From contig JBAZMQ010000003.1 of NCBI GenBank assembly GCA_041649675.1, positions 5,335-69,334 of the forward strand: a stretch of 64,000 nt of DNA, given 5' to 3'. This document shows positions 1 through 64,000 of this stretch, in pieces; position 1 is the first letter of the stretch; every line of letters starts with the position of its first letter. The position numbers and the translations under genes were made by a program. A model generated the notes under the pieces. The model was not told where the DNA came from. It saw nothing but the letters and a program-made list of their open reading frames with translations, and searched no databases. Origin of the DNA: Patescibacteria group bacterium (GTDB lineage: Bacteria > Patescibacteriota > Patescibacteriia > Buchananbacterales > UBA6539).

Positions 1-14
1 GTGCCTTAAATTTT

Positions 15-89
15 GCCGAGTTAGCTCAGTGGTAGAGCGAAGGACTGAAAATCCTTGCGTCCCCAGTTCAATTCTGGGACTCGGCACCA
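15..89 (+). tRNA. tRNA-Phe (anticodon GAA), CCA encoded
   Basis: Cloverleaf read by eye: acceptor gccgagt/actcggc, D-arm tagctcagtggtagagc, anticodon loop ctGAAaa, T-arm cccag-ttcaatt-ctggg, 3' acca. Confidence 0.85.
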
Positions 90-206
90 GAAGTTTCGGG
101 ATAAACTCCGGACTGCCCCGAAGGGATTCTTTCGGGAAAAATTCTGGAGCCTGTCCCGACGAATGTCGGGGTCCCCAGCCTGCCCGCCGAAACGAAGTGT
201 AGGTGG

Positions 207-230
207 GTTCAATTCTGGGACTCGGCACCA
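207..230 (+). repeat. 24-nt direct repeat of the tRNA-Phe 3' end (gttcaattctgggactcggcacca), 116 nt downstream of the intact gene
   Basis: Exact match to positions 66-89. The 5' part of a tRNA is absent, so this is a fragment and not a second gene. Confidence 0.8.
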
Positions 231-305
231 TTACATATCAAAAAACCCAAATCTGAAAACCCAAAATTTTTGGGATTTGGGATTTGGGTTTTAAACTTAG
301 CTTCG

Positions 306-436
306 GGCTGTGGCTCAGTTTGCGCCAGAGGCACATCCGCCTTTGGCGGAGGCTACCTACCAAAACGACTGTTATATTTTTTAGAATCGTTCAGTCGGGC
401 CGGGAGTGCCTGCTTTGGCCCGTCCGCCTTGACTGT
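306..436 (+). pseudogene. tRNA-Pro-like fragments interrupted by a palindromic element
   Basis: cgggctgtggctcagtt matches the 5' end of the downstream tRNA-Pro (cggggtatggctcagtt). It then diverges into gccagaggcacatccgcctttggcgg. Later gcctgctttggccc resembles the Pro anticodon arm. No complete cloverleaf can be drawn. Confidence 0.4.
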
Positions 437-524
437 TAAATATAAAATAATTGATTAATGGGTTGTTAAGGATTTTTACTCCTTTTTGAACTTTCTAAAC
501 TGGATTTATAATTTTTCAATTTGG

Positions 525-602
525 TCGGGGTATGGCTCAGTTGGCTAGAGCGCCTGCTTTGGGAGCAGGAGGCCGCCGGTTCAAGTCCGGCTACCCCGAC
601 CA
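525..602 (+). tRNA. tRNA-Pro (anticodon TGG)
   Basis: Acceptor cggggta/taccccg, D-arm ggctcagttggctagagc, anticodon stem cctgc/gcagg with loop ttTGGga, T-arm gccgg-ttcaagt-ccggc, then acca. Confidence 0.85.
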
Positions 603-682
603 AGTTGAAAAAAATGAAAGGTGTAGGATTACCTCGACCAAATAATTTTGTCACTGATGCGGGCTTGCCCGCCGAAGCGTAG

Positions 683-757
683 GCGGGTATAGTATAACGG
701 CTATTATGTGAGTTTTCCAAACTCAAGATAGGGGTTCGACTCCCCTTACCCGCTCCA
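683..757 (+). tRNA. tRNA-Gly (anticodon TCC)
   Basis: Acceptor gcgggta/tacccgc, D-arm tagtataacggctatta, anticodon stem tgagt/actca with loop ttTCCaa, T-arm agggg-ttcgact-cccct, then tcca. Confidence 0.8.
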
Positions 758-1034
758 AATTATTGTTTATGTTTTATGTTTATATACTTAAAAGTTTAAC
801 CGATAATAAGCTTTATATTGGTTATAGTAATAATTTGCAAAGGAGACTGAAAGAACATAACTCAGGAAAAAACCTTTCAACAGAATATAGACGGCCTTTA
901 AATTAATATACTATGAGGCTTATTTGTCAATATATGATGCCAAGGCAAGAGAGAAATTTTTTAAAACCGGTTGGGGTAGAAATTACATTAAAAAAAATTT
1001 AAAAAATACTATAAAAATTTAAACAATAATTTGG

Positions 1035-1051
1035 GCGGGTTACCCGCTCCA
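1035..1051 (+). repeat. tRNA-Gly acceptor-stem minihelix copy (gcgggt-tacccgc-tcca), 278 nt downstream of tRNA-Gly
   Basis: The 5' acceptor half is joined directly to the 3' acceptor half plus tcca. It repeats the 3' terminal about 13 nt of the tRNA-Gly gene. Confidence 0.6.
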
Positions 1052-1163
1052 GAATAACAATTAACTTTTGACAATTTACTTTTAACATTAAGATCGCCAA
1101 GTAGCGCGATTTTTTTGGTAAATATAGAGCCTTAATATAATAGTTTTAATATTTTTCTGTTTA

Positions 1164-1192
1164 TTGACAAATTTATATGAATATGCTATAGT
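1164..1192 (+). promoter_or_regulatory. sigma70-like promoter (TTGACA, 17 nt spacer, TATAGT)
   Basis: Consensus -35 and -10 hexamers with a 17-nt spacer, about 165 nt upstream of the small CDS at 1358. Confidence 0.45.
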
Positions 1193-1357
1193 ATATTATT
1201 AGCTCATTTAAACCAAAGGTGCCAATTTATGCAACAAGCCCTAGCCAAAAGACATTGATTTTTTTTGGATGTTTTCTGGCTATGGCGGCACTGTAGCAGT
1301 CATTGGCAAACTCAACAGTTGACGGAAAACCCCTACAAAAAGAAAGGGAGGAAGGTC

Positions 1358-1549
1358 ATGAACCAGAGAAAGACCAAAAAAGGTCTACGCAAGAAAGTCA
1401 GGAATCTTAAGAATCACTTCTATCTTGATTTCCGGGTTGCCCGAAAGACCTTCAGGCGAATCTGCAATTCGATCGCCAGAGGGTTGGCTACCTGGAATGA
1501 GATTCATACGAGCCGACAGGAGCTCGAGGCGATCATCAAAAACTGGTGA
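1358..1549 (+). CDS. small basic hypothetical protein (63 aa), GC-rich relative to its flanks
   Basis: An internal Met is preceded by RBS agggaggaaggtc. The upstream part of the 94-aa ORF lacks an RBS. No recognisable family. Confidence 0.4.
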   Translation: MNQRKTKKGLRKKVRNLKNHFYLDFRVARKTFRRICNSIARGLATWNEIHTSRQELEAIIKNW

Positions 1550-1570
1550 TTTGACAAGCCAACGATACTG

Positions 1571-1626
1571 ACCACCCGCAAGAGAATCACCCTCGTGACA
1601 TCTCTTCGTTGGGTGGTTTTCTTTTA
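1571..1626 (+). terminator. rho-independent terminator (long imperfect hairpin accaccc...gggtggt followed by a T-run)
   Basis: Inverted repeat followed by ttttctttt, immediately after the stop of the small CDS. Confidence 0.55.
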
Positions 1627-1833
1627 TATTAACTTCATTATTATCTCAAACCGAAACGTAATTTTTTCTCTTTCCAATTTTAATATTGTATACGTCATGC
1701 CAGTAGTTCCCATTGATTGGTGATATTAATAAAAATCTCAGTTCTAAGGTCGTCCCCGCCAGAGGCGGGCAGGCAATAAGGTGCTCCAAGAAAAAATCGC
1801 CAAACAGGCGATTTTTTGGTATACTGAAAAGAT

Positions 1834-2346
1834 ATGAATGAAAAACTACACTTTATAATTACTGGGGGAACCATAGATTCTTACTATGACCCAATAAAAG
1901 AAACAGCTGTTCCAAGTGACCATTCTTATATTCCAAAATTTATCCCAATTCTTAAGTTATATGAAACATGTATCTTTACTGAACTTTTCATGAAAGATAG
2001 TAGAAATATAAATAGTTTGGATCGAAAAATGATTCTCAGTACAGTGGCAAAGAGTAAGGCAGATAGGATAATTATTACTCATGGCAGTTACACCGTCGCC
2101 GATACAGCTAAATATCTTTCTAAATATTTAAAGCAAACCAACAAAACTATTATATTTGTATGTTCAATGATTCCGCTAATGGGGTTTGCTCCTTCTGATG
2201 CTGGCTTCAATCTAGGTTATGCAGTAGCAAAATCGCAGGAGTTAGAGCCGGGGGTATATGTATGTATAAATGGTAGAGTTTTTTCTCCCGAAGAAGTTGT
2301 TAAAATTTTGGCTGAAGGTAGGTTTGGTTCTGTTTATACTAAGTAA
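1834..2346 (+). CDS. short L-asparaginase/GatD-like N-terminal domain protein
   Basis: IITGGTIDS matches the asparaginase threonine motif (TGGTIAG). ITHGSYT sits at the HGTDT position. Preceded by a tatact -10 box. Only 170 aa. Confidence 0.55.
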   Translation: MNEKLHFIITGGTIDSYYDPIKETAVPSDHSYIPKFIPILKLYETCIFTELFMKDSRNINSLDRKMILSTVAKSKADRIIITHGSYTVADTAKYLSKYLKQTNKTIIFVCSMIPLMGFAPSDAGFNLGYAVAKSQELEPGVYVCINGRVFSPEEVVKILAEGRFGSVYTK

Positions 2347-2409
2347 TAGTAGTGGTTTAAGCTATTATCTATGTTTTTAATATTAATTTATTAATAAAAA
2401 TTAATTGCT

Positions 2410-3465
2410 ATGAAAAATTTTGAATTTTTAAAAAAAATGGATTTAAAGCCAATAACGATTCTAAAAATTGCCGGTGTCATTTTGCTGGTAATTATTTTAT
2501 TGGCAGCTACCTTTCGCTTATTGGGTTCGTCGTTTAATTCGTTAATTGGCAGAAGTGATATTAAAGGGATATCGGTTTTTGATAGTTCAAAAGATTATGC
2601 CCTGGAACAAATTGCCGAAAGCAAACCGGCCGCTTATGGCACAAGCGGTGGAGTTAATTTGTCTGTCAGAAACGTTGTTGCTTCACCAAAGATGGTTGTT
2701 GGGCAACCAACGGTCGGTGACGAAGCCGAAGAGTTTGAAGTGACTGAATATAATAGTTTAATTAAAACCCGTCAATTAAAAAAAGATTGTGCCGTGTTTA
2801 TTGATTTAAAGGCCAAAGACTACGTTATCTTTGAAAACGCCACTCAGTCCGAAAAAAATTGTTATTATACCTTCAAAGTTAAAAATGTCCAGGCCGAAGA
2901 AATTTTAGGCGTTATTAAATCTTTAAATCCTAAAGACTTATCCCAAAATACTTACACGATTAAAAAGTTAGTTGACGATTATACGGGTCAGCTAGAAATT
3001 TTGGAAAAGAAAAAACAATCAATCAATGAAACTTTGGATAGCGCTATTAAGTCTTACGATGAAATCACGGCTTTAGCCACTAGAACTCAGGATGCGGCCA
3101 GCTTGGCAAAAATTATTGATAGCAAGATAAACATTATTGAGCGCTTAACGCAGGAACGGATTAATGTTAACGAGCAGATTGATTTATTAAGTCGTTCCAA
3201 ATCCGAGCAGCTTGATCGGTTGGAATACACTTATTTTTATGTCAGTCTTATTGAAGATAAATATGTTGACCTGATTAGCTTAAAGGAATCATGGCAAGCA
3301 GCAATTAAAGAATTTGTTAGGGATATCAATCGTGTGGCTCAAGATATAACTGTTAATCTTGTTGTTGTGTTGTTTTACTTGCTCCAATATGCGATTTATT
3401 TTTTCATCGCACTAATTGTGGTTAAATATGGTTGGCAGTTGGCAAAGTATATCTGGAAAAAATAG
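2410..3465 (+). CDS. hypothetical membrane-anchored coiled-coil protein
   Basis: N-terminal transmembrane segment, long predicted coiled-coil middle, C-terminal hydrophobic segment. No family recognised. Confidence 0.55.
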   Translation: MKNFEFLKKMDLKPITILKIAGVILLVIILLAATFRLLGSSFNSLIGRSDIKGISVFDSSKDYALEQIAESKPAAYGTSGGVNLSVRNVVASPKMVVGQPTVGDEAEEFEVTEYNSLIKTRQLKKDCAVFIDLKAKDYVIFENATQSEKNCYYTFKVKNVQAEEILGVIKSLNPKDLSQNTYTIKKLVDDYTGQLEILEKKKQSINETLDSAIKSYDEITALATRTQDAASLAKIIDSKINIIERLTQERINVNEQIDLLSRSKSEQLDRLEYTYFYVSLIEDKYVDLISLKESWQAAIKEFVRDINRVAQDITVNLVVVLFYLLQYAIYFFIALIVVKYGWQLAKYIWKK

Positions 3466-3523
3466 TTAAGCTTAAATTAAAACCAGCCCCGCTTTGTGGG
3501 GCTGGTTTTTTAAATGCAGATTT

Positions 3524-3865
3524 TTATTTAATTTTTTTAAACCTGACATTAAGGATTGGCTGATATTGGTTGTTGTATTCGTCGGCAATTTGAATCGGCT
3601 CCCCTTTTATCAGGCTGTTAATCGTCAGATCACTTAACATTTCATTGTCGCTTTCAATGTCATTTTTTAATCTTTCCAGTTGGGGAAATTCTTTTTTGAA
3701 AGTTTGTTCAATGACTTTTTTCTTTTCCCTGAGTATTTTAATTTGTTCAATAATATTTTGATATTGTTCCGAACCGTCTAAATTGTCACGGTAAGCTCGT
3801 TTAAGCTCTTTTTGTTTTCTTTTTGAATCCTGAACTTTGTTAAAAATTTCTTGGAGTTTTGACAT
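3524..3865 (-). CDS. hypothetical protein (Lys/Glu-rich, coiled-coil)
   Basis: 113-aa ORF with a clean start. No motif recognised. Confidence 0.4.
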   Translation of the reverse strand: MSKLQEIFNKVQDSKRKQKELKRAYRDNLDGSEQYQNIIEQIKILREKKKVIEQTFKKEFPQLERLKNDIESDNEMLSDLTINSLIKGEPIQIADEYNNQYQPILNVRFKKIK

Positions 3866-3977
3866 TAATTTTAAATAATGAATAAAAATACATTATAGCA
3901 TTTTTTCAAAAAATAAAAATAAATTTAGCTAATTAAAAAAAGGAAACCTAAATTTGGTTTCCTTGCTGGCAATATGC

Positions 3978-4397
3978 CTATTTTTTCTTTTTTTTGCCGC
4001 CAACAGCTTTGGCCGATGATTTATTTTTGGCCAGCATCTGGAGAAGTTGTTGCAGGTTTGCCAAAAACGCGGCATTTTTGATGCCAAATTCCTTAATGGC
4101 TCTTTGGGCATCTTTGACATGAGCCTTCTTCTCGCTTACCTTTTGTTGCCATCTGCTGCTGTCTTCTCCCTTCAGGGTCTTTAAGGCAGCTACCAGTTTG
4201 GCCAAGCTCTTGGGCAACGATTCCCCTTGCTTTATGAGCAGGCTCAAAAGCTCGCGGCTATTTACCGTTAATGACTCATCGGCCAAACCGGTGTTTTTAA
4301 TTTCTATGCCCAGTGCCATCAGCAAAAGGAGTAGAAATTCCGGAATGTTTTGATCTGGATTCTTTGGATTGTCCATTTTAGACATGCTTTTAACCAC
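3978..4397 (-). CDS. hypothetical protein with a poly-Lys C-terminus
   Basis: 139-aa ORF. The true start may be the internal MSKMDNPKN. No family recognised. Confidence 0.4.
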   Translation of the reverse strand: MVKSMSKMDNPKNPDQNIPEFLLLLLMALGIEIKNTGLADESLTVNSRELLSLLIKQGESLPKSLAKLVAALKTLKGEDSSRWQQKVSEKKAHVKDAQRAIKEFGIKNAAFLANLQQLLQMLAKNKSSAKAVGGKKKKK

Positions 4398-4604
4398 CTT
4401 TCAGTTTTTAGTTATCGGTTGTTGGCGCAACTGTCCTTTTGGTTGATTTCTTCATTAAGAATATTAAGGTGCGGCGATCTCCTCCTTTTTTAACTTTTGT
4501 TAATTGATGATTATTTTAATCATAAACAGGAGATAAGTCAAGCTGATTTGACAGTAATCTATTGATATATTAAGCTAAAAACCGACAAGAATATGTAGTT
4601 AACC

Positions 4605-5696
4605 ATGGAGGCTCGAACCTTGACAACGAATAGAATAAAGACCAGAAAGCCAGACGACTGGCACGTTCACTTCCGGTGGGCGTACAATTCAGACGGAATG
4701 CTCTATCGGGTGTTTCCCTACACGGCCTGTTTTTTTGGCCGAGCTCTGCTGATGCCCAATTTAACCGATATGGGTATGGTGGTAACCGCTGAACACCTAA
4801 TCAGGTATCGGAAGTTGGTGCAAGAAGTCCAACAGCACTACCTTCGATATTGCAAAGGAACCAAGTTGTTTGGCAAGTTTTGGACCAGCCAAAGCTTCAT
4901 GCCGGAATTCAGTATTCGGCTGACACCCAAAACAACGTCGGATATGCTTTTGGCAGCCAAAGTAGCCGGAGCAATAGTTGCCAAGGTTTACCCGGACGGA
5001 GTCACCACCGGTTCGGAAGGTGGAATCTCAGACTTTAAGGCTCTGCATCCTTTGCTGCAGGCGGCCGCAGAAATAGACCTGCCGGTTTCTTGGCATCCCG
5101 AGTTGCCCGGGGCACCGCCCCTAACCGCCGAACAGCAATTCATTCCGGTTTTATCCGAGGTGGTAAGCAAGTATCCTGGCTTGAGGATAGTCATTGAGCA
5201 TCTTAGCAGTCAAATGATGGTGGATTTTGTCTGGGGTTGTCCCAAGACCGTAGCCGCTACTATCACGCCTCAGCATTTGATTCTGACTGCCAACGATGTT
5301 TTTGGCCAGCCGCACAACTTTTGCAAGCCAGTGGCTAAACTGCCAAACGACCGCGAGGCAGTAATTGCCGCAGCCATTTCCGGCGATCCCCGCTTCTTTT
5401 TTGGCAGCGATACCGCGCCTCATCCCCGTGCCAATAAAGAAGGTGCTAAGGCTGCAGCCGGAGTTTTTAGTGCCCCAGCTTTGTCAGCCGTTATCCAGGT
5501 GTTTGAAGAAAATCACGCCCTGGATAAGCTTGAAGACTTTTGGTCTCGGTTTGGCGCCGAGTTCTACGGCTTTCCCCTCAATCAAGAAACGATTGAATTT
5601 GTTCGAGAATCTTGGGAAATGCCGCTTGAATGTAGCGGCATCGTACCATTTTTGGCCGGAAAAACCCTGGACTGGCAGGTAGAATCTGTCCAATAA
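4605..5696 (+). CDS. pyrC: dihydroorotase, class II (E. coli type)
   Basis: Near-collinear with E. coli PyrC: DDWHVHFR (E. coli DDWHLHLRD), MPNL, AKVYP, ATITPQHL, FFGSDTAPH, FYGLP, VPFLAG. GC clearly above the window average. Confidence 0.85.
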   Translation: MEARTLTTNRIKTRKPDDWHVHFRWAYNSDGMLYRVFPYTACFFGRALLMPNLTDMGMVVTAEHLIRYRKLVQEVQQHYLRYCKGTKLFGKFWTSQSFMPEFSIRLTPKTTSDMLLAAKVAGAIVAKVYPDGVTTGSEGGISDFKALHPLLQAAAEIDLPVSWHPELPGAPPLTAEQQFIPVLSEVVSKYPGLRIVIEHLSSQMMVDFVWGCPKTVAATITPQHLILTANDVFGQPHNFCKPVAKLPNDREAVIAAAISGDPRFFFGSDTAPHPRANKEGAKAAAGVFSAPALSAVIQVFEENHALDKLEDFWSRFGAEFYGFPLNQETIEFVRESWEMPLECSGIVPFLAGKTLDWQVESVQ

Positions 5697-5757
5697 ACCT
5701 TAAGAAACCTCTCGCTTAATTTGTTGAGGGGTCTTTTTTTAATTTTGTTGAGTTATA

Positions 5758-5786
5758 TTGACAAAAATGACCATATGTGCTAAGAT
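5758..5786 (+). promoter_or_regulatory. sigma70-like promoter (TTGACA, 17 nt spacer, TAAGAT)
   Basis: Consensus-like hexamers about 40 nt upstream of the 3D-domain gene. Confidence 0.4.
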
Positions 5787-5827
5787 GATAAACTTTCCCA
5801 AAACTGGGAAGTTTTTATTTTAACCTT

Positions 5828-6421
5828 ATGGAACTAATCCGAACAATCAAATCAAGAAAAACTGAAATTGTTGTGCTTTTAGTGCTAGTTTTTGAGCTTA
5901 GCTTTCCTCACTTTGCGGTGGCAGTTGAGCCAGAAAATAGCTTAATTAAGCCAGATTTCACGATTAAAGCAGCTCAGGCAGCTGACCAAGAAAGTGGAAA
6001 AATTAGCTCAATGAAGCTAATTAAAGTTGATATTCCGCAAACTGAAACAAAAACTGGAGTTGAGCAAGATAATGGCTTAAATAAGCCAGAAATTGTTGTT
6101 AGTGAGTACAAAGTCATAAAAACTTATGAAAATGTACCAATAACTGCTTATTCCAGCACAGTTGATCAAACTGACAGTGACCCATGTTCAACTGCCAATG
6201 GTTATAATGTCTGTGAGCATAACCAGGAAGATGTTATTGCCGCTAATTTTTTGAAGTTTGGTACCAAAGTAAGAATTCCCGAGCAGTTTGGTAACCGAAT
6301 TTTTACCGTTCAAGACCGAATGAATGCTCGTTATTACTATCGGGCTGACGTTTGGTTAAAAACTCATGATGCGGCGGTTAAGTTTGGTATTGTTTATACC
6401 AAAATCGAAGTCATTGAATAA
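5828..6421 (+). CDS. 3D-domain (MltA/YuiC-like) cell-wall-associated protein
   Basis: N-terminal hydrophobic anchor. C-terminal region carries the conserved Asp residues typical of the 3D domain (ITAYSS...DSDPCSTANG...DVIAAN...GTKVRIPE...FTVQDR...RADVW). Confidence 0.6.
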   Translation: MELIRTIKSRKTEIVVLLVLVFELSFPHFAVAVEPENSLIKPDFTIKAAQAADQESGKISSMKLIKVDIPQTETKTGVEQDNGLNKPEIVVSEYKVIKTYENVPITAYSSTVDQTDSDPCSTANGYNVCEHNQEDVIAANFLKFGTKVRIPEQFGNRIFTVQDRMNARYYYRADVWLKTHDAAVKFGIVYTKIEVIE

Positions 6422-6453
6422 TTTTGAAAACAAAAATCAATTTTTAATAATTC

Positions 6454-6486
6454 AAAAAATGGCTTGATTTCTGAGCCATTTTTTGT
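6454..6486 (+). terminator. rho-independent terminator (aaaaaatggct...agccatttttt)
   Basis: Perfect inverted repeat plus T-run after the 3D-domain gene. Confidence 0.6.
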
Positions 6487-6548
6487 TACACTAAAGCAGT
6501 CTGATATAACAATTAACAGTTAACTGTTAACTGTTAAAGGTTTATCTT

Positions 6549-6620
6549 GGCCAGGTAGCCAAGTAGTAAGGCAGTGGTCTGCAAAACCGCTATGCATGGG
6601 TGCAATTCCCATCCTGGCCT
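6549..6620 (+). tRNA. tRNA-Cys (anticodon GCA)
   Basis: Acceptor ggccagg/cctggcc, D-arm tagccaagtagtaaggc, anticodon stem gtggt/accgc with loop ctGCAaa, T-arm atggg-tgcaatt-cccat. No encoded CCA. Confidence 0.75.
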
Positions 6621-6638
6621 TAATTAATCTATATTATT

Positions 6639-8699
6639 ATGAATGTTTCCGAATTAGCCAGAAAATTAAAGACTACAAGCAAAGAGCTGCTAGAAATTTT
6701 ACCAGCAGTCGGTTTTGATATTGGCCGGCGCGCAATTAAAATTGATGATCGCCAGGCCCAAAAAATTGTTGAACGTTGGCCGCAACTTTTAGCCGAATAT
6801 AAATTTAAGTTTAAAACTGAAGAAGAAAAAGAAGCCGAAGAAACCGTAGTCAAAAAAGTTGAAGAGAAAAAATCAGTTTCTATTGGCTCAGTCATTCGGG
6901 TTAAAGATTTTGCCGAGAAATTAAAATTGCCTTTATCAAAAGTGATGGCAGAACTAATGAAAAATGGAGTGCTTTCTTCAATGAATGAGGAAATTGATTT
7001 TGATACGGCTGCGATTGTTGGTTTTCAATTGGGCTTTGAAATAATTTCTGATACGACAACTGTAGCAGAAAACGAAAAAACCACTTCGGAAAAATTGGAA
7101 AGTTTATTAGCCGAAGATGATAAAACTAAATTGAAAGAGCGCGCGCCAGTCGTTGTGGTGATGGGGCATGTTGATCATGGTAAAACTAAATTACTGGATG
7201 CAATTAGAAAAACGGATGTGGTCGCGGGCGAAAGCGGCGGCATTACTCAACACATCGGTGCCTACCAAGTGACAGTTCCGCTAAAGGCGGAATTGTCATC
7301 CCGACCAAAGGGAGGGATCCCTCGCGCGGCTCGGGATGATTTTGCCGCCGGCAAAATCACATTTATTGATACGCCCGGCCATGAGGCTTTTACGACTATG
7401 CGGTCGCGTGGCGCTCGAGTAGCTGATATTGCTATTTTGGTGATTGCGGCCGATGACAGTATTCAGCCTCAAACTAAAGAATCAATTAAAATTATTAATT
7501 CTGTCGGTTTGCCGATGATTGTGGCCATTAATAAAATTGATAAGCCTGATGCTAATATTGAAAAAGTTAAACAAGATTTAGCGGCTTTAAATCTAGTGCC
7601 GGAAGAATGGGGCGGCAAAACCATTTGCGTGCCAATTTCAGCTAAAGCCGGTACGGGTATTGATGATTTATTGGAAATGATTTTATTGGTGGCTGAAACC
7701 GAAAAAGAAAACATTATGGCTAATCCCGATAAATTGGCTGTTGGCACAATTATTGAATCAAGGATTAACCGGGATGAAGGTCCGGTGGCAACAGTTTTGG
7801 TTCAGGCTGGAACTTTGCACCTTGGTGATTTGGTAGAAATTTCGGGCAATTTTTATGGCAAAATTAGAGCTATGAAAAATTATCGGGGTCAAGACGTTTC
7901 TAAGGCTACACCATCAATGCCGGTTAAAATTTTGGGTTTAAAAGCGGCTGCTTCGGTTGGTGATATTTTACAAGTTTCTGACGATTTAGGTAAACGAAAA
8001 AAAATAAAGAAATATCAGCTTAATCAGCAAGCGGTAGATTATTCAAAACCGTTGGAAGTTAATAGCGAAACCAATGCTGAAATGGTTTCTTTAAATTTAA
8101 TTTTACGCGCTGACGTTTTGGGTTCGTTGGAAGCAATTATTGCTTCCTTAAATAAACTTAGTAATTCAGAAGTTTCAATTAACCTTATTGTTAAAGGTTT
8201 GGGCAATATTACCGAGGGTGATATTACACGTGCTGAAGCGAGTAATGCTCTAATTTTAGGCTTTCATGTCAAAGCTACGCAAGCAGCGGAAAATATTGCC
8301 AAAGAAAAAAAAGTAGAAATTAAAACTTACGAAGTTATTTATCATTTATTGGATGAAGTAAAATCCCGTTTGGAAAAGTTATTAGTACCTGAAGTTATAA
8401 AAACTGAATTAGGCCGTCTTAAGGTCTTGGCTATTTTCCGCAAGGAGTCTAATTCAATAATTGTTGGCGGTATGGTCACTAAGGGAGTAATTTTACTAAA
8501 TAGTAAAGCTGATGTTTTGCGCGATAAACGAAAGATTGCTACCGGCCATATTACTCAATTACAAGTGAATAAAGTTGCTGTCAATGAAATGCCTCAAGGC
8601 AAAGAAGGTGGTTTAAAATTTGAAGGTAAACCAGTAGTTTTGCCAGGCGATATTTTAGAAGTTTATCAGGAAGAAGTTAAAGCCAAAAAACTTAAATAA
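6639..8699 (+). CDS. infB: translation initiation factor IF-2
   Basis: G-domain motifs GHVDHGKT, DTPGH and NKIDK are present. The C-terminal domains are collinear with IF-2. The 686-aa length is typical of a short-form IF-2. Confidence 0.95.
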   Translation: MNVSELARKLKTTSKELLEILPAVGFDIGRRAIKIDDRQAQKIVERWPQLLAEYKFKFKTEEEKEAEETVVKKVEEKKSVSIGSVIRVKDFAEKLKLPLSKVMAELMKNGVLSSMNEEIDFDTAAIVGFQLGFEIISDTTTVAENEKTTSEKLESLLAEDDKTKLKERAPVVVVMGHVDHGKTKLLDAIRKTDVVAGESGGITQHIGAYQVTVPLKAELSSRPKGGIPRAARDDFAAGKITFIDTPGHEAFTTMRSRGARVADIAILVIAADDSIQPQTKESIKIINSVGLPMIVAINKIDKPDANIEKVKQDLAALNLVPEEWGGKTICVPISAKAGTGIDDLLEMILLVAETEKENIMANPDKLAVGTIIESRINRDEGPVATVLVQAGTLHLGDLVEISGNFYGKIRAMKNYRGQDVSKATPSMPVKILGLKAAASVGDILQVSDDLGKRKKIKKYQLNQQAVDYSKPLEVNSETNAEMVSLNLILRADVLGSLEAIIASLNKLSNSEVSINLIVKGLGNITEGDITRAEASNALILGFHVKATQAAENIAKEKKVEIKTYEVIYHLLDEVKSRLEKLLVPEVIKTELGRLKVLAIFRKESNSIIVGGMVTKGVILLNSKADVLRDKRKIATGHITQLQVNKVAVNEMPQGKEGGLKFEGKPVVLPGDILEVYQEEVKAKKLK
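7272..7352 (+). repeat. GC-rich palindromic insertion in-frame within the infB G domain
   Basis: About 20 extra residues (PLKAELSSRPKGGIPRAARDDFAA) sit between IGAYQV and ITFIDTPGH, where IF-2 proteins normally have 6-8. The DNA carries ccgctaaaggcgg and a tcatcccga...tcgggatga inverted repeat, both seen in intergenic elements in this window. Confidence 0.5.
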
Positions 8700-8790
8700 G
8701 AATTAAATAAGCAAGATAAGTTTTGGGCCAGATAAGCAAGATAAGTATTTTTTATCTTGCTTACTGCTTATCTTGCCTATCTTGCTTACT
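8700..8790. repeat. direct and inverted ataagcaag/cttgcttat repeats between infB and rbfA
   Basis: gataagcaagataag-tattttttatcttgcttactgcttatcttgcctatcttgcttact. Probably a terminator-like hairpin plus tandem copies. Confidence 0.5.
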
Positions 8791-9132
8791 ATGTCTCATC
8801 GTATATTTCAAGTTAATGAATTAATCAGGCAAGAGTTAAGTAAATTATTTTTAACCGAACTTGAATTTCCCAGTGACTGTTTAGTCACAATTCTTAAAGT
8901 TGAAACCTCAAAGGATTTACGCAACGCTAAAGTTTGGTTTTCAGTTTTGCCAGTAAAGTATACCAAAAAAGTTTCAAACAAATTAAACTCCAATTCCGGT
9001 CACTTACACTTTTTGCTAAAAAAGAAACTGTCCATGAACCCATTACCCCGTTTATTTTTTGCTTTTGATGATACCGAGGCCAAAGCGGCCGACATTGAGT
9101 CGCTGCTTGACCGGATCAGAAAAGAAGAGTAA
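8791..9132 (+). CDS. rbfA: ribosome-binding factor A
   Basis: ELIRQELSKLF...VTILKVETSKDLRNAKVWFSVLP fits RbfA. The start is placed at MSHR. The longer ORF begins at 8773. Confidence 0.8.
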   Translation: MSHRIFQVNELIRQELSKLFLTELEFPSDCLVTILKVETSKDLRNAKVWFSVLPVKYTKKVSNKLNSNSGHLHFLLKKKLSMNPLPRLFFAFDDTEAKAADIESLLDRIRKEE

Positions 9133-9277
9133 GCTGCTTGGTTATGCCCCGTAGCAGAATTTTGACTAGCGCCTACGGCGCTATTTCAATAGTGATCAAC
9201 TCGGGGCTGGCTGGTGCCTATTTGTAAAATTAAGGCATGACAAGTAAATAATTAAGTCAAAGTTTCACCATGGGGTT

Positions 9278-10246
9278 ATGGAAATTTCAGAAATCAGTCA
9301 AAAAATTTATCAACAAATTAAACAAGCTCAAAATATATTATTGATTGCTCATCCGCGGCCTGATGCCGACGCGTTAGGCAGTTTAGTAGCCCTTGGAAGC
9401 TGGTTGGATTTTTTAGGTAAAACTCATACTAAGTTTTGTCTTGATCAACCGGCTAACAGTTTGTCCTGGTTGACTAGCTATCAACCAATTATTACGGATC
9501 CAAATTATTTAATTAGCCAGCAGTATGATTTAATTGTAGTTTTGGATTCAGGTGATTTGAAATACGCCGGGGTTGATAAACTTTTACCCCAATTTTCTTT
9601 TTTGCCACCGATTATCAATATTGATCATCACGCGACCAATCGAAATTTTGGCAGCCTTAACTTAGTTGATACTAAAGCCACTTCAACTACGGAAATTATT
9701 TTTCAGTTTTTTAAAAATTTGAAAGTTAAAATTACGCCCAAGCTGGCTACCGCTTTGTTAGCCGGTATTCTTAACGATACATATAATTTTACCAACCCTA
9801 ATACGAGTTACAAATCTTTAGAAACGGCCTCTAGGCTTTTGCGAGCCGGGGCAATTTTGCCGCAAGTCAGCGATTCAATTTTGAAAAATAAAACCATTGA
9901 TACTTTGCAGATTTGGGGAAAAATTTTGGTTCGTTTGAATCGTAATACTAAATTGGGAATTGTTTCAACCGTTATTACTCAGCAGGATTTGAATGATGAT
10001 TCAATTGCTTCAGAAATTACCGAAGGTATAGCAAATTTTTTAAATAATTTAACCGGAGCCAAGGCAGTGTTAATTTTAGAACAGCAGCCCGACAATATGA
10101 TTAAAGGTAGTTTTAGAACGAATGACGATTTGATTGATGTCTCTAAATTAGCTAAAATACTAGGTGGTGGTGGTCACAAGAAAGCCGCTGGGTTTAAAAT
10201 TAGTGGCAAGCTAATAAATACAGAAAGCGGCTGGCAGGTTATATAA
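9278..10246 (+). CDS. nrnA: DHH/DHHA1 phosphoesterase (NrnA-like oligoribonuclease / pAp phosphatase)
   Basis: Motifs AHPRPDADALGS, IDHH and GGGGHKKAAGF. Confidence 0.8.
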   Translation: MEISEISQKIYQQIKQAQNILLIAHPRPDADALGSLVALGSWLDFLGKTHTKFCLDQPANSLSWLTSYQPIITDPNYLISQQYDLIVVLDSGDLKYAGVDKLLPQFSFLPPIINIDHHATNRNFGSLNLVDTKATSTTEIIFQFFKNLKVKITPKLATALLAGILNDTYNFTNPNTSYKSLETASRLLRAGAILPQVSDSILKNKTIDTLQIWGKILVRLNRNTKLGIVSTVITQQDLNDDSIASEITEGIANFLNNLTGAKAVLILEQQPDNMIKGSFRTNDDLIDVSKLAKILGGGGHKKAAGFKISGKLINTESGWQVI

Positions 10247-10280
10247 ATCGAATCAGGAATCGTGAATTATGAATTATGGT

Positions 10281-10316
10281 TTTATTTCCTTAATTCCTAA
10301 TTCCTAATTCCTAATT
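10281..10316. repeat. tandem heptamer repeat (cctaatt, about 4 copies) with an upstream inverted aggaat
   Basis: ccttaattcctaattcctaattcctaattct in the clpP upstream region. Confidence 0.6.
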
Positions 10317-10323
10317 CTAAAAT

Positions 10324-10899
10324 ATGTATCTCATCCCAACTGTCATTGAAAAATCTAATTATGGCGAGCGAGCTTATGATATTTATTCTCGCTTGCTTAA
10401 AGAAAGAATTATTTTTTTGGGTTCACCCATTGATGATGCGGTAGCCAACACCGTCATTGCCCAACTTTTGTTTTTAGACAGCGAAGACACCAAAAAGGAT
10501 ATCAAGCTTTATATTAACAGTCCGGGCGGATCAGTCACGGCTGGTTTGGCAATTTATGACACCATGCAATATGTCAAAGCCGACGTGATGACAATTTGTA
10601 TTGGTATGGCTGCTTCCATGGGCGCATTGATTCTGGCTTCCGGTGCCAAGGGTAAAAGAATTGCTTTGCCTAATGCCGAAATCATGCTGCATCAAGTCAT
10701 GGGCGGCGCCGAAGGCCAAGCCACAGATATTAAAATTAGGGCCGAACATATTTTGCGAATCAAAGAACGAATGAATCAGATTTTGGCTTCTCATACCGGT
10801 CAGTCAATTAAAAAAATTGAGCAGGACACTGACCGTGATTATTTTATGAATTCGGATGAAGCCAAAAAATATGGGATTGTTGATAAGATTATCAAGTAA
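10324..10899 (+). CDS. clpP: ATP-dependent Clp protease proteolytic subunit
   Basis: [16 protein letters not shown], catalytic Ser context GMAASMGA, and MLHQ. Length 191 aa. Confidence 0.95.
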
Positions 10900-10920
10900 T
10901 CCATAGTTTCTATATTAAAA

Positions 10921-10948
10921 ATAAAAACCGGAAAACATCCGGTTTTTG
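10921..10948. terminator. rho-independent terminator (aaaaaccgg-aaaacat-ccggttttt), likely bidirectional
   Basis: Perfect hairpin flanked by A-run and T-run, between convergent clpP and the CSD-like gene. Confidence 0.65.
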
Positions 10949-11027
10949 GATTTGGTAAAAATTATTGCTAATTTTTTAAAAATAAGAAAATCCCGCAAGG
11001 TTGTCGCCTTACGGGATAGGGATAATC

Positions 11028-11810
11028 CTAATGAAACCCATTTTTGCAGTAAAAGAGATAAACCGGCCGCGGGGAGTTATCTTCGTCAACATCCAGCCAT
11101 GCTCCATTTTTTCTAAACTGGAGGTAATGAGAGACAAAGATTTCAACCCTTACTGCAGCACTGGGCGGCGGGATGGTTCTGTCTCTTAGATTCTGCCACT
11201 TGTTTGTTTTAACAAATGAAAGAAGGCTTTCAAAATTGTTACCTTGCCAGAGCACCTCGTCTTTTCCGAGATTGCTTTTTGTCCCGGCCCTGGTGTTTCT
11301 GATTATGCGCCAGTAGGTCGCCTGATTAAGCTTTTCCACCGCTATTTCCAAATTTAATAACCTCGCCCACTTTGTCACTTGAGGCAGCTTGCCTACGTCA
11401 ATCGGCGGCCTGGTGGCCAAAATGACAATTTGGTCTGCCCGTCGGGGGGAAACGAAATCTTGGAAATAAGTCGGTTGGTTGCAGGCCAAGATTTCGAGAT
11501 TTTCATTTGCCCCACCGCATTCAATTCTACGGCAGCCAGAGACATGAAAAAAGTATTGCTGGCCTTCAGCCGACACAAACCCAAAGCCTTCGCCTTGTTT
11601 AAAACGACCATCTTTTCCCGTTGCAGCTTTAAAGCTGTTAACTACAGCAATTTGCCAATCGTTTTGTTCCAATACCTTGTCTACATTTGTCTCAGCCCCT
11701 GCCATTGTTATTGCCAATGCAGTCTCCATATCGATTTCCTTCATCAGGTTAAAGATCCATATATTTTTACAACCCAAATTAAAGTAAGGGTTGACTTGCC
11801 ACCCTATCAC
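11028..11810 (-). CDS. hypothetical protein with a cold-shock-domain-like N-terminal segment, GC-rich
   Basis: GKDGRFKQGEGFGFVSAEGQQYFFHVS resembles the CSD core (KGFGFI...DVFVHFS). The C-terminal ~150 aa are unassigned. The real start may be the internal MKEIDMETALAI. GC is well above background. Confidence 0.4.
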   Translation of the reverse strand: MIGWQVNPYFNLGCKNIWIFNLMKEIDMETALAITMAGAETNVDKVLEQNDWQIAVVNSFKAATGKDGRFKQGEGFGFVSAEGQQYFFHVSGCRRIECGGANENLEILACNQPTYFQDFVSPRRADQIVILATRPPIDVGKLPQVTKWARLLNLEIAVEKLNQATYWRIIRNTRAGTKSNLGKDEVLWQGNNFESLLSFVKTNKWQNLRDRTIPPPSAAVRVEIFVSHYLQFRKNGAWLDVDEDNSPRPVYLFYCKNGFH

Positions 11811-11868
11811 ATTTAATCATTTTTGTCAATGCAAAAACGTAAATTTTGGTGGTTTTAACTTTTAGCCC

Positions 11869-11896
11869 TTGACACCTTTTTTAGATCTGCTAAGAT
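11869..11896 (+). promoter_or_regulatory. sigma70-like promoter (TTGACA, 16 nt spacer, TAAGAT)
   Basis: Consensus hexamers. Drives the transcript that begins about 11903. Confidence 0.45.
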
Positions 11897-11902
11897 ACTT
11901 AC

Positions 11903-12067
11903 ATCATTAACAACTGAGAGGTTATCAAGAGTGCTACTTGCTAAGGGTACTGGCCCAAAAGTAGCCAGCAACTCGGTTTCCTATCTGGAAGCGACAGAGT
12001 GCTAAATCCAGCCCATTAGGGGAAGATAACAAGGATTTTAAAGACTCTTGCCCAAGAGTTTTTTTGA
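11903..12067 (+). ncRNA. candidate small structured RNA or 5' leader (about 165 nt) bounded by a promoter and a terminator
   Basis: GC-rich. Internal pairings gctactt/aagtagc and ccag/ctgg; agagtgcta occurs twice. Ends in the hairpin aagactcttg-ccc-aagagttttttt. A second hairpin (gatcgaaaaaagctaa...ttagctttttttgatc) follows before the next CDS. Confidence 0.3.
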
Positions 12068-12165
12068 TCGAAAAAAGCTAATCTTTTCCCCAAGAAGGTT
12101 AGCTTTTTTTGATCTTTGTATATAGAAGTATAGGTGGATAAAAAAACCAAAAAGGAGGGTCGGAC

Positions 12166-12669
12166 ATGGGCCTTGTTATACAATTTCAACGACGAGCGAT
12201 TGAGGCTTTATTGCCTCATGTAATTGAAAAACCGATTCCGTCCAATTTAGCACTGGGTGCAGTTAACTTTTCTATCAAGGGTGGATCTCGTTTATTTGCC
12301 TTGGGTGTAAGTCCGGGATATGGCACTTGTGCCTCAATCCATGACATGAATGTCTTGGTTCTGGGAGAACAAAGACCAAAGTCTACTCCTTGGCTTCCAG
12401 CCCAACAGCCGATTTGCCATTGTGCCTATGCCGTTTTGTTACGTGACCTAACTAAAGGTGAATATGTGGAATGGTGCAGGTCCAACCTTTATCATGTTCC
12501 CAATCTTTCACAGCGGGTGATTGAAGGATTGCCAACTTCTCAAGCTATTGAAAAGTACATTAGCCGTACGGTCTGCTGTGTTGAGTTACTCCAAGTCGCC
12601 CAAGTCGCCCAAGCGGCTATTACTTGGACAATAATTGGCCATAAGGCTTTTTACGTAGTCCTGTGTTAG
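12166..12669 (+). CDS. hypothetical protein (167 aa), GC-rich
   Basis: Strong RBS aaaaaggagggtcggac before ATG. No recognisable motif. Confidence 0.5.
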   Translation: MGLVIQFQRRAIEALLPHVIEKPIPSNLALGAVNFSIKGGSRLFALGVSPGYGTCASIHDMNVLVLGEQRPKSTPWLPAQQPICHCAYAVLLRDLTKGEYVEWCRSNLYHVPNLSQRVIEGLPTSQAIEKYISRTVCCVELLQVAQVAQAAITWTIIGHKAFYVVLC

Positions 12670-12676
12670 GCATTAA

Positions 12677-12712
12677 CGGGGGAGATTTAATTGAAGTCTC
12701 CCCTCTTTTTTA
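12677..12712 (+). terminator. rho-independent terminator (gggggagat...atctcccc plus T-run)
   Basis: Hairpin followed by tctttttta. Confidence 0.65.
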
Positions 12713-13048
12713 TTTAGAAATAAAGAATTATTTATAAATTGTCAGGCTTGCCAAAAATCAATAAATATGCTAGAGTCTAGAAAGATTCATTTAATTAACA
12801 GAAAAATAGAGAATTAAGTCTAAGAAATTATTCAGGATTAAGAATCAGGCCGAAAAATTGCTTAAATTCCATCATTCTAACTAATTTATTTCGAAAGTAT
12901 ATTATCTCTACAATTCGAAAAATTAGCTTCAAATAATTAAGCTGGCTTTGCTAAGCGCAGTTTGGTTATTCATCTTAAGCCTTTTTAGGCCATCTCAATT
13001 CAAAAAATAATTGCACTTGATTCTCTATCTTTAACCAGATAGAAATTT

Positions 13049-14575
13049 ATGCAAACAATTTATTGGGCAATCGCGCTTTTTTGTGGTGTCATTGGCGGGA
13101 TTGCTTTTGGTTATCAATTGAGAAAGATCTGGGCGGTAAAGCGCAAAGATACAATTGAGACCAAAGTTGAAAATTTAATCAATGAAGCCAAGGCCAAGCA
13201 AAAAGAAATTTTATTGGCCGCCAACGACAAAGCCTTAAAGATTATTGAAGACGCCAAAGTTGAAGAGCGCCAACGCCAACAGGATTTATTACGGGCGCAG
13301 AAGCGCTTGGAAAGCCGCGAATCACTTTTTGATCAAAAGTTATTGGAATTAGAAAATAAAAAACAGGAACTTTTGGAAAAAGCCGAACGGATTGATAAGA
13401 TCAAATCTGAGATTGGTAAAATTAAAGAAGAGCAAATGGCCAAGCTGGAAAAGATTGCCGGTTTGACCCAAGAAGAGGCCAAAAAGGTTTTATTAGACAA
13501 TACCGAACGCGATATTAAAGATGATTTAGTGGTTAGAATTAAAAAATTAACCAATCAAGCCAGCGAGGAATTGGACAAAAAGGCCAAAGAAATTTTGTCC
13601 TTGGCCATTCAACGCTGTGCGGTTTCCCATGCCACTGAAAGCACCACTACGACCATTGATTTGCCTTCTGACGAAATGAAGGGCCGCATCATCGGCCGTG
13701 AAGGCAGAAATATTAGAACGGTTGAGCGCTTAACCGGTGTAGAAATTATTGTTGATGATACGCCTCAAGCCATTACTATTTCGGGTTTTTCGCCGATTAG
13801 ACGGCAAGTGGCCAAGCGAGCATTGGAAAAATTGATTTTGGATGGCCGGATTCACCCGGTAAAAATTGAAGAAGCAATTAACAATGCCAAGAAAGAAATC
13901 GCTACCGAAATTAAAGAAGCCGGTGAAAATACTTTGTATGAATTGGGTATTACTGGTGTTGATCCAAAATTAGTTCAGATTTTAGGCCGCTTAAAATACC
14001 GTACCAGTTACGGCCAAAATATTTTGCAGCACTCAATTGAAATTGCTAATCTGGCAGCGTTATTAGCCGAAGATTTAGGTGCCGATGTGGCCATTGCCAA
14101 AAAAGGTGGATTATTCCATGATATTGGTAAAGCCGTTGACCATGAAGTTCAAGGCAGCCATCCGGAAATTGGTTATGACATTTTGAAAAAATTTGGCATG
14201 CCTGAAGAAATTGCTTATATTGCCCGGGGTCATCATGAAGATAGTCCAAAGACTTTGGAAGCAATTATTGTTAAAGTGGCTGATGCCATTTCCGGTGCTC
14301 GGCCAGGCGCTAGAAAAGATACTTATGAACAATACCTCCAACGGTTGGATGAATTGGAAAAAGTGGCCACCAGTTTTGCCGGTGTGGAAAAATCTTATGC
14401 CATTCAGGCCGGTCGGGAAATTCGCGTCTTTGTTATGCCCGAAGAAATTGATGATTTAGCGGCTTTGAAATTAGCCAAAGAAATTGCTAAAAAAATTGAA
14501 GCGGAATTACGCTATCCCGGTGAAATTAAAGTCACCGTTATTAGAGAAACTCGGATAATTGAATACGCCAGATAA
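13049..14575 (+). CDS. rny: ribonuclease Y
   Basis: N-terminal TM helix, coiled coil, KH domain (GRIIGREGRNIRTVERLTGVEIIVDD), HD domain (LFHDIGKA...H). Length 508 aa. Confidence 0.9.
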   Translation: MQTIYWAIALFCGVIGGIAFGYQLRKIWAVKRKDTIETKVENLINEAKAKQKEILLAANDKALKIIEDAKVEERQRQQDLLRAQKRLESRESLFDQKLLELENKKQELLEKAERIDKIKSEIGKIKEEQMAKLEKIAGLTQEEAKKVLLDNTERDIKDDLVVRIKKLTNQASEELDKKAKEILSLAIQRCAVSHATESTTTTIDLPSDEMKGRIIGREGRNIRTVERLTGVEIIVDDTPQAITISGFSPIRRQVAKRALEKLILDGRIHPVKIEEAINNAKKEIATEIKEAGENTLYELGITGVDPKLVQILGRLKYRTSYGQNILQHSIEIANLAALLAEDLGADVAIAKKGGLFHDIGKAVDHEVQGSHPEIGYDILKKFGMPEEIAYIARGHHEDSPKTLEAIIVKVADAISGARPGARKDTYEQYLQRLDELEKVATSFAGVEKSYAIQAGREIRVFVMPEEIDDLAALKLAKEIAKKIEAELRYPGEIKVTVIRETRIIEYAR

Positions 14576-14579
14576 TTAG

Positions 14580-14612
14580 TTGGTAGCTTTTTAGCTTCTT
14601 AGCTTTTTAGGT
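14580..14612. repeat. tandem tagctt(t/c)t repeats forming the left flank of four-helix-bundle cassette 1
   Basis: tagctttttagcttcttagctttttagg. Its reverse complement recurs at 15045-15070. Confidence 0.6.
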
Positions 14613-14684
14613 AATTGTTCGAACTGTAAAATTATAAGTTTAAATATTCAACATAGCGCGCTTTAATTTTAATTAAATTGCGTT

Positions 14685-15047
14685 ATGGTAAAAATATTCA
14701 CTTATAAAGATCTAATCGTTTGGCAAAAAGCCATGGATCTGGTCGTGGCTGTTTATCAGTTAACTAAAGATTTTCCGCATCAAGAGATTTATGGCTTAGT
14801 CTCTCAAATGAGACGGTGCGTAGTCTCAATTCCGTCCAATATTGCTGAAGGGCGTCGAAGGGGTAGCCGAAAAGATTATCGTCAATTTTTATTAATTGCT
14901 TATGCTTCAGGTTCGGAGTTAGAAACCCAGCTTGAAATTATTAAAAGATTAAATTTTTGTAACAATCAAGATTCTTTAAAAGCAGATCAATTGTTAGATG
15001 AAGTAATGCGAATGCTAAACAAAATTTTAAGTATTCTAAAAAGCTAA
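14685..15047 (+). CDS. four helix bundle protein (TIGR02436 family; formerly annotated as 23S rRNA intervening-sequence protein)
   Basis: DLIVWQKAMDLVVAVYQLTKDFP...IYGLVSQMRRCVVSIPSNIAEG is the family signature. Paralog at 37678-38040. Confidence 0.8.
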   Translation: MVKIFTYKDLIVWQKAMDLVVAVYQLTKDFPHQEIYGLVSQMRRCVVSIPSNIAEGRRRGSRKDYRQFLLIAYASGSELETQLEIIKRLNFCNNQDSLKADQLLDEVMRMLNKILSILKS

Positions 15048-15070
15048 TAAAGCTACAAGCTAAGAAGCTA
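15045..15070. repeat. right-flank repeat of cassette 1 (aagctacaagctaagaagcta), reverse complement of the left-flank array
   Basis: The reverse complement gtttagcttcttagcttgtagctt matches the left flank tagcttcttagct. Confidence 0.6.
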
Positions 15071-15074
15071 AACT

Positions 15075-15869
15075 ATGAAAATATTATTCTTTGGTGATAT
15101 AATTGGTAAAATTGGCCGTAATGGACTCAAAAAAATCCTGCCGGAATTGAAAGCAGAATTTGAGCCTGATTTGACAATTGCTAATGCCGAAAATTTAGCT
15201 CATGGTTTGGGCGTTACCTCAAAGATTTTACAGGAAATGATTGAATCGGGAATTGATATTTTTACTTCTGGCAATCATGTTTTGTCCAAACCCGAAGCGG
15301 AGAAATTATTGACTGTACCTAATCCAGTTTTACTGCGGCCGGCCAATTACGTGGGCGAATTCCCGGGTGTTGGCTTTAAAGTTATTCCCGTCGGCTCCAA
15401 GTCAGTTTTAGTAATTAATTTGATGGGCCAGGTATTTATTAAAGACAATTTTGATAATCCGTTTCATAAAATTGATGAAATTTTGTATAAGTTTCAAAAG
15501 GATAACTTAGCCGCTATCATCATCGACTTTCACGCTGAAGCGACTTCGGAAAAAGTGGCTTTTGGCTGGTATGTTGACGGGCAAGTTTCGGCGGTTTTAG
15601 GCACTCATACTCATGTGCCAACCGCTGATTTGCGAATTTTGCCCCAAGGGACGGCTTATATTTCTGATGTTGGTATGGTTGGTGCAACTGACTCAGTTAT
15701 TGGTGACAAGAAAGAGCCAATCATCCAATCATTTCTAGCCGGTACTGGACCAGCCATTGAAATACCCGAGGAAGGCGAAGTCACAGTTAATGGTGTCTTT
15801 TTAGAGATTGATGCCAAGACAAAAAAAACGGTAAATTTTAGCCGGGTAGACAGAAAAGTTAAAGTGTAG
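15075..15869 (+). CDS. ymdB: YmdB-like metallophosphoesterase (2',3'-cyclic-nucleotide phosphodiesterase family)
   Basis: MKILFFGDIIGKIGR...ANAEN...GNH...FHAE...GTHTHV is collinear with the YmdB family. Position immediately downstream of rny matches Bacillus synteny. Confidence 0.8.
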   Translation: MKILFFGDIIGKIGRNGLKKILPELKAEFEPDLTIANAENLAHGLGVTSKILQEMIESGIDIFTSGNHVLSKPEAEKLLTVPNPVLLRPANYVGEFPGVGFKVIPVGSKSVLVINLMGQVFIKDNFDNPFHKIDEILYKFQKDNLAAIIIDFHAEATSEKVAFGWYVDGQVSAVLGTHTHVPTADLRILPQGTAYISDVGMVGATDSVIGDKKEPIIQSFLAGTGPAIEIPEEGEVTVNGVFLEIDAKTKKTVNFSRVDRKVKV

Positions 15870-15947
15870 TAACATAGATTTATAATTTAAAAAAATAATT
15901 GTTAACTATATGACTACCCTTGCCGGTAGTCAGGAAGGGGGTGAAAA

Positions 15948-16226
15948 ATGAACAAAGTAGAGCTCGTAGAAGTAATCAGTGAAAAAATTGGTGTTGCCAA
16001 AAAAGAAGTCGAAGATGTCGTTGACGCTTTGACCGACACCATTATCAATAAATTAAAAGAAGGTCAAGAAGTGACTTTGACTGGTTTTGGTGCCTTTTCG
16101 GCCCGAACTAGAAAAGGTCGCGTTGGTGTTAACCCTCGCAATCCTTCAGAAAAGATTGATATTCCTTCAGTGGTGGTTCCAAAATTTAAAGCTGGAAAAA
16201 ACCTTAAGGAAGCGCTAAAGAAATAA
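15948..16226 (+). CDS. hup: DNA-binding protein HU
   Basis: MNKVELVEVISEK...LTGFGAF...RKGRVGVNPRNP. Length 92 aa. Confidence 0.9.
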   Translation: MNKVELVEVISEKIGVAKKEVEDVVDALTDTIINKLKEGQEVTLTGFGAFSARTRKGRVGVNPRNPSEKIDIPSVVVPKFKAGKNLKEALKK

Positions 16227-16239
16227 TTAGCTAAAAATA

Positions 16240-16266
16240 CAAGACCCCGCTAGCGGGGTCTTTTGC
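16240..16266 (+). terminator. rho-independent terminator (agaccccgc-tag-cggggtct plus tttt)
   Basis: Perfect hairpin followed by a T-run after hup. Confidence 0.7.
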
Positions 16267-16283
16267 TATTAAGCCAAAGTTAA

Positions 16284-16688
16284 TTATTCAGTTAGCCATT
16301 TGATGGCTTCTTCTCTGTTTTGAAACGATTCAATCTGTTCTTTTTTACTTGTTAAATTTACGACAAATCTCATAATTGACTGTAACAAAGAGTTGGGAAC
16401 CAAAACCGCTACTTTTTTAATTTGTTCGTAATCTGACATTTTGGCAAAAATTTGCCTGGCTTGTGGGGAGGGATAATGAGCAGATAAACCCAGTGAAGTA
16501 AGGTCAAATATACAGTTAAATTGTTTACCGGAATTCTGGTTTAGAATTTCTTTTAGATTTTCATTAATCAATTCAGCCTGTTTAACATTAGAGGTTACAT
16601 CATTAACACCGTTAATCATTTTAATATTAATGATCTCATCTTCTAATGAGATTTTAAAAGTATTTTTTAAATTTTGGTCAGATTCCAT
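16284..16688 (-). CDS. hypothetical protein, possibly STAS-like
   Basis: 134 aa. KKVAVLVPNSLLQSIMRFV loosely resembles STAS / anti-sigma antagonist folds. Weak. Confidence 0.35.
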   Translation of the reverse strand: MESDQNLKNTFKISLEDEIINIKMINGVNDVTSNVKQAELINENLKEILNQNSGKQFNCIFDLTSLGLSAHYPSPQARQIFAKMSDYEQIKKVAVLVPNSLLQSIMRFVVNLTSKKEQIESFQNREEAIKWLTE

Positions 16689-16775
16689 ATTTTTTCTCCT
16701 TAATATTAGTATACCGCAAAAACAAAAAAACCTCTAATGCTAGAGATTTTTTCAATTCAATCCTGAACTAAATTC

Positions 16776-16823
16776 GCACCCGAAAGGATTTGAACCTTTA
16801 ACCCCTTGGTCTCCCGCGCAAAC
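16776..16823 (-). repeat. tRNA-like 3' fragment (T-arm aaagg-ttcaaat-ccttt plus acceptor-like cgggtgcga) abutting the 3' end of tRNA-Arg
   Basis: Reverse complement reads ...ggggttaaaggttcaaatcctttcgggtgcga. No matching 5' half. Confidence 0.45.
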
Positions 16824-16896
16824 CGCGCCCAGTAGGAGTCGAACCTACAACCTTCTGGTCCGAAGCCAGACGCTCTATCCATTGAGCTATAGGCGC
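16824..16896 (-). tRNA. tRNA-Arg (anticodon TCG)
   Basis: Reverse complement: gcgccta-tagctcaatggatagagc-gtctgg-cttcgga-ccagaa-ggttgtagg-ttcgact-cctac-tgggcgc. Anticodon loop ctTCGga. Confidence 0.8.
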
Positions 16897-16957
16897 GGTT
16901 TGTTCGGGATAAACTCTATCCGAGCGGAAAGTTGTTAATATGTATAGTTATTCTTAT

Positions 16958-17033
16958 TGGTGGGCGCAGCAGGACTCGAACCTGCGACCGTCTCCTTAAG
17001 AGGGAGCAGCTCTACCAACTGAGCTATGCGCCC
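16958..17033 (-). tRNA. tRNA-Lys (anticodon CTT), CCA encoded
   Basis: Reverse complement: gggcgca-tagctcagttggtagagc-tgctcc-ctcttaa-ggaga...gcagg-ttcgagt-cctgc-tgcgccc-acca. Anticodon loop ctCTTaa. The anticodon stem has one mismatch. Confidence 0.7.
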
Positions 17034-17194
17034 AAGTTACTATAATTATTTAGATTGTGCTGGATAGATCTTATTAATCAGCTTTGTCATTCTGAGGGAA
17101 TAAAGAATTATTGGAATTGTTTGACTCTCTTTTGAGGTATAGACTTAGCTAATCTTTTGTTTCTAACTTCAATAAGATATCACGAAATTAATAA

Positions 17195-17232
17195 AAAATC
17201 AACCCCAGACTTATTTAGGGGTTGATTTTTAG
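17195..17232. terminator. bidirectional rho-independent terminator (aaaaatcaaccccagacttatttaggggttgattttt)
   Basis: Inverted repeat flanked by A-run and T-run, downstream of pilT on the minus strand. Confidence 0.6.
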
Positions 17233-17233
17233 A

Positions 17234-18274
17234 CTAGTCAATTAAGTCCGGAGTAGACATGTGGGATTGAGCGGTCTCTTTATTAATTATCCCTGCATTG
17301 TAAAGATTGATTAGATTTTGATCCATGGTAATCATTCCCTCTTTGGCACTGGTTTGAATCACTGTTTTGATTTGGGCAATTTTATTTTCCCGAATCAAAT
17401 TGGCAATTGCGGGTGTGTTGATTAAAATTTCGCGGCTGGCAACCCGGCCACCTTTTTCTTTTGGAATTAATTGTTGCGAGATGATTGCCTTTAAGGTCAT
17501 TGAAACTTGCAATCTGATTTGTTGCTGTTGGTGGGAGGGAAAAATATCAATAATACGATCAATGGTTTGGGCCGCATTATGAGTGTGTAAAGTTGCTAAT
17601 ACCAAATGGCCGGTCTCGGCTAAAGTAATAGTAGCGGCAATTGTTTCCAAGTCACGCATCTCACCGACCATAATAACATTAGGATCTTGGCGCAAGACAT
17701 GAATAAGAGCGCTTTCAAAAGTAATCATATCGGTATGCAACTGTCGTTGTTTGATAATACTTTTGTCTGGCTGAAATAAAAATTCAATTGGATCTTCTAG
17801 GGTAATGATATTAGCTGAACGATTGGCATTAATATAATTAATCATAGCGGCCAAAGTAGTTGATTTACCACAGCCAGTTGGCCCAGTAGTCAGAATTAAG
17901 CCCTGATTTAAACCAAGTAACTTGTAAGCAATTTCTGGCATTTCAATATCTTTCATGGTAGGAATTTCTGCCGAAATTACCCTGGCAACCAAACCGAGGT
18001 TATCTTTTTCCCAATGCAAGTTAACGCGGAACCGCTGGCCAGTTTTTATTTCATAAGATAAATCCAATTCGCGATTATTTAAAAAAGCTTCTTTCTGTTT
18101 TTCAGTCAACATTGGATAAATTAAATCCTCGGCAATCTTGTTGGTAATTTTTCCCTGACTTTTTATTGGTTGTAATTGGCCGTCAATTCTTAAAACTGGT
18201 GGCATGCCGCAAACCAAATGTAAATCGGAAGCTTTTTGGTCAACGGCAATTTTAAATAAATCGTCAATTTTCAT
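17234..18274 (-). CDS. pilT: type IV pilus retraction ATPase
   Basis: Walker A GPTGCGKSTT, TLEDPIEF. PilT-length 346 aa. AIANLIRE near the C-terminus. Confidence 0.9.
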   Translation of the reverse strand: MKIDDLFKIAVDQKASDLHLVCGMPPVLRIDGQLQPIKSQGKITNKIAEDLIYPMLTEKQKEAFLNNRELDLSYEIKTGQRFRVNLHWEKDNLGLVARVISAEIPTMKDIEMPEIAYKLLGLNQGLILTTGPTGCGKSTTLAAMINYINANRSANIITLEDPIEFLFQPDKSIIKQRQLHTDMITFESALIHVLRQDPNVIMVGEMRDLETIAATITLAETGHLVLATLHTHNAAQTIDRIIDIFPSHQQQQIRLQVSMTLKAIISQQLIPKEKGGRVASREILINTPAIANLIRENKIAQIKTVIQTSAKEGMITMDQNLINLYNAGIINKETAQSHMSTPDLID

Positions 18275-18295
18275 ATTAAAAAATTATTAGTTAAC

Positions 18296-19204
18296 TTATT
18301 GGTTAGTTTCTTGTTTTAAAGCAAAAAGTATTCCATAGACAGTGTTAGGTGAATATTTTTGTTGAATTTCTAGAAGTTCTTCTTTAAATAGTTGAGCCAA
18401 AGGTCCTTTGTCATTTTTAAATGCTATATCACTAGATTCAATTGGCGCCATGGCGCTTTCCCTTTGGAAAACCTGGTAGCCTAATGGCGGGGTGACACCT
18501 TTAACTAAATAATCGTCTTTGTTTAAGTCATCTAATTCTTCGGCAAAAATTTTGCATTTTTCCAATTCGTCATCTGGTCCGGTTTCGGCCAATGAGCCGT
18601 TTTTATGACCGCCAAAATAAAATTTTAACCCCATTCTTTTGCAGGCTTCCGAGTAACTTTCCGCCATGGCTGGAGTGGCCGACAAGGCCCCAAAAGCATT
18701 GAAGTCTTCTTGGTTAAAATGCTGGCATACTAGTTCTTGGCAGATTCCTTTATTTCGGTGTGCTAAATCGGTATAAGCTAAAGACAGGTAGCTGACCGAA
18801 TTAAGTTTAGGTTGGTCAGGATAATTGTAAGTTTCACTGGCCAAAAAGCTGACTAGTCGGTTGTTTTGATCAGCTACGACGACAATTCTGTCAGCTCGAC
18901 CGATATCGGCGTTAATAATGTTGTCAGTTAATACTCTTGATCTTTCTTGGGGGTTATCGCCGTCATAAACATCGGGACCGGTTTTATCATCATAAATTCT
19001 GACAACAGCATCACCAAAAAAATCAAGTATTTTTTCTGCTTCTTCTTTTGACTCCCATTGTTCCCTATCTTTTATTATGATTTCAAATAATTGTAAGTCT
19101 TTTAAAACTTCTGCCTCAGAATTAAAATCAACAATATCGGCCGATTTTAAGGTTGCCCGGAGTTGTTCTTTGATTGGTTTGGGCCTATTTTCTCTTTCAA
19201 CCAT
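18296..19204 (-). CDS. hypothetical protein (possible GNAT-like fold)
   Basis: 302 aa. HRNKGICQELV resembles the acetyl-CoA binding motif A. Weak. Confidence 0.4.
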   Translation of the reverse strand: MVERENRPKPIKEQLRATLKSADIVDFNSEAEVLKDLQLFEIIIKDREQWESKEEAEKILDFFGDAVVRIYDDKTGPDVYDGDNPQERSRVLTDNIINADIGRADRIVVVADQNNRLVSFLASETYNYPDQPKLNSVSYLSLAYTDLAHRNKGICQELVCQHFNQEDFNAFGALSATPAMAESYSEACKRMGLKFYFGGHKNGSLAETGPDDELEKCKIFAEELDDLNKDDYLVKGVTPPLGYQVFQRESAMAPIESSDIAFKNDKGPLAQLFKEELLEIQQKYSPNTVYGILFALKQETNQ

Positions 19205-19224
19205 AAAGGTTATAAGAAATATTT

Positions 19225-19920
19225 TTACTTATCCCAATTTTTTTTCTTTAGTCCGACAGCAGCCGCTTTAACCTGAGCTTCTTGCTTGCTGGAGCCACTG
19301 GCCGTGGCGATTAATTCTTGGTCCAAATAAACTCCAACCTGGAATTTTTTTGCGTGATCCGGGCCACTTTCTTTTATTACGTTATAAGTTGGAGTAATAC
19401 CCAATTTTTCCTGGGCGATTTCTTGAAATTTACTTTTAGGATCTAAATAAAGTTGATTGGATAGAATATGTGGTAGTTCGGGCAGTAAGAATGTATGAAT
19501 AAATTGTTCAGCGACTTGATAGCCCTGGTCAAGATAAATTGAGCCAATAAGGGCCTCAAAAGCATTGGCTAAAATATAGTTTCTAGCCTTACTGTTTGTG
19601 TCTTTGGCTTCGCCTTTGCTTAAGTAAAGGTATGCCTCCAAATCAATTTTTTTAGCGATTTTTGAAAGCATTTGGCTATTAACCAAACTGGCTCGCCAGT
19701 TGGTTAGTTCGCCTTCTGGATTGGGATAATTTTGGTAGAGGTATTCGGTGACAACCAATTCCAAAACAGCATCACCTAGAAATTCCATTCGTTCATTATG
19801 ATTAATACCAAACCCTGGATTTTCGTTAATATAGGATCGGTGAACAAAAGCTTGCTTGAGCAAGTCGGAATTTTTAAATTTAATTTTTACTCTTTTTTCT
19901 AGTTGGGAAAAATCTTTCAT
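19225..19920 (-). CDS. rnc: ribonuclease III
   Basis: Signature ERMEFLGDAVLELVVTEYLY. C-terminal dsRBD. Length 231 aa. Confidence 0.9.
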   Translation of the reverse strand: MKDFSQLEKRVKIKFKNSDLLKQAFVHRSYINENPGFGINHNERMEFLGDAVLELVVTEYLYQNYPNPEGELTNWRASLVNSQMLSKIAKKIDLEAYLYLSKGEAKDTNSKARNYILANAFEALIGSIYLDQGYQVAEQFIHTFLLPELPHILSNQLYLDPKSKFQEIAQEKLGITPTYNVIKESGPDHAKKFQVGVYLDQELIATASGSSKQEAQVKAAAVGLKKKNWDK

Positions 19921-20012
19921 GTTAGTTAGCTTGTAGCTTGTCCCGACTCTTTAGTCGGGATTCCGAATTTACATCGGGATAGCTTGTAGCTTGTAGGTAA
20001 TGTTGTATTAAA
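19921..20012. repeat. tagcttgtagcttgt direct repeats flanking cccgac hairpins
   Basis: gttagcttgtagcttgt-cccgactctttagtcggga-ttccgaatttacatcggga-tagcttgtagcttgtagg between rnc and nusB. Confidence 0.6.
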
Positions 20013-20041
20013 CCTAAAAGCTGTAAACTAAAAACTAATAT

Positions 20042-20521
20042 TTATGAATTAGTAGTTGGTTTGGCTGGCTTAGTTTCTGCTTCTACGGCCTGGCCTTTTT
20101 CATTTAGTATTTCTTTGTAGATGGTGCCTAAAACGCCGTTAACAAATTTACCGGATGATTCACCGCCAAAAGTTTTTGCCAATTCAATTGCTTCGTTAAT
20201 AGCAACTTTTTCTGGAATGTCGGGATCAAATCTCATTTCTTGAATGCCAATCCGTAAAACATTTCGGTCAACCATGGTAATTTGTTCAATTGGCCATTCT
20301 GGTGCATATTTAGCGATAAGTTTATCAATCTCTGGCTGATTTTTTACCACGCCATTTACTAAATGTTCAATAAAGCCGTTATCGTCAAATTGCGGCGCAA
20401 ATTCTTTTAGGTTACGTTTAATACTGCCAGCCAGTTTTTGGGCATCATCATAACGATTATTAAAATCCCATTGGTAAAGAGTTTGCAGGGCAATGGTACG
20501 GGCTAAATGGCGATTAGACAT
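20042..20521 (-). CDS. nusB: transcription antitermination factor NusB
   Basis: [20 protein letters not shown]...[13 protein letters not shown] pattern. Length 159 aa. Confidence 0.85.
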
Positions 20522-20599
20522 AGTTGGTTTAAGCTCTAGGGTTTTAGGCCTCAGGTTAGTTTTTTAAAAAACTAGAGCCTAGTGCCTAATAGCTAGATA

Positions 20600-20800
20600 T
20601 TATTTTTTCTCTCTCTTCTTTTTAGTTTTAAGTTTAATAACTTCCTTGCCTTTGTAGCTGCCGCAATTTGGGCAAACTCGGTGAGGTATGGTTGGTTTTT
20701 TACATTTTGGGCATTTGACCAATTTGTTTTTAGTTAAAGCGTCATGGGCACGATTTCTTCGGCCTCTTGACCTGCTTCTTCGTTTGGCTGGTACTGGCAT
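20600..20800 (-). CDS. rpmF: 50S ribosomal protein L32 with a Lys-rich C-terminal extension
   Basis: MPVPAKRRSRSRGRRNRAH plus a C-x2-C...C-x2-C zinc ribbon. Confidence 0.85.
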   Translation of the reverse strand: MPVPAKRRSRSRGRRNRAHDALTKNKLVKCPKCKKPTIPHRVCPNCGSYKGKEVIKLKTKKKREKK

Positions 20801-20841
20801 AATATTTATATTTTACTTTATTAATTAGTTTTTATCAATTT

Positions 20842-23379
20842 TTAGACAAAAGTAGCTGAAGCGACGGAATCTTTTTCTTCTTTGAATTTCATCAATCTAA
20901 CCCCTTGAGTGGCCCGGCCTAAAATATTTACGGCCTTTAACGGCAGACGGATGACCTGACCTTTGCAAGAAATGATGATAATATCTTCTTCTAAGGCTTT
21001 TGAATTTACAATCGTGGCAGCGACAATTTGGCCGGTTTTAGGCGTAATTTTGGCAGTTTTAATGCCCGACCCGCCGCGGCCCTGGACTTTGTAGTTGGAT
21101 AGATTGCTTCTCTTGCCAAAGCCGTTGGCCATCAAAATTAATAGTTGACCGATTTTACTGATGGTTGAATCAACCACATCCAAACTGACGACTTGGTCAT
21201 TGCCTTTTAATCTAATGCCTCGGACGCCAGAAGCGGCTCGACCCATGGCCCTGACCTGACTTTCTCTAAACCTAATTGCTTGCCCGCCTGAACTGACTAA
21301 CATAATTTCATCTTTGCCCGTTGACGGTTTAACCCATTCAAGTTCATCGTTCTTTTTCAATCTAATAGCAATTAAGCCTGAGCGTCTAATGTTGTCAAAG
21401 TCAGATAGTTCAACTTTTTTTATGTTACCTTTGGCCGTTGCCATGACTAAAAATTTGTAATCGCCTAGCTCGCTTAAAGGTAAAGCTGAAGAAATTTTTT
21501 CATCCGGAGCTAATTGTAAGAAATTAACAATTGCTTGGCCTTTGGCGGTTCTTGAACCTTTAGGAATATCATAAGCTTTAAGTTGGAACACTCGGCCTTT
21601 GGTAGTGAAAAATAAAATGTCAGAATGAGTGGTAGTGGTAAAGAATTGCTCAACAATGTCTTCTTCCTTGGTGGTTAAGCCAGCCACACCTTTGCCGCCG
21701 CGGCCTTGAGTTTTGAAAGTCTCTGGCGGTAACCGTTTAATATAGCCGTCTTTGGTAATGGTAATAATTGTATCTTCGTCCGGAATCAAATCTTCAGTTG
21801 TAAAGTCTTTGGCACCGTGAGCTACAATTTGAGTTCTTCTCTCATCGCCGTATTTTTCTCTAATCTCCCCTAGCTCTTTTTTAATAATATTTAAAATTTT
21901 ACTGGCCGATTTAAGGATTGATTCCAAGTCTTTTATCAATTCCAGCTTTTCTTTTAGCTCCTGCTCAATCTTTAATCTTTCCAAGTTAGCCAATTGTTGT
22001 AATCGCATTTCCAATATTGCTACGGCCTGTCTCTCGCTTAGCTTGAACTTCTTAATCAAATTGATTTTTGCGATATCTTTATCTTTGGATTGCTTAATGG
22101 TTTTGATTATCTCATCAATTTTTGCCAAAGCCATTTTTAAACCTTCTAAAATATGAGCTCGGTCTTTAGCTTTGTTCAAATCATATTCAGTTCTGGCGCG
22201 AATGACTTTTTGTCGATGTTTTAGATACTCTTCTAAAATCATTTTCAAAGTCAAAACTCGCGGCTGAATGCCGTCAATTAAAGCCAGCATGTTGGAATGA
22301 AAAGTTGTTTGCAATTCAGTTAGTTTGAATAATGAATTCAAAACCTTTTTCGGATAAGCATCCTTTTTTAACTCAATGACAACTCTTACTCCCTCTTTTG
22401 AAGATTCGTCTCGCAAATCCTTGATGCCGTCAAGTCTTTTGTCTTTAACCAGTTCGGCAATTTTTTCCAAAAGGGTAGCTTTGTTAATTTGGTAAGGAAC
22501 TTCCGAAACGATAATTTTAAAACTATCACCTTTACCTTCAACAATTTCCGCTTTGGCGCGCAAAACTACTCCGCCCTTACCGGTAGCATACATTTGTTTA
22601 ATTGCACTATTGTCAAAAATAATGCCGCCGGTTGGAAAATCTGGTCCTTTAACAAAATTCATCAAATCATCAACATTAGCATCAGGGTGGTCAATCAAAT
22701 AAGTAGTAGCATCAATTACCTCGGTTAAATTATGGGGAGCAATATTGGTTGCCATGCCAACGGCAATACCCATGGTGCCGTTAATTAAAAGATTTGGCAG
22801 CTTAGCCGGCAGTAAATTTGGCTCCTTGTGGGAACCGTCGTAGTTAGGAATAAAATCAACCGTTTCTTTTTCAATATCTGATAAAAGTTCTTCGGAAATA
22901 TTAGCCAATTTAGCTTCAGTATAACGCATGGCTGCCGCACCATCGCCGTCCATTGAGCCGAAGTTACCTTGACCTTTAATCAAAGGATAGCGCAAAGAAA
23001 AATCTTGGGCCATTCTAACCATGGAATCATAAACGGCCGCATCACCATGCGGATGATATTTGCCTAACACTTCACCAACGACGGTAGCTGATTTTCGGAA
23101 TTTTGCTCCAGGCTTTAAACCAATATTCCACATGGCATACAAAATCCGGCGGTGAACTGGTTTTAAACCGTCACGCACATCCGGCAAAGCCCGGGCAATA
23201 ATTACAGACATGGCATAATCCAAATAAGACTCCTGCATTTCTTCAACAATTGGCCGTTTAACCAATTTGCCGATCCCTACTTTTTCGTTTGGAATCTCCA
23301 ATTGTTGTGGTTTTGCCGCTTCGGGCTTAGGCGTATTTTTTGGATTTAGTTTTTTGGCTTTCTTGTTAATTTTTGGCAT
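20842..23379 (-). CDS. gyrA: DNA gyrase subunit A
   Basis: [14 protein letters not shown] active-site region and the GyrA-box QGRGGKG are present. C-terminal beta-pinwheel repeats. Lys-rich N-terminal extension of about 40 aa. Confidence 0.93.
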
Positions 23380-23392
23380 ATCCTAAAATAGT

Positions 23393-24055
23393 TTATTTAT
23401 TGAATTTAAAGGTTTGGACCATTAAATTCGTTGAGGTATTATTAATAAAATCAAATATGACTAAAAAATAATCATCTTTTTGCCAGTAATTTTTAACTCC
23501 AGAGAGTTGGGAAAAATCGGACAGCAGGTCATATTTTTTAATCTTTACTGTTTTATCAGTTTCCGTGTTTTTAAAACTGACAATCAAATTTTTGCTATCA
23601 TTATCAGTTGGTTGGGCTATTGTTAATTCGGCCGGATATTTAATTATAAAATTGTTTTTGGTATTAGAATATATTTGCCAGTCGGCAGTTTCATTAGCTA
23701 ATAATTTATCTTTTATCGTTGTAACTTGATCAGCCGTTAGTTCCGTTGTACTGGTTGGTGCCAATTGGTTAAGCCCTTGTTTGGTTTTATCCAAAATTAG
23801 TTTGGTATTATTTGAAAAATCAGCTAGGTCTTTGGCTAATGAATTCCAATTGGCATCTGAAGCTGGTTGTTGAACAATATTTAATACGTCTTTTAAGGAA
23901 AACAACCAAATGGAAATTACGGCCAACATTAAAATAATGATTGAAACTAAAAAAATTGATTTTCTGGTTTCTTCTGGCAGATTCTCAATTTTAAATGGTT
24001 CTTTTTTTTTCACAAAGGGATTATCTAGATTTTCCAATCTCTTTTTAAAAAACAT
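23393..24055 (-). CDS. hypothetical membrane-anchored protein
   Basis: One N-terminal TM helix. No motif. Confidence 0.45.
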   Translation of the reverse strand: MFFKKRLENLDNPFVKKKEPFKIENLPEETRKSIFLVSIIILMLAVISIWLFSLKDVLNIVQQPASDANWNSLAKDLADFSNNTKLILDKTKQGLNQLAPTSTTELTADQVTTIKDKLLANETADWQIYSNTKNNFIIKYPAELTIAQPTDNDSKNLIVSFKNTETDKTVKIKKYDLLSDFSQLSGVKNYWQKDDYFLVIFDFINNTSTNLMVQTFKFNK

Positions 24056-24058
24056 ATT

Positions 24059-24712
24059 TTATGGTTGCATGATAACCACTTGCATATTATCGTTGGGCAA
24101 ATCCTTTTTGGTGATTTTTAGCTTGTTGATTTTTTCTTTAGGGCAAACACCAATTTCTTTACAAAATGAATTAACGTTATCCAACTTATTTTTAACTTTT
24201 AACTCCGGCAAATCATAATGCATCGGGATAACTAAACGTGGTTCAACCTGACTAATTATTTCCGTTGCTTTCTTCGCATTAATAGTATAAACGCCACCGA
24301 CTGGAATCATTAGTATATCTACCCCCTCTAATTTTTCCACTTGTTCGTCTGTTAAAGTATGGCCCAAATCACCCAAATGGGCCAAGCTAATGCCATCAAT
24401 TTCAATTCGATAAATAATATTTTTACCCTGATCCTTGCCCTCATTAGCATCATGATAAGAATTAATACCATAAATAAAAATATTTTTTACTTCATACTCC
24501 CCTGGTTGATCAATAATAAAAGGTTGGTCGGTGTTAAGGCCTTTGACTCCTTCTAAATTATTATGATCATAATGTTGGTGACTGATAGTTACCACATCAG
24601 TGGCTAATCGTGGCAATTTTAGGCCTAAAGTTTTATCAAACGGATCGGTAACCAAAACGCAATTTTGGCCTTCTAATTTAAAGCAAGATTGTCCAAACCA
24701 AGTAATAATCAT
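24059..24712 (-). CDS. MBL-fold metallo-hydrolase
   Basis: HQHYDHNN (HxHxDH) and the LGDLGH motif. Length 217 aa. Confidence 0.75.
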   Translation of the reverse strand: MIITWFGQSCFKLEGQNCVLVTDPFDKTLGLKLPRLATDVVTISHQHYDHNNLEGVKGLNTDQPFIIDQPGEYEVKNIFIYGINSYHDANEGKDQGKNIIYRIEIDGISLAHLGDLGHTLTDEQVEKLEGVDILMIPVGGVYTINAKKATEIISQVEPRLVIPMHYDLPELKVKNKLDNVNSFCKEIGVCPKEKINKLKITKKDLPNDNMQVVIMQP

Positions 24713-25042
24713 AAATATAATGCTAATTAATAATAATTTATATGTTTACCTGCTACTCAGGCAGGAATGCTGTTAAAAATAAACATAAAATGCGAATTTT
24801 TCAGCCATTATATTCGTATCATTCGCATCAATTCGCCCACCTGCCATAATATTTTTACCAAATTTTTAAGTCAGTAAAATCAAAATTTATCTGCAGATAA
24901 TTTAGGCAGTTATTGGCTGGTAGATGTATTCGCATTATGTTATTTTGTTACTTTTATTTTAGCAAATTATTCATAAATTGGCAAGAAAAAATGCCATAAA
25001 ATTATGGCTAATTTAAGCCAAAATTATTGGTTATTTAAGAGC

Positions 25043-25804
25043 CTAATCAAAATCAATATCTTCTAGTTGGTTTTGGGGTTTTTTTGTATTTGGAGTAAGC
25101 TTTGAAGTTTGGTTTAGTTGCTGGCTGGGTAAAGGATTTTGAGTTTTATTTTCAATCGGTCTGTTGGTTTGTTGGTCGGATTCCGAGGCAAAATCACTCT
25201 CATTTTGGCTTAATCTGGAAAGTTGCTTAAGTAATTCATCGCTAAGATCAGCTTCTTTAATCTTTGCTGCCGCTAAAATTGGATTAGAAATTTTGGTCGC
25301 ATTTTGTCCGGCCACACCGCGAATATCATCAGTAACAAAATTTACTGCCCGCTGGGTTGGACCTTTGGATTCTGGGGCTGGTTTGGCTGTATTATCACTT
25401 TTATTACCACTGATGCTGTAACTATCAACAACGGCATCAAAAACTTTTTTATCAGCGGCGGAAAAATAAACTTTTTTACCAGAAGCATCCTTGAATCCAT
25501 ATTTTTTTAAATTATAGCTATGCTCCTTAAGCCGCCGGACTTGTTTATAGCTTAAACCTTTGGAATATTTAGATAATTTAGATACGGCATCACCAACAGC
25601 TCTTCTCGTTTCACCAAGTTCTGAATCGCCAAAAAATCGCAGTCGGTGCTCCCGCCGCATTTGGCGTAAATCTTTGGTCAGCCCTGGTTTTTGGCTTACT
25701 TTATTTGGGCTACCGGAGCGAAAAAGTGCTCCAGTTCCTGATTTTGTAACTCCAGTATGACCTTGTAATCTGTTAGTTGCCATATTTTCAGATATCCATT
25801 TCAA
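25043..25804 (-). CDS. hypothetical Lys/Ser-rich low-complexity protein
   Basis: 253 aa. Overlaps the upstream ORF by 17 nt in another frame. Confidence 0.4.
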   Translation of the reverse strand: MKWISENMATNRLQGHTGVTKSGTGALFRSGSPNKVSQKPGLTKDLRQMRREHRLRFFGDSELGETRRAVGDAVSKLSKYSKGLSYKQVRRLKEHSYNLKKYGFKDASGKKVYFSAADKKVFDAVVDSYSISGNKSDNTAKPAPESKGPTQRAVNFVTDDIRGVAGQNATKISNPILAAAKIKEADLSDELLKQLSRLSQNESDFASESDQQTNRPIENKTQNPLPSQQLNQTSKLTPNTKKPQNQLEDIDFD

Positions 25805-26357
25805 TTACTTCACCCGCTCCTTCTTCCTTAAACAAATCTTCTTTTTTAGGTTGGCGCATTGGTGAAGGTGAATTAGTTGTTTGATTATCTTTATTTAATT
25901 TTTGGAGATTATTGACAGCGCTTGTTGTTTTTTGGTTGGGAGTTTTAGTCTCAATCTGACCTAGCAAGCTTCTGGGGTCATGAGCTAAAGGATCTTTGCC
26001 CTGAGCCGCTTGCCAAGCTTCGTCAGAAATTATTCGGCGGTTTTCCGCGTCTGCTCGTTTCTTTTTTCTTTTTTTCTCCTCGGCTTCATTTTCAGCTAGC
26101 TGCCAGTAAGCGGCCTTGTTGATTGTCAGGGAAGGTGCCTTGGTTTGTTTTAATTTTCCTTGGCTCTGCAGATATTTGAAGGCTTTTATGGCTTGTTGTT
26201 TACTGACCATTCTATTGGTTACTGCTCCTCGGACATAGGAATTGGGCGCTTTTAATAGTGTTCTTTTAAAATCTTTAGGAAATAAACTTTTATTAGCCGC
26301 TTTGGCAAAAGCTTTTCTGATATTGGCTTGGGTGTATTTTGATGGTAGCGTCGCCAT
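25788..26357 (-). CDS. hypothetical Lys-rich low-complexity protein
   Basis: 189 aa. N-terminus MATLPSKYTQANIRKAF. The downstream partner has an internal MATNRLQGH. Confidence 0.4.
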   Translation of the reverse strand: MATLPSKYTQANIRKAFAKAANKSLFPKDFKRTLLKAPNSYVRGAVTNRMVSKQQAIKAFKYLQSQGKLKQTKAPSLTINKAAYWQLAENEAEEKKRKKKRADAENRRIISDEAWQAAQGKDPLAHDPRSLLGQIETKTPNQKTTSAVNNLQKLNKDNQTTNSPSPMRQPKKEDLFKEEGAGEVIEMDI

Positions 26358-26676
26358 ATTAATAGGTAGTAGTTAATTTATTATATTTTACCACAAATTT
26401 TGTTAAATTATAAGGACTATTGAACTCCGCACCTTGCAAATACGGTTAATTATTTATTTCATAAATCTGGGTTATATTGATGTAAAAAATGTTTATTACT
26501 TCACGCGGTAGGTAACAAAATAACGTCCATAAGGTGTGGGGGTTGATTAATTTTTACAAATATGTTAATATAGGATATACTTTTTTAGTAATTAATAATT
26601 TAACTAATTCCACCTCATAATTATGGGTATGAGGGCTTTGGACCAATAAAATCGGCCCAAGGCTAAGCAAAAAATT

Positions 26677-27882
26677 ATGACAAAAAACGAGACTAAAGTT
26701 GATCAAAATTCACTAGATAAATCAGTCTCTACCAATCAAACCTCCCAGTTTAGAAAAATGTTAGCTGAGGGGGATTTTATTAAAATACCTAAAGTCGGTG
26801 AGATCGTAAAAGGTAAAATAATTGATATCTCCCGTTCTGAAATCCGTTTGGATATTGAAGGTTTAACCACCGGTGTAGTTCGCGGCCGAGAATTTTACGA
26901 CGAAGCCAGTGAATATTCAAATCTTAAAGTCGGTGATGAAGTAGAAGCCACTGTTATTGAATTAGAGAATGAAAACGGTGAGATGGAACTTTCCTTGCGT
27001 TTTGCCGGCCACCAAAAAGTTTGGGGCAATTTGGATGATTTGCAAAGAAGCGGCCAAATTGTTAAAGCGGTCGTTACCGATGCCAACCGCGGTGGTTTAA
27101 TGGTAAAGGTTGGAAAAATTCCTGGATTTTTACCGGTTTCTCAATTAATGCCTGAACATTATCCTCGGGTTCCTGGCGGCGAAAAAGGCCGGATACTTGA
27201 ACGGTTAAAGAGTTACGTTGGCAAAGAGTTTGAAGTTAAAGTAATTGATGTTGATGAAGGTGAAGAAAAATTAATCGTTTCCGAAAAAGCCAGCTGGGAA
27301 GAAAAGCAAAAAGAAGTCATTGCCAGCTATAAAGTCGGTGATGTAGTTTCCGGTAAAGTTACAGCGGTTACTGATTTTGGGGTCTTTGTTGAATTTGGTG
27401 ATGATAAATTGGAAGGCTTGGTTCATATTTCTGAATTAGCCTGGCAACGTATTGATAATCCGTCTGACTTTGTAAAAGTCGGTGATGTTATCAAAGCCGA
27501 AATCATAAATGTTGAAGGTTCAAAAATATTTTTGTCCATGAAAAAACTTAAAGATGATCCCTGGAAGAATGTGACGGAAAAATATAATGTTGGTCAGGTA
27601 GTCAAAGGTAAGGTTTTGAAAGTTAATCCGTTTGGTTTGTTTGTTGAGCTTGATCCAGATATTCATGGTTTGGCTCACGTCTCCGAATTATCTGACAAAT
27701 CAATTGTTGATCCAAGAGAAATTGCCAAACCCGGTGACATGGTTGATTTCAAAATTCTTTCTTTGGAAGCTGCCAATCATCGTTTAGGCTTAAGCATCAA
27801 AGCCCTTAAAGAAAAAAATATCAAACCGGCTGAAAATGTTACTGCTGCGCCTACTGATGAAAAAGGAGCTTTGACTGAATAA
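26677..27882 (+). CDS. rpsA: 30S ribosomal protein S1 (short, four S1 domains)
   Basis: Repeated S1 motifs (G.IV.G.V..V.DFG.FV....GL.HISE). Confidence 0.85.
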   Translation: MTKNETKVDQNSLDKSVSTNQTSQFRKMLAEGDFIKIPKVGEIVKGKIIDISRSEIRLDIEGLTTGVVRGREFYDEASEYSNLKVGDEVEATVIELENENGEMELSLRFAGHQKVWGNLDDLQRSGQIVKAVVTDANRGGLMVKVGKIPGFLPVSQLMPEHYPRVPGGEKGRILERLKSYVGKEFEVKVIDVDEGEEKLIVSEKASWEEKQKEVIASYKVGDVVSGKVTAVTDFGVFVEFGDDKLEGLVHISELAWQRIDNPSDFVKVGDVIKAEIINVEGSKIFLSMKKLKDDPWKNVTEKYNVGQVVKGKVLKVNPFGLFVELDPDIHGLAHVSELSDKSIVDPREIAKPGDMVDFKILSLEAANHRLGLSIKALKEKNIKPAENVTAAPTDEKGALTE

Positions 27883-27968
27883 ATAATCAATAAAAATCAA
27901 CTTGATAAGATTGTCTAAAACGGGTATAATAGTAAAAGATTTACCCGTTTTAGATTTAAATTTAAACT

Positions 27969-29819
27969 ATGAAGAATTTGACAAAAAATTTCTTAATAAT
28001 ATTTTTAGTTTTTTTGGTTGTGGCCGGTCTTTTTAGCGTTTATCTTAATCCAGAGAAGGCAAAAACTCAGCTGGATATTACGGCGATGGTTGATAAAATT
28101 AACCAAGGCCAAATTAAATCAGCGGTCGTGGTTGATAATAATATTACTTTGACTTTGGCCGACAATTCCATCGCTGAGGTGCAAAAAGAACCGACTGAGT
28201 CGTTAGGTTCATTGCTGAAAAATTACAATGTTGATCCGGAAAAATTAAAACAAGTTAAAATTACAGTTGGTCAAAATTCAAGTTTAGAATTTTGGTTAGT
28301 AACCCTGTTGCCATTTATTATCCCGTTTTTATTTGTGGCCGGTTTTATTTATTTTATGATGCGCCAAGTTCAGGGAGCAAATAGTAAGGCAATGATGTTT
28401 GGTCAAAGTAAGGCCAGAGAAGTAGTGCCTCAAGACCAAAAAAATAAAATTACTTTTCGTGATGTAGCTGGCGTTAGAGAGGCCAAAGAAGAATTGACTG
28501 AGATTGTTGAATTTTTAAAAAATCCAAAAAAGTTTCTTAATTTAGGCGCCCGAATTCCTAAAGGTGTTTTATTAGTTGGTCCTCCGGGTACCGGTAAAAC
28601 TTTGTTAGCTAGGGCTGTGGCTGGTGAGGCCAATGTGCCTTTCTTTAGTATTTCCGGTTCGGAATTTGTTGAAATGTTTGTTGGCGTTGGTGCTTCTCGA
28701 GTTCGGGATTTATTCCGGAAAGCGAAAAAAAATTCGCCTTGTATTGTTTTTATTGATGAATTGGATGCCGTTGGCCGCCAACGCGGCGCTGGTTTGGGCG
28801 GTTCTAATGATGAACGGGAGCAGACTTTGAATCAAATTTTGGTGGAAATGGACGGTTTTGATGTTACGACTAATATTATTGTGATTGCCGCAACCAATCG
28901 GCCCGATATTTTGGACCTAGCTTTATTAAGACCAGGGCGTTTTGATCGGCGGGTGGTTTTGGATGCGCCCAATATTGATGACCGCGAAGCAATTTTGCAA
29001 GTTCATGCTCGTAAAAAACCATTAGCCAAAGAAGTTAATTTGAGAACCGTTGCCGAACGAACGCCAGGTTTTACCGGGGCCGACTTGAATAATCTTTTGA
29101 ATGAAGCTGCGATTTTAGCGGCCAGACGAAATAAAACAAAAGTTGATATGTCAGAAGTTTTAGAAAGTATTGAAAAGGTAATTTTAGGTCCGGAAAGAAA
29201 AAGTCATTTATTGTCAGAAGTTGAGAAAAAAATTACGGCTTACCATGAAGCTGGTCATGCTTTAGTTGCTCACCAATTGCCTCATTCTGATCCGGTACAA
29301 AAAGTTTCAATTGTTTCTCGCGGCCGGGCCGCTGGTTATACTTTGAAGATGCCAATGACTGATAAATATTTTCAGACTAAAGCTGAATTTACCGACGAAT
29401 TAGCGGTTTTGTTGGCTGGCTTTGTGACGGAAAAAGAAATTTTTAATGATATTTCTACCGGTGCTTCAAATGATCTTAAAGAAGCAACTAAATTAGCCCG
29501 TCGTTTGATTATGGAGTTTGGTATGAGTGATGCTTTGGGACCAAGAACTTTTGGCAAGAGAGAGGAACTGATATTTTTAGGTCGGGAGATTACTGAACAG
29601 CGTGATTATAGCGAAAAAATCGCCGAATTGATTGACGGCGAAATCAATAAGTTTATTGCCAACGCCGCTAAAACCGCTTCTGATATTATCAAGTCAATGC
29701 GGCCTAAGCTAGACGAAATTGCTTTGACTCTTTTAAAGAAAGAAACTTTAGAAAAGGAAGAATTTGAGGCAATCTTTGCCGATAAAAAAGTTGAGAAGAA
29801 AGAATCTCAAACAGCTTAA
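27969..29819 (+). CDS. ftsH: ATP-dependent zinc metalloprotease FtsH
   Basis: N-terminal TM helices, AAA Walker [18 protein letters not shown] zinc site. Confidence 0.95.
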
Positions 29820-29839
29820 AAATATTTTATATAAATAAT

Positions 29840-30814
29840 ATGTACACCTATTGGCAAATTTTTAAACAAGCTTTTAAGATTGCCTGGGAAAATCCCCGAA
29901 TTTGGTTATTTGGTCTGTTTACTGCGATTTTAGGCAGCGCTGGTGGTTTGGAGCTATTAATGGGTGGTTATGGTTTTGGTGGCCAGGGAATCATTGTTTC
30001 CATAGCCCAAGGACTAATTGAAGGTGGTTTGTTCACGGTTGCTGGTTTTCATGGGTTTGTTAAAATTTTGTTTATTCATCCAATTTATCTATTTGTTGCC
30101 GTTCTTCTAGCCTTAGTATTTATTGGTATATCAATTTTTGTTTTGTGGTTTTCCTTGGTTTCTCAGTCAGCTTTAATTGGCCAGGCTGTTAGTATTAGCC
30201 GGAGCAAACCGTTAACTTGGCGCGCTAGTTTTGAATTAGGTCTAGCCAAGTTTTGGCGCGTGTTTTCCTTAAATCTTGTTGGTCAGGTGATTGTTTGGAT
30301 TCTGGTTGGCCTAGTTGGTTTAACGGTATTTTTTGATCCAAGCCGTCCAAGTTTAGTCATCGCTACTTTTTTCCTTGAGTCAGTAATTATTGCTGTGGCT
30401 TTTATCCTTTTGCTAATCTTATCGTTTATTGTTAAATTCGCCATCTGCGGAGTGGTTTTAAAAGATTGGCAATTGTCTACGGCGATTAAAGAAACATTTA
30501 AATTGTTTAAAAATAATTGGTTGCTTGGTATTGAAATTTCTACTGTCTTATTTCTCATTAATTTTATTGTCAGCGCCATAATGCTTTATTTGTTGTCCTG
30601 GCTTTTGTTTTTCTTTTTGAAGTTGTATGCTGCTTTCTACTTCGGTCTAGTTTTCATTTTTTTGGTGCTCTTGGCAATATTTTTGATCACCCAAATCATT
30701 TTAGTAATTTTTCATTGGTCAACTTGGTCAATTATCTTTGAGCTTTTGTCAACCAAAAAACCAGTCTTGCGTAGTTTTATCTCCAGAGTTTTTTCCAAGG
30801 TCTCAAGCCAATAA
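29840..30814 (+). CDS. hypothetical polytopic membrane protein
   Basis: Multiple predicted TM helices. No motif. Confidence 0.5.
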   Translation: MYTYWQIFKQAFKIAWENPRIWLFGLFTAILGSAGGLELLMGGYGFGGQGIIVSIAQGLIEGGLFTVAGFHGFVKILFIHPIYLFVAVLLALVFIGISIFVLWFSLVSQSALIGQAVSISRSKPLTWRASFELGLAKFWRVFSLNLVGQVIVWILVGLVGLTVFFDPSRPSLVIATFFLESVIIAVAFILLLILSFIVKFAICGVVLKDWQLSTAIKETFKLFKNNWLLGIEISTVLFLINFIVSAIMLYLLSWLLFFFLKLYAAFYFGLVFIFLVLLAIFLITQIILVIFHWSTWSIIFELLSTKKPVLRSFISRVFSKVSSQ

Positions 30815-30835
30815 TCGTTTAATCCCATCAATATA

Positions 30836-30868
30836 AAACCAGCTCCGCTTTTGCGGGGTTGATTTTTT
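30836..30868 (+). terminator. probable rho-independent terminator
   Basis: aaccagctccgcttttgcggggttgatttttt. Imperfect hairpin plus T-run. Confidence 0.45.
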
Positions 30869-30927
30869 ATATCTAACTTGTCAGTAAGCCCAAAAGAAAT
30901 TATAATTAAAGAGAAGGTAAACTAATT

Positions 30928-32664
30928 ATGCCAAACGACGATCAATTAATTCGAGAAATTTTAGCCAGCAAAAAGCCAAAGATTGCCACTGAAGAAGTTG
31001 CTGGCAAATTTGTTGATAAAATGAAAAGCATTGGCGCTAAAGAAAAAGAGCGCGAGGCTCAGGTTAATGCGTCAATGACTGGTTTTCAATACATTGATTT
31101 GAAAGGTTTTCCCATTAGCGCTGAAACCATCAGCCTAATTTCCGAAGAGCAATCAAAAGAGTTACAGGCAATCTGTTTTTTTGTCGGTCCAAACGATATT
31201 CGGATTGGTGCCGTTGATCCGACCAATGAAAAACTTCAAGGCATAATTGCCAAATTGGCTAAAGAATATCGGGCGGAAGTCGGAGTTTATCTTATTTCTC
31301 AAAATAGTTATAATTTTGCTTTTCAGCTTTATCGGACAATCCCTAAAATCAGACGATTTGTCGGCGGTGTTGAGATTACCGAGGATGATATCAAAAAATA
31401 TGAAAAGGAAATTTTGACTTTCAAAGATTTGGATGAAAAACTAAAAGAGATTTCAATCACTGACATGTTAACCTTGGTTATTGCCGCGGCGATTAAATCA
31501 CGTTCATCCGATATTCATATTGAAGCCGAAGAAAAAGGGATTAAAGTTAGGTTTAGAATTGATGGTATTTTGCACGATGCGGCTAATTTGGACGTTAAAG
31601 TTTGGTCACAAGTGATAGCTAGGATTAAATTAGTTTCTAAGTTGAAAATCAATATTGAAGACCGGCCGCAGGATGGTCGTTTTACTATTTTTATGGCTCA
31701 CGAAAAAATTGATGTTCGTGTTTCTTGTTTGCCCACTGCTTATGGCGAAAGTGTAGTTATGCGTTTGTTAATGTCTTCAGCTGTCGGCGTAGCCTTTGAA
31801 GATTTAGGCCTGCGGGGAAAACCTTTTGAAGCTTTAAGGTTAGAAATTGAAAAACCAAATGGTATGGTAGTAACAACCGGACCGACCGGTTCAGGTAAAA
31901 CCACTACTTTGTATGCGGTTTTAAATAAACTTAATAACCCGGGAACAAAAATTATCACTATTGAAGACCCGATTGAATACAAATTAGCCGGTATCAACCA
32001 AAGCCAGGTTGATTATAGTAAAAGTTATACTTTTGCTAATGGTTTACGGTCAATCTTACGGCAGGATCCGGATATCGTGATGGTTGGTGAAGTCCGGGAT
32101 TTAGAAACCGCCGAAATTGCGATTAATGCGGCTTTGACTGGTCATTTGGTTATTACCACTTTGCATACTAATGATGCGGCTGGCACTATCCCCCGTTTTC
32201 TGTCAATGCAAGTCAAACCCTTTTTGTTAGCGCCAGCGATTAACGCCATGATTGGCCAGCGTTTAGTTAGAAAAATTTGTCAAAATTGTAAACAAGAAAC
32301 TGAATTGGATAATAAAATAATGTCACGGGTAATGAAAATTTTATCTGAGATTCCCGAGGCGTCCGGTTTTAGAATTTCCAACGAAGAATTGAAAAAACTA
32401 AAATTTTACAAAGGTGGCGGCTGTGAACAATGTCAGGGTTTGGGCTATAAAGGCCGAATCGGTATTTTTGAAATTATGACCATGAATAAGGAAGTGGAAA
32501 AGTTGATTTTGACTAGCCAGGTTTCGGAGTATGACATGCGGGCTATTGGTATTAAAAATGGCATGATTACTATGATTCAAGACGGGCTATTGAAAGCCAT
32601 TGATGGCATTACCACTGCCGATGAAGTCTTTCGGGTGGCCAAAGACGTTAGTGCTGAATTATAA
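30928..32664 (+). CDS. pilB: type II/IV secretion system ATPase (PilB/GspE family)
   Basis: Walker A GPTGSGKTTT, IEDPIEY, tetracysteine C-terminal motif (CxxC...CEQC). Confidence 0.9.
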   Translation: MPNDDQLIREILASKKPKIATEEVAGKFVDKMKSIGAKEKEREAQVNASMTGFQYIDLKGFPISAETISLISEEQSKELQAICFFVGPNDIRIGAVDPTNEKLQGIIAKLAKEYRAEVGVYLISQNSYNFAFQLYRTIPKIRRFVGGVEITEDDIKKYEKEILTFKDLDEKLKEISITDMLTLVIAAAIKSRSSDIHIEAEEKGIKVRFRIDGILHDAANLDVKVWSQVIARIKLVSKLKINIEDRPQDGRFTIFMAHEKIDVRVSCLPTAYGESVVMRLLMSSAVGVAFEDLGLRGKPFEALRLEIEKPNGMVVTTGPTGSGKTTTLYAVLNKLNNPGTKIITIEDPIEYKLAGINQSQVDYSKSYTFANGLRSILRQDPDIVMVGEVRDLETAEIAINAALTGHLVITTLHTNDAAGTIPRFLSMQVKPFLLAPAINAMIGQRLVRKICQNCKQETELDNKIMSRVMKILSEIPEASGFRISNEELKKLKFYKGGGCEQCQGLGYKGRIGIFEIMTMNKEVEKLILTSQVSEYDMRAIGIKNGMITMIQDGLLKAIDGITTADEVFRVAKDVSAEL

Positions 32665-32673
32665 TTTTTATTA

Positions 32674-32702
32674 CAAAAAAGCCGGTTTGATCCGGTTTTT
32701 AT
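32674..32702 (+). terminator. rho-independent terminator (aaaaaagccgg-tttgat-ccggttttt)
   Basis: Perfect hairpin plus T-run after pilB. Confidence 0.7.
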
Positions 32703-32768
32703 TATTGAAAAATATTATAGCGATTTAGAACGGTTATAGTTGGTATAGACCAACAGGATTTTGTTTAG

Positions 32769-33374
32769 TTATTTTTTTTCGGTAGTTTTTTGGTAATTTT
32801 GATCGTTGTCAATTAGTCCTTCAATCAGCTCTCGTAAAAAATCAGCCTTGGAAAGTTTGGTATTTTGAGTTTTGTATTGTAAATAACGTTCAATCCTGGA
32901 ATTTATCCGCAAAGTGAATTTAATCGTTGGCGATTCTTTGCCATCACTAGTTTCAATTTTTTGCAGAAATTTAGCCAATGTTATCTCCAGGGTTTTTTCG
33001 GTGTAATATTCTAAATTCAAAAGATGAGAAGTATTTTTATCTTTTTGCAGCTGAACTAGATTTTTATTAATCAATCGGCCTTTTTGGCAAAGGTAAAGGA
33101 TTGGTTTATGATAAGCCAAGGCAATGGCAATCAAATAACCGCTTTCCGAAAGGGGTTTGGTGCCTTCAATAATTAATGCATCCATTTGGTTTAGCATTGC
33201 CTCTCCAGTTTGTTCAATTCGTTCCAAGTCCTGAGTGGAAAAGCCGGCTAAATTGGGGGCGGCTAAATTACTCATCACTAAAACGCCGGAGTCATTTAAA
33301 ATATCAATGATTCTCAAAAATGTTTTTTGTAATCTGTCTTCGGCTTGATTGTCGGCGGTAAAATATAAGCGCAT
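32769..33374 (-). CDS. nucleoside 2-deoxyribosyltransferase-like (NDT-fold) domain protein with a C-terminal extension
   Basis: MRLYFTADNQ...DALIIEGTKPLSESGYLIAIALAYHKPILYL resembles the NDT-like Rossmann fold. The C-terminal 70 aa are unassigned. Confidence 0.4.
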   Translation of the reverse strand: MRLYFTADNQAEDRLQKTFLRIIDILNDSGVLVMSNLAAPNLAGFSTQDLERIEQTGEAMLNQMDALIIEGTKPLSESGYLIAIALAYHKPILYLCQKGRLINKNLVQLQKDKNTSHLLNLEYYTEKTLEITLAKFLQKIETSDGKESPTIKFTLRINSRIERYLQYKTQNTKLSKADFLRELIEGLIDNDQNYQKTTEKK

Positions 33375-33376
33375 AG

Positions 33377-34333
33377 TTAATTTTGGTGAATAATTTCTCC
33401 AGCAATATTTTTATTCATCAATTCCTTAATCCCTTTGTTGTTTTTAGTTTGGGTCAAAACCCACAAAAATTTAGTCAGGGCTGATGGCCAAGTCATGCTA
33501 TTGATTAATAAAATATTTTTTGGCAAAAACTCTGGGTTAGAAATATTTTTACTCCAAATAACTATTGGTAATCCTGATTTACCTAAAAGTTCAATCAAAT
33601 CAGTTGGTAAATTTTGGTAAGCTTCGGCATTAACCGCTATTCCTTCACAGCCCTCAATTTGATTTGCGATTTTTTTCAGATTAATTAATGGGCCGACAGT
33701 AATAACTTCAACTTTTTCCGCTAAGCTGGTGTAAAATTTGGTTTTTTCTTTGGCCGAACCTGTTTTAGAAAAAGTCCGGATACTAAAATCAATCCGGCCC
33801 AGCAAGCTGGGGACATTAATTGGAGTAGCAAAAACATTTAGCGATCCTTCAGTGTTTGATTTGAGCGCCTGATTGGCTTTAATTAAGCGATTACCAAACA
33901 TTACCGAAACGCCAGCTATTTGGTGGTTAACTGCCTGGTAAGAATTAATTAGGTTAGCTCTGATTTCTGTTTTTTTAACACTGGGTTTGTTTGACTGAAC
34001 GCCGGTAAAAACTATTGGCTTAGTTAAATTTTGTAGCAAAAAAGACAGAGCGCAGCTGGTATAGAGTAAATTATCAACGCTATGTAAAATTACAAAACCA
34101 TCGGTTTGGTTAAACCTTTGCTGAATTTCTTTTGCTAATTTTAACCAAATTTTTGGCGTGATATCTGCCGACGGTTGGTTAAAAATCAAAACCGGTTTAA
34201 CGTCAGCCAAGATATTGAGTTCCGGCATTTGTTCCAGCCAGTCTTGCTGTTTTAGGTTAGTTGACTGGTTGCAAATCATTAAATAAATTTTTTTTCGATC
34301 ATTATCCATAATGTTTTTAAGCGCCGTCACCAA
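33377..34333 (-). CDS. L-asparaginase-like protein with degenerate catalytic motifs
   Basis: VILHSVDNLLYTSCALSFLL..KPIVFTGVQ aligns with the asparaginase VITHGTDTMEETA...KPVV.TGA region, but HGTDT is HSVDN. The N-terminal TGGT motif is replaced by CNQS. Confidence 0.55.
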   Translation of the reverse strand: MVTALKNIMDNDRKKIYLMICNQSTNLKQQDWLEQMPELNILADVKPVLIFNQPSADITPKIWLKLAKEIQQRFNQTDGFVILHSVDNLLYTSCALSFLLQNLTKPIVFTGVQSNKPSVKKTEIRANLINSYQAVNHQIAGVSVMFGNRLIKANQALKSNTEGSLNVFATPINVPSLLGRIDFSIRTFSKTGSAKEKTKFYTSLAEKVEVITVGPLINLKKIANQIEGCEGIAVNAEAYQNLPTDLIELLGKSGLPIVIWSKNISNPEFLPKNILLINSMTWPSALTKFLWVLTQTKNNKGIKELMNKNIAGEIIHQN

Positions 34334-34408
34334 GTGACAGCCGTCCCTTTTATTTTAAGCCCTTGTTAATAAAAAAACAAGTCTCCTGCCTGGGTTTGTT
34401 TGAAGCTT

Positions 34409-34642
34409 TTATTCGTTAATTTGGACTATCTGGCCAAGCATTTTTTTGCCATTGGGCAAAATCAATTCAAAACTTTCACCGGTTTGTCGGCCCAAGGTTG
34501 CTTGGCCAATTGGTGATAAATGAGAAATCTTTCCATTTTTTGGATTAGTATCGGTTGAATCAACAATTTCTAATTCTTTAATTTCACCATTAAGGTTAAT
34601 CTTAATTTTACTGCCGATACTAATTGTTTTTTGGTCATTCAT
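34409..34642 (-). CDS. GreA/GreB C-terminal-domain-only protein
   Basis: ISHLSPIGQATLGRQTGESFELILPNG..MLGQIVQI matches the FKBP-like C-terminal domain of Gre factors. 77 aa. No N-terminal coiled coil. Confidence 0.55.
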   Translation of the reverse strand: MNDQKTISIGSKIKINLNGEIKELEIVDSTDTNPKNGKISHLSPIGQATLGRQTGESFELILPNGKKMLGQIVQINE

Positions 34643-34939
34643 ATTAAAAAGAAAAACCCTTTGTTAGGGTTTTTCTTAAGATATTGGGGGGTGAAAAATA
34701 GGAGTAAAAAACTGTGCTTTTTTCAGAAAAGCGATTGGCGCTTAAGGAATTATTTTTTGCCATAAATAAGGCCATGAAATTTTTGCCCCTACTGTTCATT
34801 TTTAGCATAATTTTTTCCCAGTTTAGTGTCAATTAGTTTTAGAGGATAAGCTGTGAAAAAAATGGGGACAAGTAATTTTTTAAAGTTAAATATTAAAAAA
34901 AGGCTACCTAGGAAACATAGGTAACCGTACTACATTGTA

Positions 34940-35700
34940 CATTACTCCCCAAAGAGGAGCTTCGTTGTGACCTTTGACTGGCCAAAGGGTTTTTCGTATT
35001 CGTGCACTTCGGAAATTACCCAAATCTTTATGCATTATAATTTTGACCCTAGGCCGAAAGGTCTTGTTGCTACTGTTTCAGTAAATAAAGGGGGTGCCCA
35101 AGATGCTTGGGCAGGAACAACTACTGCTAATTTTCCTCCGTCTGCACCGTGCAGATTTTCCCTTTTGATTCACAAAGCTTTCAGAAAGTTTTTTAATGCC
35201 AAACTCCGTAGCTTGGCATACTCTCGCGTAATGGCTAGAGGGAATAAGACCGGAAATATTCCGGTGAGTCACCTGTTAAGGTAACAGCCTGCCGCCTTTG
35301 TTAGCGGCTAGATTCATACAGCCATATATTGGCCTCCTGTATGCGCCGCTTCTAGATTTCGCCTAACCTTTGTTCCTCGGGGGTTAGAAGAAGATCGAGA
35401 AAGCGGCTGTTGCTTCGTTGCCGGCGCTACCTGTTCGGGCCAGCGTCTCCGCCTTATTTCCATGGCTGCCAAAATCCGGGCTGCCGAGAATCAGGGAAAT
35501 CATCCCTGGTTGGCCACGAGTGGCCGTCATTGATCCATTCATACTGAGTTTCCTCCATGTCATGTGGCTTGGTCACATTGGCTCGCGTTTCTTAGAATCT
35601 GCTAATTTGCTTTGGACGAGGCTCTTTAAGGCGGTTGTTTCCGGATGTACCTGCCGGGCAAGTACATCACTACGGCCTGAGAGTTAGTTACTCGTTTAGA
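34940..35700. other. GC-rich non-coding island, candidate structured RNA, identity unresolved
   Basis: About 760 nt with GC far above the flanks. Only short ORFs without RBS. Many local hairpins (tgcccaag-atgc-ttgggca, ccggaaatattccgg). ccaaaatccgggctgcc loosely resembles the RNase P RNA P4 5' strand. Confidence 0.25.
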
Positions 35701-35861
35701 ATTGGGCAAATGCAAATCCTGTTCTTTTGATATTCAAGCTTTCTGCAACCTGATAATATTTATATTAGAACACTAGTTTAAATTTAGCAATATCGGGGTG
35801 TTAATAAAAAAATAGGGGCGCATTAGCGTCCCTTATAGAGAATTTTGTAAATTTTTAGAAT

Positions 35862-37601
35862 TTAGCTGGAATACATCTTTTCAATTTCTTTTTGAAAATG
35901 TTCTTCAATGGTTTTTCGTCGCAGTTTTAGAGTAGGAGTCAGCTCGTCTTTTTCTTGGCAAAATTCACTGGGCAAAATTTTAAATTTTCTAACTTTTTCC
36001 CAATCGGCCAACTGCTGATTAATTTTTTCAATTCTTTCTTTAAATAAAGCGTTTAATTTTGGCTCATTAATTAATTGGTCCGGTTCCTTGCTGGTAATAC
36101 CAATTTGGTTTAAAGCAATTGCTATTTCCTGCCAATCGGGAATAATTAAAGCCACTAAATAGCTGTGTTTATTGCCGCAAACCATTGATTGGTTAATATA
36201 ACGGTCATTATTTAAAATTAATTCAATTTGTTCTGGCCAAGCAATTTTACCGTTAGAAAAAGAAATCATTTCTTTTTTTCGGCCGATAATCATTAAAAAT
36301 CCGTCACTGCTTAAAAATCCTAAATCGCCAGTGTGCAGCCAACCTTCAGCATCAATTGCCTCTTTAGTTAGTTCCGGCTTTTGCCAATAGCCAGCCATAA
36401 CGTTTGGGCCTTTGACTAAAATTTCTTTATCTGGCGCAATTTTAATTTCCACTCCGGGTAATTGTTGGCCAACTGTTCCAAATTTAAAATTGTTTTGCCG
36501 ATTGACCGTTATTACCGGTGAAGTTTCGGTTAAGCCGTAGCCTTCGGTAATAACAATTCCGAGCCGGGCAAAAAATCTAGCGAGCTTATGGTTTAAAGTC
36601 GCGCCGCCAGAAATTGTTAATCGTAGCCTGCCGCCAAAGGTGGCTCTGATTTTATGAAAGACCAAAAAGTCGGCAACTAAATGAGAAATAGTTTTTGGCT
36701 GCTGTTTTAAAGCCCAGGTAAAAATTTTGTATTTTATTTTGCTGCCTTTTTTAGTTTTTTCCCAAATCCCGTCATGAACTCGTTCAAAAATCCGCGGAAT
36801 GGAAACTAAAACTGTCGGTTTAATTTCTTTTAAATTGAGCAGCAGCGTTTTTATGTTTTCGGCATAAGCAATACAGCTGCCGCGGCAAATCAAAGGGGCA
36901 TAATAGCCAACAGTTCGTTCCAAAACATGGGATAACGGTAAAAAAGAAAGTAAAATATCATGTTCATTAACCGGTACGGCGGTAACCGAAGCTTCGGCAT
37001 CAAATAAAAAATTGCGGTGAGTTAGCATTACGCCCTTAGGTACGGCTGTGGTGCCGGAAGTATAAATAATGCTGGCAATATCATTGGCTTCGGCCTGAAT
37101 GGTGATTGATTGATTTGAGTTTTCGCCCAATTCCATTACTGTCTGAAGGCTGACTATTTTTTTATCCAAATCGTGGTGATTATTGGGTTGGTCCAAGTCA
37201 ATAAAAATAATAGTTTTTAAATGGGGTAAATCTTTGATTATTAGCAGGAGCTTATTAAATTGTTCCTGATTGGAAACCAACAAAATCGAGCTTTGGGAGT
37301 CGTTTAAGATATGTTGAATAATTTTTGGTGATAAAGTGGTATGAACCGGTACAGTAATTGCGCCCAAAGTCATAATCGCTAAATCAGCTCTGACCCATTC
37401 GGTTCGGTTTTCGCTTAAAATGGCCACGCGATCGCCTTGATTAATCCCCAGTTCTTTCAAACCTTTAGCCATTATATTCACTCTTTTTTGCAGTTGGTCA
37501 AAAGTAATATCAATATAGGCGCCGTGGTATTTGAATTTTAAAGCCGGGCGCTTGGCAAATTTTTGTGCTGTTTCAGTAAATTTTTGGGGGATGGTCAGCA
37601 T
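35862..37601 (-). CDS. long-chain-fatty-acid--CoA ligase (AMP-binding family)
   Basis: AMP-binding motif YTSGTTAVPKGVMLTHRN, TEGYGLTE, GWLHTGD. Length 579 aa. Confidence 0.9.
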   Translation of the reverse strand: MLTIPQKFTETAQKFAKRPALKFKYHGAYIDITFDQLQKRVNIMAKGLKELGINQGDRVAILSENRTEWVRADLAIMTLGAITVPVHTTLSPKIIQHILNDSQSSILLVSNQEQFNKLLLIIKDLPHLKTIIFIDLDQPNNHHDLDKKIVSLQTVMELGENSNQSITIQAEANDIASIIYTSGTTAVPKGVMLTHRNFLFDAEASVTAVPVNEHDILLSFLPLSHVLERTVGYYAPLICRGSCIAYAENIKTLLLNLKEIKPTVLVSIPRIFERVHDGIWEKTKKGSKIKYKIFTWALKQQPKTISHLVADFLVFHKIRATFGGRLRLTISGGATLNHKLARFFARLGIVITEGYGLTETSPVITVNRQNNFKFGTVGQQLPGVEIKIAPDKEILVKGPNVMAGYWQKPELTKEAIDAEGWLHTGDLGFLSSDGFLMIIGRKKEMISFSNGKIAWPEQIELILNNDRYINQSMVCGNKHSYLVALIIPDWQEIAIALNQIGITSKEPDQLINEPKLNALFKERIEKINQQLADWEKVRKFKILPSEFCQEKDELTPTLKLRRKTIEEHFQKEIEKMYSS

Positions 37602-37603
37602 GT

Positions 37604-37660
37604 TAGGTAATTAGGTAACTAGGTAATTAGGTAACTAGGTAGTTAGGTTACCGACTTGGT
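37604..37660. repeat. tandem taggtaa(t/c) array, one flank of four-helix-bundle cassette 2
   Basis: taggtaattaggtaactaggtaattaggtaactaggtagttaggttacc. Confidence 0.7.
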
Positions 37661-37677
37661 TAGGGAGATATTTATAA

Positions 37678-38040
37678 TTAAATTTTAAGCTTGTTTATTA
37701 AAGAATTCAACATTTTCATTACTTCCAATAAAATACTGCCGACTTCCGAATAGTCAAGATATTTGCCGAAAGGCAATTGTTTTGTTATCTCTAATTGAGC
37801 TTCTAGTTCAGCTCCCGACCCAAAAGCATGTAAAAGAAAAACCCGATAGTTCTTTTGGCTGCCTCGAGCCTTGCCCTCAGCAATATTTGAGGGAATTGAA
37901 ACAGCGGCTCTTCTCATTTGAGCTGATAGACCATAAACTTCCGAAGACGGGAATTTTTCTGTTAGTTTGTATATGGCAATAACCAACTTAATTGATTTTT
38001 GCCAGACAATCAAATCTCGATAATTTGTGATTTGCGCCAT
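37678..38040 (-). CDS. four helix bundle protein (TIGR02436 family), paralog of 14685-15047
   Basis: DLIVWQKSIKLVIAIYKLTEKFP...VYGLSAQMRRAAVSIPSNIAEG. Confidence 0.8.
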   Translation of the reverse strand: MAQITNYRDLIVWQKSIKLVIAIYKLTEKFPSSEVYGLSAQMRRAAVSIPSNIAEGKARGSQKNYRVFLLHAFGSGAELEAQLEITKQLPFGKYLDYSEVGSILLEVMKMLNSLINKLKI

Positions 38041-38094
38041 ACTTTTTGGTTAATATTAAGTTTGGCGCTATGTTGATTTGTCAATTTTTTAGTC

Positions 38095-38150
38095 CCTAAT
38101 CACCTAATTTCCCAACCTAACTTCCTAATTACCTAATTACCTATTATTAC
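38095..38150. repeat. inverted copy of the taggtaat array (cctaattacctaattacct), other flank of cassette 2
   Basis: cctaatcacctaatttcccaacctaacttcctaattacctaattacctatt is the reverse complement of the 37604-37660 array. Confidence 0.7.
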
Positions 38151-38213
38151 TAAAGATCCGCTCCCCTGGCCTACCCATCGTCCGAGGGCGATAGGTAAGC
38201 CACGAAGGCGGAT

Positions 38214-39053
38214 TTAAATTTCAGAGATAAATCTATAGATTGCTTTGTAAATTAGCCAGCGTTTTTGATCTAAAGCAATATTGTGGCTGACGCCGTCAAC
38301 CCATAAAATCCGTTTATCGTTGGAAGCTAGTTTTTCGTGCAAGTATTGAGCGGAACTAGGATGGACAACGGCATCGGTATTAGAATGGATAATCAAAGTC
38401 GGGGCGGTAATATTTTTTAGGCTTGGGATGGTTGTTGTTTTTATAAATCGAAAAAGATTTTTTAAACTGGAAATGGGAATTACCGGATAGACTACTTGTT
38501 CCCCCTCGGCATAGGTAAATTTATAATTATTGCCTCTTTTTTTATAATATTTAATAAAAAAGCCGTAAGTGTATACCCGAAGTTTTGCTAATTTTTGCCA
38601 TTTGATTTTAATTGGTGTACCAATGGAAATTATTCCGGCCAAAGGATTGTTGTGTTTAGTGGCGAGATGAAAAGCTAGGTTGCCGCCAAAAGAACTGCCG
38701 ATAATAAAAATTTTTTTAGTGCTATTTTTTAAAAATAAATAGGCTTCTTCAACTGATTGTTGCCAATCTTGAATCGTGGTTTTTTCTAAATCTTGGGGGG
38801 TAGTGCCGTGGCCGGCAATTTTGGGAGCAAAAACCGTTAAGCCTTTGTCGGCCAAGTATTGGGCTAAGTCGCAGAACTCATACGGCGTACTGGTAAAGCC
38901 ATGTAATAATAAGACCCCGACTTCATTGCTGCGGGGAAAATAAATTGTTTTATCAGGATTTATAATATTTTTGAATTTAGAAAAATCAACATTTGCAAAC
39001 GGATCAGATTTGTTAGTACGTTTTTCGATGAATTCCAAAATTTCTGCAACCAT
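38214..39053 (-). CDS. alpha/beta hydrolase (esterase/lipase-like)
   Basis: GxSxG nucleophile elbow (GSSFGG) and HG oxyanion motif (LLHGF). Confidence 0.75.
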   Translation of the reverse strand: MVAEILEFIEKRTNKSDPFANVDFSKFKNIINPDKTIYFPRSNEVGVLLLHGFTSTPYEFCDLAQYLADKGLTVFAPKIAGHGTTPQDLEKTTIQDWQQSVEEAYLFLKNSTKKIFIIGSSFGGNLAFHLATKHNNPLAGIISIGTPIKIKWQKLAKLRVYTYGFFIKYYKKRGNNYKFTYAEGEQVVYPVIPISSLKNLFRFIKTTTIPSLKNITAPTLIIHSNTDAVVHPSSAQYLHEKLASNDKRILWVDGVSHNIALDQKRWLIYKAIYRFISEI

Positions 39054-39249
39054 ATTTTTTGTTTTTGTTTCTGCTTATGAAAAATACGTTAATTTAGCTA
39101 AATTGTCAAGAGGATAATAGGAGGATAAGCTGTGTTTATATCAAAAAAAATCGCAAAAAGGCCATAATTTTACCAATCTTGGGTATGGTTTCCTGTTATT
39201 TTTTATAGAAATAGGGATTATTTTAGTAGAAAGAAGGTAAAAATGAGTC

Positions 39250-40422
39250 TTAGCTTTTTTTACCTAAATCCCAGAGTAGATTGAAATAATTTAAATAGCC
39301 GCTGACTAAACTTTCATTTTTTATTTCAATAATAGCTGGTGGATTACCAAAAGTTTGTAAAATAATGGTGTCTTCCCAAATATTAAAATTAGAAGGAGTT
39401 GAATACTGTTTTGGAATTAAGCTAACCTGCAGTTGATCACCCAATCCTTTTTGGGCTTCTTTTTCTAAATTTTCAACTTTATAACTCACCCATTTCCAAA
39501 TGATTTTCTTTTTTTTAAGTAAGTTTTCATATTCCGGATAAGTATTACCCATACATTCAAACCAGCGATCACCAACGGCGCCAACCACGTAGCCGGTACT
39601 ACCCGACTTTACTCTTTTTAGTAGTCCAAGATGATAGGCTTGAAAATCCTCATACCCTTCATAAACGTTAATTTCCTGTTTTTTTTCCACCGCTCCGCTC
39701 AAAAACATTTTAGTTCTTGCCATTGTTGGCTTTTCAAAAATTTTTTCCGGCGATCCTTGTTCAGCTATTTCCCCTTTGTCTAAAAAAATAATCCGGTCCG
39801 AAATTTCTTGAGCAAATCTCATGTGATGAGTAACCACGATCATGGTTGTCCCCTCCTTGGCTAGTCGTTTTATAATTTTTAAAACTCCAGCGGCCAACTC
39901 CGGATCAAGGGCGGCAGTAATTTCATCCAATAAAATTACTTCCGGATTCATCGCTAAAGTCCGAGCAATTGCTACTCTTTGTTTTTGGCCACCGGATAAA
40001 TTTTGGGGATAGTCATTTATCTTATCTAACAGGTCAACTTTTTCTAGCCATCTTTTAGCTTCGTTGGCAGCTTGTTGTTTGGGCATTTTTTTAACCAATA
40101 TTAAGGCTTCGGTAATATTTTCCAAAGCGGTTTTGTGAGGCCATAAATTAAATTCCTGGAAAACTACCCCGATTTTTTCTCGCAGTTTATCTTTTTGTGT
40201 CTCCTTGGTTAGTTGTTCAACTTTATATTGGTCATCAATTATAATTTGGCCCTGTTCAAAAGGTTCTAGCAAAGCTAAACAGCGCAATAAAGTTGTTTTA
40301 CCGCCGCCGCTGGGACCGATGATTGAAATTATTTCTCCTTTGTTTATTTCAAAATCAATACCCTCTAAAATTAATTTTGAGTCAAATTTTTTTGATAAAT
40401 TTTTAACTTTGATTATTGACAT
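39250..40422 (-). CDS. amino-acid ABC transporter ATP-binding protein with a ~140-aa C-terminal extension
   Basis: Walker A GPSGGGKTT, signature LSGGQKQRVAIARTLA, Walker B ILLDE. The C-terminal tail ends ..YLNYFNLLWDLGKK, like the C-termini of the TrmB-like regulators in this window. Confidence 0.8.
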   Translation of the reverse strand: MSIIKVKNLSKKFDSKLILEGIDFEINKGEIISIIGPSGGGKTTLLRCLALLEPFEQGQIIIDDQYKVEQLTKETQKDKLREKIGVVFQEFNLWPHKTALENITEALILVKKMPKQQAANEAKRWLEKVDLLDKINDYPQNLSGGQKQRVAIARTLAMNPEVILLDEITAALDPELAAGVLKIIKRLAKEGTTMIVVTHHMRFAQEISDRIIFLDKGEIAEQGSPEKIFEKPTMARTKMFLSGAVEKKQEINVYEGYEDFQAYHLGLLKRVKSGSTGYVVGAVGDRWFECMGNTYPEYENLLKKKKIIWKWVSYKVENLEKEAQKGLGDQLQVSLIPKQYSTPSNFNIWEDTIILQTFGNPPAIIEIKNESLVSGYLNYFNLLWDLGKKS

Positions 40423-40426
40423 AAAA

Positions 40427-41080
40427 TTAATATTTTTTTTCCAATTTTTTCAAAACTAAAGTTAAGGGAATTATAATTATTAGATAAATGCCAGCAATGA
40501 CTGTATAAATTTCCAAGGGTCGGAAGCTAACACTGATTAAATTTTGCCCGGAGTGCAAAAGTTCATCAACCGAGATTACCGAGCTCAAGGATGTTAATTT
40601 TATTGTTTCAACATAACGCCCGGACAAAGGCGGAATAATAAGTTTAGTTGCTTGGGGGACTACAATTCTTCTGATTATTTGAAATTTTGTTAGACCCAAA
40701 GTTAAAGAAGCTTCGGTTTGACCTTTGGGTACAGATTGGATTCCAGCCCGAAAAATTTCTGCCGCAAAGCCGGCCAGGTTTAAAGAAAGACCAATTACGG
40801 CCGTTGGCAAAGCTGAGATTCGGAAGCCAGTAAAGATTGGTAAAGCGTAATAAAGCCAGACCAAAAGGACTAAAAGTGGCAAGCCAGTAAAAATTTCAAT
40901 AAAAATAATTGCTGAGTATTTTAAAAGTTTATTTTTTGAAATTTTGGCCAAGGCCAATAAGAACCCAAGAATTGTGCCAAAAATTAAGGAAAAAAAAGTC
41001 AGCTCTAAAGTCAGCATTGTTCCGTTCAGGATTGCTGTTTTGTATTCGGCAATGACATTGAAATTCCAAGTGTAATTCAT
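40427..41080 (-). CDS. amino-acid ABC transporter permease (HisM/GlnP-like)
   Basis: EAA-like loop region (EASLTLGLTKFQIIRRIVVPQA) and five TM helices. Confidence 0.8.
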   Translation of the reverse strand: MNYTWNFNVIAEYKTAILNGTMLTLELTFFSLIFGTILGFLLALAKISKNKLLKYSAIIFIEIFTGLPLLVLLVWLYYALPIFTGFRISALPTAVIGLSLNLAGFAAEIFRAGIQSVPKGQTEASLTLGLTKFQIIRRIVVPQATKLIIPPLSGRYVETIKLTSLSSVISVDELLHSGQNLISVSFRPLEIYTVIAGIYLIIIIPLTLVLKKLEKKY

Positions 41081-41145
41081 ATTAAGATTATTTTGGTAAA
41101 GAAGGCGCCTGCGTCAAAGCAGGCGCTTCTTTTATCCGAATTTTA

Positions 41146-42000
41146 TCATTGCGCTAGTAGTTGATAATTTTTCTTTTCGGTAAACCAAGTTGAATTGTAT
41201 TTTTTAGCCAAGGCATCTAATTCGCCGGTTGATTCCAGATAATTAATACCGTTGGTTAAGAAATTTAATAATTGCTGATCAGCTTGGCGCGTGGCCCAAG
41301 AGATTGGTGTGACTGAGTATGGTTCAGCAAATAATTCTCTAACTTCTAAATGGGTTTTGGCATAGCCCTTGGTTACGTCAGCCATAATTAAACCAACATC
41401 GGCCTGGCCAGCTGATACGGCTACTAGTGGTGCAGTGTTGTCAGCACTTGATTCCAAAACTAATAACTGAGCTTTGGGCAAATATTTTTTAGCGTAGGTG
41501 TCGGCGTATTCACCTTGGATAACGGCGATTTTAATGTCGGCCCGATTTAAGTCTTGAATTTTTTTGAATCGATTGTCCCCTGACTTAACCACGCCATTGT
41601 TGCCGGCAAAATAAAATGGTTGGGTAAAAGCAACCGCAGTTGAACGATTAATCATCGGATAAAATCCAGCGACTCCGGCGTCACATTTGCCAGTATTGAT
41701 GTCAGCAGCAAATCCGCCCCAACTTGATTCAACGTATGCCAGTTTTAGACTGGCATCTTCAGCAATCCTTTTTATCGCGTCAATCAGAAAGCCGGAAAGT
41801 TCGCCGGTGTTTGGATCTTTAATTACTGATGGTGGCCAAGTGGCGTAGCAAATGGTCAAGGTATTAGTTTTTAAAATCCTTGCCAAGGTATCTTCTTTTT
41901 GGCTGGAAATTGCTGCCGGTAATTTGTTTACCGACCAAAGAGCGATGATGACGGCTAATACTGACAGGACAATTGCCGCCAAACTGATTTTTTTGTTCAT
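41146..42000 (-). CDS. amino-acid ABC transporter substrate-binding protein
   Basis: Signal anchor plus family-3 solute-binding-protein pattern. Operon with the permease and ATPase. Confidence 0.75.
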   Translation of the reverse strand: MNKKISLAAIVLSVLAVIIALWSVNKLPAAISSQKEDTLARILKTNTLTICYATWPPSVIKDPNTGELSGFLIDAIKRIAEDASLKLAYVESSWGGFAADINTGKCDAGVAGFYPMINRSTAVAFTQPFYFAGNNGVVKSGDNRFKKIQDLNRADIKIAVIQGEYADTYAKKYLPKAQLLVLESSADNTAPLVAVSAGQADVGLIMADVTKGYAKTHLEVRELFAEPYSVTPISWATRQADQQLLNFLTNGINYLESTGELDALAKKYNSTWFTEKKNYQLLAQ

Positions 42001-42136
42001 ACATTCTTTAATTAATTATAAATTTAGCTATGTAAATTCTTAATATTTTTTACTCTTTTTTGAAAATGCAAGTTAGTCTTATATTTTCAAGTGGGAGGCC
42101 AAGTTTTATTCAGACTTGGCAAAACTGAGTTAGAGT

Positions 42137-42616
42137 TCATGGTTTTGATAGTAGAGTAAATCTCTTAAGACTTGCTCGACTATCACCTTTTACAAGAGAA
42201 CCACTTTTGCGGATCTCTTTAATGATCTGATTGGTAATTTCCGGTGATTTTTCCGAGGCGGCTGCTTGGGCCACAGCTTCAAACAAAGATGTTTTGGCCG
42301 TGACTTGCATTATTGCGCTTTTCCAGCCGTCAGACGCACGGACATCAGTGACCAGGTCACTGATGGAAAAAAACCTACCTTCGAGGGCAGCCACTACCTG
42401 ATCTCCCCTAATAAAAGGATTGACCAGTAAAAACTGTCCTCTAGTCGTTTCCTTAAACGTGCCTGCCTCTGGCACGAAAAGGAAGCGACTGGTTTCCGCC
42501 TTCTTCGGCCAAAAGGCTTTAATCATTTTTTCTTCTTTTTGGCCACAAAAGATAAAGGCCAGGCAGGTGACAACCACGACTGTTACTGCAATTGATAGTC
42601 CAGTGTGCTTTTTCAT
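42137..42616 (-). CDS. hypothetical secreted/lipoprotein-like protein
   Basis: N-terminal signal-like segment ending in Cys (VVTCLAFIFCGQ). Confidence 0.45.
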   Translation of the reverse strand: MKKHTGLSIAVTVVVVTCLAFIFCGQKEEKMIKAFWPKKAETSRFLFVPEAGTFKETTRGQFLLVNPFIRGDQVVAALEGRFFSISDLVTDVRASDGWKSAIMQVTAKTSLFEAVAQAAASEKSPEITNQIIKEIRKSGSLVKGDSRASLKRFTLLSKP

Positions 42617-42822
42617 GGTAACTCTCCTTGTTTTAGTTTAGGGTTCAATTGTTAAACTTTTAGCTTAACAATTCATTATACTAGATGTTTATAAATTTGT
42701 CAATTATATTGAATAAATAATTTGAAGTCATTGACAAATTTTCTAAAATAAGCTAAAATTATAATAATAAAATCGTCAAGATTATCGGCAATTTTATTAA
42801 AATAAGCTAAAATATTAATAAT

Positions 42823-43563
42823 ATGATCAAAGAATCACTACAAAAATACGGTTTATCCAACAAAGAAGCCGATGTTTATTTGGCGCTTTTGGAGCTTGGT
42901 AAGGCTAAAAGTAGAGAAATTGCCACTAAAACTAAACTGCCCCGCTCAACGGTTTATAGTGTGCTGGAATTTTTAGAAAAGAAAGGCCTGGTTTTTTCTT
43001 TTGATCAAGGTAAAATTAAAACCTACGTGGCCCAAGATCCAGTGAGGATTGTTTCGGATATTGCCAGCCAGGCTCAAGCTATTAAAACAATTTTTCCGGA
43101 ATTAAAAGATTTATATCAAGGGGCTAAAACAAAACCGCAAATAAAATATTATCAGGGCGTTTCCGAGTTAAAAGGAATGTATAATGGCATTCTAAAAATA
43201 AAAGACTTAAAAAGTTATGATATTGTGGCAGCTGAAGGTTATTGGCTCAAGTTAGATGAAAAATTTTTACAAGATTTTAAAAAACGAAGGGCAGAGGCCG
43301 GCATAAAAACCCGATTAATATTGGATAATTCTCAAGCTTCTCTTGAGCGTAAAGCCAATGAAGAAAAAACTAACTCAGAGGTAAAAATTATGCCACCGAG
43401 CATGGCTCAATTTAAAATTTCTGCTGGAACTTATATTTTTAAGGATAAAGTAATTTTTATTGCCTATAAAAAAGAATTAATTGCAGTGGAAATAATTTCC
43501 GAAGAGATTTCCTCGTTACTAAAAATGATGTTTGAATTTTGCTGGCAATTTTTAGCCAAGTAG
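42823..43563 (+). CDS. TrmB-family transcriptional regulator
   Basis: N-terminal wHTH LSNKEADVYLALLELGKAKSREIATKTKLPRSTVYSVLEFLEKKGLV. Confidence 0.75.
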   Translation: MIKESLQKYGLSNKEADVYLALLELGKAKSREIATKTKLPRSTVYSVLEFLEKKGLVFSFDQGKIKTYVAQDPVRIVSDIASQAQAIKTIFPELKDLYQGAKTKPQIKYYQGVSELKGMYNGILKIKDLKSYDIVAAEGYWLKLDEKFLQDFKKRRAEAGIKTRLILDNSQASLERKANEEKTNSEVKIMPPSMAQFKISAGTYIFKDKVIFIAYKKELIAVEIISEEISSLLKMMFEFCWQFLAK

Positions 43564-43662
43564 GCTAGAATAAAAAAGACTTTTCAATAAATAGAACCCC
43601 GTCTAAAACTCAAAATTATTTGATTTAAAAGTTTTGAGCGATGTCGGCAAGAGACTTTTATC

Positions 43663-43728
43663 CCGCCATATGCTCCTGTAGCTTCCGCCAAAGGCGGATC
43701 CGCCTTTGGCCCCTCACCATGCCTCTGA
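43663..43728. repeat. left arm of the nested inverted repeats enclosing tRNA-Arg(CCT)
   Basis: Outer IR ccgccatatgctcctg matches caggagcgtatggcgg at 43891-43906. Hairpin gccaaaggcgg-at-ccgcctttggc at 43687-43710. Inner IR cctttggcccctcaccatgcc matches ggcatggtgaggggccaaagg just 3' of the tRNA. Confidence 0.75.
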
Positions 43729-43800
43729 GCCCCTGTAGTTCAAAGGATAGAACAAGAGACTCCTAAGCTCTGGATGGAGGTTCGATTCCTCCCGGGGGCA
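43729..43800 (+). tRNA. tRNA-Arg (anticodon CCT)
   Basis: Acceptor gcccctg/cgggggc, D-arm gttc-aaaggata-gaac, anticodon loop ctCCTaa (4 bp stem plus one mismatch), T-arm ggagg-ttcgatt-cctcc. Confidence 0.7.
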
Positions 43801-43909
43801 TGGTGAGGGGCCAAAGGACATATAATAAGTTTCCCGACGTAAAATCGGGATCCCAATTCCGCTATAGGCAGACATCGGGACAACTCCTACCAGGAGCGTA
43901 TGGCGGGGT

Positions 43910-43948
43910 CTAAGCTCTGGATGGAGGTTAGATTTCCTCCTAAGGGCA
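43910..43948 (+). repeat. partial copy of tRNA-Arg(CCT), anticodon loop through T-arm (ctaagctctggatggaggttagatttcctcc)
   Basis: Near-identical to tRNA positions 33-64, with substitutions in the T-loop and the acceptor 3' strand. 110 nt downstream of the intact gene. Confidence 0.75.
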
Positions 43949-43986
43949 AGTAAACAAATATTAATGATAAACTCGCCATTACCCTT

Positions 43987-44057
43987 GGGCCTATGGTCCA
44001 GTGGTACGACGCCACATTCGCATTGTGGAGACGGCAGTTCGATTCTGCCTAGGTCCA
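43987..44057 (+). tRNA. tRNA-Ala (anticodon CGC)
   Basis: Acceptor gggccta/taggtcc with the G3:U70 Ala identity pair, anticodon stem ccaca/tgtgg with loop ttCGCat, T-arm ggcag-ttcgatt-ctgcc. Confidence 0.7.
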
Positions 44058-44096
44058 GAGGTAATGGCAGGTATAAGAAGTTTTTTATTGATTCAC

Positions 44097-44134
44097 CAAA
44101 AATAACCTTTTTTGTCCAAAAAAGGTTATTTTTG
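44097..44134 (+). terminator. rho-independent terminator (caaaaataacctttttt...aaaaaaggttatttttg)
   Basis: 17-bp inverted repeat, AT-rich, after the tRNA pair. Confidence 0.55.
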
Positions 44135-44439
44135 TATTTATAAAAAATATTTTACGACTCAATTTTTAGTTTAAATTTAGCCAAAATTTTAATTAACATT
44201 TAAATTATATATATTTTTTTGCCAAATTTAAACAAAATTTTAGAGAATTTAAACAAAATATCTAGGTACTAATATTATTCATTATATATTTATCTAATTT
44301 TAGGTAAATTTTTGAGTCGTTAAATATTTATGTTAAAATTATCAACAGCTAAACCCTTGACAATATTCTGATTATATAATAGAATAGAAAGGCTCTTTAT
44401 TGTAATAATCAGGTTTTGCCTCATCAATTTGAGTGTATG

Positions 44440-44690
44440 CCTGTTTTTTTGACCTTACTCTGGGCTGGTTTTTGTTCTGCCTCTCCAGCTCAGTGCGGGG
44501 CGGCTGTCTTCCGCATATTGTAGCACCCACATCTGGTGCTCACATTGGACCTTGCGTCTATTTTTCTGCGGCGGCAGCTCCATTGATCAGGACCCGATCA
44601 AGTCATTTCTCTTGGGCAAGCTGAATAAGCTTGTGGCATTGGAGTGATTTGATTCGGGTCCTTTGTCATATTCTCTTAATTTTGCTTGAT
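44440..44690. other. GC-rich structured non-coding segment inside an AT-rich spacer, candidate small RNA
   Basis: Local hairpins tgcgg...ccgca and agcacc-cacatct-ggtgct. Long-range IR aggacccgatcaa / ttgattcgggtcct. The 63-aa ORF here has no RBS. Confidence 0.3.
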
Positions 44691-44826
44691 TTTATTACTT
44701 TTTTGACAAGCCTTGAAGTTGATTATATAATACATTCATTATTTAAAGTTATTTAGTATTAATATGGGCTCTTAGCCTGTTCATTATAATTTGAAAATTT
44801 AAATATTACCGCATACTAACACCAAT

Positions 44827-44900
44827 GGGCCCTTAGCTCAGTTGGCTAGAGCGCTTCCATGGCATGGAAGAGGCCAAGGGTTCAAATCCCTTAGGGTCCA
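44827..44900 (+). tRNA. tRNA-Ala (anticodon GGC)
   Basis: Acceptor gggccct/agggtcc with G3:U70, D-arm agctcagttggctagagc, anticodon stem cttcc/ggaag with loop atGGCat, T-arm ggg-ttcaaat-ccc. Confidence 0.8.
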
Positions 44901-44968
44901 TTGGCGTTGGTAGGCGGTGAAGGGAGTCACCCGAACGTAATATCGGATTTGGACTCACCAAAATATCT

Positions 44969-45253
44969 ATGAGTTACTATGTTTATTTTTTGAAAAGCAT
45001 AAAGAATAATAAAATCTATACAGGATACACTAAAATAGACCCAATTTTAAGAATTAAACAACACAACCAGGGAACGGATAAATGGACTAAAGAAAATGGT
45101 CCATTTTTGTTGTTATATTATGAAAAATATTGTTGTAAAAAAGATGCTATTTTGAGAGAAAAATTTTATAAAACAGGTATTGGCAGAAGAATTCACAATG
45201 CAATAATTAGCTCAGTTTCCGCCAAAGGCGGACCCGCCTTTGGCGGGGGCTAG
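44969..45253 (+). CDS. GIY-YIG nuclease-domain protein (UPF0213 / YhbQ-like)
   Basis: YVYFLKS..NKIYTGYT....R...HN.G is the GIY-YIG signature. 94 aa. The last 11 codons (SAKGGPAFGGG) read through the ccgccaaaggcgg palindrome. Confidence 0.7.
   Translation: MSYYVYFLKSIKNNKIYTGYTKIDPILRIKQHNQGTDKWTKENGPFLLLYYEKYCCKKDAILREKFYKTGIGRRIHNAIISSVSAKGGPAFGGG
45219..45246. repeat. palindromic hairpin ccgccaaaggcgg-ac-ccgcctttggcgg
   Basis: 13-bp stem with a 2-nt loop. Same family as 43687-43710 and 337-349. Confidence 0.8.
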
Positions 45254-45332
45254 AGCGCTTCCATGGCATGGAAGAGGCCAAGGGTTCTCAGCCAGAGGCT
45301 GATGCGCCTTTGGCGCAAAATTCCTTAGGGTC
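45250..45332 (+). pseudogene. partial tRNA-Ala(GGC) copy (D-stem 3' side through 3' end) with a 30-nt insertion in the T-loop
   Basis: ctagagcgcttccatggcatggaagaggccaagggttc is identical to the intact gene, then tcagccagaggctgatgcgcctttggcgcaaaatt, then ccttagggtcca. The 5' acceptor/D segment is replaced by the palindrome. Confidence 0.75.
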
Positions 45333-45822
45333 CACCAAAAATAATGTTTCACAAGAAACATTATTTTTGTTTTGGCTATATAATTACTCCCCCTGTTTTA
45401 AATTCAGTTACTTGGGGGGGGGGCGGCTTGTAAAACAAAAAAATAGGGTAGAAGTTTTAAGCTTACTACCCCTGTCAACTAATTGTATCATCCATGATCC
45501 GTACGGGACGTTGACGCGCCCTTGAGCCGTAGCTCAACTGTTGTTTTCCTTTTTTACCGCCTTTAGCAAGCAGTGTTGATCAGAAATAGATATTGGGAAA
45601 CGGGGTCCCCGTTGAAGAGAGATAGGCACCGGCTTAACTTATAAAAAGGAGGTTGTGGGAAGTTTTCTGGGGTGAACAACAGCTATTACCGATGGTATTC
45701 TAGACAAGGATCGGGGCATCTGCCCTTGTGCTTACCACTTCCGCAGACCAGAAAACTTTTTGCAGATGCTTACGCTCCTATTTTACCAAAAAAATGAAAA
45801 ATTTAGAATATACAATTAAGTT

Positions 45823-46581
45823 TTAATTTTTTATCCTAGTCTTTGGTGAAAAATCATAGATAAATTTAAACCAGGTGCGATAGCTATTGGCCAGTTTTTC
45901 ATCGCGCAAAATAAATAAAGTAACATCATCATCAACCTTTTTTAATTCCAGCCCGGTAAAAGTAACAACATAGTCGCCAAAAATATCAATGGCTGATTCC
46001 GTACTGTATTGACTGGGGATAAAACGATATTCACCACCCAAAATTTTAACTGCATCTTGGCCTTTTTCTTTAACTATTTCGTCATAAACATGGTAAAAGG
46101 TAATTTTTTTACGCTTAGCTTCTTTGAGAAATTGATCTAAAAAAGTTTTTAAACGCGGATCAAACCAGCCAAGCTTGGCACCGATCATATAAACATCCTG
46201 GCCGGTTCTTAAAATATCACGCAAATAATTTTTAAAACCTTCAAGGCCGCGATAGATGTAAGCTTCCTGGGTGTGCTCGCGACTTTCATAGCGCTTTCTT
46301 AATTCCGGTAAACTCTGATTTAAATTAATTTCTTTTTCTTTAATTAATTCTAAAAGTTTATCCGGATCAACTGGTGAGTATAAATTTTCATTTTTACTGA
46401 CAATTGGAAAAATTAATCCTTTGTCAATTAAACGATTAATTGCGTCATAAACATTACGGCGATGAATTTCAGCTTTGGAAGAAATTTGTCCAACGCCGGC
46501 TTCTTTTAAATCCAAAAGTGCCTCGTAAATTTTTGCTTCATTAGGTGAGAGACCCAATTCTTGTAAAACTTTTATTGACAT
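45823..46581 (-). CDS. TrmB-family transcriptional regulator
   Basis: LGLSPNEAKIYEALLDLKEAGVGQISSKAEIHRRNVYDAINRLIDKGLI. Confidence 0.75.
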   Translation of the reverse strand: MSIKVLQELGLSPNEAKIYEALLDLKEAGVGQISSKAEIHRRNVYDAINRLIDKGLIFPIVSKNENLYSPVDPDKLLELIKEKEINLNQSLPELRKRYESREHTQEAYIYRGLEGFKNYLRDILRTGQDVYMIGAKLGWFDPRLKTFLDQFLKEAKRKKITFYHVYDEIVKEKGQDAVKILGGEYRFIPSQYSTESAIDIFGDYVVTFTGLELKKVDDDVTLFILRDEKLANSYRTWFKFIYDFSPKTRIKN

Positions 46582-46784
46582 AATATTAAAAATTTAATAG
46601 GGAATAAGTTGTCCCTATTTTTATTATGCCTGATTGAATGTATTTGTCAAGGTGATAAGTACCACCACATGGTCATATTGGCCACTCGTAAGGTATGTGA
46701 TACGCTATAAAGTTAAACTAAAGTAGTTTAACAATGTTCTTTACAGCAAACTAGGCGAAATGCCTAAAAATAAGGAAGAATGCT

Positions 46785-47270
46785 ATGTCTACGTATCTGA
46801 TCCTTCGTCAAATGGGAACCCTAAAAAACTACAATGAAACGAAATCGGAATTTGTTTGCATCCTTGTCATGATTGTTGCTTTTTTCTTGATCATTGCTTG
46901 TTTGATGATCTGGGATTGTTGCATAAAAACAACTGTCTCGGTTGATTATTTCATTGAGGCAACTGACGGCCAAGTACGGGAAGTCAGACATAAAACGCGG
47001 ATAATTGAAGAAAGATTGGCCAATATGCAAAGTAAAGAGAGCTTAAAGGTATTGACAAGAATATCTTGGCACTACGCTCACCAGGCCGAACTCCAGATAG
47101 TTTTGCCTGATGGCCAGACAAGAATCCAGAAGCTTAATGCGCCATCACAACCGTTAAATGAATGTTTCATTTTTTTAGCCCCGCTAGAGGGTGAATTGAA
47201 AGTTCGTTTAAAGGTAGATGGTAAAAGAAATTTTGTTACTCAATCAGTACTCAGAATTCAAGTTCAATAA
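46785..47270 (+). CDS. hypothetical membrane-anchored protein
   Basis: One TM helix (FVCILVMIVAFFLIIACLMIW). No motif. Moderately GC-rich. Confidence 0.45.
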   Translation: MSTYLILRQMGTLKNYNETKSEFVCILVMIVAFFLIIACLMIWDCCIKTTVSVDYFIEATDGQVREVRHKTRIIEERLANMQSKESLKVLTRISWHYAHQAELQIVLPDGQTRIQKLNAPSQPLNECFIFLAPLEGELKVRLKVDGKRNFVTQSVLRIQVQ

Positions 47271-47307
47271 CCGGGCCTTTGGTCCAAAAGAAAAAGGAGA
47301 GCAAGAC

Positions 47308-47556
47308 ATGAGTAGGATGAAATTGGAGCAAATGAGAAAAAAGCTTTTGTGGCGCAAACGGATCAGTTTTGTGACAGCTATGGTTACGTCAACTATCGGG
47401 ATCTTTGCCGTTGGCTATTACCTTTGGGGCGGGGAAACCATGAAAACCAAAGATGGCATTTTGATTATAGTCTGTTTGATTGTTGCAGGCATTGATCATA
47501 TGCATTATTTCTTCCACGCCCTCAAGTTGTGGCTGCTTGACTGCCTAAAAATGTAA
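47308..47556 (+). CDS. small two-TM membrane protein
   Basis: RBS aaaaaggagagcaagac before the internal ATG at 47308. The longer ORF start at 47218 overlaps the upstream gene. Confidence 0.45.
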   Translation: MSRMKLEQMRKKLLWRKRISFVTAMVTSTIGIFAVGYYLWGGETMKTKDGILIIVCLIVAGIDHMHYFFHALKLWLLDCLKM

Positions 47557-47589
47557 GGTTAAAGCAGATTTAAGCTCATTGCAAAAATT

Positions 47590-47626
47590 AAGCCGTTTAC
47601 TAAAAAAGTAAACGGCTTTTTTCTTT
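47590..47626. terminator. bidirectional rho-independent terminator (aagccgtttac-taaaaaa-gtaaacggctt plus T-run)
   Basis: Perfect 11-bp stem between convergent genes. Confidence 0.7.
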
Positions 47627-47634
47627 TGGGAATT

Positions 47635-48450
47635 TTAGATAGTTTTTAAAAAAGAGGCGGTATCTTTAGGATTAACTTTAATTTTTTTACATAGCGGCCA
47701 AACCAATTCAAATTGTGATTTGATCAATTCAGTAAAATCACGACTGGTTACGGTAAAGCCAAAACTCTCTTGGCGCGAAGAAATAAAAGCGACTTTATCG
47801 GCATAGGCCCAAAGACCCATGTTCCAACTCATGCCTTTGGGTGAGAGCCGAATCTCGCGGTGAAATTCTTTACTTACGCCCAAAAAGGGATATTGTTTGA
47901 ATTTGACGGCTTTGTCCGGCGGCCAAATCGTTCGCAAATAAATTTTTTTACGAATCCTTTTTTTATTATGTTCAGCCAGCCAGTCTTTGCCTAAAACTTC
48001 AATCATTTCCGAAATTGGCCAGATGCAAAGTGTCACAATATTTTCATACCATAAAATATCATTAATCGCGCGCCGAATTCCCTCTTGGCCGCTGAAAAAT
48101 TTTATCTTGGGCTCCAAGTAATTTATTTGTTTTGAAAGCGTGGGAATAATTTCATCCAGTTCTTTTTTTTGTTTCTGTAGATTTTCAATTCTATCTTTAA
48201 CTAGGAAGGTTAAGTTTTTAGCATCAGTCACTCGAAATAATTTTTTATTATCCTGCGACTGCTCGCTGACCAAACCCAAGCTAATTAAAATTTTTAAATT
48301 ATCATAAACTGACGGGCGGGGGATATTGAGATTTTCCGCGAGCTGGCGCGCCGATGAAGTTCCGGTTTCGAGCAAACGTAAATAAATGCGGCTGGTGGTG
48401 TCGGACAAGTTTAGATTTTTAAGAATGTCTTTAAACATACTTTTTGTCAT
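47635..48450 (-). CDS. TrmB-family transcriptional regulator
   Basis: RIYLRLLETGTSSARQLAENLNIPRPSVYDNLKILISLGLV. Confidence 0.75.
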   Translation of the reverse strand: MTKSMFKDILKNLNLSDTTSRIYLRLLETGTSSARQLAENLNIPRPSVYDNLKILISLGLVSEQSQDNKKLFRVTDAKNLTFLVKDRIENLQKQKKELDEIIPTLSKQINYLEPKIKFFSGQEGIRRAINDILWYENIVTLCIWPISEMIEVLGKDWLAEHNKKRIRKKIYLRTIWPPDKAVKFKQYPFLGVSKEFHREIRLSPKGMSWNMGLWAYADKVAFISSRQESFGFTVTSRDFTELIKSQFELVWPLCKKIKVNPKDTASFLKTI

Positions 48451-48453
48451 TCT

Positions 48454-48556
48454 GAATCCCGCGAAGCGGGATGAAGAATCTCTAATTAATTAAGTGGTTA
48501 AATGAGATTCTTCGTCCCGACGTGTCGTCGGGACTCAGAATGACATTTACATTTAG
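48454..48556. repeat. about 100-bp complex palindrome in the divergent promoter region
   Basis: Arm gtcattctgaatcccgcgaagcgggatgaagaatctc pairs with gagattcttcgtcccgacgtgtcgtcgggactcagaatgac. Each arm carries its own cccgNcg...cNcggg hairpin. A partial copy (tgtcattctgagggaataaagaat) lies at 17078-17105. Confidence 0.75.
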
Positions 48557-48695
48557 TATCAATCTAGCATAGTTGTCGGTTTTCGTCAACAGATTGACAG
48601 TTTTTGATTAAAGTGATAATTTAAAGCGTTTACCGTGGTGGTAAATATAAACGAAACAAACAAGGTCTGAACCTTGAAAATTAAGGAGAATTGCC

Positions 48696-48938
48696 GTGGA
48701 AAAGAAATCGTATTGGAAAGGTTTGTTGGTAGTAGTTTTTATCAGCTTAATGAGCTGTGTTGTGTTTTTCTTGGTGCTATCAAGTATGAAAACTGAGCCA
48801 TTATTTATCAGGCTGGTTTTAAAAATCGGTTTAGGCTTTTGTGTGACAACAACTTTGGTGGCGGTACTTGGTGGTCCGCTGCTGATTTGGTCTATGAACT
48901 CAAAATCAAGAAATTCAGGTTTAGATAAAAAAATCTGA
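48696..48938 (+). CDS. small two-TM membrane protein
   Basis: 80-aa hydrophobic ORF after an aaggag RBS. Confidence 0.45.
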   Translation: MEKKSYWKGLLVVVFISLMSCVVFFLVLSSMKTEPLFIRLVLKIGLGFCVTTTLVAVLGGPLLIWSMNSKSRNSGLDKKI

Positions 48939-48952
48939 AGAAGGGAGAAACG

Positions 48953-50005
48953 GTGATGAAATACTTGAACATGGTTGTGATTGCCGCAGTGTTGTTGGTA
49001 GTAATGCCGATTTGGGCCGCGGAAAAAATTGAGGTCAAAGACCCGGCCAAACTTATTCCGTCAATTCAAATTGGCGACAAATTGACGCTTAAGCTTTGGG
49101 GCTTTGCCCAAGCGGCGTATGTTGAAAGCGCGGTACCAGATGAATTTCAGTGGACGAATTTGCGTTTACTGGGAAATTTGGATGGCCAGCGAATTGGCCT
49201 GGGATTTGTTTTCAACTTTGCCGACTTACAGCATCCGAACGGAAATTACGTTCGTGAGTTCTATGGCAAAATTAAGCTCACGGATTCATTGGAGGCAAGG
49301 GCTGGCTGGTTGTTAACCTCGGTGGGTAACGGCGAAGCTTTCCCTGGCCCGCCCAAGATTGAAACGGTTTTGTTTCCTCGGAGTCTGGCTTATGGCCAAT
49401 ATGGTACGGGCCTTCAGCTTCGTTGGAATAAAGAACTCTGGTCAGTTGTGGCGGATGTGACCGGTGACACGTCGTTGCCGTTTAGCGATTCTGGCCGATT
49501 CAAGAATTTGGAATTTTCCGCTCGGCTTAAACGGTCATTTCGTGGCCAAGATCGGGAAGTGGGTTATTTGGGTACATCATTTCAGTATACCCAGACAGTC
49601 AACCGTTTTGGTTTTGATGGCCAGTGGCAGCCGATTAAAGAATTGACGCTGCGCGGCGGTATGTTTTATTCGGACTATGAAAGCCAAAGAAAGAGTAATC
49701 GCTTCGGCGGCTTTCTTCTGGCGGCGTATCGGCCCTTGTCTTGGTTTGAATTGCATACCATGGTTGACCAAACCTCGGATTTGTCTAAAGAGTACGAAGA
49801 AATTCAAAAGCAGAAAGACAAACAAGGCAACATCACCTACAAAAAGGTGACAATTCAAACATCGGACTTAACCAATGTCTATTGGACCAACGGGATTCGT
49901 TTTTTGGGTAAGAATGATCGTTGGTCAGCAACCCTTGATTATGAAATGAATTTGGAAGATACAAAATCAGGTTGGTTGCGGGGTCGGCTCCAAGTTCGGT
50001 TTTGA
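48953..50005 (+). CDS. putative secreted beta-rich protein (porin-like; terminal ...QVRF)
   Basis: Signal peptide (MMKYLNMVVIAAVLLVVMPIWAA), alternating amphipathic pattern, C-terminal aromatic residue. GC-rich. Family not identified. Confidence 0.4.
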   Translation: MMKYLNMVVIAAVLLVVMPIWAAEKIEVKDPAKLIPSIQIGDKLTLKLWGFAQAAYVESAVPDEFQWTNLRLLGNLDGQRIGLGFVFNFADLQHPNGNYVREFYGKIKLTDSLEARAGWLLTSVGNGEAFPGPPKIETVLFPRSLAYGQYGTGLQLRWNKELWSVVADVTGDTSLPFSDSGRFKNLEFSARLKRSFRGQDREVGYLGTSFQYTQTVNRFGFDGQWQPIKELTLRGGMFYSDYESQRKSNRFGGFLLAAYRPLSWFELHTMVDQTSDLSKEYEEIQKQKDKQGNITYKKVTIQTSDLTNVYWTNGIRFLGKNDRWSATLDYEMNLEDTKSGWLRGRLQVRF

Positions 50006-50067
50006 GGCTGTGGATCAATCAGTAAACGCAAAGAAAAGACAGGAAAGAAAAAAAGGAGCAAAACATT

Positions 50068-50823
50068 ATGGAAGAAACAGTAAAACAACGGATTAAGGAG
50101 TTGGCTTTGGGCATTATAAATGTTCTGGAGTCAAGTCCCGTGATGCTAGACGTTAAATTTCCCACCAAGGCGATCGCTAGTGCCAGAAAAGATGTTGATA
50201 AAGGAAAAGTACATCTGGTGTTAGAATCGCCGATTGAATGGATAAGCCCGACAGTGAAGCTCAAAAAAGAGATTCTGGCCTGGTTGGTTGAAAACACGGC
50301 TGAGATTACTAAACCAGACAGGCGTGAGGCAATAATGAGTCTGGCTTTAACTGAAGCGATTTCTATGTCTAATGCTTCAGACCGCCGTTTTACCCGTCGT
50401 TTTACTTTTGCCTGTGCGGCGGTCTGTTTATTGCTTTGCGTGATTGTTGGTTTTTTGACAAATTGGGCAAATCACCAAAATCAGTATCAGTGGCAGCAGC
50501 AGAAAAAAATTACCCAAGCCATGCGCGAAAAGGTTGAGGCCCAATCAGCCGGAGTGGTGGTGCGTGGATATGACACGGACGGCTGGCTGGTCAACAACAA
50601 CGACTTTGCCGTCAGGATCAAGGCGGTTGGATTAAAAAGATATTCTGGCGGCCATGAAGTATTTGCCGCTGACAGTACTTTGTCTATCAAAGTACTTCTG
50701 CCCGGTGAAATTGAAAGGCGCTGGGTTCAACCAGGCCTTAAGTTCTTTGTTCTTAATATGGCTGGCGGGGAAATCGGTTTGATTATTCCCCAAGATCCAT
50801 ATCAGTATTCACAACCAACATAA
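50068..50823 (+). CDS. hypothetical bitopic membrane protein
   Basis: N-terminal ~115-aa soluble domain, one TM helix (FACAAVCLLLCVIVGFL), C-terminal ~110-aa domain. Confidence 0.45.
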   Translation: MEETVKQRIKELALGIINVLESSPVMLDVKFPTKAIASARKDVDKGKVHLVLESPIEWISPTVKLKKEILAWLVENTAEITKPDRREAIMSLALTEAISMSNASDRRFTRRFTFACAAVCLLLCVIVGFLTNWANHQNQYQWQQQKKITQAMREKVEAQSAGVVVRGYDTDGWLVNNNDFAVRIKAVGLKRYSGGHEVFAADSTLSIKVLLPGEIERRWVQPGLKFFVLNMAGGEIGLIIPQDPYQYSQPT

Positions 50824-50960
50824 GTTGGACTGGATAAAACTAAAAGCGCTTACAGTAATGTGGGCGCTTCTTTTTATACATGAAGGATACAAACATTTGT
50901 ATTGCAATAAAAAAAGAGCTGATTAGCTTTTTTGCTTTTCAGCTCGGTGTTTTAACTTGG

Positions 50961-52031
50961 TTACAGCCTTACTATCCGGCCAGTTGAAGCCGATTTATAC
51001 ATCGCTTCAATCAATTCTACGGCTGGCCTGCCTTCACGGCCGTCAATAAGCGGGACGCGGTTGTCTATAATGGCCGCCGCGAAATCCTCAATTTGGAGCT
51101 GGTGACCTTTGGTTTTTAAGCTGGCCATTGGGTCGCTTCCGGCTGCTCCGGTTTCGGATTCTTTCTCTTCCATCAATTTTTCAACTTCGGCGTCAACTAG
51201 TTGCTTTTTTTGGAAGTTCCAGGTAACGAGTTTGCCATCTTCAATGACGGCGCGGCCACTTGAACCGTAAATTTCCAGTCTCGCTGTTCCGCCGGGCCAA
51301 AGGGCAGTACTGGCTTCAATCGTGCCGAAAGCACCGTTGGCAAACTTAAGCTGGGCCGTGATCAAATCTTCCGTTCCCAACTCCCGAAGTTTTTGATGGA
51401 CGGCGCATTGACTCTGCGCCCAGACTTGTTTTACTTGGCCCATAATCATTCCGAGCAGGTCAATGTAATGGATTCCCTGGTTCATTGCGGCTCCGCCACC
51501 ATCAAGATTTTTTGTTCCGCGCCAAGCGGCGCCGGTGTAGTATTCTTCGGGGCGATACCATTTGATGTAGGCATTGCCTAAAATGAGTTGACCAAACCGT
51601 CCTTCTTGCAGGGCTTGCCAGACAAGCTGAACAGCTTTGGTGTACCGGGTTTGAAAGATACAACCGAGCAAAACGTCAGACGCATCAGCGGCGGTAATCA
51701 TCCTGTCGATTCTGGCGGTTGTTACCTCCAGCGGTTTTTCGGCCAGAACGTGTTTACCGGCTTTGAGGCAGGTAATCGCAATGTTTTGGCGCAGGCCGGA
51801 TGGTACACAAAGGCAAACGGCCTGGACAGCAGGGTCTTTTAGCATCTTTCGGTAGTTGCTGTAGGCTTTGACGCCCGGATATGTGGCGGCTAGTTTCCGG
51901 GCTCTTTCCAGGATGACATCGGAAACAGCCACCAACTCGGCGTTAGACGATTGGTTGATGGCCGCGGCGTGAACTGGTCCGATATTTCCCACACCAATGA
52001 TTGCAAATCCAACTTTTTTTAACATAGTCAC
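50961..52031 (-). CDS. Gfo/Idh/MocA-family NAD(P)-dependent oxidoreductase
   Basis: N-terminal Rossmann motif VGFAIIGVGNIGPVHAAAI, EKP motif (AEKPLE), C-terminal alpha/beta domain. GC about 55%. Confidence 0.8.
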   Translation of the reverse strand: MTMLKKVGFAIIGVGNIGPVHAAAINQSSNAELVAVSDVILERARKLAATYPGVKAYSNYRKMLKDPAVQAVCLCVPSGLRQNIAITCLKAGKHVLAEKPLEVTTARIDRMITAADASDVLLGCIFQTRYTKAVQLVWQALQEGRFGQLILGNAYIKWYRPEEYYTGAAWRGTKNLDGGGAAMNQGIHYIDLLGMIMGQVKQVWAQSQCAVHQKLRELGTEDLITAQLKFANGAFGTIEASTALWPGGTARLEIYGSSGRAVIEDGKLVTWNFQKKQLVDAEVEKLMEEKESETGAAGSDPMASLKTKGHQLQIEDFAAAIIDNRVPLIDGREGRPAVELIEAMYKSASTGRIVRL

Positions 52032-52174
52032 TGTCCTCCTCTAAAATTGTTGCTGCGGTTGTTGGCTTTCGCTGCCTGGCAATATGTTATTAAATTATGG
52101 CCGGTTTGTCAATTTGGGTAACTAATCTTTTGTAAACAAAAAATACCTTAGCTAAGGTATTTTTTTGGCAGTTA

Positions 52175-52549
52175 TTATCTTTTTTGGTCTATTATAATGC
52201 AGGAATCGTGGATACATTCAATTTTATTTTTCTGGCAAAAGTCAATTGCTCTTTGACTTTCACTGCCCGGCTGTAACCAAACTTTTTTTATGCCTAATTT
52301 TTTTGCTTCTTCTAAAATCGTTTCGGTAATTGGCGGCGGCACAACAAAAATTGCCACATCAATTTTAACTGGTACGACAGTTAAAAGCGGATAGGCTTTA
52401 ATATTTAAAAGTTCCTTTAAACTGGGATTAATCGGAATGACTTTGAAGCCGGCTTCTTTTAAATCTTTAAAAACTTTGAAACCGTATTTTTCCTGATTGG
52501 CACTGGCGCCAATAACAGCATAAGTAAAATTTTTATCAATCATAATCAT
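52175..52549 (-). CDS. CoA-binding domain protein (YccU-like)
   Basis: YAVIGASANQEKYGFKVFKDLKEAGFKVIPINP matches the CoA-binding fold. Confidence 0.7.
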   Translation of the reverse strand: MIMIDKNFTYAVIGASANQEKYGFKVFKDLKEAGFKVIPINPSLKELLNIKAYPLLTVVPVKIDVAIFVVPPPITETILEEAKKLGIKKVWLQPGSESQRAIDFCQKNKIECIHDSCIIIDQKR

Positions 52550-52704
52550 TTAAGTTAATGATTATATTATAGTGGTTAATTTAAATTTTGACTAATTGAC
52601 AAAAATAGGTTAAGAAGTTATAGGAAGTTAATGGTGCGTAACTTTACAATTTAATAGTGTCAAGGAAACAATTAAGGCTGAATAAGAGATAGGAGGAACT
52701 TGCC

Positions 52705-54237
52705 ATGGCAATGCAAGTACAGAATGATTCAGTTACCGCCAATGGAACAAGCGCTGGTGGTAACGACCATCAGCCAATTGTTTCGTTGGCCGCTGCCAAG
52801 CCAATTAGTGCGTTGGCTCAAGCAACTATTTGGGCCGATCAAGAGGAAAAAGCTTTATTGCTTCAGCTAAAAATGGGTGAACAAACCCGTGACCAGCTCA
52901 TGGCTTGGGCCGTAAAAAGCCAAGATTTTAATCACGATCGGGCAACCTATACTGCCCTTTCTCAGCGTCTTATCAGACATCTGGGTAATTTGGTAGCAAA
53001 AGAATCAGCCGTTAAGATTAATGGTAATGTGCCGAGATGGAAAGCAGCAAGAAGTCTGCTGTTAAGCGCTCTGGTTAGTTTTAACCAACAATCGTCAGTC
53101 CTGTTACCTTCGGGTAAGGCTTGCCCAAAATCAGGGCGCGGTGGTTTGAGAGTGGCTTCAGCTTCTAAGGACAGTGAGCTTAAATTATTACTTGAAGAAA
53201 TCGTTCAGGCAGGCCAAGCTGGTATTGATACTCGAATTCTGAAGGCTAAACCCGGTCGGGAACCGCAGTTATTAATCCAAAATTTGCAGTACTTGCGGAC
53301 AAAAGGTTTGATCCGTAATATTGGCGGAATAACCAAAGCCGGGGCAATTTGGCAAGCAACGCCAGAGGGTCAAAAAAGATCTCAAAGCGATGCTCCAGTT
53401 GGATCGGCTATGCCAGAATCGGTTAGTGAGAATACCATCCCGTCAATTACCGAGCCAGGCAGCAACGGAGTATCTGACAAGGCTTCTGAAAAGGTTCCTT
53501 TTAAAATCAAGGCTCGCAAAAAGCCTCCCAGAAGACCGAGAGAAGTAAAAGAAAAAGAAGTGCTGTTTGAACCACTACGGCGGAAAAATCCGCTGCCATC
53601 AGAACCGCCAGCCCAGACTAAGTCACCAGATATAATGAGCGTGCCTGAGATTGATGAATTAGTTTTAAAGTTCCTCGAAGATTATGACTGGCAACAGACA
53701 CCAAAAGACTTGGCTGGGGCGCTAAAAACTGAAGGCCGGTTTTACGGTTTAGATGTTTCCCTTTGGGGGAAAGATATGGTTGAAAACAAAATTGTTGTGC
53801 CGGCAATACAAAGGTTGGCTGGTTCTAAGAGACTGCGCATTGCTATTGACAAAAACCACTGCCAACCGATTGATCGAGACGTAGAGATATTGCCGCGAGT
53901 ACCTTTAGTCGCCAAGAAACCGCCGTCAGTTAAATCTGAATGGGTAACAATTTCTGATAAGGAAGCCGCTGATAACCGTCGGGTGCCGGTTGACCCTGAA
54001 GAATGGTGTCTGGTGGCACTAGAATTGCTTTCAGCCGCTCCTTCTCAAGGGTTTTCAGTGACTAAGGTTGCTGAAATATTCAAGCACCAAGGCTCAACCA
54101 GCTACCGGCCAGACCCAAAACGGAATTTTGAAAAAATCTTAGGCAATTTGGCCGTGGCTTTCAGATCCCTAAAAGAGTGTAACCAAATTATGATCATTAA
54201 TCCGGATCAAGATCCCTGGCACTATCAGCTTTATTAA
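52705..54237 (+). CDS. hypothetical protein (510 aa), GC-rich, with several winged-helix-like segments
   Basis: No catalytic motif. A Pro/Lys-rich linker in the middle. GC well above background. Confidence 0.5.
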   Translation: MAMQVQNDSVTANGTSAGGNDHQPIVSLAAAKPISALAQATIWADQEEKALLLQLKMGEQTRDQLMAWAVKSQDFNHDRATYTALSQRLIRHLGNLVAKESAVKINGNVPRWKAARSLLLSALVSFNQQSSVLLPSGKACPKSGRGGLRVASASKDSELKLLLEEIVQAGQAGIDTRILKAKPGREPQLLIQNLQYLRTKGLIRNIGGITKAGAIWQATPEGQKRSQSDAPVGSAMPESVSENTIPSITEPGSNGVSDKASEKVPFKIKARKKPPRRPREVKEKEVLFEPLRRKNPLPSEPPAQTKSPDIMSVPEIDELVLKFLEDYDWQQTPKDLAGALKTEGRFYGLDVSLWGKDMVENKIVVPAIQRLAGSKRLRIAIDKNHCQPIDRDVEILPRVPLVAKKPPSVKSEWVTISDKEAADNRRVPVDPEEWCLVALELLSAAPSQGFSVTKVAEIFKHQGSTSYRPDPKRNFEKILGNLAVAFRSLKECNQIMIINPDQDPWHYQLY

Positions 54238-54271
54238 GTATTTGACACCTTCCCTAATTGTTATTTGCATC

Positions 54272-54306
54272 AGCTCACACGTAATTTAGTGTGAGCTCTT
54301 TTTTTA
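54272..54306 (+). terminator. rho-independent terminator (agctcacac-gtaatttag-gtgtgagct plus T-run)
   Basis: Perfect 9-bp stem followed by cttttttt. Confidence 0.7.
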
Positions 54307-54410
54307 TTGATTTTATTGGTATTTATTTAACTAGACAACTATTTTTTAAAGCGCTATAATAGTTTTATCGCAAATAAAATTATTAATTTTTTAGTTTAAA
54401 AATAAAAATT

Positions 54411-54737
54411 ATGGCAGAATTCACATTTACCGACCAAAACTTTGATCAGGAGGTAATCAAATCAGATGTTGCCGTGCTTGTTGATTTTTGGGCACCTTGG
54501 TGTGGCCCTTGTAAAATGCAAGGTCCGATTTTAGACGAAGTGGCTAAAGCTTATGAAGGCAAAAAAATAAAGATTGGCAAACTTAATGTTGACCAAGCGC
54601 CGCAATCAGCTTCTCGTTTTCAAATTATGAGTATTCCTACTTTAATGATTTTTAAAGATGGCAAACCAATTGATCAAATGATGGGAGTCCAAGATAAAAA
54701 TATTTTGCAACAGAAACTTGATAAGTTAATAGGGTAA
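54411..54737 (+). CDS. trxA: thioredoxin
   Basis: WAPWCGPCK active site. Length 108 aa. Confidence 0.95.
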   Translation: MAEFTFTDQNFDQEVIKSDVAVLVDFWAPWCGPCKMQGPILDEVAKAYEGKKIKIGKLNVDQAPQSASRFQIMSIPTLMIFKDGKPIDQMMGVQDKNILQQKLDKLIG

Positions 54738-54795
54738 TAATTAATAGCAAAGAGCCGCCCTTTTGGGGCGTCTTTTCGTCTCTTGGTGGGTTTTA

Positions 54796-55755
54796 ATGTC
54801 TCAGGAACAATATGACATCATTATAATTGGCGGAGGGCCAGCTGGCTTAACAGCTGGTCTTTATGCGTCTCGTCGGACGTTGAAAGTTTTGGTTTTAACC
54901 AAAGATTTAGGCGGCCAAGCGGCCATTACTTATGATGTAGAAAATTATCCCGGTCTTGATTTAATAGATGGTTTTACTTTAATGCAGCGTTTTGCCGATC
55001 AGGCCAAAAAGTTTGGTTCCGAAATTCGCTATGGTCAAGTGGAAAGTGTCAAAAAAGAAAAAGATATTTTCGTAGTTACTACTTTGGATAAAAAAACTTT
55101 TCGCAGCCGGTCTTTAATTTTAGCCTTTGGTCTTTTGCCGCGAGATTTGAATGCCCCTGGTGAACAAAAGTTTAAAGGCCGTGGTGTTTCTTATTGTGCC
55201 ACTTGTGATGGCCCGCTTTATAAAAATAAAACCGTAGCGGTGGTTGGCGGCGGTAATGCGGCTTTGGACGCAGCTGAGTACTTAGCGAAATTAGTTTCCA
55301 AACTTTATCTAATTCACCGTCGTGATCAATTCCGCGGTGAGGAATTCGTAGTTGAGCGCTTGAAAAAGGATCCAAAGATTGAAATGGTTTTAAGTTCAGA
55401 GATTTTAGAAATCAAAGGCAACCAATTTGTTGAATCAATTGTAATTAAAAATAACGGCCACGATAAAACTAAGGAGTTGAAAGTTGATGGTGTATTTGTT
55501 GAAATTGGTTACACCGCCAAAACTGAGTTTATTAAAAATTTAGTTAAAATTAATGAGCGCGGTGAAATAATTACCGATAAAGATTCAAATACTTCACAGC
55601 CTGGTGTGTTTGGCTGTGGTGATGTGACGGATTGTTCATATAAACAAATCGTAATCTCTGCCGGCGAAGGCGCCAAAGCCGCTTTGCAAGCTTATAAATA
55701 TCTTTGCCTTTGTGACGGCCAAAAGATTTTACCGGATTGGGAAAGGAAGAAATAA
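54796..55755 (+). CDS. trxB: thioredoxin-disulfide reductase
   Basis: FAD motif IIIIGGGPAG, redox CATCDG, NAD(P)H motif VVGGGNAA. Start placed at MSQEQYD. Confidence 0.9.
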   Translation: MSQEQYDIIIIGGGPAGLTAGLYASRRTLKVLVLTKDLGGQAAITYDVENYPGLDLIDGFTLMQRFADQAKKFGSEIRYGQVESVKKEKDIFVVTTLDKKTFRSRSLILAFGLLPRDLNAPGEQKFKGRGVSYCATCDGPLYKNKTVAVVGGGNAALDAAEYLAKLVSKLYLIHRRDQFRGEEFVVERLKKDPKIEMVLSSEILEIKGNQFVESIVIKNNGHDKTKELKVDGVFVEIGYTAKTEFIKNLVKINERGEIITDKDSNTSQPGVFGCGDVTDCSYKQIVISAGEGAKAALQAYKYLCLCDGQKILPDWERKK

Positions 55756-55941
55756 CACGGTCAACCGTTAATCGTTTACAGTTCACCGACAAATGTAATC
55801 CCGAAAGGGTTATTTTTATGCCCTTCTTTTTCATTTCGTAATCAGTTATAATATCTAGGTTATTAGGTCGTTAGACATTAGATCCTAAAGCCTAATAACC
55901 CTGCCTGTCGGCAGGCAGGTTAAAATCTAACAACCTAAACT

Positions 55942-57138
55942 ATGCCATTGCAAGTTTCAAAACGAGCTCAAAAAGTTATTGCTTCACCAATCCGCAAATT
56001 TTTGCCTTTGGTCAAACAGGCCGAGAAGAGAGGAATTAAAATTTTTAAGCTTAATGTTGGTGATCCTGATTTGACTCCGCCAGCTCAACTTTTGCAAACC
56101 ATTAAAAAGTATAATCAACCTAATTTGGGTTATGCACCATCGCCGGGAATTACGGAGCACACCCAGGCTTGGGTGAAATATTATAGTCACTACGGTATCA
56201 AAATAAAACCGGAAAATATTATTCCGACTGTTGGTGGCGCTGAAGCGATTTTATTGGCCATGCTGGCCGTGGCTGATGCCGGTGATGAAATTATTGTTTT
56301 TGAACCGCTTTATACCAGTTACAAAGGTTTTGCCGCTATGGCCGATATTAAATTGGTACCAGTAACTTTGAAAGTGGAAAATAATTTTCATCTGCCTTCG
56401 GAAAAAGAAATTACTAAAAAGATTACTAAAAAAACTAAAGCCATTGTTGTCATCAATCCTAACAATCCAACTGGTACGATTTTGTCTGATCAGGAAATTA
56501 AAACCATTATTAAAATTGCTAGAAAGTATCATTTGTTTATCATCTCCGATGAAACCTATCGGGAAATTGTTTTTACGTCAAAACCAAACAGTTTGCTTAA
56601 ATATCCACTCGCAAAAAATTACGCTATTATTGTTGACAGCGTCTCCAAAAGATTTTCTTGTCCGGGAGCCAGAATCGGCTGCGTGGCTAGTTATAATCAA
56701 GAAGTGGTTTGGTCAATTCTAAAGTTTGCCATGATTAGGCTTTCAGTCCCGACCTTGGAACAATATGGCCTGGTTTCATTGCTGAAAAATCCCAAACCTT
56801 ATACCAAAAAGATTACGGCTGAGTATAAAAAGCGCTGCGATGTTTTAATTTCGGCTTTGCAAAAAATGCCCGGCGTGATTTGTCAAAAACCACAGGGTGC
56901 TTTTTATTTAATTGCTAAATTACCCATTGATAATTCAGAGAATTTTATTAAATGGCTTTTGACCAAATTTAACTATCAGAAAAAATCTTTGCTTTTAACG
57001 CCAACAGCCGAGTTTTACATTACTCCGAATCAAGGTAGAAATGAAACCAGAATTGCTTATGTTTTAAATACTCAAAAGATTAAGGAGGCAATGGTAGTTT
57101 TGCAAAAAGCCTTAGAGCAATATCCGGGCAAAAAATAA
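55942..57138 (+). CDS. class I/II pyridoxal-phosphate-dependent aminotransferase (aspartate aminotransferase-like)
   Basis: PLP-lysine context DSVSKRFSCPGARIG, NPNNPTG motif. Length 398 aa. Confidence 0.8.
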   Translation: MPLQVSKRAQKVIASPIRKFLPLVKQAEKRGIKIFKLNVGDPDLTPPAQLLQTIKKYNQPNLGYAPSPGITEHTQAWVKYYSHYGIKIKPENIIPTVGGAEAILLAMLAVADAGDEIIVFEPLYTSYKGFAAMADIKLVPVTLKVENNFHLPSEKEITKKITKKTKAIVVINPNNPTGTILSDQEIKTIIKIARKYHLFIISDETYREIVFTSKPNSLLKYPLAKNYAIIVDSVSKRFSCPGARIGCVASYNQEVVWSILKFAMIRLSVPTLEQYGLVSLLKNPKPYTKKITAEYKKRCDVLISALQKMPGVICQKPQGAFYLIAKLPIDNSENFIKWLLTKFNYQKKSLLLTPTAEFYITPNQGRNETRIAYVLNTQKIKEAMVVLQKALEQYPGKK

Positions 57139-57218
57139 AAACGGCTGATGCCGTTTTGGAATATAAATAAACTTTCCCTTAAAGATTTTAAGGTTAAAGT
57201 TTTTTGTCTGCAGCCAAT

Positions 57219-57407
57219 TTAAGGCTGCAGATTTTGTTTGATTGAGCGCAGTAGCACTTCGTTTAATTCTTCCATTAGCAGTAAATCATGAATAACAGCT
57301 TTAACCTTGGGGTCTTTAGCCTTGGTTACCATTTTTCGGTAGCAGTCTTGGAGCTTTAATTCCGCCGCCAGTGCCTCTTGGGCATGAAGAGATAAAATTT
57401 CAGTCAT
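57219..57407 (-). CDS. small hypothetical protein (62 aa)
   Basis: aaaagg RBS 5 nt before the ATG on the minus strand. Followed by the hairpin tctgcagcc-aattt-aaggctgcaga at 57206-57230. Confidence 0.3.
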   Translation of the reverse strand: MTEILSLHAQEALAAELKLQDCYRKMVTKAKDPKVKAVIHDLLLMEELNEVLLRSIKQNLQP

Positions 57408-57623
57408 ACCTTTTTAATTATTAATGGGGCAAAATTTAGCGTAGCGTTAAAAAAATCATCCGTCAATAAGCCTTTTTTGGCTTATTTTATTAAAAAAAAT
57501 TGACAATAGCAAAAAAATACGTTAAATTTATATAATTATTTTGGGTTATTAACTGTTTAGTCACAGTTTTTAAAAAATTTTGCCCAGTTTTATCCCAATT
57601 TATCCAGGTAGCTAAAAAGAATT

Positions 57624-58235
57624 ATGTTTTATCCTAATTTGCGACACGAAAAGAACTTACGGAGAAAAGGTTTTTTTTATATTGCCGGGTTAGATGAAGT
57701 CGGCCGCGGTGCTTGGGCCGGACCAATTGTGGCAGCAGCAGTAATTTTAGATCCCAAATTAAAAATCAAAGGCATTAAAGATTCAAAAAAATTAAGAAGC
57801 CCCGACCGCAAAGAAATTTTTGAAAAAATTATTGGTTCGGCTGTTGCTTGGTCAGTTGGTATAGTCAGTCATGAAATTATTGATCAGATTGGAATCAACC
57901 AGGCCAATGTTTTGGCAATGCAACAGGCTTTGGAAAAAATTACGCCGCAACCAGATCATTTATTGGTTGATGCGATATCTTTTGATTATAAAAATCTGCC
58001 TTTGAAAGCAATAATCAAGGGTGATTATAAAATTACTTCAGTTGCTGCCGCTTCAATCGTGGCTAAAGTTACCCGTGATCAGATTATGGATGACTTAGAC
58101 GAAATGTATCCGCAGTACGGCTTTAAACAGCACAAAGGTTATGGTACCAATCAGCATCATCAAATGTTGATGAAATATGGCGTTTGCCAAATCCACCGCC
58201 GAACCTATCAGCCAATTAAGTATTTAATTAGTTAG
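57624..58235 (+). CDS. rnhB: ribonuclease HII
   Basis: GLDEVGRGAWAGPIVAAAVIL (DEVGRG), DSKKL. Confidence 0.9.
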   Translation: MFYPNLRHEKNLRRKGFFYIAGLDEVGRGAWAGPIVAAAVILDPKLKIKGIKDSKKLRSPDRKEIFEKIIGSAVAWSVGIVSHEIIDQIGINQANVLAMQQALEKITPQPDHLLVDAISFDYKNLPLKAIIKGDYKITSVAAASIVAKVTRDQIMDDLDEMYPQYGFKQHKGYGTNQHHQMLMKYGVCQIHRRTYQPIKYLIS

Positions 58236-58282
58236 CAAATTGGTGTATACTGGTATTAGTTTTAGTTTTTAATAATTAGCTT

Positions 58283-58834
58283 ATGGTTTATATTTCTGGC
58301 GGTCGGGAGCTTTTAGATCCTGATCAAATTTTGGCCAAAATTAATATTAAAACCGGCGATCAGATTGCGGATTTAGGTTGCGGCGGGGCTGGTCATTTTA
58401 TTGCTCCTTTGGCCCGTTTAGTTGGTGACCAAACTAAAATTTATGCCGTTGATATTATGAAAACGGTTTTAAGAGCAATTACCAGCAAAGCCCGGCTGGA
58501 AGGGATAAATAATATCCGGCCGATTTGGTCAGATCTAGAAAATGTTGGTGCGACCAATATTACACCTGACAGTTTGGATGCGGCGGTATTGGTTAATGTC
58601 TTGTCTTTATCAAAAAAAAGAGAAAATATTTTGAAAGAGGCCTTGCGTTTATTAAAAAAAGGTGGTAAATTGTTAATCGTTGATTGGAATAAAGTACCTA
58701 CGACCTTTGGTCCGCCGCTAGAGCAAAGGGTCAAAGATGAAGAAGTAAAAGAAATCGCTAGCCGCTTAAATTATAAATTCGATCAAGAGTTTGCCGCTGG
58801 TAAATATCACTTCGGTTTAATTTTAATAAAATAA
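58283..58834 (+). CDS. class I SAM-dependent methyltransferase
   Basis: Motif I IADLGCGGAGHF. Acidic-hydrophobic motif II. Confidence 0.7.
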   Translation: MVYISGGRELLDPDQILAKINIKTGDQIADLGCGGAGHFIAPLARLVGDQTKIYAVDIMKTVLRAITSKARLEGINNIRPIWSDLENVGATNITPDSLDAAVLVNVLSLSKKRENILKEALRLLKKGGKLLIVDWNKVPTTFGPPLEQRVKDEEVKEIASRLNYKFDQEFAAGKYHFGLILIK

Positions 58835-59235
58835 TGAATTATCTTAAAAGTTTTTTCAACTTAAGCCATCTATTTAATCTAAGGCCGCAAGCCATGACCA
58901 ATTCAGCGGTTATTACTTTAGCGGTCGTTTTTGGTCTTTTAATAATTTTAAGCTTGGCCGCTTGGTTGTATATCAATAAAACTAAGGATGGTTTGAAACT
59001 AAAGGGTTTGCGTCGGCTGTTTCATCTGTTTTTATCAATGGGCATTTCTGGATTTATTTATTTATTTTTTGCCTGGCAGGGAGTAGCCATTTTAGCCTCG
59101 CGGTTTTGGCTATTGATTTGGGCAATAGTTTTAGTTATTTGGTTATTGTTTATTGTTAAATATTTATTCAAGGAAGTACCAAAGTTACGTTCAGAAATTG
59201 AAGAAAAAAGAAAGTTTGCCAAATATCTTCCTTAG
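58834..59235 (+). CDS. hypothetical membrane protein
   Basis: Three to four TM helices. Start overlaps the upstream stop (ATGA). Confidence 0.45.
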   Translation: MNYLKSFFNLSHLFNLRPQAMTNSAVITLAVVFGLLIILSLAAWLYINKTKDGLKLKGLRRLFHLFLSMGISGFIYLFFAWQGVAILASRFWLLIWAIVLVIWLLFIVKYLFKEVPKLRSEIEEKRKFAKYLP

Positions 59236-59262
59236 TTAATTAAAAAAATTGAGCCAATCAAC

Positions 59263-59290
59263 TTAGCGCCTGTTTGGCGCTTTTTGTTTT
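59263..59290 (+). terminator. rho-independent terminator (agcgcc-tgtttg-ggcgct plus tttttgtttt)
   Basis: Hairpin plus T-run. Confidence 0.6.
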
Positions 59291-59518
59291 ACAGAGTCAT
59301 TTCGAGGTCGCCTTAAGTGAGATTGAGAGGCGACCGAGAAATCCCATCATAGTTAACAATATGAAACCAAAAATATTTTATATCTATATTATGATGAATA
59401 AATGGAACACTACTTCCTAATTTTAAAGATTTAGCAAAAGATTGGGTATGATGAGATTTCTCCCCCTAATAATTCAATTAATAAGCTCGGGGTCGAAATG
59501 ACAAAAAAATAAATAGTT

Positions 59519-59902
59519 ATGTTAAATCCAAATCAGCGAAAACAACTTGGTAAAATTGGCGAAGAGATTGCTGCTAAATATTTGCAGCAGAAAGGTTATA
59601 AAGTTATGGCCAGGAATTTTTCGGTTCGGGAAGGTGAAATTGATTTGATTTGTGCCAAATCGGGAGTAACGGTTTTTGTGGAAGTAAAAACGCGGACTAA
59701 CCAAAACTTTGGTTATCCGGAAGCAGCAGTAGGTAAAAGAAAAATTGAGCGGTTAATTTTAGCCGGGCAGAATTATTTTTTAGGCCAAAACCAAGCCAGT
59801 CAATGGCAAATTGATGTAATCAGCCTGTTTTTAGGCGGTCAAAACCAAATTTTGGAAATTAAGCATTTTGAAAATATTAGTATTGACAGCTATTGTTTTT
59901 AG
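59519..59902 (+). CDS. yraN: YraN-family endonuclease (UPF0102)
   Basis: GEEIAAKYLQQKGYKV.ARNF....GEIDLI......VFVEVKTR. Confidence 0.8.
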   Translation: MLNPNQRKQLGKIGEEIAAKYLQQKGYKVMARNFSVREGEIDLICAKSGVTVFVEVKTRTNQNFGYPEAAVGKRKIERLILAGQNYFLGQNQASQWQIDVISLFLGGQNQILEIKHFENISIDSYCF

Positions 59903-60007
59903 TTCTATAATTAAAGTACTTCGGATTAAGTTGGTAATGGTAGCCTATGGCTGCCACTTTTTTTTAGCCGATACTAATTAATATTTAATTATGAATATCT
60001 AAAACAT

Positions 60008-61333
60008 ATGGATCAGTCATCAATCTCAGACGCAATTAAACAAATTTGTCAGGAAAAAGGTTTGCCGGTTGAATCGGTAGTGCAAACTGTTGAAGCCGCT
60101 TTGGCGGCTGCTTTTCGCAAAGACTTTGGCGAAAAGAATCAAAATATTAAAGTTGAGTTTGACTTAAACACCGGTAAGTCAAAAGTTTTTGACGTAAAAA
60201 CAGTCGTTGAAGATATGCCCGAAGAATTGTTGGCTGAAGGTACAGAAATTATGCCGCTAGAACCAAAACCAGTTGCGGCGGCTGAAGGGGAAGTAACCGA
60301 GGAAGTTCGGCGCTTTAATCCAAAAACTGAAATTCAATTAAGTGATGCCAAAAAAATCAAAAAAGATTACGAAGTCGGTGATGAGATAAAGACCCCTTTA
60401 GAAGTGCCGGGTGAATTCGGCCGCATGGCGGCCCAAACTGCCAAACAAGTGATTATCCAAAAGCTGCGCGAAACCGAACGCGAAACTGTTTACCAAGAAT
60501 TTAAAGGCAAGGAAGGTGAAATTATCGTTGGTACCATTCAGCGCCGCGAAGGCAATTTAGTTTTAATTGATTTAGGAAAAACTACGGCTTTATTGCCGCC
60601 CGAAGAACAAATTCGCAGCGAGAACTATACTCCCGGCGGCCACCTCAAGGTTTATATTATGTCAGTTAACATTACCACCAAGGGTCCAGAAATTATTGTT
60701 TCTCGTTCTCATCCCGAAATTGTCAAAAAACTTTTTTCTTTGGAAATTCCGGAAATTGCCAACGGTGTGGTTCAAATTAAATCCATTGCTCGAGAAGCCG
60801 GTTCGCGTTCTAAAATCGCGGTTTTTACTGATCAAGAAAATATTGATCCGATTGGTTCTTGTATTGGCCAACGGGGGGCGCGCATTCAAACTATCATTAC
60901 CGAGCTTAAGGGTGAAAAGGTTGACATCATCAAATACAGCGATGATCCCAAAGAATTTATTGCCAATGCTTTGTCGCCAGCCAAAATTTTAAACATTGAT
61001 ATTAATGATGAACAAAAAACTGCCACTGCTTACGTGGCCGAAGATCAGTTATCTTTAGCCATTGGCCGCGCCGGTCAGAATGTCAGACTAGCTGCTCGTT
61101 TAACCGGCTGGAAAATTGATATAGTTTCGGAAAGTGGCAAAAAGGTTGATGAAGAAAGTGCCGCTGAATTATTAAAAGATGAAATCGAAGAAGTGACTGA
61201 AGCCAAACCGGTATCAGAAACTGCTACCGAAGAAAAGCCAAAGAAAAAATCAGTGAAGAAAGAAAAAGTTGAGAAAAAAGAAAAAAAGACTGAAAAGAAA
61301 ACTAAAGTTAAAAAAGAGAAAAAGTCGGAATAG
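60008..61333 (+). CDS. nusA: transcription termination/antitermination factor NusA, with a Lys-rich C-terminal tail
   Basis: S1 domain (GEIIVGTIQRREGNLVLIDLG), KH domains (IGSCIGQRGARIQ; AIGRAGQNVRLA). Confidence 0.9.
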   Translation: MDQSSISDAIKQICQEKGLPVESVVQTVEAALAAAFRKDFGEKNQNIKVEFDLNTGKSKVFDVKTVVEDMPEELLAEGTEIMPLEPKPVAAAEGEVTEEVRRFNPKTEIQLSDAKKIKKDYEVGDEIKTPLEVPGEFGRMAAQTAKQVIIQKLRETERETVYQEFKGKEGEIIVGTIQRREGNLVLIDLGKTTALLPPEEQIRSENYTPGGHLKVYIMSVNITTKGPEIIVSRSHPEIVKKLFSLEIPEIANGVVQIKSIAREAGSRSKIAVFTDQENIDPIGSCIGQRGARIQTIITELKGEKVDIIKYSDDPKEFIANALSPAKILNIDINDEQKTATAYVAEDQLSLAIGRAGQNVRLAARLTGWKIDIVSESGKKVDEESAAELLKDEIEEVTEAKPVSETATEEKPKKKSVKKEKVEKKEKKTEKKTKVKKEKKSE

Positions 61334-61435
61334 TTTTAGGATTCCCCTCTTAAGATAAGAGGGGTTAGGGGAGTTATGAAGTTATGCAAAAAGCCATAAC
61401 CCCCTCTAACTCCCCCTTAGCTTAAGGGGGAGGAC

Positions 61436-61453
61436 ACTAAAATTAAGCTTTTG
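61436..61453. repeat. 17-bp direct repeat, left copy (actaaaattaagcttttg) flanking the GNAT cassette
   Basis: Right copy cctaaaactaagcttttg at 62011-62028. Each copy is preceded by a GC-rich hairpin (ggggg/ccccc-rich at 61350-61435; ccctctccgttttcggagaggg at 61990-62010). Confidence 0.65.
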
Positions 61454-61461
61454 AAAAAGAT

Positions 61462-61929
61462 ATGGTTTCTATTCGAAAAGCAAAAGTCAAAGATTTGGAT
61501 TTGGTTTCTGCCATGGCGGTTAATTTGCTTAAATACCACAGCCAGTTTGATACTTATTATAGACCGGCAAAGAATGCTAAGGGTGCCTATCATAAACTCT
61601 TTAGATCAGCAATCTTTTCTCGAAGAAAGATTTTATTAGTTGCTGAAATTGACAGTGAAATAATTGGTTTTGTCATGGCTTTAGTTAGAAGAAAACCGCC
61701 GGTCTTTGCAATTAAAGACTATGGCTTTATTACCGATATATTTATTGTCAACGAGTATAGAAATCAAGGAATTGCCGGTCTTTTTCTGCAAGAATTGTTT
61801 AAATGGTTTAAAAAGAATAGAATAAAAAATATTGAGCTTTTAGCTCACGTCAAAAATGATATTGGCCAAAAGTTCTGGTCCAAATATAAATTTAAAGATT
61901 TTTTGGTCAGCAAGAGAATAAAAATTTAG
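61462..61929 (+). CDS. GNAT-family N-acetyltransferase
   Basis: Motif A RNQGIAGLFLQEL. Length 155 aa. Confidence 0.75.
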   Translation: MVSIRKAKVKDLDLVSAMAVNLLKYHSQFDTYYRPAKNAKGAYHKLFRSAIFSRRKILLVAEIDSEIIGFVMALVRRKPPVFAIKDYGFITDIFIVNEYRNQGIAGLFLQELFKWFKKNRIKNIELLAHVKNDIGQKFWSKYKFKDFLVSKRIKI

Positions 61930-62010
61930 TAATTTTATTTATGTAAGCCGTAGGTGAGATAATAAAGTCCGTAACCTCACCCCACCCTCTCCGTTTTCGG
62001 AGAGGGAGTC

Positions 62011-62028
62011 CTAAAACTAAGCTTTTGT
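62011..62028. repeat. 17-bp direct repeat, right copy
   Basis: See 61436-61453. Confidence 0.65.
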
Positions 62029-62035
62029 TTCAGCC

Positions 62036-62086
62036 CCTAATTTCCTAATTTCCTAACAACCTAACTTACTAATAACCTAATCAAAC
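62036..62086. repeat. tandem cctaa(t/c)tt-type short repeats upstream of hppA
   Basis: cccctaatttcctaatttcctaacaacctaacttactaataacctaatc. Same family as 10281-10316 and 37604-38150. Confidence 0.6.
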
Positions 62087-62089
62087 ATC

Positions 62090-64000
62090 TATGAATCAGC
62101 TCGTACTTTGGGTAATTGCCAGCGCCGTTCTCGGTTTAGCCGTAGCGGTTTGGCTTGCTTACCAAGTGACCAAAAAACCCGTGCTTAACGAAAAAGCCAA
62201 GGAAATTTCTCAATATATTCATGAGGGAGCCATGGCTTATTTGACTAAACAATATCAAGTCTTGGCAATTTTTATTATCGTGGTTGCTTTATTAATTGCG
62301 TTTGTTCCCGGCTTAAGTTGGAAAACCGCTTTGATGTTTGTTTTTGGTTCGGTTATTTCTATCGCCTCGGGTAACATCGGTATGCAAATTGCCACCCGAG
62401 CCAATGCTAGAACCGCTGAAGCGGTTAATGATGGTGTCACCAAAGGTTTGCGGATGGCATTTTTTGCCGGTAGTGTTAGCGGTTTGGCTGTTGTCAGCCT
62501 GGGTTTATTAGGTGTGACTTTTTCTTATTTATTATTTCATGATGTTGACGTCCTGTTTGGTTTTGCTTTTGGCGCTTCCTCGGTGGCTTTATTTGCCAGA
62601 GTCGGCGGTGGTATTTATACCAAAGCGGCTGACGTTGGTGCGGACTTAGTCGGTAAAGTTGAAGCCGGTATTCCTGAAGATGATCCGAGAAATCCGGCCG
62701 TCATTGCCGATAATGTTGGTGATAATGTTGGTGATACTGCTGGCATGGGTGCGGATTTATATGAAACTTATGTTGATGCCATAATTTCAGCTATGGCTTT
62801 GGGCGCGGTCAGTATTACTACTTTTGGCAGTAACGCCTTGTATGTTCCGTTGCTTTTAGCGGCCGTTGGCATTATTGGTACTTTAGTTGGTAATTTAGTT
62901 ATCAAATTTTTTAATCATCCCAAACCACATGTGATTATGAATGCGGCTATTGCCGTTGCCAATATTGCTACCACTCTTTTAGCTATCCCGATAATTTACT
63001 TTTTGCTGCCTGGCAGCTTTGGTGTTTTTTGGGCAATGTTAGCCGGGCTTTTGGCCGGAGTAATTATTTCTTTTGCCACTGATTACTTTACCTCTTATCG
63101 CTATAAACCCGTGCAAGGTATTGCTAAGTCAACTGAAACTGGTCCGGCAACTGCTATTATCAACGGTTTGGCCGTTGGTATGATTAGCACCACTGTGCCA
63201 GTTTTGGCAGTTTCAGCCGCAACTTTGATTGCTTATTATTTTGGTGGTCTATTCGGTATTGGTATGGCCGCAGTTGGCATGTTGGCTTCCTTGGGAATTA
63301 CTTTAGCCACTGATACTTATGGTCCGATTTCGGATAATGCTGCCGGTATTGCTGAAATGGCCGGTATGGGCCAAGAGACTCGTGAGCGCGCTGAGGCTTT
63401 GGATGCGATTGGCAATTCCACTGCTGCCATTGGTAAAGGTTTTTCCGTTTCAGCCGCGGCTTTAATCGCTTTAGTTTTATTAATTAGTTTTTCCCGAATT
63501 GTTGGTTTGGATAATGTTAATTTATTGGATGCCAAAGTAATTGTCGGTATGTTTATTGGTGGTTTGTTGCCGTTTGTTTTTGCCGCTTTAACCATGAAGT
63601 CAGTTGGCAAAGCCGCAATGCAAATGGTGCAGGAAGTTCGCCGCCAGTTTAAAGAAATTCCTGGCTTACTGGAAGGTACAGCCAAACCTGACCACAAACG
63701 CTGCGTGGCAATTTCCACCCAAGCCGCAATTAAAGAAATGATTTTACCCGGCGCTTTGGCAATTGTTTTACCCATTGCCGTTGGTTTTGGTTTGGGCGCA
63801 TCGGCTTTGGCAGGCTTTTTAGCTTCTTCTTTGGTGGTTGGCTTTTTAATGGCTATATTTATGGCTAATGCTGGTGGCGCTTGGGACAATGCCAAGAAAT
63901 ATATTGAAGCCGGTAACTTGGGTGGCAAAGGTTCAGCCGCTCACAAAGCGGCGGTTATTGGTGATACGGTCGGCGATCCGTTTAAAGACACTTCCGGCCC
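62090..64000 (+). CDS. hppA: membrane-bound H+/Na+-translocating pyrophosphatase (V-PPase), 3' truncated by the window edge
   Basis: Read in-frame from ATG at 62090: GGGIYTKAADVGADLVGKVE.GIPEDDPRNPAVIADNVGDNVGDTAGMGADL, then multiple TM helices to the end of the window. The listed antisense ORF 63317-63928 is spurious. Confidence 0.9.

What the first reader, a model, noticed from the sequence alone, without database searches (positions are those of the whole stretch)
14580..15070. Four-helix-bundle protein gene as a cassette with inverted-repeat flanks, splitting rny-ymdB
rny is normally followed directly by ymdB. Here a 120-aa four-helix-bundle protein gene (the family once called 23S rRNA intervening-sequence protein) sits between them. 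Its flanks are tagcttNt tandem repeats on the left and their reverse complement on the right. The paralog at 37678-38040 is likewise flanked by inverted taggtaat arrays (37604-37660 and 38095-38150). Two independent copies, each bracketed by inverted tandem-repeat arrays, look like a mobile or recombination-prone cassette. That would fit the family's known association with rRNA intervening sequences.
Basis: partly seen in the sequence, partly recalled or inferred. Interest (0 to 1): 0.6.

Follow-up and report, generated by a model that had tools for sequence, protein, structure and literature searches.

The report
Four-helix-bundle gene inside repeat-armed hairpin
A small gene of unknown function sits between two essential genes, bracketed by mirror-image arrays of 8-base repeats; the same gene-plus-arms layout occurs across the protein family in many bacterial groups and matches the "intervening sequences" known from ribosomal RNA genes, here found between protein-coding genes instead.

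Summary
Two PF05635/TIGR02436 four-helix-bundle (4HB) genes, at 14685-15047(+) and 37678-38040(-), are each bracketed by inverted arrays of tandem octamers. As RNA, each pair of arms is predicted to close a ~30-bp terminal stem (z = -4.1 and -7.9).

Both sites are polymorphic. The sister genome has an empty rny-ymdB spacer, and none of 80 related genomes carries the gene there. The closest fadD orthologues lack the second copy.

The layout is family-wide. In 67 non-redundant loci, a left and right arm from the same cassette are far more complementary than arms from different cassettes (median score 32 vs 14, p = 6e-27). Tandem 7/8-mer arrays flank 58 of 67 genes upstream and 55 of 67 downstream. 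Finished plasmids of Nostoc, Anabaena, Gemmatirosa and Riemerella show the same layout. Gene-less hairpins built from the same repeat units also occur, two of them in this window, one directly upstream of rnc.

The layout matches the Coxiella 23S rRNA intervening sequence: an S23p ORF, heptamer repeats, a 28-bp stem and RNase III excision.

Best reading: an IVS-type hairpin element living in intercistronic spacers, probably cut by RNase III, and gained and lost over time. The way it moves and the role of the protein remain unknown.

The parts
13049..14575 (+). rny (RNase Y), the upstream neighbour; its stop codon TAA is at 14573-14575
   Evidence: Pfam RNase_Y_N + KH + HD
14576..14615 (+). Cassette 1 left arm: TTAG TTGG TAGCTTTT TAGCTTCT TAGCTTTT TAGGTAAT. 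It begins directly after the rny stop codon.
   Evidence: it pairs with 15036-15072 in the MFE and centroid folds
14616..14684 (+). Leader between the left arm and the ATG. It holds the motif TCAACATAGCGC (14648-14659), shared with cassette 2 and with the L001 orthologue, and a hairpin that covers the start codon. It looks promoter-like, but the consensus scan did not call a promoter.
   Evidence: (I1)
14685..15047 (+). Four-helix-bundle protein gene, copy 1 (120 aa)
   Evidence: PF05635 134 bits, TIGR02436 127 bits, PDB 2GSC E = 3e-25
15036..15072 (+). Cassette 1 right arm (reverse complement of the left-arm units). It overlaps the last 4 codons of the ORF and ends 2 nt before the ymdB ATG.
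15075..15869 (+). ymdB, the downstream neighbour
   Evidence: Pfam YmdB 309 bits
38093..38144 (-). Cassette 2 left arm in gene orientation: TAGGTAAT TAGGTAAT TAGGAAGT TAGGTTGGGAAAT TAGGTGAT TAGGGA
38041..38092 (-). Cassette 2 leader, with TCAACATAGCGC at 38065-38076 and TTGACA just upstream of the motif
37678..38040 (-). Four-helix-bundle protein gene, copy 2 (120 aa, 57% identical to copy 1)
37602..37652 (-). Cassette 2 right arm, which abuts the ATG of the fadD-like gene (35862-37601)
19921..20038 (-). Gene-less array hairpin of the same unit type that fills the nusB-rnc spacer. Left arm: TAGTTTT TAGTTTA CAGCTTT TAGGTTT. Right arm: TTACCTA CAAGCTA CAAGCTA ... CAAGCTA CAAGCTA. Two small extra hairpins are inserted inside the right arm.
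   Evidence: fold z = -5.95; neighbours identified by Pfam
10250..10317 (+). Gene-less array hairpin (GAATTAT x2 against CCTAATT x4) between a DHH-family gene and clpP; it ends 6 nt before the clpP ATG
   Evidence: fold z = -5.35
62036..62081 (+). Array of right-arm type (CCTAATTT/CCTAACAA) without a detectable partner arm, 10 nt upstream of the start of the H+-PPase-like gene
19225..19920 (-). rnc (RNase III), the enzyme proposed to cut the arm-arm stems
   Evidence: Pfam Ribonucleas_3_3 145 bits + dsrm

Best explanation
What it is. Each copy is an intervening-sequence-type element. It consists of a PF05635 four-helix-bundle gene sitting in the loop of a long hairpin. The two arms of the hairpin are inverted arrays of tandem 7-8-nt repeats. 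The element occupies the whole spacer between two co-directional host genes.

How it probably works. When the region is read through from rny, the arms pair into a ~30-bp double-stranded RNA stem. By analogy with the rRNA intervening sequences, RNase III (encoded in this window) cuts that stem. The cut releases the 4HB message and separates the rny and ymdB messages. This would explain why the insertion is tolerated inside essential transcription units. Arms made of tandem repeats can pair in several registers and can be rebuilt by slippage. That fits the observation that arm units differ from locus to locus while the two arms of one locus stay complementary.

Evolution. The element is gained and lost over evolutionary time. 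Gene-less hairpins built from the same units are its ORF-less counterparts.

Shown here: the anatomy, the complementarity of the arms, the family-wide association, presence/absence polymorphism at both sites, co-orientation with neighbouring genes, and the presence of rnc.

Inferred: co-transcription with the neighbours, RNase III cleavage, and near-neutral or selfish status.

Unknown: how the DNA moves and what the protein does.
For: Anatomy and folds: (terminal stems, z = -4.1 and -7.9).

Family-wide association in 67 non-redundant loci:
- Inverted complementarity between the two arms of one cassette has a median score of 32, against 14 for arms from different cassettes and 14 for the direct-orientation control (p = 6e-27).
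- Tandem 7/8-mer arrays (period 7/14 most common) occur upstream in 58/67, downstream in 55/67 and on both sides in 50/67. The controls are 31/320 random segments.
- Finished isolate plasmids from three further phyla show the same layout.

Operon position: the upstream neighbour is co-directional in 53/63 loci and the downstream neighbour in 43/57. Spacers have medians of 53 and 37 nt and are essentially filled by the arms.

Polymorphism.

Specificity: under strict criteria, the only long-loop array hairpins in the window are the two 4HB cassettes. All 10 array hairpins found in 476 kb of control loci have loops of 100 nt or less.

Precedent: the Coxiella IVS has an S23p ORF, a 28-bp terminal stem, 3-4 tandem heptamers at its 5' end, and RNase III cleavage at the first repeat (PMC4990558). 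ORFs of this family also occur in rRNA insertions of CPR bacteria (PMC11270868).

The rnc gene is present, and a gene-less array hairpin sits in its own leader.
Against: - Mismatches between arms show no excess of G:U over A:C (60 vs 73). There is therefore no signature of selection acting specifically on the sense RNA. A DNA-level process, such as template switching within the palindrome, could keep the arms complementary instead.
- Cassette 2 lies just downstream of a conserved terminator-like hairpin. Its left arm may therefore rarely be transcribed together with its right arm.
- Both window cassettes carry a conserved, promoter-like leader inside the stem. Transcripts starting there would lack the left arm.
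- The protein is very strongly conserved, with 41 invariant columns across 16 sequences. This argues that it does something, whereas in Coxiella the ORF seems not to be expressed.
- No transcript or cleavage data exist for this organism.
Confidence: 0.5

Rival explanations
1. DNA-level mobile element. On this reading the array hairpins are the ends or target of a mobile element. The 4HB protein, an Avd-like nucleic-acid-binding pentamer, would be its element-encoded accessory or mobilisation factor. Gene-less array hairpins would be non-autonomous, MITE-like derivatives.
For: - Distribution is patchy at two sites.
- Gene-less hairpins with the same unit type occur in the same contigs as cassettes: L093, L117, L145, L143, L154.
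- Arm similarity rises with protein similarity while the flanking context is unrelated.
- The same arm unit (ATTCTGA/CTCCTGA) appears in Nostoc and in Geobacter (PMC2700814).
- The absence of a G:U bias fits DNA-level maintenance of the arms.
Against: - No catalytic domain is present in the 120-aa protein.
- No target-site duplication can be defined, because the whole spacer differs between occupied and empty alleles.
- No near-identical copies were found. The two window copies are 57% identical and have different arm units.
- Arm length and sequence are heterogeneous, unlike transposon ends.
Confidence: 0.2
2. Host regulatory element. On this reading the tandem arrays are binding sites for a DNA- or RNA-binding regulator, possibly the 4HB pentamer itself. 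They would control or insulate the neighbouring cistrons, for example through stop codons in all three frames after the upstream gene and a G-poor, unstructured leader before the downstream ATG.
For: - Strand asymmetry relative to transcription is consistent: the left arm is C-poor (11%) and the right arm is G-poor (11%).
- TAG is the commonest trinucleotide in left arms, and CTA/TAA in right arms. Stop codons occur in all three frames in 55% of left arms against 14% of shuffles, and in 40% of right arms against 8%.
- Right arms and solo arrays end 0-10 nt before the next ATG.
- Comparable paired arrays in Geobacter were proposed to be global-regulator (IHF/HU) sites (PMC2700814).
Against: - Sister genomes do without the element at the same operon junctions.
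- Unit sequences differ widely between loci while the protein is highly conserved, which argues against sequence-specific recognition.
- Many arrays in GC-rich genomes use CAG rather than TAG units and carry no stop codons.
Confidence: 0.2
3. Diversity-generating retroelement remnant. On this reading the 4HB protein is an Avd accessory protein and the repeats are related to template/variable repeats.
For: Weak similarity to bAvd (PF22296, 25 bits) and to NF033474 (24 bits).
Against: Both scores are far below the curated cut-offs of 40 and 80 bits. The neighbours are rny, ymdB, a fadD-like gene and an esterase, with no reverse transcriptase. The repeats are 8-nt tandem units, not a TR/VR pair.
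Confidence: 0.02
4. Chance juxtaposition of low-complexity AT-rich intergenic repeats with an ordinary small gene.
For: The genome is AT-rich (38% GC). Lenient TRF settings also call arrays in 30% of other intergenic spacers.
Against: The comparison of arms from the same versus different cassettes gives p = 6e-27. The same layout appears in GC-rich genomes and in finished isolate plasmids. No shuffle folds as well as the real sequence.
Confidence: 0.02

Closest known systems
ORF-containing 23S rRNA intervening sequences (Coxiella burnetii helix 45; Leptospira and others)
   Same: The ORF belongs to the same protein family (S23p = PF05635). [quoted passage not shown] The arm is built from tandem short repeats (GACAGAT x3-4 in Coxiella, variable in number). 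Distribution is sporadic. ORF-less versions exist. RNase III is the processing enzyme (PMC4990558; PMC11270868).
   Different: The element here lies between protein-coding genes (rny-ymdB; esterase-fadD), not in an rRNA helix. The units are octamers (TAGCTTNT/TAGGTAAT). A ~70-nt conserved leader sits between the left arm and the ATG. The protein is under strong conservation, whereas in Coxiella the ORF is decaying and apparently not expressed.
Paired 'global regulator binding sites' (classes 1-3) of Geobacter metallireducens
   Same: Pairs of tandem octa- or heptanucleotide arrays on opposite strands, a variable distance apart, in intergenic spacers including intra-operon ones such as nifD-nifK, proB-proA and moaA-mosC. 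The class 3 unit MTYCTGA equals the right-arm unit of the Nostoc punctiforme 4HB cassette (PMC2700814).
   Different: They were described without any link to a four-helix-bundle gene and were interpreted as IHF/HU-type DNA sites. IS110-family insertions often lie between the Geobacter pairs.
Cyanobacterial STRR short tandemly repeated heptamers (my own knowledge: Mazel et al. 1990; not checked here)
   Same: Tandem heptamers in intergenic regions. The cyanobacterial 4HB cassettes seen here carry arrays of that kind, ACAGGTG and GGAGTCA.
   Different: STRRs were described as a repeat class, not as inverted pairs bracketing one gene family.
Avd, the accessory protein of diversity-generating retroelements
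   Same: A homologous four-helix-bundle fold and pentamer (weak Pfam/NCBIfam hits; homology noted in PMC10053308).
   Different: There is no reverse transcriptase and no template/variable repeat pair. Scores fall below the Avd family cut-offs.
MITE / REP-BIME type intergenic hairpin repeats
   Same: Multicopy intergenic hairpins, with gene-containing and gene-less versions and presence/absence polymorphism.
   Different: The arms are register-free tandem 7-8-mers rather than fixed terminal inverted repeats. There is no target-site duplication and no transposase.

Membership tests
PF05635 / TIGR02436 four-helix-bundle protein (23S rRNA IVS protein, S23p) | Full-length match to the family HMM above the curated cut-off | tested here: met
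   PF05635: 134.3 and 116.3 bits (cut-off 33.8), covering model positions 1-106 of 106. TIGR02436: 127 and 113 bits (cut-off 24).
PF05635 / TIGR02436 four-helix-bundle protein (23S rRNA IVS protein, S23p) | Conserved R-x3-S-x3-N-x2-E motif and homology to the solved pentameric 4HB structure XCC0516 | tested here: met
   R44, S48, N52 and E55 are invariant in alignment A1. PDB 2GSC matches at E = 2.8e-25. The motif is as reported in PMC3936711. Pentamer formation itself was not tested.
23S rRNA intervening sequence (IVS) element | Inserted in a 23S (or 16S) rRNA helix | tested here: not met
   Rfam finds only tRNAs in the window. The flanking genes are rny and ymdB, and an esterase and a fadD-like gene.
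23S rRNA intervening sequence (IVS) element | Terminal inverted repeats that form a long stem enclosing the element | tested here: met
   Arm-arm stems of about 30 bp in both the MFE and the centroid folds, z = -4.1 and -7.9.
23S rRNA intervening sequence (IVS) element | Tandem short repeats in the arm (Coxiella: heptamers, variable copy number) | tested here: met
   Octamer arrays of 3.4-5.8 copies. Heptamers or octamers occur in 50/67 family loci on both sides.
23S rRNA intervening sequence (IVS) element | Excised from the precursor RNA by RNase III | not testable with these tools
   Only the enzyme gene is shown to be present (19225-19920).
DGR accessory protein Avd | Avd HMM above cut-off, with an adjacent reverse transcriptase and a TR/VR pair | tested here: not met
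   NF033474 scores 24 bits against a cut-off of 80. PF22296 scores 25 and 21 bits against a cut-off of 40. The neighbouring genes are not reverse transcriptases.
Transposon / MITE | Target-site duplication, a transposase (or derivation from an element that has one), and near-identical copies | tested here: not met
   Occupied and empty alleles differ over the whole spacer, so no duplication can be defined. No transposase domain is present. The two copies are 57% identical at protein level and have different arm units.
Known anti-phage defence proteins (PADLOC) | Match to a defence-system model | tested here: not met
   No hit at E <= 0.01.

The most novel reading that the evidence does not exclude
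PF05635 four-helix-bundle genes together with their inverted heptamer/octamer arrays would form one very widespread, so far unrecognised class of hairpin-loop genetic elements in bacteria. The classical ORF-containing rRNA intervening sequences would be only the rRNA-resident special case. The abundant gene-less array hairpins would be the non-autonomous relatives of these elements; candidates include the Geobacter 'regulator sites' and perhaps the cyanobacterial STRRs. The conserved pentameric protein would act on the repeat arms to maintain, copy or move them.
Probability: 0.3. Interest if true: 0.8.

Novelty: new variant of a known kind. Interest (0 to 1): 0.62.

Why it matters
PF05635/TIGR02436 is a very large family of unknown function. 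One search from this 120-aa protein reached its 8000-candidate limit, with 7995 significant hits. The family is especially common in Patescibacteria and cyanobacteria.

The origin, mobility and purpose of rRNA intervening sequences have been open questions since about 1990. This work shows that the same gene-plus-repeat-arm module lives in ordinary intercistronic spacers, is gained and lost between sister genomes, and has gene-less counterparts. That turns the question into a testable one:
- Do the arms direct RNase III processing of mRNAs?
- Does the protein bind the arms?
- How do the arms stay complementary while their units drift?

It also gives a simple explanation for the reported 'CRISPR association' of this family, namely cassettes inserted in cas operons. 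It supplies a practical annotation rule as well: look for inverted 7/8-mer arrays around these genes, because they can be mistaken for regulatory sites or mini-CRISPRs.

Tried and rejected
1. RNAduplex energies for arms from the same versus different cassettes were too noisy: GC content and large loops dominated (-59 vs -41 kcal/mol). I replaced them with local alignment scores.
2. The sigma-70 and terminator consensus scans called nothing upstream of either 4HB gene. The promoter-like look of the leader (TTGACA / TTTAAA ... TTAATA / TTTAAT with 17-19-nt spacing) therefore rests on inspection only.
3. The G:U versus A:C mismatch test for RNA-level selection gave no bias.
4. I looked for a target-site duplication by comparing occupied alleles (W, L001) with empty ones (L011, L017). 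The spacers are unalignable apart from the stop and start codons, so no insertion boundaries could be defined.
5. Rfam found no family over the cassettes, and PADLOC gave no hit.
6. Six literature searches found no paper stating that these genes are generally bracketed by inverted tandem arrays. Only partial precedents turned up (Coxiella, Geobacter). The library is incomplete, and Ralph & McClelland 1993 could not be read.
7. The idea that the arrays are universally three-frame stop signals was rejected as a general rule. It holds in 55% of left arms, but many GC-rich arrays use CAG units.
8. The control for 'other intergenic spacers' (45/150 with arrays) is inflated. It includes gene-less hairpins of the same kind, and the window enters twice.

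Full report
**What is in the window**

The 120-aa ORF at 14685-15047(+) and its paralogue at 37678-38040(-) are 57% identical. Both are full-length members of PF05635 (134 and 116 bits) and TIGR02436. The first is homologous to the solved pentameric four-helix-bundle protein XCC0516 (PDB 2GSC, E = 3e-25). Similarity to the DGR protein Avd is weak and below threshold.

The neighbours of copy 1 are rny (13049-14575) and ymdB (15075-15869). Copy 2 lies between an alpha/beta hydrolase gene (38214-39053) and a fadD-like acyl-CoA ligase gene (35862-37601), all on the minus strand. An exact protein match shows that the window comes from a Patescibacteria MAG. Its nearest relatives are Candidatus Buchananbacteria.

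**The flanks**

Cassette 1:
- The left arm starts directly after the rny stop codon, at 14576-14615: TTAG TTGG TAGCTTTT TAGCTTCT TAGCTTTT TAGGTAAT.
- The right arm, 15036-15072, is its reverse complement. It begins inside the last four codons of the ORF (CTA AAA AGC TAA) and stops 2 nt before the ymdB ATG.
- The best stretch is a perfect 16-mer.

Cassette 2:
- The arms are TAGGTAAT-type arrays at 38093-38144 and 37602-37652, with 30 nt at 93% complementarity.
- The right arm abuts the fadD ATG.

Folded as RNA, both whole cassettes (507 and 555 nt) close with the arm-arm stem in the MFE and the centroid structures. The z-scores are -4.1 and -7.9, and none of 100 shuffles folds as well.

Between the left arm and the ATG, both copies carry a ~55-70-nt leader with the shared 12-mer TCAACATAGCGC. 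There are four hits at up to one mismatch in the window against 0.2 expected, and the two exact ones are these. Among the 170 loci held at that point, the motif otherwise occurs only in L001-L006, six copies of the one orthologous cassette. The leader looks promoter-like by eye, but the consensus scan did not call it.

**Is the gene an insertion?**

Yes, on the comparative evidence.

Site 1, rny-ymdB:
- In 80 species-level genomes retrieved with YmdB, rny lies directly upstream in 68. The gap is 2-271 nt in 66 of these. None has a 4HB gene there.
- The closest relative, L011 (RNase Y 94%, YmdB 88%), has a 49-nt spacer holding a simple hairpin. L012, L013 and L014 have spacers of 2-15 nt beyond the stop codon.
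- One more distant relative, L001-L006 (RNase Y 85%), does carry a clearly orthologous cassette. It has the same arms and the same leader motif, and its protein is 74% identical.
- In a neighbour-joining tree of RNase Y + YmdB, W pairs with the empty L011, and the occupied L001 pairs with the empty L017.
- The distribution is therefore patchy. It requires either several losses or transfer between lineages.

Site 2, esterase-fadD:
- The spacer is empty in L171 and L173 (fadD 78% and 75% identical).
- In L174 (73%) it holds only a left-type array, TAGCTGG TAGCTTG TAGCTGG TAGGAAG TAGGTGT.

Occupied and empty alleles differ over the whole spacer, so no insertion boundary or target-site duplication can be defined.

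**The layout belongs to the whole family**

Close homologues in unrelated contexts have the same TAGCTT/TAGGTT left arrays and AAGCTA/AACCTA right arrays. One lies inside a type IV pilin operon in a Collierbacteria genome (L007). Another lies between metG and tatD (L008).

A metagenome scan gave 80 further loci with proteins 46-70% identical, from genomes with very different GC contents. Results for 67 non-redundant cassettes:

| Measure | Result |
|---|---|
| Local alignment score, left arm vs reverse complement of right arm, same cassette | median 32 |
| Same score, arms from different cassettes | median 14 (Mann-Whitney p = 6e-27) |
| Same score, direct-orientation control | median 14 |
| Cassettes above the 95th percentile of the different-cassette scores | 46/67 |
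| TRF array upstream / downstream / both | 58/67, 55/67, 50/67 |
| Upstream arrays by period | 39 with period 7 or 14; 14 with period 8 or 16 |
| Random segments of the same loci with an array | 31/320 |

Unit sequences are locus-specific. Examples are TAGTTTG, CAGTGAA, TAGTGAT, GGCCAGT, GGGAAGT and TAGGGTA.

The polarity is constant. The arm upstream of the gene is C-poor, with TAG and AGT as its commonest trinucleotides. The downstream arm is G-poor, with CTA and TAA commonest.

Neighbouring genes are mostly co-directional (53/63 upstream, 43/57 downstream). The spacers have medians of 53 and 37 nt, so the arms essentially fill them.

Finished plasmids from isolates rule out an assembly artefact:

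| Plasmid | Left unit | Right unit | Note |
|---|---|---|---|
| Nostoc punctiforme pNPUN01 | GGAGTCA / GAATTCA | CTCCTGA / ATTCTGA | |
| Anabaena sp. 90 pANA02 | ACAGGTG | CACCTGT | between cas6 and cas4 |
| Gemmatirosa plasmid 1 | GCAGGAG-type | CTCCTGC | |
| Riemerella plasmid | AAGGTTC-type | GAACCTT | |

**Gene-less relatives**

The same contigs carry short intercistronic hairpins built from the same units, with no gene in the loop. Examples are L093 4226-4304 and 4758-4843, L117 4489-4583 and L145 3175-3337. In other Buchananbacteria, the rny-ymdB spacer itself is such a hairpin: L018 has GGGAGTA x4 against TACTCCC x4, and L016 is similar.

The window has two:
- 10250-10317, between a DHH-family gene and clpP (z = -5.35).
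- 19921-20038 on the minus strand, between nusB and rnc (z = -5.95).

It also has one unpaired right-type array upstream of the H+-PPase-like gene, at 62036-62081.

Under strict criteria, 476 kb of control Patescibacteria loci hold 10 array hairpins, all with loops of 100 nt or less. The only long-loop ones in the window are the two 4HB cassettes. In this sample, then, when a gene sits inside such a hairpin it is this gene.

**Comparison with what is known**

The Coxiella burnetii 23S rRNA IVS is the closest described relative. It is 428 nt long and carries an S23p (PF05635) ORF. A 28-bp stem forms from its terminal inverted repeats. Three or four tandem heptamers (GACAGAT, variable in number) lie at its 5' end. 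RNase III cleaves at the first repeat (PMC4990558). ORFs of this family also occur in 16S and 23S insertions of CPR bacteria (PMC11270868).

The G. metallireducens genome paper catalogued 24 + 21 + 8 pairs of tandem octa- or heptanucleotide arrays on opposite strands in intergenic spacers. It proposed them as global-regulator sites, and IS110 elements often lie between them (PMC2700814). Its class 3 unit, MTYCTGA, equals the Nostoc cassette's right-arm unit.

Two CRISPR surveys list this family as cas-associated (PMC3936711, PMC10910872). The Anabaena cassette between cas6 and cas4 suggests that this association reflects insertion into operons.

I found no paper stating that the family is generally bracketed by inverted tandem arrays, or that IVS-type modules occupy mRNA spacers. 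The library is incomplete, however.

**Mechanism**

The best-supported reading is an IVS-type element in an intercistronic spacer. A read-through transcript folds the arms into a ~30-bp dsRNA. RNase III, whose gene is at 19225-19920, cuts it. The flanking messages are thereby separated and the 4HB message is released. That would explain why the insertion is tolerated inside essential units.

The anatomy, the polymorphism, the co-orientation and the presence of the enzyme are shown here. Co-transcription and cleavage are inferred from the rRNA precedent.

Points against:
- There is no G:U over A:C bias among arm mismatches (60 vs 73), so DNA-level maintenance of the palindrome is equally possible.
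- A terminator-like hairpin lies upstream of cassette 2.
- An internal leader may start transcripts that lack the left arm.
- The protein is strongly conserved, with 41 invariant columns in 16 sequences, so it is not a mere passenger.

Rivals:
- A DNA-level mobile element with the 4HB protein as accessory factor and gene-less hairpins as MITE-like derivatives.
- A host regulatory or insulating element. Stop codons occur in all three frames in 55% of left arms against 14% of shuffles, and the Geobacter paper proposed such arrays as regulator sites.

These readings are not mutually exclusive. A DGR remnant and chance are effectively excluded.

**Verdict**

The arms also exist without the gene, and no transposition mechanism is evident.
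- The element is a new variant of a known kind: an IVS-type module outside rRNA.
- The family-wide rule it exposes is the more interesting result.

Noticed in passing
window 19225-20038 (- strand): The RNase III gene (rnc) is immediately preceded by a gene-less array hairpin that fills the nusB-rnc spacer. In E. coli, RNase III regulates itself by cutting a hairpin in its own leader (my own knowledge), so this could be an analogous site.
   Followed up: partly
window 19941-19979: Two small hairpins (TCCCGACT-CTTT-AGTCGGGA, and TTCCGA...TCGGGA) are inserted between CAAGCTA units of the right arm of the nusB-rnc hairpin. The first has no other copy in the window.
   Followed up: partly
window 11919-12032 (+) and 12166-12669: A SAM-riboswitch-like match (36 bits, below the gathering score of 44.4; E = 4e-6) lies upstream of an odd 167-aa ORF that has no Pfam hit. 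The region between clpP/neighbouring genes and rny is largely non-coding.
   Followed up: no
window ~38155-38213 (- strand); L171 2355-2415; L173 2265-2325; L174 2375-2435: A conserved, long, terminator-like hairpin (..CCGC..CTTACCTATCGCCCTCGGACGATGGGTAGG..GCGGATTTT) follows the esterase gene in all relatives. Cassette 2 is inserted just after it. It has no Rfam family.
   Followed up: no
L176 (Anabaena sp. 90 plasmid pANA02, NC_019429.1 43071-45833): A 4HB cassette with ACAGGTG/CACCTGT arrays sits between cas6 and cas4 of a type I-D CRISPR-Cas operon. The right array falls inside the annotated 5' end of cas4. This probably explains the published 'CRISPR association' of 23S_rRNA_IVP.
   Followed up: partly
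L177 (Nostoc punctiforme pNPUN01, 1617-1982 of the record) compared with the supplement of PMC2700814: The Nostoc cassette arms (ATTCTGA/CTCCTGA) use the same heptamer as the class 3 paired 'regulator sites' of Geobacter metallireducens (MTYCTGA), across phyla.
   Followed up: no
window 6507-6537 (+): A self-complementary heptamer array (TAACAGT TAACTGT TAACTGT) lies 12 nt upstream of tRNA-Cys.
   Followed up: no
L038 2152-2919 and L051 (Kuenenbacteria): An unrelated 255-aa ORF occupies the rny-ymdB spacer, so this junction also accepts other inserts.
   Followed up: no
L093 2360-2500 and 2850-2960; L094 160-295: Some cassettes have compound flanks: a complete gene-less left-right hairpin (loop GGAATTNAA) sits next to the gene in addition to the outer arms. 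This suggests serial duplication or nesting of array hairpins.
   Followed up: no

Follow-up and report, generated by a model that had tools for sequence, protein, structure and literature searches.

The window analysed here, a stretch of 64,000 nucleotides from a Patescibacteria group bacterium whose features lie on the forward strand unless stated otherwise, carries at 43729-43800 an intact tRNA-Arg(CCT) gene (hereafter A), which ARAGORN and Rfam (tRNA, 62.8 bits) both recovered in agreement with the initial annotation and whose CCA end is not encoded. Judging from the sequence, A is the sole functional-looking copy at this locus. The perfect inverted repeat said to hug the tRNA was found as well, with 21-nt arms at 43703-43723 and 43797-43817 that are 100% complementary; the 3' arm covers the last 4 nt of tRNA A, while the 5' arm stops 5 nt short of the tRNA start and is an inverted copy of those 4 nt plus 17 nt of 3' flank. 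A perfect 21-mer inverted repeat within 300 nt occurred once in the window and in 0 of 20 dinucleotide shuffles, and 16-mer inverted-repeat seeds numbered 9 in the window against 0.05 expected. Folding of the region, proposed earlier as a check, returned unusually stable structures both as RNA (43640-43955, -151.4 kcal/mol, z = -7.65) and as ssDNA (43655-43915, z = -7.92). The repeats were thus reproduced on exact computational alignment and, together with the tRNA copy described below, lie far beyond what chance could explain.

An outer repeat, ccgccatatgctcctg at 43663-43678 and caggagcgtatggcgg at 43891-43906, encloses tRNA A and its inner repeat. It has the position and the 16-bp length first described; 15 of 16 positions match and the odd one forms a U.G pair in RNA, and a repeat-finding tool lengthened it to 24 nt at 83%. 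Its two sides can be read as the remains of an older tRNA-Arg, B. On the 5' side, a flank arm (ccgccatat, 43663-43671) that pairs with 43899-43906 is followed by the fragment gctcctgtagct (43672-43683), corresponding to the acceptor 5' strand, nt 8-9 and D-stem, which matches the tRNA-Arg(CCT) of the relative L003 at 10/12 positions and that of L028 at 18/20, flank counted, and whose acceptor strand pairs perfectly with 43891-43897. On the 3' side lies caactcctaccaggagcg (43881-43898), corresponding to T-loop, T-stem 3' strand, acceptor 3' strand and discriminator, with 16/18 positions shared with the L003 tRNA; its two differences compensate two in the 5' strand (from L003 to B, C3-G70 becomes T-A and T5-A68 becomes C-G). 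A 3' flank arm (tatggcgg, 43899-43906), recovered by repeat search and RNA folding, closes this side. Because of the match to the orthologous plain tRNA in L003, the outer repeat is read as the acceptor stem (gctcctg/caggagc) plus short flank of a split predecessor, and these comparisons show B, at the level of sequence, to be a real predecessor gene. What is left of B includes neither the D-stem 3' strand nor any recognisable anticodon arm, and the A and B sequences are markedly different from each other.

Beyond B, at 43910-43948 and separated from tRNA A by 109 nt, lies the 39-nt degenerate tRNA copy reported in the initial annotation, which repeats nt 35-72 of tRNA A at 34/39 positions with one indel; it runs from the anticodon loop past the T-arm, where it was first thought to end, to the tRNA 3' end. 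It is A-like and is read as the 3' remnant of the oldest copy at the site, C. Two upstream segments are candidates for its 5' part: ttcaataaatagaac at 43583-43597, a probable though tentative D-arm remnant (12/15 against ttcaaaggatagaac in tRNA A), and caagagact at 43648-43656, probably the 5' anticodon-stem strand (9/9 against tRNA A nt 26-34), which directly precedes B's flank. These 5' remnants are ambiguous, the second because aagagactttt also duplicates the native upstream flank aaaagactttt. The claim that the tRNA sits within a nested palindromic structure beside a partial copy of itself is therefore borne out by the sequence, but the accompanying suggestion of a composite palindromic element that captured or embedded the tRNA gets the relation backwards, the outer repeat being the acceptor stem of the split predecessor.

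Two GC-rich palindromes complete the locus. The 11-bp-stem hairpin noted upstream of the tRNA is present as a palindrome of two 12-nt arms without loop (43687-43710), which runs 8 nt into the 5' arm of the inner repeat and forms part of a hairpin repeat, tccgccaaaggcgga + tccgcctttggc, that occupies the place of B's D-loop (43684-43710). Within the window this repeat occurs 4 times, where 0 copies were expected, and each copy lies in a tRNA remnant; the double hairpin recurs in more than 120 metagenome stretches at the least, among the matches listed. The second palindrome, tcccgacgtaaaatcggga at 43832-43850, belongs to a CCCGA...TCGG family for which the window gave 12 strand-matches where 0.98 were expected. 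Similar hairpins lie at 155-170 in the spacer of tRNA-Phe, as had been noticed, and at 44930-44946 upstream of an open reading frame (ORF) for a GIY-YIG nuclease. Both hairpins appear from sequence to be copies of generic multi-copy palindromes. The objection that the inverted repeats might be generic elements found around unrelated genes thus holds for these two, which are multi-copy, and for them only; the 21-nt repeat is borne by the cassette and is the only repeat specific to the cassette carrying the live tRNA. Since the outer repeat derives from B, the inner one from the cassette and the hairpins from generic families, the nested inverted repeats are not one designed element but have separate origins.

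Comparison with orthologous tRNA-Arg loci, suggested from the beginning, showed the same site in other states. In L003 the corresponding position behind the orthologous TrmB gene, which in the window holds the nested arrangement, is taken by a plain tRNA-Arg(CCT) free of flanking repeats; L002 has an A-type tRNA (28/32 positions identical to tRNA A) behind a B-like flank, and L028 a B-type tRNA. Flanks homologous to B's 5' flank precede the tRNA in both L002 and L028 (cccgcactat and cgtcctat, respectively), and A-type and B-type tRNA-Arg alternate among these close relatives. The neighbouring tRNA-Ala(GGC) site is empty in L004 and L005 and occupied in L003 and in the window, so that occupied and empty alleles of the same site exist among related genomes. 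The plain B-type gene of L003 could be either the ancestral state or a cleaned-up derivative. In four more distant TrmB-linked loci (L007, L009, L012 and L027) synteny is lost and no tRNA was found at that place.

Similar arrangements recur along the window, where 6 of 9 tRNAs adjoin partial copies of themselves and 2 of these 6 have a stand-alone GIY-YIG (UPF0213) nuclease gene alongside. Three lie within 15-1052: tRNA-Phe (15-89), followed by an old 3' part at 171-230 with a T-loop hairpin; a repeat-flanked tRNA-Pro (526-602), with a pseudo-tRNA-Pro 5' half at 303-418 and an old 3' end at about 622-642; and tRNA-Gly (683-757), with a frameshifted GIY-YIG pseudogene at 772-980 and a collapsed tRNA-Gly remnant at 1036-1052. 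On the reverse strand, the tRNA-Arg(TCG) locus (16775-16957) comprises a tRNA at 16823-16897, a flanking helix and a diverged old 3' half at 16775-16811 (26/37 positions, score 15 against a maximum of 12 in 500 shuffles), and its flanks are homologous to L098. Downstream of tRNA-Arg(CCT), tRNA-Ala(CGC) at 43986-44058 has its own leader-trailer helix (43968-44075), and its L003 ortholog lies between two halves of an old tRNA-Ala(CGC). The most complete arrangement is the Ala(GGC) sister locus (44766-45337), delimited by repeat, Pfam and copy comparisons: an old tRNA-Ala(GGC) 5' fragment (44766-44777), an intact tRNA-Ala(GGC) (44827-44900) between repeat arms at 44809-44826 and 44900-44917, a hairpin (44930-44946), a GIY-YIG ORF (44969-45253; Pfam GIY-YIG, 4.6e-14), and nt 8-76 plus CCA of the old tRNA (45207-45337), with hairpin inserts in its D-loop (45218-45247) and T-loop (45288-45317). 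New and old Ala(GGC) copies have lineage-specific substitutions in common, as would be expected from local duplication or gene conversion no less than from import. The GC-rich block upstream of this tRNA (44390-44660), aligned with L003 and L004, was discarded as a conserved ncRNA, its column identity being only 58%.

Outside the window, the combination of intact tRNA and fragment was seen in unrelated Patescibacteria contigs (L014, L018, L039, L061, L098, L103, L105 and L110), and a 47-nt insert is common to the pseudo-tRNA-Pro of the window, L003 and L103. Sequence comparison thus suggests that nested disruption recurs at most tRNA genes of the window and in many other Patescibacteria, often beside a small GIY-YIG gene. 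The repeat arms differ in sequence between cassettes and so do not reveal any transposase-type terminus common to them; the 5' arms in L103 repeat, in inverted orientation, the tRNA 3' end, its native 3' flank or both, as the focal 5' arm does. The motif pair CCCCTCAC/GTGAGGGG is common to the focal repeat and to the repeat around the L103 GIY-YIG ORF; it was rejected as a shared terminal repeat, with only 2 tRNA-linked cases in 0.9 Mb, and may be a coincidence.

The nuclease gene is closely tied to tRNA genes. Of the relatives of the GIY-YIG protein identified in reference genomes, 14 of 14 have a same-strand tRNA no more than about 400 nt away, and in at least 7 of them exact duplicates of the tRNA 5' part (12-36 nt) stand just upstream of the ORF; the order of tRNA 5' fragment with hairpin, GIY-YIG gene and intact tRNA was found in most of about 20 loci inspected, the hairpin regularly placed between the 5' fragment and the ORF. 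The encoded proteins consist of the catalytic domain only (79-94 aa) without a DNA-binding domain; their best PDB matches are the UPF0213 proteins 1zg2 and 1ywl, and the candidate catalytic residues, by our own assignment Y6, Y17, G19, R28, H32 and E64, are invariant in 12 homologs. The protein family search returned no match in PHROGs or NCBIfam, and an exact look-up of the 94-aa ORF retrieved no sequence on record. The gene at 44969-45253 is intact, in contrast to the frameshifted copy at 772-980. The focal cassette (43684-43880) contains no ORF and lies 1.2 kb from the nearest intact GIY-YIG gene.

Taken together, we consider it reasonably probable that a cassette bringing a complete tRNA of identical specificity broke up the tRNA-Arg(CCT) gene and took over its function, on at least one occasion and probably on two. 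The layers would be ordered C[ B[ A ] ], the direction of events being inferred: B, bringing its own short flank arms, would have split C in the anticodon loop, and B would later have been split between D-arm and T-arm by the GC-rich hairpin repeat and a cassette made of a 21-nt arm, tRNA A, a second 21-nt arm and the spacer hairpin. The breaks could come from the stand-alone GIY-YIG (UPF0213) nuclease of sister elements (e.g., the gene at 44969-45253), acting on loop-coding DNA, with candidate cut positions in the D-loop after GCTCAGTT, at anticodon positions 35/36 or 37/38 and in the T-loop after GGTTC; that the nuclease causes the insertions is deduced from its position beside tRNA genes and their fragments. 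Repair would then copy in the element with its own replacement tRNA or tRNA part, and since the element brings this replacement, the host would tolerate the insertion without splicing. The displaced fragments would remain as flanks, decay and be colonised by hairpin repeats, and the ORF-less focal cassette may be a deletion derivative or a passenger mobilised in trans. A working copy accompanied by the native part as a dead flank is what is seen at the locus, with B and C beside A, and at the GIY-YIG ORFs, which are bracketed by duplicates of tRNA 5' parts.

A broader reading, which we advance only as a tentative proposal, is that a lineage-wide class of selfish elements in Patescibacteria settles in tRNA genes. 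With the help of GC-rich hairpin modules, a minimal and structure-directed GIY-YIG (UPF0213) nuclease would break loop-coding DNA and install cassettes bounded by inverted repeats and carrying a working replacement tRNA; next to self-splicing introns and inteins, this would be a third means by which a homing-type element does no harm in an essential gene. Repeated rounds would produce Russian-doll genes and a rapid turnover of tRNA alleles. The inverted repeats would have their role in the DNA, either signalling as cruciforms or hairpins or marking where fold-back repair took place, and would not be RNA processing signals. Were this so, it could account for the fast turnover of tRNA sequences between close relatives.

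The same structures might also have arisen without any mobile element, through local replication errors such as template switching, quasi-palindrome extension and slippage starting from tRNA stems, the GIY-YIG genes merely being located near tRNAs. The 5' arms, as inverted copies of the tRNA 3' end and flank, carry the signature of fold-back or template-switch synthesis, the arms are unique to each tRNA, and the lineage-specific bases shared by new and old Ala(GGC) copies point the same way. However, the A and B tRNA-Arg sequences differ more than one would expect after local duplication, the same insertion types occur at many tRNAs in many genomes, including the 47-nt insert found in three places, and the constant association of GIY-YIG relatives with tRNAs (14/14), with exact bracketing of at least 7 ORFs by duplicated tRNA 5' parts, is difficult to account for unless an element inserted. 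We regard an origin by local errors alone as unlikely.

How the live tRNA is expressed bears on another account of the repeats. A promoter-like site found by consensus scan, CTGGCA-18-TAGAAT (43542-43571), overlaps the end of the TrmB-family gene and is presumed to be the resident promoter of a tRNA-Arg/tRNA-Ala(CGC) transcription unit; the same sequence also precedes the tRNA in L002, L003 and L028, and a terminator-like hairpin with 17 pairs and a T run (44097-44134) ends the unit. Transcription of tRNA A would thus start at 43542-43571, yield a long precursor that includes the presumably co-transcribed tRNA-Ala(CGC), and stop at 44097-44134; the leader-trailer helix would need to be opened or cut, possibly by RNase III, before RNase P, 3' trimming and CCA addition complete the tRNA. 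This helix is a perfect 21 bp at the focal tRNA, with an energy of -38.6 kcal/mol (z = -7.6) against -4.8 kcal/mol in the plain L003 ortholog, and measures 14-25 bp at other nested tRNAs. In rRNA operons a long leader-trailer helix surrounds a structured RNA within a polycistronic precursor and is processed by RNase III; the focal helix is alike in enclosing a tRNA in a presumed polycistronic precursor, and the rnc gene said to be in the window was located at 19225-19920 on the reverse strand.

It may be asked whether the inverted repeats are primarily an RNA processing stalk cut by RNase III, with the tRNA fragments incidental. Helices of this length, coaxial with the acceptor stem in Ala(GGC), Ala(CGC), Pro and B, within a longer transcript from which the tRNA must be released, and with rnc present in the window, would suit such a function, and homologous stalks persist between the window and L003 for both Ala tRNAs and between the window and L098 for Arg(TCG). 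Mismatches of the G.U type outnumber those of the A.C type by 19 to 8, or about 13 to 7 after removal of acceptor-stem G.U pairs and off-helix columns, but this excess is not significant. Strong helices occur only at nested tRNAs and, unlike the rRNA stalk, are not conserved in orthologs: they are absent from those of close relatives (L003 Arg and L004 Ala), so that the stalk is not needed for tRNA maturation in the clade. In the predicted folds of the focal tRNA and of L103 Val, moreover, the 5' arm pairs with the tRNA 3' end and displaces the acceptor stem, with which the focal helix competes, and an RNase III cut there would endanger the 3' end. As the tRNA fragments are also left unexplained, we find it improbable that processing is the primary role of the repeats; an RNase III role for the stems is possible. 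How an organism equipped with a minimal RNA-processing toolkit matures a tRNA enclosed by a 21-bp leader-trailer helix is a testable question.

Integration into a tRNA gene classically leaves behind a direct repeat of the 3' part of the tRNA, and the copy at 43910-43948, from anticodon loop to 3' end, could be taken for the att-site duplication left by a mostly deleted tyrosine-integrase element in the tRNA 3' half. This we judge very unlikely and reject, since no integrase was seen among the neighbouring ORFs and the duplications at sister loci have the wrong polarity, mostly repeating the tRNA 5' part upstream of the ORF, opposite to integrase footprints; moreover, only 109 nt separate tRNA and copy, with no kilobase-scale cargo, and fragment B, the nested inverted repeats and the hairpins would be left unexplained.

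An intron-like insert, in which case the outer tRNA halves would be joined again in the transcript and a single gene would give two tRNAs, has a precedent in the group I introns found in anticodon loops of Patescibacteria tRNAs, including position 35/36 (PMC13011429), the same position at which several hairpin inserts occur in tRNA-Ser remnants, and the closing helix around the insert resembles intron architecture. This explanation, which we hold to be extremely unlikely, was rejected: an Rfam search of 43400-45900 at E <= 1 returned only three tRNAs and chance miRNA-like hairpins, with no intron family, excision of hairpins restored an ARAGORN-detectable tRNA at 0 of 77 sites (offsets of ±4 nt allowed), B lacks parts that a rejoined tRNA would need, and the outer copies are truncated and hold several inserts. 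An assembly artefact joining reads of different tRNA-Arg alleles from a mixed population is barely credible: short-read contigs of relatives or of the same sample do break inside the repeats (L001, L002, L028, L152), among them Logan contig L001, which agrees up to 43774, the start of the repeat, but a second assembly record (ENA ERZ27247363 k141_2195017, L151) reproduces 43540-44140 exactly in a 98.8-kb contig, which makes an error at this locus unlikely, and the same architecture stands in dozens of independent contigs from other samples. Nested tRNA loci thus visibly break short-read assemblies, and with dead fragments and odd flanks at most tRNA loci of the window they may also mislead gene finders.

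Replacement of a gene by a cassette, the explanation we favour, has partial counterparts in known systems. By analogy, the closest match for compensation by replacement instead of splicing is given by the mORFs of fungal mitochondria, which insert into an essential gene and supply the displaced part, leaving the native part downstream as a dead duplicate; they carry replacement gene ends in Allomyces atp6 and in Glomus atp6, atp9, cox2 and nad3, and the atp9 mORF encodes a GIY-YIG enzyme (PMC3630166). Their targets, however, are organelle protein-coding genes, whereas the elements here target bacterial tRNA genes, supply either an entire tRNA or its 5' part, have entered one site serially and in nested fashion, have replacements bracketed by inverted repeats and in many copies have lost the ORF. 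If our reading is true, a selfish element carries a spare copy of the essential gene that it destroys, a strategy documented so far mainly for fungal mitochondrial protein genes that would then act on tRNA genes across a major and poorly understood bacterial phylum.

Among homing enzymes, SegB of phages T4 and T6 is a free-standing GIY-YIG endonuclease encoded in tRNA gene clusters, which cuts within the tRNA gene region and drives its preferential inheritance, can drive segmental amplification of a tRNA gene, and has homologs significantly co-localised with tRNAs (PMC2330249; PMC13096335). A GIY-YIG nuclease gene among tRNA genes is thus common to both systems. SegB, with a length of about 220 aa, is longer and belongs to phages, while the proteins found here are stand-alone UPF0213 domains of 80-95 aa in a cellular genome, and as catalytic domains only they showed no relation to characterised Seg or I-TevI-type enzymes with a DNA-binding domain; split nested targets, repeat-flanked replacement tRNAs and hairpin inserts are not described for SegB loci. 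Structures of stand-alone UPF0213 GIY-YIG proteins have been solved, but we know of no established role and no cleavage specificity for them, and the present observations offer a testable function.

CPR rRNA-gene insertions and tRNA group I introns, known from the same phylum as the focal locus, break into structured-RNA genes at stem-loop tips or bases; some of the rRNA insertions encode GIY-YIG proteins and are not introns, and many short insertions have no ORF (PMC11270868; PMC13011429). Those sequences are removed from the RNA or tolerated in it; here the gene is abandoned and a spare supplied. A term search of these two papers found no mention of GIY-YIG genes with tRNA genes, of tRNA gene fragments or duplication, or of inverted repeats, and the open-access literature on GIY-YIG, tRNA and Patescibacteria, on nested or disrupted tRNA genes and on UPF0213/YhbQ yielded no description of the nested-tRNA/GIY-YIG architecture.

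The palindromic elements of Rickettsia insert into RNA genes and, in frame, into coding genes. The hairpins described here behave likewise, entering RNA genes and, in frame, an infB-like ORF (7273-7349), and both types, TCCGCC-N3-GGCGGA and CCCGA...TCGG, are short, GC-rich, multi-copy palindromes, as are REP and MITE-type repeats (reviewed in PMC3733652 and PMC3184786). They belong to another sequence family, however, and are set between the tRNA 5' fragment and the GIY-YIG ORF, with an enrichment of about 6-fold within 100 nt of tRNAs. Since 77 of 86 hairpin-repeat copies lie away from tRNAs, they are not specific to the process that disrupts tRNA genes. The flanks of these repeats commonly read ttt|hairpin|aaa, and one site carries direct repeats that are themselves tandem.

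The tRNA-Arg(CCT) gene at 43729-43800 (ARAGORN; Rfam 62.8 bits; hereafter A) lies within two inverted repeats and is followed by a partial copy of itself, largely as the initial annotation had described. The perfect 21-nt repeat hugging the gene was recovered at 43703-43723 / 43797-43817, the 11-bp-stem hairpin reported upstream falls within a palindrome of two 12-nt arms (43687-43710), and the hairpin of the spacer occupies 43832-43850 (tcccgacgtaaaatcggga). The outer repeat, described as 16 bp, was found at 43663-43678 / 43891-43906 with 15/16 pairs, the odd one being U.G, and the 39-nt degenerate copy (43910-43948, 34/39) indeed starts in the anticodon loop, although it extends past the T-arm to the 3' end. 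Chance is no explanation for these repeats or for the strength of their fold: of perfect 21-mer inverted repeats within 300 nt, the window has one and 20 dinucleotide shuffles have none, and folding gave z = -7.65 as RNA (43640-43955) and z = -7.92 as DNA (focal region).

The origin of the outer repeat was traced by comparison with orthologous loci. A syntenic contig from a relative (L003; TrmB protein identity 78%) carries, directly after its TrmB gene, a plain tRNA-Arg(CCT) gene that encodes its CCA and lacks flanking repeats; it matches the window at 43672-43683 (gctcctgtagct, 10/12) and 43881-43898 (caactcctaccaggagcg, 16/18). In the acceptor stem the two sequences differ by two compensatory changes, C3-G70 to T-A and T5-A68 to C-G. 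From these matches and changes, the outer repeat is identified as the acceptor stem of a dead, split predecessor similar to the L003 gene (B), together with B's short flank arms (ccgccatat / tatggcgg). Flanks resembling the 5' flank of B also precede the tRNA in two short-read contigs, A-type in L002 (28/32 to A) and B-type in L028, indicating that two tRNA-Arg(CCT) alleles alternate at the focal site among close relatives. The downstream piece at 43910-43948 is A-like, begins immediately 3' of B's 3' flank and is a remnant older than B. Candidate 5' remnants of this oldest copy (C) are a D-arm-like 15-mer (43583-43597, 12/15) and caagagact (43648-43656, 9/9), the latter adjoining B's 5' flank and being of ambiguous assignment, since aagagactttt is at the same time a repeat of the native upstream flank. 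We read the nesting as C[ B[ A ] ]; B is secure, and C is secure at its 3' part but tentative at its 5' part.

The inverted repeats have also been viewed as an RNA processing stalk, and with rnc present in the window, which we confirmed, RNase III may cleave the 21-nt helix. Leader and trailer of the focal tRNA pair at -38.6 kcal/mol vs. -4.8 for the plain L003 ortholog, and strong pairing was seen in nested tRNAs only, with further cases in the compared contigs L098 and L103. In the predicted precursor fold, however, the helix takes up the 3' acceptor strand of the tRNA, which would be awkward for a purpose-built stalk. The arms point to an origin at the DNA level by inverted duplication, since at the focal tRNA the 5' arm reads, in reverse complement, as the last 4 nt of the tRNA and 17 nt of its 3' flank, the tRNA-Val arm in L103 is an inverted copy of the tRNA 3' end, and the tRNA-Ile arm of the same contig is an inverted copy of the native 3' flank, which also follows the old tRNA-Ile copy; such arms would be perfect when young and decay later. 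Among mismatches in the stalks, G.U outnumbers A.C by 19 to 8 in the raw count and by about 13 to 7 once acceptor-stem G.U pairs and off-helix columns are taken out, an excess without statistical significance. A processing stalk as the primary cause of the repeats seems to us unlikely.

Predecessor fragments lie at tRNA loci, and the nested architecture recurs across tRNAs and genomes. Searching the neighbourhood of each tRNA with BLAST revealed partial copies beside Phe, Pro, Gly, Arg(CCT) and Ala(GGC), and Arg(TCG) has a more diverged adjoining one (26/37; score 15, where 500 shuffles reached at most 12), so that six of the window's nine tRNAs have one; at Ala(CGC) only a flanking helix is present, and its L003 ortholog is located between two halves of an old tRNA-Ala(CGC). 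Most can be learned from the Ala(GGC) locus, where an old 5' fragment (44766-44777) is followed by the intact tRNA between repeat arms, a hairpin, a GIY-YIG ORF (44969-45253) and nucleotides 8-76 of the old tRNA plus CCA, with 30-nt hairpins inserted in its D-loop and T-loop. At the corresponding site tRNA-Ala(GGC) is uninterrupted in two compared contigs (L004, L005), and the same tRNA sites occur as empty and occupied alleles. A second GIY-YIG gene, a frameshifted pseudogene directly after tRNA-Gly (772-980), lies between the arms of a 21-nt inverted repeat (90%; 755-775 / 1014-1034), and 3' of it gcgggttacccgctcca (1036-1052) is a collapsed tRNA-Gly with only the acceptor stem left. The L103 GIY-YIG ORF is similarly bracketed by an 18-nt inverted repeat (17/18), with a 7-nt duplication of tRNA-Val sequence.

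The ORF at 44969-45253 is a stand-alone GIY-YIG domain of UPF0213 type (Pfam 4.6e-14; PDB 1zg2, 1ywl), whose candidate catalytic residues, as we assign them, are invariant in 12 homologs. Its 14 relatives from species-representative genomes, mostly CPR (including Moraniibacteriota, Parcubacteria, Berkelbacteria, Microgenomates and Saccharibacteria), are tightly linked to tRNA duplications. All have a same-strand tRNA within about 400 nt, which in nine starts 20-35 nt 3' of the ORF, and at least seven of the 14 repeat the initial 12-36 nt of the tRNA exactly just 5' of the ORF; the recurring order is a tRNA 5' fragment with a GC-rich hairpin in loop position, GIY-YIG and the intact tRNA. The mechanism we favour, with moderate confidence, is that selfish cassettes serially disrupt and replace tRNA genes. 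The GIY-YIG enzyme would make a break in the tRNA gene and repair would then install the cassette, the ORF-less focal one would be a derivative or have been mobilised in trans, and the resident promoter would drive the live tRNA A. The nearest known systems are, in logic, the fungal mitochondrial mORFs, which carry a substitute for a gene end while the native end persists as a dead copy (PMC3630166), and, in gene neighbourhood, phage SegB, a GIY-YIG enzyme encoded among clustered tRNA genes and able to amplify such genes (PMC2330249, PMC13096335). Nothing closer to the nested architecture was found in open-access text, nor is it mentioned in recent CPR papers on rRNA insertions (PMC11270868) and tRNA group I introns (PMC13011429). 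Local template-switch duplication without a mobile element is a doubtful explanation, and an integrase footprint a very improbable one.

The 11-bp hairpin belongs to a double-hairpin repeat (TCCGCC-N3-GGCGGA, then a similar unit) with four copies in the window, all in tRNA remnants, and at least 120 metagenome stretches in a metagenome scan. It stands within 100 nt of an intact tRNA at nine of 86 sites (80 loci), vs. about 1.6% expected as a rough estimate from tRNA density, and the majority of sites are away from tRNAs. The CCCGA...TCGG hairpin forms a second family (12 strand-matches vs. 0.98 expected). Both are generic repeats. Excision of the double hairpin in silico restored a tRNA at none of 77 sites, and an intron is a very improbable reading. 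In four tRNA-Ser remnants (L020:2427-2465; L018:2405-2440; L061; L098) the double hairpin sits between anticodon positions 35 and 36, the same unusual site at which group I introns were recently reported in Patescibacteria tRNA-Asn and tRNA-Asp (PMC13011429). Another double hairpin (19942-19978; tcccgac-tcttta-gtcggga / ttccga-atttaca-tcggga) lies just upstream of rnc, with tagcttgtagcttg on both flanks. A related GC-rich palindromic block of about 75 nt (7273-7349), made of ttccgctaaaggcggaa and a 22/22-nt imperfect palindrome, is in frame in an infB-like ORF (6639-8699), within the G domain of the IF-2-like protein (...GGITQHIGAYQVTV [ PLKAELSSRPKGGIPRAARDDFAAG ] KITFIDTPGHEAF); a hairpin repeat translated inside an essential gene recalls the Rickettsia palindromic elements. 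A third recurrent insertion module is a 47-nt insert (…aacgactg…ttcagtcgggc…) with complementary segments in unusual A-B-A'-B' order, found at the same D-arm position, after GG(C/T)TA and before the D-stem 3' strand, in dead Pro, Ala and Ile tRNAs, one per genome (window 356-402; L003:8447-8493; L103 old tRNA-Ile, reverse strand, about 10290-10340).

A promoter-like site kept in relatives (CTGGCA-18-TAGAAT, 43542-43571) overlaps the end of the TrmB-family gene upstream of tRNA-Arg(CCT), and the next strong predicted terminator is at 44097-44134, from which tRNA-Arg(CCT) and tRNA-Ala(CGC) (43986-44058) probably form a single transcription unit. That TrmB-family protein has its best match in a protein from a Patescibacteria (CPR) MAG, and three such regulator paralogues surround the tRNA cluster within 6 kb (42823-43563 and, on the reverse strand, 45823-46581 and 47635-48450). 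Some 270 nt of GC-rich DNA just 5' of the tRNA-Ala(GGC) promoter (window 44357-44660; L003:8000-8330; L004:8095-8350; column identity only about 58% in the three genomes) carry their own near-perfect promoter, TTGACA-17-TAGAAT; this stretch yielded no Rfam match and no convincing ORF, and may be an ncRNA or fast-evolving element debris. The interval separating the old tRNA-Ala(GGC) from the next TrmB gene contains a further GC-rich, ORF-poor block (45380-45760).

An assembly artefact is the least probable reading of all, as 43540-44140 is present exactly in a second assembly record, a 98.8-kb ENA contig (L151). The poly-G tract at 45417-45426 has 10 G in the window vs. 8 G in that contig. Four Logan contigs of the source organism and of relatives (L001, L002, L028, L152) end inside tRNA/hairpin repeats (43774, tRNA-Arg 5' half, 45288); these elements systematically fragment short-read assemblies of such genomes.

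Follow-up and report, generated by a model that had tools for sequence, protein, structure and literature searches.

Among the closest described systems is SegB of phages T4/T6, a free-standing GIY-YIG homing endonuclease found in tRNA gene clusters. As described in two reports (PMC2330249, PMC13096335), SegB recognises a T-loop consensus, cuts inside tRNA genes, homes with co-conversion and drives recombination-dependent tandem amplification of nuclease and tRNA segments. The protein, 221 aa long, has a C-terminal part that binds DNA and is a member of the homing-endonuclease/UvrC branch. The prokaryotic Slx1-like family has been described as mainly inherited vertically, with a predicted role in repair (PMC1564403). 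GIY-YIG ORFs were reported in non-intron insertions of CPR rRNA genes, where they were judged sparse and outside a homing context (PMC11270868). Many introns are known in the tRNA and rRNA genes of Patescibacteria (PMC13011429). Fungal mitochondrial double-hairpin elements (DHE) are short GC-rich elements with two hairpins, considered mobile and found in intergenic DNA and rnl (PMC10085805, citing Paquin et al. 2000).

We analysed a 64,000-nt stretch of Patescibacteria DNA (the window). The locus described here consists of an intact tRNA-Ala gene, a small nuclease ORF and a displaced, interrupted copy of the same tRNA (Table 1). An earlier sequence-only reading had placed a 94-aa GIY-YIG ORF 68 nt after the intact tRNA-Ala(GGC), and the Pfam and Rfam matches bear this out. 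The 347 nt between the tRNA-Ala repeats code only for the nuclease. The same reading described a palindrome with a 13-bp stem at the 3' end of the ORF and a partial tRNA copy lying only after it, starting with the D-stem 3' strand and exact for 38 nt. The palindrome (45219-45246) and the copy are both present. The copy resumes at G18, not at the D-stem 3' strand; its exact stretch is 40 nt, and nt 7-17 of the tRNA also precede the palindrome. Because they do, the palindrome is the 30-nt insert of a D loop. The reported 30-nt insert in the T loop of the copy is there as well. The last piece of the copy matches the intact tRNA in 16 of 17 positions (45318-45334), and the CCA next to it is absent from the intact gene.

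Table 1. Features of the tRNA-Ala/GIY-YIG locus (window coordinates).
Feature	Position	Strand	Basis or remark
Predicted sigma-70-type promoter	44703..44731	+	TTGACA-17-TATAAT, 12/12 consensus match
Leader strand of long helix extending the acceptor stem of the intact tRNA	44806..44826	+	MFE pairing with 44901-44921
Intact tRNA-Ala(GGC), without encoded CCA	44827..44900	+	ARAGORN; Rfam RF00005, 66.1 bits
Trailer strand of leader/trailer helix	44901..44921	+	MFE fold; pairs with 44806-44826
GIY-YIG nuclease ORF, Slx1/UPF0213 type, 94 aa	44969..45253	+	Pfam PF01541, E=4.6e-14
Displaced tRNA-Ala copy, nt 7-17 (TTAGCTCAGTT; D-stem 5' strand and 5' D loop), within ORF	45207..45217	+	11/11 identical to intact tRNA
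D-loop insert, 30-nt double mini-hairpin between U17 and G18 (TCCGCC-AAA-GGCGGA + CCCGCC-TTT-GGCGGG)	45218..45247	+	Sequence; covariation
Displaced tRNA-Ala copy, G18 to T-loop C56	45248..45287	+	40/40 identity, blast E=4e-18
T-loop insert, second 30-nt double mini-hairpin (TCAGCC-AGA-GGCTGA + TGCGCC-TTT-GGCGCA)	45288..45317	+	Column-for-column alignment with D-loop insert
Displaced tRNA-Ala copy, 3' T loop to discriminator, and encoded CCA	45318..45337	+	16/17 match
Predicted intrinsic terminator, 15-bp stem and T run	45336..45379	+	Closes transcription unit

The promoter listed in Table 1 is the only full consensus match upstream of the tRNA, and no comparable promoter site was found between the tRNA-Ala and the ORF. 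One predicted promoter and one predicted terminator enclose the whole unit of tRNA, ORF and displaced copy. The intact tRNA is extended by a leader/trailer helix (z=-6.9, MFE fold). Since a syntenic relative (L086) keeps the same leader/trailer helix yet has no ORF, the trailer was ruled out as a part of the element.

The stop codon of the ORF (45251-45253) is the TAG of the tRNA sequence GGCTAG, and the D arm of the displaced tRNA, together with the hairpin insert, encodes the final 16 codons. Residues 3-69 matched the PF01541 profile with 52.9 bits (cut-off 22.6). Across 32 homologues G19, R28, H32 and E64 are invariant and Y6 and Y17 nearly invariant (at least 90%); all of them are found in the window protein. 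We take the catalytic roles of these positions to be those generally assigned in I-TevI and UvrC. The AF2 model (pLDDT 90.7) shows the alpha/beta GIY-YIG fold. In a Foldseek search the best match was 1ZG2, followed by Slx1 (7CQ2, 7CQ4, 4XLG, 6SEH); ranks 1-5 were UPF0213 and Slx1 structures, and I-TevI (1MK0) came at rank 20. A profile search of the PDB matched 1YWL and 1ZG2 only. Judged from alignment and model, the ORF is an intact member of the Slx1/UPF0213 (YhbQ-like) GIY-YIG branch and a predicted nuclease. It shares fold, size and best profile and structural matches with the minimal UPF0213/YhbQ proteins 1YWL and 1ZG2, and like them it is a catalytic domain alone, with no DNA-binding or auxiliary domain. 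The view that such a domain is a typical homing module does not hold here: the protein is not a typical homing endonuclease of the I-TevI/Seg type. An identical protein (P0001) is present in a Patescibacteria MAG; exact-sequence look-ups of the window protein and of P0001 found neither on record, and NCBIfam and PHROGs contained no family matching the window protein. No relatives of the nuclease were found in the viral contigs searched, and there is thus no known vector for its transfer. The ORF family is under purifying selection (dN/dS 0.06-0.30).

Each 30-nt insert is made of two 6-bp mini-hairpins. The sequence-only reading had asked whether the palindrome and the T-loop insert represent one element. 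They do: the two align column for column, with compensatory changes in the stems. The two-mini-hairpin fold is 99.1% paired, 7 of the 12 pairs show double changes, and the covariation is 0.369 vs 0.096 in shuffles (0/500), with slid controls at about 0. A single 13-bp hairpin was rejected for the palindrome (85% pairing, covariation no better than in shuffles), and the conserved fold is therefore the pair of mini-hairpins. Thirty position-defined inserts from other loci are the same module at the same D-loop site. The module always lies at the junction of cassette and displaced tRNA, always 3' of GTT or GCT, and reads similarly on either strand (A-N-A loop, then T-N-T loop). The hairpin core CGCCTTTGGCG occurred 12 times vs 0.88 expected, and fully paired 13-mers 9 times vs 0.2 expected. 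Every exact match of the core adjoins a tRNA or tRNA fragment. Five of these are in the window, and the same hairpin motif is found at 321-350 inside a tRNA-Pro-like fragment, where the earlier reading had located it (as 320-350). Hairpin density is 4.64 per 10 kb in GIY-YIG loci vs 0.39 in tRNA-Ala loci without the gene, a 12-fold enrichment. The module is not scattered through intergenic DNA in the manner of REP, MITE or mitochondrial DHE.

We surveyed the protein family at 80 loci from Patescibacteria genomes. In at least 71 of the 80, a tRNA on the same strand lies no more than 100 nt from the ORF, which answers the question whether other GIY-YIG genes stand beside tRNAs; the remaining nine are mostly interrupted by contig ends, gaps or premature stops. 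At least 71 of the loci have the same three parts, a layout shared by dozens of tRNA genes in the ultra-small Patescibacteria: a complete tRNA; a same-strand ORF of 85-95 aa that reads into tRNA sequence; and an incomplete, displaced second copy of that tRNA, with the double hairpin splitting its D loop at 17/18. Most copies of the ORF have no stop codon of their own and read up to the TAG of the D arm (U8-A9-G10 in 20 loci, GGC-TAG in eight). Two arrangements were found. Type A, as in the window, has the order tRNA, ORF, hairpin-split 3' copy; it is present in 22 loci, and the downstream copy is 100% identical to the local tRNA over 57-60 nt. Type B, found in most relatives, has the order hairpin-split 5' fragment, ORF, tRNA, with nt 1-17, the hairpin and nt 18-27 immediately ahead of the ATG. 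Either order is compatible with insertion of a cassette at D-loop position 17/18.

Presence of the gene varies between homologous sites, and its tRNA isotype changes. Uninterrupted loci, which the earlier reading had proposed to look for, were found: the syntenic L086 and 58 other tRNA-Ala(GGC) loci, none of which carries a GIY-YIG gene. Closest to the window ORF are homologues beside a tRNA-Val gene (75% identity) and a tRNA-Pro gene (67%); at both sites the local tRNA has a displaced copy. There are several cassette copies per genome region at different tRNAs. Exact tandem duplications of the unit were found in L003, L010 and L011, and decayed copies at 769-1025 of the window and in L029, L061, L065, L067 and L069. 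A sister subfamily is located 3' of tRNA-Gly and inside 23S rRNA. The second GIY-YIG gene of the window has a homologue located in a 23S rRNA gene, within a helix loop.

The two tRNA copies are identical even in related loci with ORF dS of 0.3-2.8, and in L010 and L015 a lineage-specific substitution is common to both copies. For these reasons recent insertion was rejected as the cause of the identity, and the pattern of substitutions is that of concerted evolution. We also discarded a precise target-site duplication with its limit at the 3' end of the tRNA: the repeat enters the terminator and beyond in L003, L010, L011 and L014.

The family resembles SegB in that a GIY-YIG gene is embedded among tRNA genes, and its partial duplications, concerted evolution and tandem units are like the outcomes of SegB activity. 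It is present or absent at homologous sites and resides at tRNA genes with duplication of the flanks; a separate target-recognising DNA-binding domain was not found. Unlike SegB, the window protein is a bare 94-aa domain of the Slx1/UPF0213 branch in cellular Patescibacteria. Its ORF is fused to a tRNA, stops inside it and comes with a double-hairpin module, features that do not appear for SegB in the accessible parts of the reports. Similarly, the available part of the Slx1-like survey (PMC1564403) contains no tRNA-gene residence, hairpin module or mobility. The CPR rRNA insertions (PMC11270868) come from the same phylum and also have a small GIY-YIG ORF in a structural RNA gene without a group I/II intron. 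Those insertions concern rRNA only. In the tRNA form, partial duplication restores the gene, and the double hairpin of the D loop is an extra component. The module is similar to the fungal mitochondrial DHE in being a short element that folds into two hairpins. This likeness is by description only; unlike the dispersed organellar element, the module is confined to tRNA D/T-loop junctions beside the nuclease gene. Fungal mitochondria also have free-standing endonuclease ORFs with partial gene duplication: in Allomyces atp6, a GIY-YIG ORF brought a replacement gene end, and the displaced original fragment was left behind. By analogy only, integron attC sites, IS200/IS605 ends and REP/RAYT also combine structure-conserved, sequence-variable border hairpins with a single dedicated enzyme gene. 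The enzymes there are of the tyrosine recombinase or HUH type, not GIY-YIG nucleases as here, and the present module is not genome-dispersed.

We consider it moderately probable that the locus is one member of a family of minimal nuclease cassettes, spread across the Patescibacteria, that reside in tRNA transcription units, probably as selfish elements living inside tRNA genes. The intact tRNA in the cassette would keep the host viable, and the promoter of this tRNA would also drive the nuclease gene. On the model of phage SegB, the nuclease may break the DNA of tRNA genes, and recombinational repair from an occupied copy would carry the cassette into empty ones. The same repair could make and homogenise the partial tRNA duplications and sometimes amplify the unit in tandem. 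The hairpin-split copy would have no tRNA function, and the element may use it for recombination or as a blocked target. The best reading is that the cassette would work like SegB, but with a nuclease of another branch and a new hairpin module. The linkage to tRNAs, the stop codons inside tRNA sequence, the two arrangements, the structure and location of the hairpins, the empty site in L086, the changes of isotype, the tandem and decayed copies, the selection on the ORF, the concerted evolution, the rRNA-linked sister subfamily and the SegB precedent speak for a selfish cassette. The sequence-only reading had proposed a minimal tRNA-targeting selfish element; the homologues at other isotypes fit this proposal, and we infer mobility, cleavage of the target, its site and homing from the analogy. 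Several observations speak against it. The modelled bare catalytic domain appears structurally nearer to Slx1 than to SegB or I-TevI. Homing insertions usually destroy their target site. In the occupied locus the displaced D loop is split by the hairpin, but in the functional tRNA next to it all tRNA sequences are intact. If the D loop were the cleavage site the rule of target destruction would fail, because the D loop of the functional tRNA is intact. No relatives turned up in the viral contigs searched, the hairpin persists despite gene conversion, and strong purifying selection with a layout persisting over dS >1 would also fit a host-beneficial gene.

This last point leads to a domesticated host function: the small nuclease would be a housekeeping factor for repair or RNA processing, expressed together with tRNAs, and the hairpin-bearing tRNA-like segment would regulate or stabilise its mRNA (as a 5' UTR in type B, at the 3' end in type A). 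We regard it as improbable. The low dN/dS, an arrangement kept over dS up to 1.6-2.8, the covarying hairpins and the predicted co-transcription with the tRNA are in its favour, as is a prokaryotic Slx1-like domain fused to a TrmH (Gm18) tRNA methyltransferase, which has been reported (PMC1564403). It does not account well for the absence of the gene from L086 and the 58 tRNA-Ala(GGC) loci, the multiple and partly decayed copies at different tRNAs within one genome region, the closest homologues at other isotypes, the tandem duplications or the relatives inside 23S rRNA as non-intron insertions (PMC11270868); the symmetry of the module on both strands is unexpected for an RNA element. That symmetry fits better with a hairpin-directed, site-specific cassette, an explanation that is unlikely on the whole and carries more weight than domestication. 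Here the double hairpin, as folded ssDNA or a cruciform, would be the recombination site; the Slx1-like nuclease would cut hairpin borders and GYT^ sites of tRNA D/T loops, cassettes bounded by hairpins would be inserted and excised, host enzymes would join the ends, and solo hairpins such as the T-loop insert would be footprints. The fixed position of the module at the junction after GTT or GCT agrees with such a scheme, and so do modules at both ends of [tRNA + ORF] in L003, L004, L006, L027, L058 and L078, solo hairpins that displaced copies have in T loops, in anticodon loops and at acceptor junctions, an 11-nt tandem duplication in L008 that begins exactly at G18, and the nearest solved structures, which are of Slx1 bound to branched DNA. 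We know of no GIY-YIG enzyme that acts as a recombinase or transposase, and the scheme leaves the joining activity without a source. Because the extent of duplication differs among loci (past the terminator in L014, for example), homologous repair is favoured over precise site-specific recombination.

The remaining explanations are far less probable. An attL/attR-type duplication of a tRNA 3' part is the classical signature of an integrated island, and the sequence-only reading had taken the tRNA and its partial duplicate in that sense. The locus does show an intact tRNA and, further on, a direct repeat of the tRNA's 3' portion, with foreign DNA between the two. An integrase-type island is already contradicted by the sequence, and we give it next to no probability: the bracketed 347 nt hold no integrase or recombinase gene, the repeat spans nearly the whole tRNA, holds 30-nt inserts and elsewhere can extend past the tRNA, type B duplicates the 5' end (nt 1-27), and the tRNA copies evolve in concert. 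Hardly more probable is the idea that the second copy is a functional tRNA gene, disrupted by hairpins that act as removable intervening sequences, like the multi-intron and split tRNAs of archaea. The inserts do sit in loops (D, T, anticodon), the flanking tRNA segments are 100% identical to the functional gene, and Patescibacteria are rich in tRNA and rRNA gene introns (PMC13011429). In the hairpin copies the 5' acceptor strand (type A) or the whole sequence past nt 27 (type B) is missing, so no cloverleaf can form and removal of the inserts leaves no complete tRNA. In addition, nearly all loci have an intact copy next to the split one, Rfam gave no match to an intron family, and no full-length hairpin-bearing tRNA was found in the 80 loci. 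Chance resemblance or an assembly artefact is equally remote. Short-read MAG assemblies can mis-join repeats, and the exact two-fold tandem copies in L003, L010 and L011 could be loops of the assembly graph. The 40-nt exact match, the covariation of the hairpins and the same architecture in dozens of independent assemblies from different studies argue against it; that the partial copy is artefactual, a doubt raised earlier, is opposed by its presence in more than 20 independent assemblies.

If the selfish-cassette reading is true, it would provide a concrete biological role for the widespread, uncharacterised UPF0213/Slx1-like minimal bacterial nucleases, and a case of a nuclease that locates conserved structured-RNA genes without a DNA-binding domain. 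It would also connect the puzzling non-intron insertions of CPR rRNA genes with tRNA genes. The recurrence of the layout points to a family of probably selfish elements resident in tRNA genes; in the literature searched we found no prior description of the arrangement of tRNA, GIY-YIG gene and hairpin-split copy. [quoted passage not shown] Targets would be chosen by DNA structure (cloverleaf or cruciform), not by a DNA-binding domain. Throughout Patescibacteria, such elements would cause tRNA genes to be duplicated, pseudo-tRNAs to form and possibly tRNA genes to be replaced.

For annotation, the preferred reading of a tRNA-resident cassette would explain the many tRNA fragments, pseudo-tRNAs and odd ORF tails (...SAKGGPASGGG) in Patescibacteria genomes. 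The ORFs end inside tRNA genes, and displaced copies can be mis-called as tRNAs. ARAGORN made such calls on the displaced copies in L006, L008 and L078.

The tRNA-Ala(GGC) gene is followed by a 94-aa GIY-YIG ORF and a second copy of the same tRNA. When the tRNA is compared with the window by blast, this copy proves nearly full length, with two interruptions. The sequence-only reading was right about a partial copy but started it at the 3' strand of the D stem; tRNA nt 7-17 precede the first insert. The palindrome described at the end of the ORF is therefore the copy's D-loop insert. An exact stretch follows it, of 40 nt and not 38, and the 30-nt T-loop insert was confirmed. The suspicion that palindrome and T-loop insert are one element is borne out by their equal length and design. 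D arm and hairpin sequence encode the final 16 codons of the ORF, and its stop codon is the TAG within the tRNA's GGCTAG. Since a promoter lies before the tRNA and a terminator after the displaced copy, the tRNA, ORF and copy are predicted to be one transcription unit. A 20-bp leader/trailer helix encloses the intact tRNA and is conserved in the related locus L086. Complementary leader and trailer extend the acceptor stem by 9-20 bp at all three tRNAs of the cluster and could form a processing stem. Two ORFs of about 250 aa flank the cluster, their N-termini TrmB-like by eye; the second is conserved in L086.

Features of the window and of related loci (L-numbers), with positions
Feature	Position	Remark
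sigma-70 promoter	44703-44731	perfect; upstream of tRNA-Ala
Intact tRNA-Ala(GGC)	44827-44900	ARAGORN and Rfam
94-aa ORF	44969-45253	begins 68 nt past tRNA-Ala; Pfam GIY-YIG, E=4.6e-14
Displaced copy, tRNA nt 7-17	45207-45217	11/11 match
First 30-nt insert, D loop	45218-45247	
Displaced copy, G18 to T-loop C56	45248-45287	40/40 match
Second 30-nt insert, T loop	45288-45317	
Displaced copy, remainder, then encoded CCA	45318-45334	16/17 match
Intrinsic terminator	45336-45369	downstream of displaced copy
Leader/trailer, Arg-CCT	43711-43815	
Leader/trailer, Ala-CGC	43970-44075	
Leader/trailer, Ala-GGC	44806-44921	
ORFs flanking the cluster	42823-43563 (+); 45823-46581 (-)	
tRNA-Gly(TCC)	683-757	CCCGCC..GGCGGG hairpin abuts its 5' end; region 661-1051
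Second GIY-YIG ORF	769-1025	starts 11 nt past tRNA-Gly(TCC); frameshift near 895
tRNA-Gly acceptor-stem remnant	1031-1051	GGGCGGG-TTACCCGCTCCA
tRNA-Phe and displaced piece	15-230	tRNA 15-89; piece 207-230, 24/24 exact
tRNA-Pro-like fragment	303-360	double hairpin 321-350
Intact tRNA-Pro	526-602	
Surroundings of tRNA-Arg(CCT)	43663-43934	double hairpin 43681-43710; tRNA 43729-43800
Partial copy of tRNA-Arg(CCT)	43910-43934	24/25
Outer complementary pair	43663-43678 with 43893-43908	
T-arm and acceptor 3' fragment	16785-16822 (-)	adjoins tRNA-Arg(TCG)
Tandem units	L003 2882-3714; L010 2870-3746; L011 2894-3739	three unrelated MAGs
85-aa GIY-YIG ORF	L145 1160-1480	near 5' end of 23S rRNA gene
Palindrome in tRNA-Val copy	L141 672-700	
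tRNA-Pro with duplication	L008 2911-2996	

The earlier GIY-YIG/UPF0213 assignment holds by profile: in addition to the Pfam match, a PDB profile search returned only 1YWL and 1ZG2, both UPF0213 proteins. A protein identical to that of the window (P0001) is annotated in a Patescibacteria MAG. Among 32 homologues G19, R28, H32 and E64 are invariant, and Y6 and Y17 are present in at least 90%. In structure comparison the AlphaFold model (pLDDT 90.7) has 1ZG2 as its nearest match, followed by Slx1 nuclease domains, among them Slx1 in complex with flap DNA; I-TevI comes 20th. Taken together, conserved residues, profile matches and structural neighbours indicate a nuclease of the Slx1/UPF0213 branch that consists of the domain alone and is apparently active; PMC1564403 describes this branch as the minimal GIY-YIG form. 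In many homologues the C-terminal ...VSAKGGPASGGG is translated hairpin module.

Scanning the genome collection with the protein alignment gave 80 loci, labelled mostly Patescibacteria/CPR with a minority of others (e.g., "uncultured Gammaproteobacteria"). tRNAs are present in 77 and a same-strand tRNA lies within 100 nt of the ORF in 71. With X as the local tRNA, type A (22 loci with the window's layout) reads intact X, 0-86 nt, ORF, X(~9-17), hairpin, X(18-76); upstream tRNA and downstream piece typically agree at 57-60 of 60 positions. Type B (49 loci) reads X(1-17 or 1-12), hairpin, X(18-~27), 3-15 nt, the ORF from its ATG, and directly intact X. Type B ORFs usually lack their own stop and end at U8-A9-G10 (20 loci) or GGC-TAG (8 loci). 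L012 and L021 have a hairpin-split 3' copy downstream of the intact tRNA, and in L003, L004, L006, L027, L058 and L078 modules flank tRNA and ORF on both sides. Each layout is consistent with insertion of a cassette at D-loop 17/18 (between U17 and G18), which would leave the hairpin at one junction and regenerate the intact tRNA at the other. Nearest-neighbour ORFs have the layout in common in 55/59 cases (chance 0.61) and the isotype in 34/59 (chance 0.33).

An insert was defined by its flanks, which had to be identical to the D-loop halves of the local tRNA; pairing was not a criterion. Thirty inserts of exactly 30 nt were found in other loci, all with strongly negative folding z-scores. 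Two alternative folds were tested for covariation on 29 aligned modules against 500 shuffles. As two 6-bp hairpins, 99.1% of cells are paired and 7/12 pairs change on both sides; covariation is 0.369 vs 0.096 shuffled, with no shuffle as high and slid controls near zero. As one long hairpin the values are 85% and 3/13, and covariation (0.126 vs 0.103 shuffled) was reached by 50/500 shuffles. The single 13-bp stem first proposed for the palindrome was thus replaced by two 6-bp hairpins. The loops are fixed, A-N-A first and T-N-T second, so both strands of the module read alike. GTT or GCT borders the module on the left in nearly all cases, usually at D-loop 17/18 and sometimes in the T loop or T stem. 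The density of fully paired hairpin 13-mers is 4.64 per 10 kb in GIY-YIG loci, compared with 0.39 per 10 kb in 58 tRNA-Ala loci that lack the gene. A displaced tRNA-Val copy in L141 has an additional 20-nt perfect palindrome, cctgcctgccggcaggcagg, in the anticodon arm, which is another hairpin type.

L086 is the only syntenic relative found (collinear with window 35.9-48.6 kb). As a tRNA-Ala locus without the nuclease it answers the proposed comparison: tRNA-Ala with leader and trailer is kept (87% identity) and the ORF is absent; only degenerate tRNA remnants with hairpins persist. A GIY-YIG gene was found at 0/58 tRNA-Ala(GGC) loci examined. The nearest homologues of the window protein belong to loci of other isotypes, tRNA-Val(GAC) (75% identity) and tRNA-Pro(TGG) (67%), both type A with a displaced copy matching the local tRNA. 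The whole unit (tRNA 18-76, spacer, ORF, hairpin) is present as two tandem copies of 100% identity in three MAGs; the repeat period is 386-410 nt. Intact ORFs are under purifying selection (dN/dS 0.06-0.30); decayed copies occur in the window (the frameshifted second ORF) and in L029, L061, L065, L067 and L069. The displaced 58-nt copy is identical among L002, L007 and L008 despite 9-20% ORF divergence. Between L010 and L015 (dS 1.6) a single T-loop base differs, and each genome has its base in both tRNA copies. The displaced pieces thus show no drift. These patterns indicate concerted evolution through frequent gene conversion between neighbouring copies, and not recent insertion, as the cause of their identity. 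The upstream tRNA-Pro of L008, wrongly called tRNA-Cys by ARAGORN, has an 11-nt tandem duplication, GGCTAGAGCAT, starting exactly at G18, the hairpin insertion site; the duplication may mark a repaired break or be an assembly error.

A further GIY-YIG gene beside a tRNA, which the sequence-only reading suggested looking for, follows tRNA-Gly(TCC) in the window. The gene is part of a much larger Patescibacteria subfamily (1266 matches), and in L143 and L150-152 intact members lie directly after tRNA-Gly with an acceptor-stem remnant downstream. In L145 one member, the 85-aa ORF, sits in the loop of a CCCGCC/GGCGGG helix. No intron family matched at this 23S rRNA insertion, which agrees with the non-intron GIY-YIG insertions reported from CPR rRNA genes (PMC11270868). 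Viral contigs yielded no relatives.

The nearest understood system is SegB, a phage GIY-YIG endonuclease whose recognition sequence is the tRNA T-loop consensus and whose cuts fall within tRNA genes; it homes with co-conversion and gives recombination-dependent tandem amplification of segB and tRNA segments (PMC2330249, PMC13096335). The partial duplications, concerted evolution and tandem units of the cassette are as expected from nuclease-stimulated recombination, and on this analysis we favour, as moderately probable, a selfish cassette. Its nuclease would break the DNA of tRNA genes, and repair of the broken genes from occupied copies would spread the cassette. A domesticated function, an integrase-type island, removable intervening sequences and an artefact each fit poorly. 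Three points keep alive a more novel variant, namely that a structure-specific nuclease would use the folded double hairpin itself as substrate or recombination site: the protein is Slx1-like without any DNA-binding domain, the occupied locus retains an intact D loop, and the module, on whose structure selection acts, persists despite gene conversion.

The cassette belongs to a known kind, the free-standing GIY-YIG element associated with tRNA genes, and there is a real chance that a hairpin-dependent mechanism is new. In the open literature searched, no description of a tRNA-fused nuclease and hairpin cassette was found. Related items there are SegB, the CPR rRNA insertions, mitochondrial double-hairpin elements and the group I introns in Patescibacteria tRNAs, in whose description GIY-YIG is not mentioned (PMC13011429).

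Other tRNA fragments occur in the window. After tRNA-Phe come 117 nt of small hairpins and then a displaced copy of its T arm and acceptor 3' end, with no ORF; a different hairpin type, CCCGCC-GAAACGAAGTGTA-GGTGGG, interrupts this piece. The motif of the T-loop insert had been noticed in a tRNA-Pro-like fragment, and a double hairpin is indeed present there, between the 5' fragment CGGGCTGTGGCTCAGTT and GGCTACC, 165 nt upstream of intact tRNA-Pro. It looks like a remnant of a type B cassette that would have lost its ORF. Upstream of tRNA-Arg(CCT) are GCTCCTGTAGCT and a double hairpin, and downstream is a copy of its anticodon and T-arm region; the outer complementary pair suggests that this tRNA is nested within an older split tRNA. 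Another tRNA remnant adjoins tRNA-Arg(TCG).
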